DNA of 6,388 nt from a virus (taxonomy: Duplodnaviria > Heunggongvirae > Uroviricota > Caudoviricetes), in the IMG/VR virus record IMGVR_UViG_2706794694_000010; one strand, 5' to 3'. The position numbers and the translations under genes are program-made. How positions within the stretch are numbered: the stretch's first letter is position 1; every line of letters begins with the position of its first letter. Below, in pieces: positions 1-6,388 of the stretch. The notes under the pieces were generated by a model. The model had not been told where the DNA came from. It did not search any database and saw nothing but the letters and a program-made list of their open reading frames with translations.

Positions 1-107
1 CTCTCGTCTGGGGAATATCTCCCCGGCAGCCTTCAGGGAAAAATATCATCAGATGGCTGCTTAAAAAAAGAACAAATGGTAGTGTCCGCTATTGCCAGTA
101 CACCTCA
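1..107. repeat. Left copy of a perfect 107-bp inverted repeat; exact reverse complement of 6282-6388. Contains an ATG at 76 that opens a 21-codon truncated copy of the N-terminus of the ORF at 6083-6313.
   Basis: Reverse-complemented 6282-6388 by hand and compared base by base: identical for 107 bp, diverging at position 108. The repeat runs to the window edge, so its true length is unknown. Confidence 0.9.
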
Positions 108-293
108 GGATAGCGGTCATGTGATGCCGGTTTCCCGGTAACTCAGCACCGGTATCTGAGTCAACGTTTTCTCTACTGGGTCATTTCCGATACGCCCTGC
201 CTGCTGACAGGCTTTCATCACATCTGAAAATATAGCACCCTGACTGATACTGTAGTACCTAAGGTTCCAGAAACTGTGATGTATCCGGCACAG

Positions 294-314
294 AAAAGCC
301 CCTCCGGAGAGGGC
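294..314 (-). terminator. Possible weak intrinsic terminator on the minus strand (bulged GC-rich hairpin followed by UUUU)
   Basis: Minus strand reads GCCCTCTCCGGAGGGGC then TTTTCTG; the stem is imperfect, with a bulge. Confidence 0.3.
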
Positions 315-511
315 TGGAGAGTGGCGCTATGTGCCATTGCATGATGCCGGGTGCCTCCCGGTGAATTCAGTACCAGCACCTGAATCCGCGATTATCCCAT
401 ATACCTACTCGCTGATTGCCCCTCCGCACAGGGGGATTCACCATGCCAGTTTCTTTTAACAAACTCCCCGCAAAACAGACAACTGTCAACCGTCTGAATT
501 GTGAGACATTT

Positions 512-537
512 AAAAAAAAGGCCCGCAAAAGCGAGCC
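512..537 (-). terminator. Rho-independent terminator downstream of the tRNA cluster
   Basis: Minus strand reads GGCTCGC-TTTT-GCGGGCC (7-bp stem with one G-U pair) followed by eight T, starting 15 nt after the 3' end of the last tRNA. Confidence 0.6.
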
Positions 538-551
538 AGGGAAAATAAGTG

Positions 552-628
552 TGGCGCGTTGTACTGGATTCGAACCAGTGACCGATTGCTTAGAAGGCAA
601 TTGCTCTGTCCGGCTGAGCTAACAACGC
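552..628 (-). tRNA. tRNA-Arg, anticodon UCU (reads AGA)
   Basis: Minus strand GCGTTGTTAGCTCAGCCGGACAGAGCAATTGCCTTCTAAGCAATCGGTCACTGGTTCGAATCCAGTACAACGCGCCA. Hand-folded cloverleaf: 7-bp acceptor stem, D-arm GCTC/GAGC, anticodon stem ATTGC/GCAAT with loop CTTCTAA, T-arm ACTGG-TTCGAAT-CCAGT, discriminator G, encoded CCA. Confidence 0.85.
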
Positions 629-641
629 ATGATGCAGATAA

Positions 642-718
642 TGGACCGCCATCGGGGACTTGAACCCCGCGCAGCCAGCTTCGAAGGCTGGCGCTCTTTC
701 CTGATGAGCTAATGGCGG
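642..718 (-). tRNA. tRNA-Arg, anticodon UCG as read (reads CGA)
   Basis: Minus strand CCGCCATTAGCTCATCAGGAAAGAGCGCCAGCCTTCGAAGCTGGCTGCGCGGGGTTCAAGTCCCCGATGGCGGTCCA. Perfect 7-bp acceptor stem, anticodon stem CCAGC/GCTGG with loop CUUCGAA, T-arm CGGGG-TTCAAGT-CCCCG, encoded CCA. The discriminator is U, unusual for tRNA-Arg, so the amino-acid identity is less certain than the fold. Confidence 0.75.
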
Positions 719-725
719 TATGTGA

Positions 726-801
726 TGGTGGCCCTTGCTGGATTTGAACCAGCGACCTGGCGATTATGAGTCGCTCGCTCTCACCACTGAGCTAAAGGGC
801 C
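726..801 (-). tRNA. tRNA-Ile2-like, anticodon CAU (lysidine type, reads AUA); initiator/elongator Met not excluded
   Basis: Minus strand GGCCCTTTAGCTCAGTGGTGAGAGCGAGCGACTCATAATCGCCAGGTCGCTGGTTCAAATCCAGCAAGGGCCACCA. Closely resembles the E. coli ileX tRNA as I remember it (same acceptor, anticodon loop CTCATAA and T-arm). Good cloverleaf with encoded CCA. Confidence 0.85.
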
Positions 802-810
802 GGGAGCCGC

Positions 811-839
811 ATAATAACGACGCGTAATTAATTCTTCAA
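811..839 (-). promoter_or_regulatory. Candidate sigma70 promoter for the tRNA cluster
   Basis: Minus strand TTGAAG (-35), 17-bp spacer, TATTAT (-10), about 9 nt before the 5' end of tRNA-Ile; sits directly after the methyltransferase stop. Confidence 0.45.
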
Positions 840-841
840 TA

Positions 842-1900
842 TCATCCGTTCTGGCTGACTAAATCCTGTACTTCCCGAACCGTCTGCTCAAAACGTTCAG
901 TCTCCAGCTCAACGCCAATTGCACGACGCCCGAGCGCCAGTGCCGCTTTCACTGTCGAACCCAACCCCATGAAAAAATCTGCAATCAGGTCACCCGGACG
1001 ACTGCTAGCGCTGATTATCTGCTGCAGCATTTCTGCCGGTTTTTCGCACGGATGTTTCCCGGGATAGAACTGCACCGGTTTATGCGTCCACACATCGGTA
1101 TACGGCACCTGCACCGTCACGCCAAAATACCGCCGCAGATGTTTATATTCACTCAGCAGCTCCGCATACTGCCGGTTCAGTGAGGTATACGTATCCACCA
1201 GCTGGTGGTGGAGCTTTTCCAGTTCACCACGCCGATGCTTCTCTTCTGCCACCCGGGCAAACAGCGCCTGTAATTTCAGATAATCGCTTTCATTCGGCAA
1301 CTGCCACTGACCGGCACTGAACCAGTGCGACACCATGTTTTTCTTTCCTGTGGCATCTGCAATCTGTTTTGCCGTTATCCCCAGGGCAGCTCGCGCATCA
1401 CGAAAGTAAGAAATCAGCGGGGCCATCACATGCTGTTTCAGTGCACTGCCCTTCGCCGCATACCCGGCATCTTTCGGACGATACGGCCCCTGATAATGTT
1501 CCGCGAACAGAATGCGCTCTGTGGCGGGGAAATACGCCCGCAGGCTTTCCTTGTTGCATCCGTTCCAGCGTCCGGACGGCTTCGCCCAGATAATATGGTT
1601 CAGCACACTGAAGCGTTCACGCATCATGATTTCGATATCAGATGCCAGGCGATGACCACAGAACAGGTAAAGACTTCCGGCAGGTTTCAGCACCCGCCAG
1701 AACTGCGCCAGACACTGGTCCAGCCACTTCAGGTAATCATCGTCGCCCTTCCACTGGTTATCCCAGCCCTCAGGCTTCACTTTAAAGTACGGCGGGTCCG
1801 TGACTATCAGGTCAACAGAATTTTCGGGTAACGACCGGATAAATTCCAGGCAGTCGGCGTTGATTAACTCACAACTGGATATTTTTACAGTATTAAGCAT
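842..1900 (-). CDS. DNA methyltransferase, beta-class amino-methyltransferase (probably N6-adenine), no restriction enzyme partner in the window
   Basis: 352-aa ORF. N-terminal catalytic motif IV VTDPPYF, central HPCEKP resembling the HPTQKP motif of these enzymes, and C-terminal AdoMet motif I DFFMGLGSTVKAALALGRRAIGVE; this motif order is typical of the beta class. Confidence 0.85.
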   Translation of the reverse strand: MLNTVKISSCELINADCLEFIRSLPENSVDLIVTDPPYFKVKPEGWDNQWKGDDDYLKWLDQCLAQFWRVLKPAGSLYLFCGHRLASDIEIMMRERFSVLNHIIWAKPSGRWNGCNKESLRAYFPATERILFAEHYQGPYRPKDAGYAAKGSALKQHVMAPLISYFRDARAALGITAKQIADATGKKNMVSHWFSAGQWQLPNESDYLKLQALFARVAEEKHRRGELEKLHHQLVDTYTSLNRQYAELLSEYKHLRRYFGVTVQVPYTDVWTHKPVQFYPGKHPCEKPAEMLQQIISASSRPGDLIADFFMGLGSTVKAALALGRRAIGVELETERFEQTVREVQDLVSQNG

Positions 1901-1932
1901 GGATCATTAAGCCTGTCTCTGATAGGCTCATT

Positions 1933-1951
1933 CTGCTTTTGCGCAAAGCAG
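1933..1951. promoter_or_regulatory. Dyad-symmetry element CTGCTTT-N5-AAAGCAG upstream of the methyltransferase start; candidate operator
   Basis: 7-bp perfect arms around a 5-bp TGCGC core, 33 bp upstream of the methyltransferase ATG; overlaps a weak -35-like TTGCGC on the minus strand. Confidence 0.3.
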
Positions 1952-1993
1952 TGGGCCTGAGGTTTGCTTGTGAACCCAACGCATGAGCAGATG

Positions 1994-2022
1994 GCTGGTG
2001 GGTGCCCCTAACACCCACCAGC
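1994..2022. repeat. Perfect 11-bp inverted repeat GCTGGTGGGTG-N7-CACCCACCAGC; stable hairpin or protein-binding palindrome, function unknown
   Basis: Exact reverse-complement arms with a 7-nt spacer; no U-tract follows on either strand, so it is not a canonical terminator. Confidence 0.5.
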
Positions 2023-2036
2023 CGCCCATTTACCAC

Positions 2037-2064
2037 AAATAAAAAAGCCTTCACTGCGGAAGGC
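2037..2064 (-). terminator. Intrinsic terminator immediately after the small ORF
   Basis: Minus strand GCCTTC-CGCAGT-GAAGGC followed by TTTTTTATTT; the hairpin overlaps the ORF stop codon. Confidence 0.55.
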
Positions 2065-2248
2065 GTCTGTAACAACCGAACTGATAGTCTGCCAGACCCG
2101 CCATAACCAGCTGGGTCAGTATTAACTGGCAGCGTTCGCGTGAAAGGTAAGTATTCTGCGCTATCTCCCCGACTGTCGCCGGTTCGGTAACGCTTAATTC
2201 ATTAAACACCACTCTGGCGGTTTCTGTCATATCCTGCTGTTTTAGCAT
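2051..2248 (-). CDS. Small hypothetical protein (65 aa), possible winged-helix DNA-binding fold
   Basis: ORF with an AAGGA Shine-Dalgarno 7-8 nt upstream. The segment TVGEIAQNTYLSRERCQLILTQLVMAGLAD has a helix-turn-helix-like pattern, with a loose resemblance to PapI/FaeA-type small regulators; judged by eye only. Confidence 0.5.
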   Translation of the reverse strand: MLKQQDMTETARVVFNELSVTEPATVGEIAQNTYLSRERCQLILTQLVMAGLADYQFGCYRRLPQ

Positions 2249-2368
2249 GTCTTTTCCTTTTCCGGTTAACGTGACACACCAATAACTCTTGTCGAAAAAG
2301 CCAGCAAGCTGAAAGACAGGTATTCACCGCCACCAGCGCGTTTACTGTACTGACGCGATTTCAGTCAT

Positions 2369-2391
2369 AAAAAACCCGCTCGGCGGCGGGT
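2369..2391 (-). terminator. tR'-like intrinsic terminator downstream of the late promoter
   Basis: Minus strand CCCGC-CGCCGA-GCGGG followed by TTTTTT, about 35 nt downstream of the pause element. Confidence 0.65.
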
Positions 2392-2424
2392 TGTAGAAAC
2401 TCTTCTAACGTCAGGCATAAAACG

Positions 2425-2467
2425 CCCATCGTTATAACGAATTTACCACAGATTCCGGAAAAATCAA
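2425..2467 (-). promoter_or_regulatory. Lambda-type late promoter pR' with promoter-proximal sigma70 pause element (Q engagement region)
   Basis: Minus strand TTGATT (-35), 16-bp spacer, TAAATT (-10), 6 nt, then AACGATGGG. Lambda pR' has the same TAAATT, the same 6-nt spacing and the same AACGATGGG, as I recall it. It lies immediately downstream of the Q ORF. Confidence 0.7.
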
Positions 2468-2472
2468 CCTTG

Positions 2473-3294
2473 TTACCTAGTTACCTTTTTTAACTGCCGC
2501 TCAGCCCATGCTTCTTCAATATCAAACCGGGTCACCAGCGCATCATAAAATTTCTTAACTGTTTTTTCCCATGACGCGCGTGTTATCTGGTTTGTCACCT
2601 CGCATATAGCATTAAATGCCTCCGTTGATGGTAGTCTTTCATAGCCACGACCACCACAACGCTGGCAGTCTCTGATAACAGGCATACCACGTTTTACCGA
2701 CTCTTCACGATGAATGGCGACACCACGCCCACGGCAATCCTTACAGGCGGTGGAAACCTCACCCTTTCCGCCACACTCCGGACAGGCAACTTTTACCACC
2801 TCCCTGACTTTTTTCCATTCTTCCCAGTAAGACGGATACACACCTTTCGTACACTTTGCCCATACCGGCGGCTTACCATCCGGATACTGGATCTTGTTTG
2901 TAAAAACCTCGCTTTCAATAAATTTTTTTCCGTGACAGCAGGGGCACTGTTTTTTGCTCGCCGCGCTACGGGCATAATCTTCAAACGCATACGAAGCCAT
3001 AATACGCATCACTGCCGGTTTTATTTCTGCCGGGAGTTTTCTTAACGCCGCCACGCGATCACACCGACTGAGTGCATATTCTGTCAGCAATTCTGTTGCC
3101 CGCTCTCTGTCATTCATACTAATGCCCATTTTCCCAAGGAACGCAGAAACCCCCATCTCAGCCCGATTCTGTGTCATGCCCTGCGCGGCCATCACATCAG
3201 TGATACTCAGCGCATCTTTCGACGTTGAGGCCGATGCATCAGTCAGGCCGGGGGATTTTGGGGAGTAGTATTTCGGTAAATCTTCCAGTTTCAT
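2473..3294 (-). CDS. Q: Late-gene antitermination protein Q, lambda-Q family, with an expanded Cys-rich zinc-binding region
   Basis: 273-aa ORF. N-terminus MKLEDLPKYYSPKSP...TDVMAAQGM and C-terminus FYDALVTR...VTR parallel lambda Q; four CxxC pairs. The ATG overlaps the rusA stop (ATGA). Confidence 0.85.
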   Translation of the reverse strand: MKLEDLPKYYSPKSPGLTDASASTSKDALSITDVMAAQGMTQNRAEMGVSAFLGKMGISMNDRERATELLTEYALSRCDRVAALRKLPAEIKPAVMRIMASYAFEDYARSAASKKQCPCCHGKKFIESEVFTNKIQYPDGKPPVWAKCTKGVYPSYWEEWKKVREVVKVACPECGGKGEVSTACKDCRGRGVAIHREESVKRGMPVIRDCQRCGGRGYERLPSTEAFNAICEVTNQITRASWEKTVKKFYDALVTRFDIEEAWAERQLKKVTR

Positions 3295-3671
3295 TTTTTG
3301 ACCTGCCCTTCAAGCATTATGGGATAAATCTTCACCCCCAGACGTCCACCAGATACTGGCTGAGCACGAACGATATTGATTTCATCAAACTGCTCATCGT
3401 CCATTAGCAACCCCGCATGCGTCAGCGCATCCAGCGGCGCTTTCAGAATATTGTCCAGGTCACGGCGGCGCTTATCCGGTGGTTCTGCAATAATTTTTAT
3501 TGCCAACCTTCCGGACAGGCTTAATTTCAGCCGCTGCTGGCGAACAATAAGCGCCACTGCCCGGCGATAACGCTCCCCGGCTTTTGATACAAAATATGTG
3601 CTGCCACGACGACGCCAGTAAGTGTTCACCGTCGGCGGGTAAGGTAAAACAAATTCTATGCGCTCGGTCAT
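3291..3671 (-). CDS. rusA: Crossover junction endodeoxyribonuclease RusA (Holliday-junction resolvase)
   Basis: 126-aa ORF with LPYPPTVNTYW, PDKRRRDLDN, DALTHAGLLMDDEQF and GGRL motifs matching RusA. Its ATG directly abuts the upstream stop (TAAATG). Confidence 0.9.
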   Translation of the reverse strand: MTERIEFVLPYPPTVNTYWRRRGSTYFVSKAGERYRRAVALIVRQQRLKLSLSGRLAIKIIAEPPDKRRRDLDNILKAPLDALTHAGLLMDDEQFDEINIVRAQPVSGGRLGVKIYPIMLEGQVKK

Positions 3672-4730
3672 TTATGCTTTCCACTTCAGAACACCCGAAT
3701 TTCTCGCGTGCATTAAAAAACGAATCAGCAACAACAGCTGACTGCCGTGTTTCTCTTCAAAATCTTTTACTCCGGCATGTAGTTCGTTACGGCATTTACG
3801 GCATAACGGAATAACAAACAAATCATCAGCCTTTGTTCCCATCCCTCCCAGTCCATGACCAATGATGTGATGCGGATCATCTGCCTGATTGCCACACGTC
3901 ATGCATTTCTGCGTTTTTACCCAGCGCGTGTATACAGGCATCTCTTCCCGTTGTGATTTCTGGCGCTGGAGATACTGAGCCGGTGACTCCGGATCAACGG
4001 CAATGCTGACCACCGTCTTTTCCTGTGGTGGGTTCTGTTGCTGGTGGACGTGAGGCAGTAACGCAATATTTTTTGTGCGCTGCTTCAGTATGCTGGTGGC
4101 TGTCTGCTCTCCCGGTATGATGTCGCTTTCACTGTACACAGAGCGAATTTTTTCCGCACGCAACCCCAGCGAACGACGTAATACCGCTTCCGGTAGCGCG
4201 TCCGCCACCTGATTGCGGACCGCCCACCAGGATAATTCAGCCAGAGATAATTCACGCTCCTGCGTACCGCTTATTGCGTGACCGATGACGTCAATCATCC
4301 ATGCTGACAGGTTTTGATGAGCAAGTTGCTCGAGTGATTCGGATGTCTGGTCACGCAGCTGGTTGTCGCAGTGCCAGCACAACACCATTGCGCCGGTACC
4401 ATAACGGTGAATGACGGTTTCGCTGTGATGATAATCGCCGTGTGGCCACTGGCAGGATTTAATATGGCGCAACAGCCAGTCAGACAATGCACCAGCACCA
4501 CCAGCAGCACGAATCACCCGTGCGTTACTGAAAAACGGCAGCAATGTTTTGTCTTCCACCAGCGGCTGGCGAGCGGCAGGAACGACCCCGGACGGCAGAT
4601 TACGCATGCTTTTTGGTTCCGGCTCCACCAGTATTCTGCCGTTATGGAATGCTGACATTGATTCACGGCCTGGCTTAACGATAACCAGACCGAGTTCCGG
4701 TACCAGAACAGGTCGAAGTAATACCCGCAC
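3672..4730 (-). CDS. Prophage protein of the DUF968 / YdfU-like type with a C-terminal Cys/His HNH-like motif
   Basis: 352-aa ORF; C-terminal CMTCGN...HHIIGHGLGG...IPLCRKCRNELH. The GTG at 4730 has a GGAGG Shine-Dalgarno 4 nt upstream; an internal ATG at 4658 is an alternative start. Family assignment is from memory. Confidence 0.75.
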   Translation of the reverse strand: MRVLLRPVLVPELGLVIVKPGRESMSAFHNGRILVEPEPKSMRNLPSGVVPAARQPLVEDKTLLPFFSNARVIRAAGGAGALSDWLLRHIKSCQWPHGDYHHSETVIHRYGTGAMVLCWHCDNQLRDQTSESLEQLAHQNLSAWMIDVIGHAISGTQERELSLAELSWWAVRNQVADALPEAVLRRSLGLRAEKIRSVYSESDIIPGEQTATSILKQRTKNIALLPHVHQQQNPPQEKTVVSIAVDPESPAQYLQRQKSQREEMPVYTRWVKTQKCMTCGNQADDPHHIIGHGLGGMGTKADDLFVIPLCRKCRNELHAGVKDFEEKHGSQLLLLIRFLMHARNSGVLKWKA

Positions 4731-4805
4731 ATTACCTCCAGATCCGTTGCTGGAATGTGCGGGACGGACGCGTTGGCCGTTCGGAGTAAGGGAGCCTGAC
4801 GGAGA

Positions 4806-5087
4806 TTATCCAGTGACGGTAGTCGAGGCTAAGGGCTTTTTTAACCTCGCATCCGCGCCTGCGGTAACACTGAATGAGCCATTCGGCCTGTTCTTCAGTG
4901 CATGGGGGATGCTGGTACCAATCAGATTTAAATGCGTGAGAGCGCCGCCCGTGCCTGCTGGCAAAGACGGCTGAATTATCAGAATTGTGTAGTCTGGAAG
5001 GCAGTGGCTGACAATAGCGCCATTCTCAACGCGCACAGTATAGAGGCCATCTTCACTAAAAATTTCACGTAATTCTTCGATTTTCAT
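4806..5087 (-). CDS. Hypothetical small protein; reading frame uncertain (possible frameshift or pseudogene)
   Basis: ATG at 5087 with GGAAGG 9 nt upstream gives MKIEELREIFSEDGLYTVRVENGAIVSHCLPDYTILI... A second frame, open from 5025 to 4735 with no start codon, gives a protein-like sequence ending in a TAA inside the next gene's ribosome-binding site. Confidence 0.35.
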   Translation of the reverse strand: MKIEELREIFSEDGLYTVRVENGAIVSHCLPDYTILIIQPSLPAGTGGALTHLNLIGTSIPHALKNRPNGSFSVTAGADARLKKPLASTTVTG

Positions 5088-5169
5088 CAACAGAATCCTT
5101 CCAGATAAATAGCACTCCCCTGTTCGGGGTCCATCCCTCTTCTCCCTGCGCGCTACTTAAGTATTTTTG

Positions 5170-5199
5170 ATTCTATTCCGGCACCATCTAAAACTTCAA
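5170..5199 (-). promoter_or_regulatory. Candidate sigma70 promoter
   Basis: Minus strand TTGAAG (-35), 18-bp spacer, TAGAAT (-10), about 80 nt upstream of the ATG at 5087. Confidence 0.35.
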
Positions 5200-5207
5200 A
5201 CGCGTTG

Positions 5208-5238
5208 AAAATAAAAACAAAAACCCGCCGAAGCGGGT
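5208..5238 (-). terminator. Intrinsic terminator with UUCG tetraloop
   Basis: Minus strand ACCCGC-UUCG-GCGGGU followed by TTTTTGTTTTTATTTT. Confidence 0.6.
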
Positions 5239-5332
5239 TAAGTGTGGGTGCATTGAGGATGCCTGCCCCATCAGAGGTGGCGAGGGATTTCTCCCCCGCC
5301 TGGTCTCTTACTCCTCAGGTTCGTAAGCTGTG

Positions 5333-5418
5333 NNNNNNNNNNNNNNNNNNNNNNNNNNNNNNNNNNNNNNNNNNNNNNNNNNNNNNNNNNNNNNNNNNNN
5401 NNNNNNNNNNNNNNNNNN
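5333..5418. other. Run of 86 N: scaffold or assembly gap of unknown true length
   Basis: Literal n characters in the sequence. Confidence 0.99.
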
Positions 5419-5563
5419 TGAGACAGATAGCCTCAAGCACCCGCTGCAATTCTACTTAACTCTCCTTTTCCCGCAAACCGTTTTTATCCCCAGCGGCAAA
5501 TCGAATACACCACCAGCGCCACCGCCATCGCAATTCCTACCGTTGTTAATGCTTCAGGCCAGG

Positions 5564-5908
5564 TCATCGTAAAATATCCTCCACGCTTATCAGTCCGTTC
5601 CGCTCCAGATAACTCATCGCCTTATCCGGTAATTTGCAGTCTGGCTTCGCTTTCCTCAGTTGCCAGGTTAACTGCTTTACCAGCATGGTTAACTCATCGA
5701 CCAGACGCTGATATCCCACTGGTTTGTATTCATGCAATTTACCGGCTGGCTCTGCTGCCAGCGATACCAGTGCGATTTCCAGAACAGCAATATCCATCTT
5801 ATATGTGCGGATGATGTCATGGTCGATTGTGCCCGGTATGCACAGTCTCTGTGCTTCAATAGTCTCCTCTGCGTGAGCTATTAACTGCTCTCTGGTAAAA
5901 GTCGTCAT
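5564..5908 (-). CDS. Hypothetical protein (114 aa), paralogous at its N-terminal half to the adjacent 55-aa ORF
   Basis: ORF whose ATG overlaps the upstream stop (ATGA). Shares MTT(I/F)T(K/R)E and IAL(A/V)SL(E/A)AEP with the 55-aa ORF. Confidence 0.65.
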
Positions 5909-6072
5909 GCCGTAGCCCCTTCTTGATATTTTTCAAACCAGAACACAACCGGCTCTGCTTCCAGCGATGCCAGCGCAATCCGTGCCAGTTCCATTTGTTC
6001 ACCACGGGTAAGCCCGTTTTCAAGCGGGTTTTTAATGAACAATTCAATACGTTCTTTGGTAATAGTGGTCAT
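5905..6072 (-). CDS. Hypothetical small protein (55 aa), not in the supplied ORF track
   Basis: Hand translation gives [56 protein letters not shown] strong TAAGGAG Shine-Dalgarno overlaps the upstream gene's stop; its own stop overlaps the downstream ATG. Confidence 0.6.
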
Positions 6073-6082
6073 GTGTTACTCC

Positions 6083-6313
6083 TTAACCCGCAGTGCTTTC
6101 AACTGATGAGGGGAACAAAATCTTTTCATCAAACCCTGCATTCATATCATGAACAGCAACACACCAATCCATCGACGAACGATTATCAAGAGCCTCCATG
6201 ATTTCATCCATGCGGCGTAGGTCATACAGGTAAATGCTTTTATCGCCAATGGTGTAAAAGCCAATTTTTTTCGGTGATGGATGAGGTGTACTGGCAATAG
6301 CGGACACTACCAT
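6083..6313 (-). CDS. Hypothetical protein (76 aa from the ATG at 6313); may be the 3' part of a larger gene truncated at the window edge
   Basis: The ORF starts inside the terminal inverted repeat with no convincing Shine-Dalgarno. The same frame stays open upstream to position 6388 (the window edge), so it may be a 5'-partial CDS spanning 6083-6388. Confidence 0.55.
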   Translation of the reverse strand: MVVSAIASTPHPSPKKIGFYTIGDKSIYLYDLRRMDEIMEALDNRSSMDWCVAVHDMNAGFDEKILFPSSVESTAG

Positions 6314-6388
6314 TTGTTCTTTTTTTAAGCAGCCATCTGATGATATTTTTCCCTGAAGGCTGCCGGGGAGATATTCCCCAGACGAGAG
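6282..6388. repeat. Right copy of the perfect 107-bp inverted repeat (reverse complement of 1-107)
   Basis: Base-by-base reverse-complement identity with 1-107; extends to the window edge. Confidence 0.9.

Follow-up and report, generated by a model that had tools for sequence, protein, structure and literature searches.

IS600 (IS3 family, IS3 group) was first described in Shigella sonnei. In Shigella dysenteriae type 1, a defective Stx prophage is flanked by IS600, and in composite transposons of the Tn10/Tn5 type, two identical inverted IS copies flank a cargo. IS600 is one of the five ISs that have expanded in Shigella and was recently active in S. sonnei (Hawkey et al. 2020, PMC7373316). 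The IS-bounded contigs of short-read Shigella assemblies consist of a unique segment that ends in a multi-copy IS at both sides.

Here, we analyzed a DNA stretch of 6,388 nucleotides (the window), which an earlier inspection (the original prediction) had singled out for a perfect inverted repeat at its two ends. The window is almost certainly a scaffold of an S. sonnei prophage piece that lies between two complete, inverted IS600 copies, the scaffold ends having stopped inside IS600.

Identity of the terminal inverted repeat

Comparison of the window with itself confirmed that positions 1 to 107 are the exact reverse complement of positions 6282 to 6388 (100% complementary), with 6174 nt between the arms. 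By our own arithmetic, the expectation for a perfect 107-nt inverted pair arising by chance in 6.4 kb is ∼2e7/4^107, or ∼1e-57, and the runner-up inverted pair within the window reached 26 nt with 73% identity. The repeat ends abruptly at 107/108: 15 of the 16 positions from 108 to 123 are unpaired, and its inner edge is therefore sharp. The reading frames described at the arms were also found as predicted. An ATG at positions 76 to 78 (+ strand) opens 10 IS-derived codons on the left and meets a stop after 21 codons, and the same ATG on the right runs into the ORF at 6083 to 6313 (- strand; MVVSAIASTP/HPSPKK...).

Both arms were 100% identical to a RefSeq sequence annotated as "IS3-like element IS600 family transposase." In the left arm, the terminal 20 codons of the transposase gene orfB (positions 2 to 61, SRLGNISPAAFREKYHQMAA) are followed by the stop codon (positions 62 to 64) and then by the right terminal inverted repeat, whose final bases, ...CACCTCA, reach position 107; the orfB C terminus was recognized from the translation of the full element. 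Thus, although the remark that the window contains no recombinase gene is literally correct, each arm is the 3' tip of a transposase gene. The bulk of the two IS600 copies, designated A (left) and B (right), lies outside the window, which has only 107 bp of each.

We then considered the full IS600 copy in the closed S. sonnei chromosome CP151357.1 (L003), our reference for coordinates. Over 1264/1264 bp, it shares 99.76% identity with the IS600 annotated in E. coli E2865. Its 5'-TG...CA-3' termini are imperfect inverted repeats (IRL, TGAGGTAGCCTGAGTTTAACGGACAC; reverse complement of IRR, TGAGGTGTACTGGCAATAGCGGACAC). Translation revealed two overlapping frames, orfA (HTH) and orfB (DDE/rve), which are joined in the RefSeq coding sequence by a "programmed frameshift" (-1), and the 385-aa product matched the Pfam families HTH_Tnp_1, HTH_21, rve, and rve_3. 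The 107-bp inverted repeat is the tips of two oppositely oriented full copies of this IS3 family element.

Table 1. Features of the window and the basis for their assignment
Feature	Position	Strand	Basis
Right end of IS600 copy A	1-107	+	100% identical to annotated IS600; equals L003 16398-16504, where a complete 1264-bp IS600 terminates
Inner copy of the 3-bp target-site duplication of copy A, GGA (TCC on the other strand)	108-110		L003 ...GCTATCC/IS600/TCCTTCC...
Noncoding prophage stretch separating the IS600 insertion point from the tRNA cluster	111-551		Continuous with the SASA-esterase side in empty-site genomes
Phage tRNA cluster	552-801	-	ARAGORN and RefSeq annotation of L001
tRNA-Arg(TCT)	552-628	-	ARAGORN and RefSeq annotation of L001
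tRNA-Arg(TCG)	642-718	-	ARAGORN and RefSeq annotation of L001
tRNA, anticodon CAT (tRNA-Ile per RefSeq in the relative L001)	726-801	-	ARAGORN and RefSeq
DNA methyltransferase (N6_N4_Mtase), 352 aa	842-1900	-	ORF list; Pfam PF01555 on identical product; RefSeq "DNA-methyltransferase"
Late-gene antiterminator (Q-type), 273 aa	2473-3294	-	Pfam PF03589 Antiterm; RefSeq "antitermination protein"
RusA-family Holliday-junction resolvase, 126 aa	3291-3671	-	Pfam PF05866; RefSeq
DUF968 protein, 352 aa	3672-4730	-	Pfam PF06147; RefSeq
Assembly gap, 86 N, standing for 277 bp with the Sok antisense RNA and the larger part of the hok toxin gene	5333-5418		L003 mapping
Small prophage gene, 114 aa	5564-5908	-	ORF list; also called in closed genomes and L001
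Small prophage gene, 55 aa	5905-6072	-	ORF list; also called in closed genomes and L001
Chimeric ORF, 76 aa	6083-6313	-	Prophage gene fused to IS600 tip
GGA, target-site copy beside IS600 copy B; partner not across that IS	6279-6281		L003 TTT/IS600/TCC
Right end of IS600 copy B, oriented oppositely to copy A	6282-6388	-	Equals L003 9926-10032, end of a complete 1264-bp IS600 at 8769-10032

The locus in closed Shigella sonnei chromosomes

S. sonnei chromosomes were found by an exact-protein look-up of the chimeric 76-aa ORF, and the comparison of closed loci covered 20 loci from 19 different chromosome records (CP060117 and CP022457 are S. sonnei). In the assembly collection, the exact 76-aa product was recorded in 795 blocks, and the contig carrying the ORF was shorter than 10 kb in 637 of them. 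The window was 99.96 to 100% identical to the closed S. sonnei chromosomes and colinear with L003 9926-16504. In these chromosomes, the 6.2-kb prophage segment lies between two complete 1264-bp IS600 copies, which in L003 are 100% complementary across 1264 bp, with their right ends facing inward. The junction between the 76-aa ORF and IS600 was present in 20/20 closed loci and the tRNA-side junction in 14/20, the remaining six showing an empty site with a single TCC. Neither junction was found among 5426 complete E. coli genomes, which excludes the arrangement being common in E. coli. The left junction also had no match in a collection of species-representative genomes, presumably because Shigella is subsumed under E. 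coli in that taxonomy. A single copy in a closed reference had been named as evidence against a real duplication; closed chromosomes hold two IS600 copies, so the duplication is real. The proposed inverted duplication accordingly holds in substance, except that what is duplicated is a mobile element of 1264 bp, of which the window displays 107 bp from each copy.

The segment between the arms contains hok/sok, genes for a DUF968 protein, RusA, a Q-type antiterminator, and a DNA methyltransferase, and three tRNA genes. It is colinear with the neighboring prophage genes (SASA esterase and holin), as in E. coli relatives, and is not inverted with respect to its int/ompW and lysis-gene flanks. E. 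coli chromosomes match from position 107 on, and no feature is annotated across positions 111 to 551.

The original prediction had suspected a fold-back or chimeric assembly artifact. Under this reading, the two ends would be a single sequence joined on twice in error, with the N gap as a spurious join. The two arms do reach the window edges, are equal in length, and are accompanied by an N run; however, both junctions (107/108 and 6281/6282), the internal gene order, and the sequence across the gap were all recovered in closed chromosomes from the 19 different records. Since these chromosomes carry the same segment between two complete IS600 copies, the window is not a fold-back or a chimera, and we see practically no chance for such an artifact. 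The gap is unrelated to the repeat, contrary to the link that had been drawn between them. Its flanks map colinearly to L003 ...10895 and 11173..., and 277 bp are therefore missing. In L003, sok matched Rfam RF01794 at 10872-11047, and hok (PF01848) lies at 11042-11197. This 277-bp stretch is multi-copy: E. coli genomes contain it at a median of 2 places and at 9 at the most. The N run is not a 1:1 mask, as 86 N replace 277 bp.

We propose that the window is a short-read scaffold from S. sonnei carrying 6.2 kb from a decayed lambdoid prophage adjoining ompW and that each scaffold end enters IS600 by an equal distance of 107 bp. The assembler would have been unable to cross IS600 because this element is multi-copy; both ends running 107 bp into IS600 thus give a perfect terminal inverted repeat. 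As the contig stops inside a multi-copy repeat, the arm length is technical and not biological. A value of 107 is among the k values of SPAdes-based pipelines such as Unicycler, and the figure probably reflects the overlap length or k-mer of the assembler. Hence a caution: terminal inverted repeats of a short-read contig may be no more than the stubs that two copies of a multi-copy IS leave at its ends, the length of such stubs being set by the assembler and not by biology.

Origins of the two IS600 copies

IS600 generates 3-bp target-site duplications. Copy A has TCC on both sides, whereas copy B is flanked by TTT and TCC. The empty site corresponding to copy A, GCTATCCTTCC, with a single TCC, was read in L004 and L009, and the empty-site loci are L004, L009, L019, L021, L022, and L024. 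Copy A arose when IS600 transposed in the ordinary way, with duplication of TCC, into the spacer that separates the phage tRNA cluster from the SASA-esterase/holin genes. This tRNA-side copy is a simple, lineage-polymorphic insertion, carried by only some S. sonnei genomes, and might be of use as a lineage marker.

Copy B interrupts a prophage gene. In the chimeric ORF, positions 6083 to 6281 derive from an 87-aa prophage gene, of which they keep the 3' 65 codons, and the IS600 tip provides the first 10 codons (6284 to 6313) plus two bases of the 11th codon (6282 to 6283). The intact 87-aa protein starts MATLTKKEQAWLSELQDVLDRCPSPKK..., and the product encoded in the window starts MVVSAIASTPHPSPKK.... 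The second GGA of the copy B target lies at L003 6543-6545, inverted and at a distance of 3.5 kb, pointing to a later rearrangement; the target site common to both pieces was found at L014 7964-7966. Moreover, copy B adjoins an inverted 1-kb neighboring piece outside the window, and in L011, different outer flanks are joined to this IS600. Copy B sits at the joint of an old deletion-inversion, immediately beyond the window edge. The probable order of events is that copy B inserted into the 87-aa gene and later took part in a deletion-inversion that would have removed the prophage early region and flipped the adjoining 1-kb piece; this deletion-inversion after insertion would explain why copy B has no duplication. 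Two single-step routes were considered, replicative intramolecular transposition and homologous recombination of one IS copy with another; both predict IS600 at the integrase (reciprocal) joint, where it is absent. The recombination or inversion junction put forward in the original prediction thus stands for copy B, which has no target-site duplication and adjoins an inverted 1-kb piece, but not for the other arm. The chimeric 76-aa ORF is a handy signature of this older junction.

Inverted IS copies with their left ends outward around a cargo form the classic architecture of a composite transposon, which would imply that the 6.2 kb and both IS600 copies moved here as a single unit. Yet the outer flanks are TTT and TCC, so that the unit has no duplication, and on this ground we rejected such an origin. 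Copy A, furthermore, has its own TCC/TCC duplication, with a natural empty site in six loci that are otherwise the same, and the cargo is in its colinear prophage context. No IS600-cargo-IS600 unit was seen at an unrelated site with a 3-bp direct repeat. Joint arrival of the unit is, in our estimation, extremely unlikely.

Two perfect inverted repeats of 1.26 kb at a distance of 6.4 kb offer RecA a good substrate, and recombination between the two IS600 copies could flip the Q-methylase-tRNA block as a switch; the different outer flanks joined to the right-arm IS600 in L011 could be read in the same direction. Against this invertible segment, all 14 loci with both copies share one orientation relative to the DUF977 and SASA flanks (0/14 flipped), no invertase was found in or adjoining the segment, and neither a site-specific recombinase nor short recombination sites take part. 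A flip would bring no obvious regulatory gain, the prophage early region being lost. Unlike in Hin/Gin/Fim-type switches, the repeats are whole IS elements, and a single orientation was observed in 14 loci, at the consensus level. The suggestion of an invertible segment therefore found no support, and a switch of this kind is very unlikely. There is a slim chance that the antiterminator/methyltransferase/tRNA block occasionally flips, or moves as a composite transposon, in S. sonnei, too rarely to surface in consensus assemblies.

Comparison with known systems

Altogether, the locus is known biology, real but ordinary, and illustrates in a routine way how IS600 drives prophage decay and variation among strains in S. 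sonnei. The element itself shows no difference from known IS600; the peculiarities are that the window carries merely its last 107 bp, twice, and that one copy is without its duplication after a later rearrangement. Like other IS-bounded contigs of short-read Shigella assemblies, the window is a unique segment ending in a multi-copy IS, but here the two sides run into one and the same IS end, in opposite orientation, and the contig therefore resembles an element with terminal inverted repeats. The likeness to Tn10 and Tn5 is confined to the two identical inverted copies, since here the outer ends carry no duplication, the IS copies arrived independently, and the cargo remains in its native prophage context. 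The Stx prophage of S. dysenteriae type 1 is likewise a decayed lambdoid prophage cut up by IS600, with an IS600 copy downstream of Q and of the phage tRNAs, in the region that harbors stx in Stx phages. In contrast to that prophage, the one described here has no stx genes and differs in its host species and integration site (ompW).

The terminal repeat and its identity as IS600

The original prediction described a perfect inverted repeat at the edges of the window, and we confirmed that positions 1-107 are the exact reverse complement of 6282-6388. The inner edge of the repeat is sharp, with 15 of the 16 positions at 108-123 unpaired, and no inverted pair above 26 nt at 73% was detected elsewhere in the window. 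By our own arithmetic, the chance expectation of a perfect 107-nt pair is ∼1e-57, so the pair is not due to chance.

Translation of positions 2-61 (plus strand) gives SRLGNISPAAFREKYHQMAA, the next codon (62-64) is a stop, and the arm terminates in ...CACCTCA; on sequence grounds, it has the look of the C terminus of an IS3-family transposase plus the right terminal repeat. The arm was found in 2,887 of 5,426 complete E. coli genomes (median 2, up to 43 places), and most matches showed at least 99% identity and lay under features named "IS3-like element IS600 family transposase." The match in E. coli E2865 fell at the extreme end of an IS600 annotated as having a programmed frameshift. In the S. 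sonnei chromosome CP151357.1 (L003), the inverted repeat extends to 1,264 bp on each side with zero mismatches, and the element, which has TG...CA ends and the orfA and orfB frames, is 99.76% identical over its full length to annotated E. coli IS600. Since the repeat extends this far, each arm is the stub of a complete IS600 copy, and the right ends of the two copies (copy A at the left, copy B at the right) point inward. On every feature compared (sequence, termini, reading frames, domains, and 3-bp duplication), the arms agree with IS600. The right end of IS600 has an ATG that lies 32 bp from the tip and reads outward, so that each insertion generates a new fusion ORF; both reading frames had been described accurately from the sequence.

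Coordinates of the IS600 copies, fusion ORFs, and rearranged region
Feature	Sequence	Coordinates	Strand	Remarks
IS600 copy B	L003	8769-10032	+	complete, 1264 bp
IS600 copy A	L003	16398-17661	-	complete, 1264 bp
Left fusion ORF	window	76-141	+	21 codons
Right fusion ORF	window	6083-6313	-	76 codons; IS-derived and prophage codons
Rearranged region beyond right arm	L003	6192-8768		outside window; reference L014 7964-8991

The locus in closed S. sonnei chromosomes

E. coli matches to the window break at 107/108 and 6281/6282, where their prophage sequence runs on uninterrupted, and neither IS600 junction occurs in the 5,426 complete E. coli genomes searched. As the right ORF fuses IS-derived and prophage codons, its presence marks the right junction. 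Exact look-up of this 76-aa ORF returned 795 blocks of public assemblies, including 83 with contigs of >1 Mb. Among the corresponding records, CP060117 is S. sonnei UKMCC1015 and CP022457 is S. sonnei 2015C-3566 (organisms taken from papers). The window is colinear with L003 9926-16504 at 99.96 to 100% identity. For comparison, we used 20 loci on closed or near-closed chromosomes from 19 different records, one of which, HE616528 (L019), we take to be S. sonnei 53G. Because these loci show the same junctions (the left one in 14 of the 20) and the same internal order, the fold-back or chimeric assembly that had been suspected is excluded.

The N run (5333-5418, 86 N), also raised as a possible hint of an artefact, is unconnected with the terminal repeat, and its flanks map colinearly to L003 10895 and 11173; the 86 N therefore represent 277 bp. 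This hidden stretch includes the Sok antisense RNA (Rfam RF01794, L003 10872-11047) and most of the hok gene, such that the N run masks the central part of a hok/sok type I toxin-antitoxin locus. The window retains only the 3' end of hok (...AYEPEE*, about 5308-5332, minus strand) and, from about 5419, the 5' end of the hok mRNA region. As the 277-bp stretch is multicopy in E. coli (median 2, up to 9 places per genome), the gap was likely caused by this repeat.

Five IS, IS600 among them, have expanded in all Shigella, and Shigella reference chromosomes contain 229 to 348 IS insertions in total (PMC7373316). A short-read assembler would be unable to cross the multicopy IS600, and a unique graph edge would take an identical fixed overlap into the repeat at either end, which would make the two arms equal in length. 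We thus infer that assembler overlap set the 107-bp arm length. Consistent with assemblies breaking at IS600, the contig with the 76-aa ORF was <10 kb in 637 of the 795 blocks.

Distinct histories of the two IS600 copies

Copy B was present in 20/20 loci and has no target duplication (in L003, TTT on one side and TCC on the other), and we read its history against the intact prophage of E. coli M16807 (L014). The disrupted 87-aa gene has its first 22 codons, together with a second GGA target copy, inverted 3.5 kb away (L003 6543-6614), where they are joined to what is left of a truncated lambda-type integrase gene beside ompW (its last 351 bp). The piece L014 7964-8991 is inverted in L003, which also lacks the whole early region of L014 (genes for replication, immunity, and recombination) between the DUF977 gene (5' part) and int (5' part). 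On this comparison, copy B marks a deletion-inversion, and both the IS tip and the target copy fall exactly at its break points. Simple two-IS models predict IS600 at the integrase joint, yet no IS is there in L003; loss of an IS by excision, accompanied by deletion of adjoining DNA, would be a speculative explanation. In L021 (CP029794.1, 1726-2147; a 4.54-Mb "complete" chromosome), the DUF977 gene lies ∼420 bp from the 76-aa ORF versus ∼1.24 kb elsewhere, so copy B is internally deleted or collapsed in this assembly. The outer flank of copy B in L011 (CP045932.1, 8709-8768) differs from that of all other loci, which suggests a further IS600-mediated rearrangement.

Copy A has TCC on each side in L003, and the uninterrupted site GCTATCCTTCC, with a single TCC, was found in 6 of the 20 loci (L004, L009, L019, L021, L022, and L024). 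Copy A reached the spacer separating the phage tRNAs from the SASA-esterase/holin genes by plain transposition and is polymorphic among lineages, which fits the recent IS activity reported for S. sonnei (PMC7373316). A composite transposon, in which the cargo and both IS600 copies moved as a unit, was rejected: the two copies arrived independently, an outer duplication is absent, and the cargo sits in its native prophage context. Relative to both int/ompW and SASA/holin, which lie on opposite sides, the 6.2 kb retains its ancestral orientation. The invertible segment considered in the original prediction, which would flip between the IS600 copies, was unsupported, with a single orientation in 14/14 loci containing both copies and no invertase found among the window ORFs or in the closed-genome neighborhood. 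Rare RecA-mediated flipping is unlikely but could conceivably occur below what consensus assemblies show.

Relation to known prophages

The repeat is genuine, the concern about an artefact is answered, and the underlying biology is already known: this is a textbook example of a contig bounded by IS, from a Shigella genome rich in them, and the locus is an instance of IS-driven prophage decay. In the six loci with an empty copy A site, hok and the DUF968 gene are separated by a Rem-like ORF (PF27490), which is absent from the window and from most genomes with the tRNA-side IS600; in the alignment, L004 only, 250 extra bp were seen at window 4999/5000. The tRNA with a CAT anticodon (726-801, minus strand) was called Met by ARAGORN, its homologue is tRNA-Ile in RefSeq, and it is presumably lysidine modified. 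Stx-type lambdoid phages carry an Ile/Arg/Arg tRNA trio downstream of Q, a trait shared by the window, and copy A occupies what we take to be the position of stx in these phages, upstream of the SASA esterase gene.

Follow-up and report, generated by a model that had tools for sequence, protein, structure and literature searches.

Com and other small regulators beside modification enzymes

Com, a small protein of phage Mu, relieves a translation-inhibitory stem of mom. C proteins, which time nuclease expression, are Xre-type HTH_3 dimers of about 70–100 aa that bind palindromic boxes ahead of the gene encoding them, and PapI and FaeA act with Lrp at paired GATC sites, the Dam methylation state of which sets expression. 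It is the translation of the harmful mom gene that Com activates in Mu, and a com-like gene is also found ahead of the gene of a non-specific adenine methyltransferase in Mu-like prophages (PMC3299994), the parallels with a com-like gene upstream being hin1523 of FluMu, nma1821 of Pnme1, hia5, and ORF47/48 of phage B3. The adenine methyltransferase M.EcoGII is likewise non-specific, silent in the lysogenic state and deleterious upon constitutive expression (PMC5778455), and was also shown to act on RNA (PMC5778455; PMC11551740); an upstream leader or a small gene is not mentioned in these M.EcoGII papers.

The window described here, i.e. the whole 6,388-nt stretch of the virus record IMGVR_UViG_2706794694_000010 that was analysed, carries on its minus strand a gene of a putative M.EcoGII-type methyltransferase preceded by a 65-aa ORF. 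The closest analogue of the arrangement is com–mom, which it resembles in that the small gene is located directly upstream, on the same strand, of a gene coding for a presumably harmful late modification enzyme, and in that the start region is computationally predicted to lie within an inhibitory RNA structure, here the helix P2 reaching the AUG. A further likeness concerns the role of the enzyme, which in Mu shields the phage DNA against numerous restriction systems (PMC3299994). The small proteins themselves show no sign of homology: Com is a Cys4 zinc finger, whereas the protein found here is a predicted winged helix with a single invariant cysteine. In contrast to Mu, the two genes are 150 nt apart and are separated by a multi-helix leader of about 140 nt, with a terminator as well in E. 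coli-type phages, and the phages are of the lambdoid type, their late operons depending on Q.

A small helix-turn-helix type protein gene beside a methyltransferase gene, with dyads nearby, is also reminiscent of C-protein systems, but the protein has a winged-helix type of fold, there is no nuclease gene, and the dyads are located downstream and are RNA-like. The features shared with PapI and FaeA are a winged-helix protein of about 70 aa and the adenine-methylation context; there is, however, no match to PF04703 and no conserved pair of GATC sites, and the enzyme would be of the non-specific M.EcoGII type as opposed to Dam. Finally, leaders sequestering a start site (riboswitch platforms, RNA thermometers, the lambda N leader and MS2-type leaders) are similar in having a long-range helix that covers the start, a mutually exclusive alternative pairing and strongly conserved unpaired nucleotides, and differ from the leader described below, which has no Rfam match and no canonical Shine-Dalgarno sequence and belongs to one gene family in Enterobacterales phages.

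Genes and terminators of the late-operon cassette

The methyltransferase gene (positions 842–1900, minus strand, as are all the features below, ATG at 1898–1900) encodes a 352-aa orphan β-class N6-adenine methyltransferase, which matches Pfam N6_N4_Mtase with an E-value of 8e-42 and contains the motifs TDPPYF (residues 34–39, DPPY) and FFMGLGS (residues 309–315, FxGxG). It is 95% identical to the methyltransferase of phage 1720a-02, which was described by Murray et al. as very similar to M.EcoGII (PMC5778455), and its placement among the M.EcoGII-type β-class enzymes, to which it most probably belongs, was made via this homologue and not by direct comparison with M.EcoGII. The β-class motif order and the prophage context are also common to the window enzyme and M.EcoGII and M.EcoGI of E. 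coli O104:H4 prophages. Judging by its type, the enzyme would methylate adenine in a sequence-non-specific manner. As it groups with M.EcoGII-type non-specific adenine methyltransferases that are silent in lysogens, the epigenetic module proposed in the preliminary description of this DNA is less likely than anti-restriction self-protection in lytic growth.

The small ORF (positions 2051–2248, ATG at 2248, stop codon at 2051–2053) lies between the tR' terminator-like hairpin and the methyltransferase ATG, and the spacer separating it from the latter (positions 1901–2050) is exactly 150 nt long. It is a real gene as it is under purifying selection. The AlphaFold model of its product is a winged helix with a pLDDT of 93.1, consisting of helices 9–16, 26–33 and 37–49 and a beta-hairpin wing 53–62; the three helices and the wing match solved winged-helix domains, the fold being MarR/ArsR-like. 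Thus, the helix-turn-helix-like segment that had been noticed in this ORF is confirmed at the level of the model, which indicates a stand-alone winged-helix protein with a fold of the nucleic-acid-binding type. In the profile search, only sub-threshold winged-helix families were found in Pfam and no HTH_3 match was among them; the PapI/FaeA family PF04703 was absent among the matches with E-values up to 1, so the earlier suggestion of a PapI-type regulator is not supported. The protein belongs to PHROG 331 and is labelled in NCBI as either a TrmB family transcriptional regulator or a hypothetical protein. Its best-conserved part is the recognition helix CQLILTQL, it has one invariant cysteine, C40, and it bears no sign of either RNA or DNA specificity. 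PADLOC reported nothing relevant for it, and the sole match of the PDB sequence search, YraP (E-value of 0.63), was judged to be a chance one.

Both genes are present in 23 of the 24 species-level genome loci and in 294 of about 310 fetched loci carrying the leader, and these comparisons support a tight and ancient linkage between them. Departures from this linkage include a few loci with an intact leader and methyltransferase gene in which the small ORF is absent or disrupted (L288, L281, L304, L314 and L322), as well as PhiR5_1 and the Stx2k phage, where the small ORF is found without the methyltransferase gene.

The gene order in the window is Q, small ORF, methyltransferase, tRNAs. The Q antiterminator gene (positions 2473–3294, PF03589, E-value of 2e-53) is followed just downstream by late-promoter-like hexamers TTGATT-16-TAAATT (positions 2440–2467), read directly from the sequence, and by the tR' hairpin (positions 2373–2392) detected with the terminator scan. 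Situated behind tR', the cassette opens the late operon and occupies the moron slot between Q and the tRNA/lysis region, as had been proposed. Its place immediately after Q and tR' is constant, even though the Q genes belong to three unrelated families, and in SfV it lies between terminators ahead of the lysis genes. The window contains no restriction enzyme gene, which agrees with the preliminary description, and no nuclease ORF adjoins the cassette.

The terminator scan also detected a hairpin, designated T2 (GCCTTC/GAAGGC, positions 2047–2064, T-run at 2037–2046), which overlaps the stop codon of the small ORF and has the features of a Rho-independent terminator, namely 6 pairs followed by TTTTTTAT. 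In other Enterobacteriaceae the hairpin is kept via compensatory changes, with a usually weak U-tract, and it is absent in the Providencia/Morganella clade. T2 is, by its sequence, intrinsic-terminator-like in E. coli-type phages, and this second terminator is not conserved beyond them. Upstream of the small ORF, all the clades share a bipartite element with fixed spacing (positions 2272–2308) consisting of CTTGCTG, 12 variable nucleotides and AGAGTTATTGGTGTGTCA, which may be either a promoter-like layout or a putative protein-binding site. It is not recognized by the sigma-70 scan and is without clear dyad symmetry, and comparison with the consensus sites of sigma-70, 54, 32, E and 28, LexA and IHF gave no convincing match.

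The structured leader of the methyltransferase mRNA

The spacer was studied using the alignments A1, A3 and A4, the RNAalifold consensus and the covariance model R1, which scores the window leader at 128 bits. The terminator, the inverted repeat and the 7-N5-7 dyad that had been noted in the 150-bp gap are all present on the minus strand and exceed chance, as judged by compensatory changes and by the leader fold (z = -4.9 compared to shuffles); these spacer elements are real and conserved, and almost certainly regulatory. The two palindromes are, on comparative grounds, RNA stems, P1 and P4, of a conserved and uncatalogued leader of the methyltransferase mRNA, which spans about 140 nt (positions 1898–2038), consists of P1a, P1b/c, P2a, P2b, P3 and P4, and ends at the AUG.

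P1b/c is formed by GGCUGGUGGGUG (positions 2012–2023) and CACCCACCAGCC (positions 1993–2004) with a 7-nt loop. This is the inverted repeat described earlier as a perfect one of 11 bp; it is indeed perfect but 12 bp long, and the stem continues beyond it for another 6 bp as P1a, in which AUGGGC (positions 2024–2029) is paired with GCUCAU (positions 1983–1988), so that in the folds P1 and P1a make up a nearly uninterrupted duplex of about 18–20 bp. The second domain is closed by the long-range helix P2, which encloses P3 and P4 and includes P2a (GGUUCA at 1971–1976 with UGAUCC at 1901–1906, the 3′ strand abutting the AUG) and P2b (AAGC at 1966–1969 with GCUU at 1909–1912). P3 pairs GGCCCA (positions 1952–1957) with UGAGCC (positions 1925–1930), and the apical stem P4, which corresponds to the 7-N5-7 dyad, pairs CUGCUUU (positions 1945–1951) with AAAGCAG (positions 1933–1939).

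The length of the spacer is fixed at 142–154 nt, and its identity between clades is 70–85% compared to 61–77% for the small gene and 67–78% for the methyltransferase gene, with synonymous sites being saturated. In the alignment made with the covariance model, pairing is retained in 92% of cells and both sides are changed in 15 pairs, the covariation score being 0.190 against at most 0.106 in slid controls and reached in 0 of 500 shuffles. The structure-blind MAFFT alignment gives 88% of cells paired, 13 compensatory pairs (1 of 500 shuffles) and a score of 0.170 against at most 0.125. Changes on both sides are seen in 8 of the 12 pairs of P1b/c, where 96% of cells are paired, and in 4 of the 5 pairs of P2b, which covaries as AAG/CUU, GGA/UCC and GGGC/GCCC, while the variation in P1a consists of G-U/G-C/U-G changes only. 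The outer pair of P3 is GC (n = 71) or AU (n = 21) and an inner pair is CG (n = 47) or UA (n = 11), these numbers being counts of sequences, many of which are related, and not of independent events. Whole stems are swapped with pairing kept in Providencia (GACUGUAAAGGUG/CACCCUUACAGUC) and in the locus L284 (GACAGUGAGGAUG/CAUCCCCACUGUC).

The helices belong to the gene strand, on which G-U cells in P1 and P2 outnumber A-C cells by 234 to 32, i.e. about 7:1. The strand was assigned from this asymmetry since single-sequence folding could not separate the strands, the opposite strand folding as stably as the sense one. The minimum-free-energy folds of five representatives of divergent clades all contain P1 and a P2 reaching the AUG, and there are many invariant unpaired nucleotides in the alignment.

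The leader goes with the methyltransferase gene, as it is intact in the loci lacking the small ORF and truncated wherever the methyltransferase gene is replaced (L002, L003, L014 and L101). A search of Rfam 15 with the whole window, and then with the narrow region at E-values up to 10, gave no family match, SAM/SAH riboswitches included; the best match on 1880–2080 was P26 on the opposite strand with 24.2 bits against a threshold of 36, there was none on the sense strand, and the rest was microRNA noise. A leader peptide was also considered, as the invariant AUG of P1a opens an ORF of 33 codons in the window (positions 1928–2029), 7 codons in most clades and at least 18 in Providencia. This ORF lacks a Shine-Dalgarno sequence as well as a conserved peptide, and was rejected because the variation fits stems and not codons. 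An invariant UGUGA of the 5′ tail is complementary to an invariant UCACA, neither side of which varies.

Possible action and distribution of the leader

UGAUC is complementary to GAUCA of the 3′ tail of 16S rRNA. The start region of the methyltransferase gene has only this UGAUC and no canonical Shine-Dalgarno sequence, so P2 should limit translation, and both thermodynamic and comparative evidence suggest that P2 may occlude the start site. A candidate alternative helix, UCUGCU (positions 1986–1991) with AGCAAA (positions 1963–1968), excludes P1a and P2b. Its pair 51:77 is UA (n = 43), CG (n = 25) or AU (n = 5) and its pair 54:74 is UA (n = 65) or CG (n = 26), again counted as sequences; pairing is kept in 73% of all cells and the score is equalled or exceeded by one slid control, so that the data are only suggestive of this helix and of a possible switch.

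The model that we favour and consider fairly probable is gating of the translation of a toxic late enzyme in cis by the structured leader. According to this model, the pairing of P2 over the start region would keep translation of the toxic enzyme low or conditional, and competition for the 3′ strand of P1a and the 5′ strand of P2b would let the leader switch to an open form. Transcription would be gated separately, by tR' and, in E. coli-type phages, also by T2, with meaningful read-through into the cassette requiring Q. Such a leader could account for the silence of M.EcoGII-type enzymes in lysogens despite a constitutive late promoter and leaky terminators, and for the way in which phages evade restriction with a toxic pan-adenine methyltransferase that is not deployed until infection is ending. 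With its covariation and two competing folds, it is a compact candidate switch which is directly testable, and users of M.EcoGII as a tool would gain knowledge of its native control element.

By analogy with Mu com–mom, the co-transcribed winged-helix protein would be the best candidate for a factor remodelling the leader, and it is by such analogy that a regulatory role of the protein, including a link to the leader, is suggested. A more specific version of the translational model, which we regard as possible though tentative, is a lambdoid counterpart of com–mom assembled from unrelated parts, where the 65-aa protein would bind the ~140-nt switch and convert it from the closed P1a/P2 fold to the open alternative-helix one, releasing the methyltransferase once late transcripts have accumulated. 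P1 is not a sequence-specific target of the protein since the same protein is found with different P1 stems, and no co-variation was seen between the protein clade and the P1 sequence. If true, the com–mom-like reading would mean a new class of protein-responsive RNA and a minimal winged helix that functions by binding RNA.

The protein may instead act elsewhere, either in autoregulation at 2272–2308 or on host or phage DNA, with the leader working without it. The bipartite element kept at fixed spacing upstream of the small ORF in all the clades is consistent with this, as are the loci with the leader and the methyltransferase gene but no small ORF, and the occurrence of the small ORF without the methyltransferase gene in PhiR5_1 and the Stx2k phage. 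However, the element has no clear dyad and is not a recognizable sigma-70 promoter, and the fact that, across genera, the small ORF is almost always found with the leader and the methyltransferase gene argues for a shared function, so we consider this option rather unlikely.

Processing by RNase III-type cleavage has a precedent in the lambda N leader. Here, the leader could be mainly an element of RNA processing or stability, for example with P1 as an RNase III site that would uncouple the messages of the small ORF and the methyltransferase gene and remodel the start region. The almost uninterrupted P1 and P1a duplex is in keeping with this suggestion, the pairing of P1 is conserved and its sequence is not, and the alternative helix opening P2 would be promoted by release of the P1a 3′ strand. 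The invariant unpaired nucleotides and the conserved P2–P4 domain are nevertheless explained by processing no better than by the translational switch, and it appears improbable as the main function.

No better placed is the idea that the leader may sense SAM/SAH as a riboswitch, or the methyltransferase itself in autogenous repression. Many invariant unpaired positions along with a pair of competing folds would be usual for a leader responding to a ligand, this leader is kept in loci devoid of the small ORF, and M.EcoGII acts on RNA (PMC5778455; PMC11551740), which it binds and methylates. Yet the leader bears no likeness to the SAM/SAH or any other riboswitch class in Rfam 15, and the single phage gene context fits a protein partner better, which makes sensing of this kind a doubtful proposal.

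In the preliminary description, the dyads were read as DNA operators of a controller protein, i.e. the winged-helix protein would be a controller-type transcription factor gating a methyltransferase promoter. The winged-helix fold is typical of MarR/ArsR repressors, conservation of the protein is highest in its recognition helix CQLILTQL, and the synteny of the two genes is strict, all of which would suit this reading. Despite that, the dyads change by compensatory substitutions, G-U exceeding A-C 7:1 on one of the strands, and identical small proteins occur with different stems; in the locus L284 the recognition helix is unchanged but the hairpin is unrelated. A sigma-70 promoter scan of 1700–2600 found no promoter, hence none in the spacer, and the weak -35-like hexamer noted earlier, TTCACA, is specific to the variant seen here and is replaced by GGTCAC or GATCAC in other clades. 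The invariant GATC is only the one just before the AUG, its partner arm being GGTCA, GTTCA or GATCA. In addition, the dyads are located downstream and not upstream of the small gene, which encodes no Xre-type HTH and is not accompanied by a nuclease gene. The operator reading is thus highly unlikely, and the preliminary interpretation as a whole is partly supported.

Least credible of all is that the conservation is non-functional and reflects recent horizontal spread or a DNA recombination boundary of mosaic modules, for although phage late regions are mosaic and homology breaks off within P1 or shortly beyond it in the variants lacking the methyltransferase gene, the spacer is about 80% identical and of fixed length despite saturated synonymous sites in both flanking genes, and compensatory changes are found in several helices. 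A recombination site as such was rejected because the breakpoints differ among these variants.

As for the distribution, retrieval of distant relatives with the methyltransferase alignment gave only near-identical E. coli loci, and a pattern scan of metagenomes, the reach of which was narrowed by the pattern itself, returned the same clades and nothing beyond Enterobacterales-type sequences. The leader is conserved across genera in Enterobacterales phages, in the context of one gene family. Taken together with the upstream terminator hairpin, it was matched in 1816 of the 5426 complete genomes of E. coli, a single genome having as many as 7 copies, so that an element absent from Rfam is carried by roughly one in three complete E. 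coli genomes and by many Shiga-toxin phages. The phages possessing it include Stx2a, Stx2c and Stx2d converting phages, phiP27, SfV, mEp460 and the cdtI phage.

Gene order of the late-regulatory region

On its minus strand, which carries the genes of this block and the RNA leader with its helices, the window covers the region of a lambdoid prophage that regulates late expression. It comprises genes coding for a DUF968/HNH protein (3672-4730), RusA (3291-3671) and the antiterminator Q, a PF03589 protein (2473-3294), followed by a late-promoter-like TTGATT-16-TAAATT (2440-2467), the hairpin of tR', the terminator downstream of Q (2373-2392), a 65-aa small ORF (2051-2248), a 150-nt spacer (1901-2050), the gene of a 352-aa N6_N4 methyltransferase (842-1900), three tRNAs (552-801) and, last, an STnc100-like sRNA (286-475). 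At least 80% of a 631-nt query spanning the block was covered in 1760 of 5426 complete E. coli genomes, and the block is also present in Stx2 phages, phiP27, SfV, mEp460 and others; SfV is arranged as Q, terminator, orf47, orf48 (methyltransferase), terminator and the lysis genes S, R and Rz. Q is located upstream of the cassette in every case, being represented by three unrelated families (PF03589, PF06323 and PF06530), and the cassette is therefore behind tR'.

The tRNAs are Met-like (CAT), Arg (TCG) and Arg (TCT), the first of which is annotated as Ile by RefSeq in a near-identical prophage, implying the lysidine-modified ileX type. The STnc100 sRNA just 3' of the tRNA cluster is a strong Rfam match (123.6 bits, E 1e-27), and a second, weak Rfam copy at 59-247 overlaps the terminal repeat. 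The region 5218-5299 (minus strand) shows a weak, sub-threshold likeness to the Hfq-binding sRNA IsrK (25.8 bits, E 0.017), with a terminator-like hairpin at its end and a 94-aa ORF of unknown function downstream. The window ends (1-107 and 6282-6388) form a perfect 107-nt inverted repeat, and there is a run of 86 N bases at 5333-5418, both of which look like a scaffold or assembly artefact (fold-back contig) and not biology.

A structured RNA leader in the spacer

In a species sample with one genome each, including Escherichia, Salmonella, Kluyvera, Klebsiella, Citrobacter, Buttiauxella, Mixta, Mangrovibacter, Scandinavium, Enterobacter and Providencia, the small ORF is followed by the methyltransferase gene in 23 of 24 loci, with a spacer of 142-154 nt in the 21 of these that were measured. 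Spacer identity between clades is 70-85%, exceeding that of either flanking coding region, and alignments of 37, 53 and 99 sequences contain invariant blocks between compensatorily varying stems. The helices of this leader of about 140 nt (1898-2038), obtained with RNAalifold and the hand-curated covariance model R1, are P1a (AUGGGC with GCUCAU), P1b/c, P2a (GGUCA with UGAUC, the 3' strand stopping one or two nt short of the methyltransferase AUG), P2b (AAGC/GCUU, with variants GGA/UCC and GGGC/GCCC), P3 and P4. Every element listed in the preliminary description was found in the window with minor corrections: the inverted repeat corresponds to P1b/c and is perfect over 12 bp, not 11, with a 7-nt loop, the 7-N5-7 dyad is P4, and the terminator hairpin upstream of the methyltransferase overlaps the stop codon of the small ORF.

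In the model-fitted alignment 92% of the cells are paired, 15 pairs are changed on both sides and the covariation score is 0.190, a value reached by none of 500 shuffles and compared with at most 0.106 in slid controls. The structure-blind MAFFT alignment gave 88% paired cells, 13 pairs changed on both sides (1 of 500 shuffles) and a score of 0.170 against at most 0.125 in slid controls. The whole P1 stem is swapped with pairing preserved in the Providencia type and in locus L284. G-U occupies 234 cells in P1 and P2 versus 32 for A-C, so that the structure under selection is that of the gene-sense strand and hence RNA; single-sequence folding of both strands did not discriminate between them. 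Minimum-free-energy folds of all five divergent representatives contain P1 and P2 reaching the start codon. We are highly confident that this leader RNA structure exists and is maintained by selection.

The invariant AUG of P1a starts a 33-codon ORF in this variant (1928-2029, MGGWWVL...), which is shortened to 7 codons in the majority of the other clades and lacks a Shine-Dalgarno sequence. It is probably untranslated, and translation of a tandem-Trp mini-ORF from this AUG keeps a small residual probability.

Proposed control of the methyltransferase

All three parts, namely the small ORF, the leader and the methyltransferase gene, are found in 294 fetched leader-carrying loci. The leader is fully intact despite deletion of the small ORF in L288, L281 and L304, and intact directly after a terminator in L314 and L322, while it is truncated at differing points in loci with a replaced methyltransferase (PhiR5_1/L002, Stx2k/L003, L014 and L101), and its 3' end is always the methyltransferase AUG; the leader is therefore part of the methyltransferase mRNA, as an element in cis.

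The pre-AUG region has no canonical Shine-Dalgarno sequence, and the invariant UGAUC before the AUG, which is complementary to GAUCA in the 3' tail of 16S rRNA, coincides exactly with the P2a 3' strand, so P2 should limit translation initiation at this codon. It is rather likely that the leader gates translation in cis. A competing helix between the P1a 3' strand (UUCGCU) and the P2b 5' strand (AGCGAA) covaries at two positions (UA/CG/AU and UA/CG) with 73% of the cells paired; since one slid control scores as high, a leader switch is only suggested. The invariant UGUG(G/A) in the leader 5' tail (2033-2037) is the complement of the invariant UCACA (1969-1973), which overlaps the P2 5' strand; neither varies, so no covariation signal is possible, but the two may form a third pairing, by which the start region would become accessible. 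Transcription would be gated separately by the location of the cassette behind tR' and, in E. coli-type phages, by the second terminator overlapping the small ORF stop codon. The hairpin of the latter is retained in other Enterobacteriaceae with compensatory changes and a weak U-tract and is absent in the Providencia/Morganella clade.

The preliminary description likened the dyads and the small protein to a controller (C) protein/operator module. Both the dyads and a putative DNA-binding protein do exist, but this reading is not supported: the stems show compensatory changes and the G-U pattern, and the dyads are downstream of the small gene in a spacer with no promoter detected by a sigma-70 scan of 1700-2600, the "-35-like" hexamer not being conserved. 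Moreover, identical small proteins accompany different P1 stems (L205 and L269), and the recognition helix is the same in L284 although its P1 hairpin and loop are unrelated. On the features that define a C-protein/C-box module the analogy breaks down, and Pfam does not place the protein in the PapI/FaeA family, leaving the idea of a regulated module partly right without the operator mechanism.

The methyltransferase is 95% identical to the phage 1720a-02 enzyme, described by Murray et al. as very similar to M.EcoGII, a non-specific adenine methyltransferase that the lysogen does not express and whose constitutive expression is harmful (PMC5778455); RNA is also its substrate (PMC11551740). The most valuable outcome is a widespread structured RNA leader, with no matching family in a search of Rfam 15, as a proposed control of an M.EcoGII-type methyltransferase. 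The closest functional precedent is Mu com-mom, in which Com, a small protein, is a translational activator of the harmful mom gene; in Mu-like prophages, com-like genes are also located upstream of non-specific adenine methyltransferases (PMC3299994). The two share the logic of a small protein gene accompanying a harmful modification enzyme, but Com is a zinc finger whereas the small protein here is a winged helix, and here a 140-nt multi-helix leader lies in a lambdoid late operon.

The small winged-helix protein

The small ORF is a genuine gene. Its product belongs to PHROG 331, a family of unknown function, with homologues in Enterobacterales only (490 matches among 5.8 billion clustered proteins; 98 representatives at 50% identity among 1.84 billion, nearly all stand-alone and 60-110 aa long). 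Between clades dN is 0.08-0.58 with dS saturated, indicating purifying selection. Pfam winged-helix matches are all sub-threshold (for TrmB, 18 bits where the cut-off is 25.6), and AlphaFold2 with a 69-sequence alignment predicted three helices and a wing, i.e. a minimal winged helix (pLDDT 93.1), in agreement with the helix-turn-helix-like segment noted earlier.

Upstream of the small ORF there is a bipartite element (2272-2308, minus strand) consisting of CTTGCTG, 12 variable nt and AGAGTTAT(T/C)(G/T)GT(G/A)TGTCA, the spacing of which is fixed in every clade; it is followed by a small variable hairpin. Its layout is promoter-like, but the promoter scan gave no sigma-70 match; it could serve as a moron promoter or as an operator at which the winged-helix protein controls its own gene. 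The protein may bind the leader, this element or act otherwise, and a role as the trans-acting partner of the leader is possible, though less likely than not. In L104 (Mangrovibacter yixingensis) the small ORF (3001-3204) contains an in-frame stop and in L100 (Buttiauxella ferragutiae) an internal deletion, both with intact leader and methyltransferase, adding to the evidence for the small protein being dispensable in cis.
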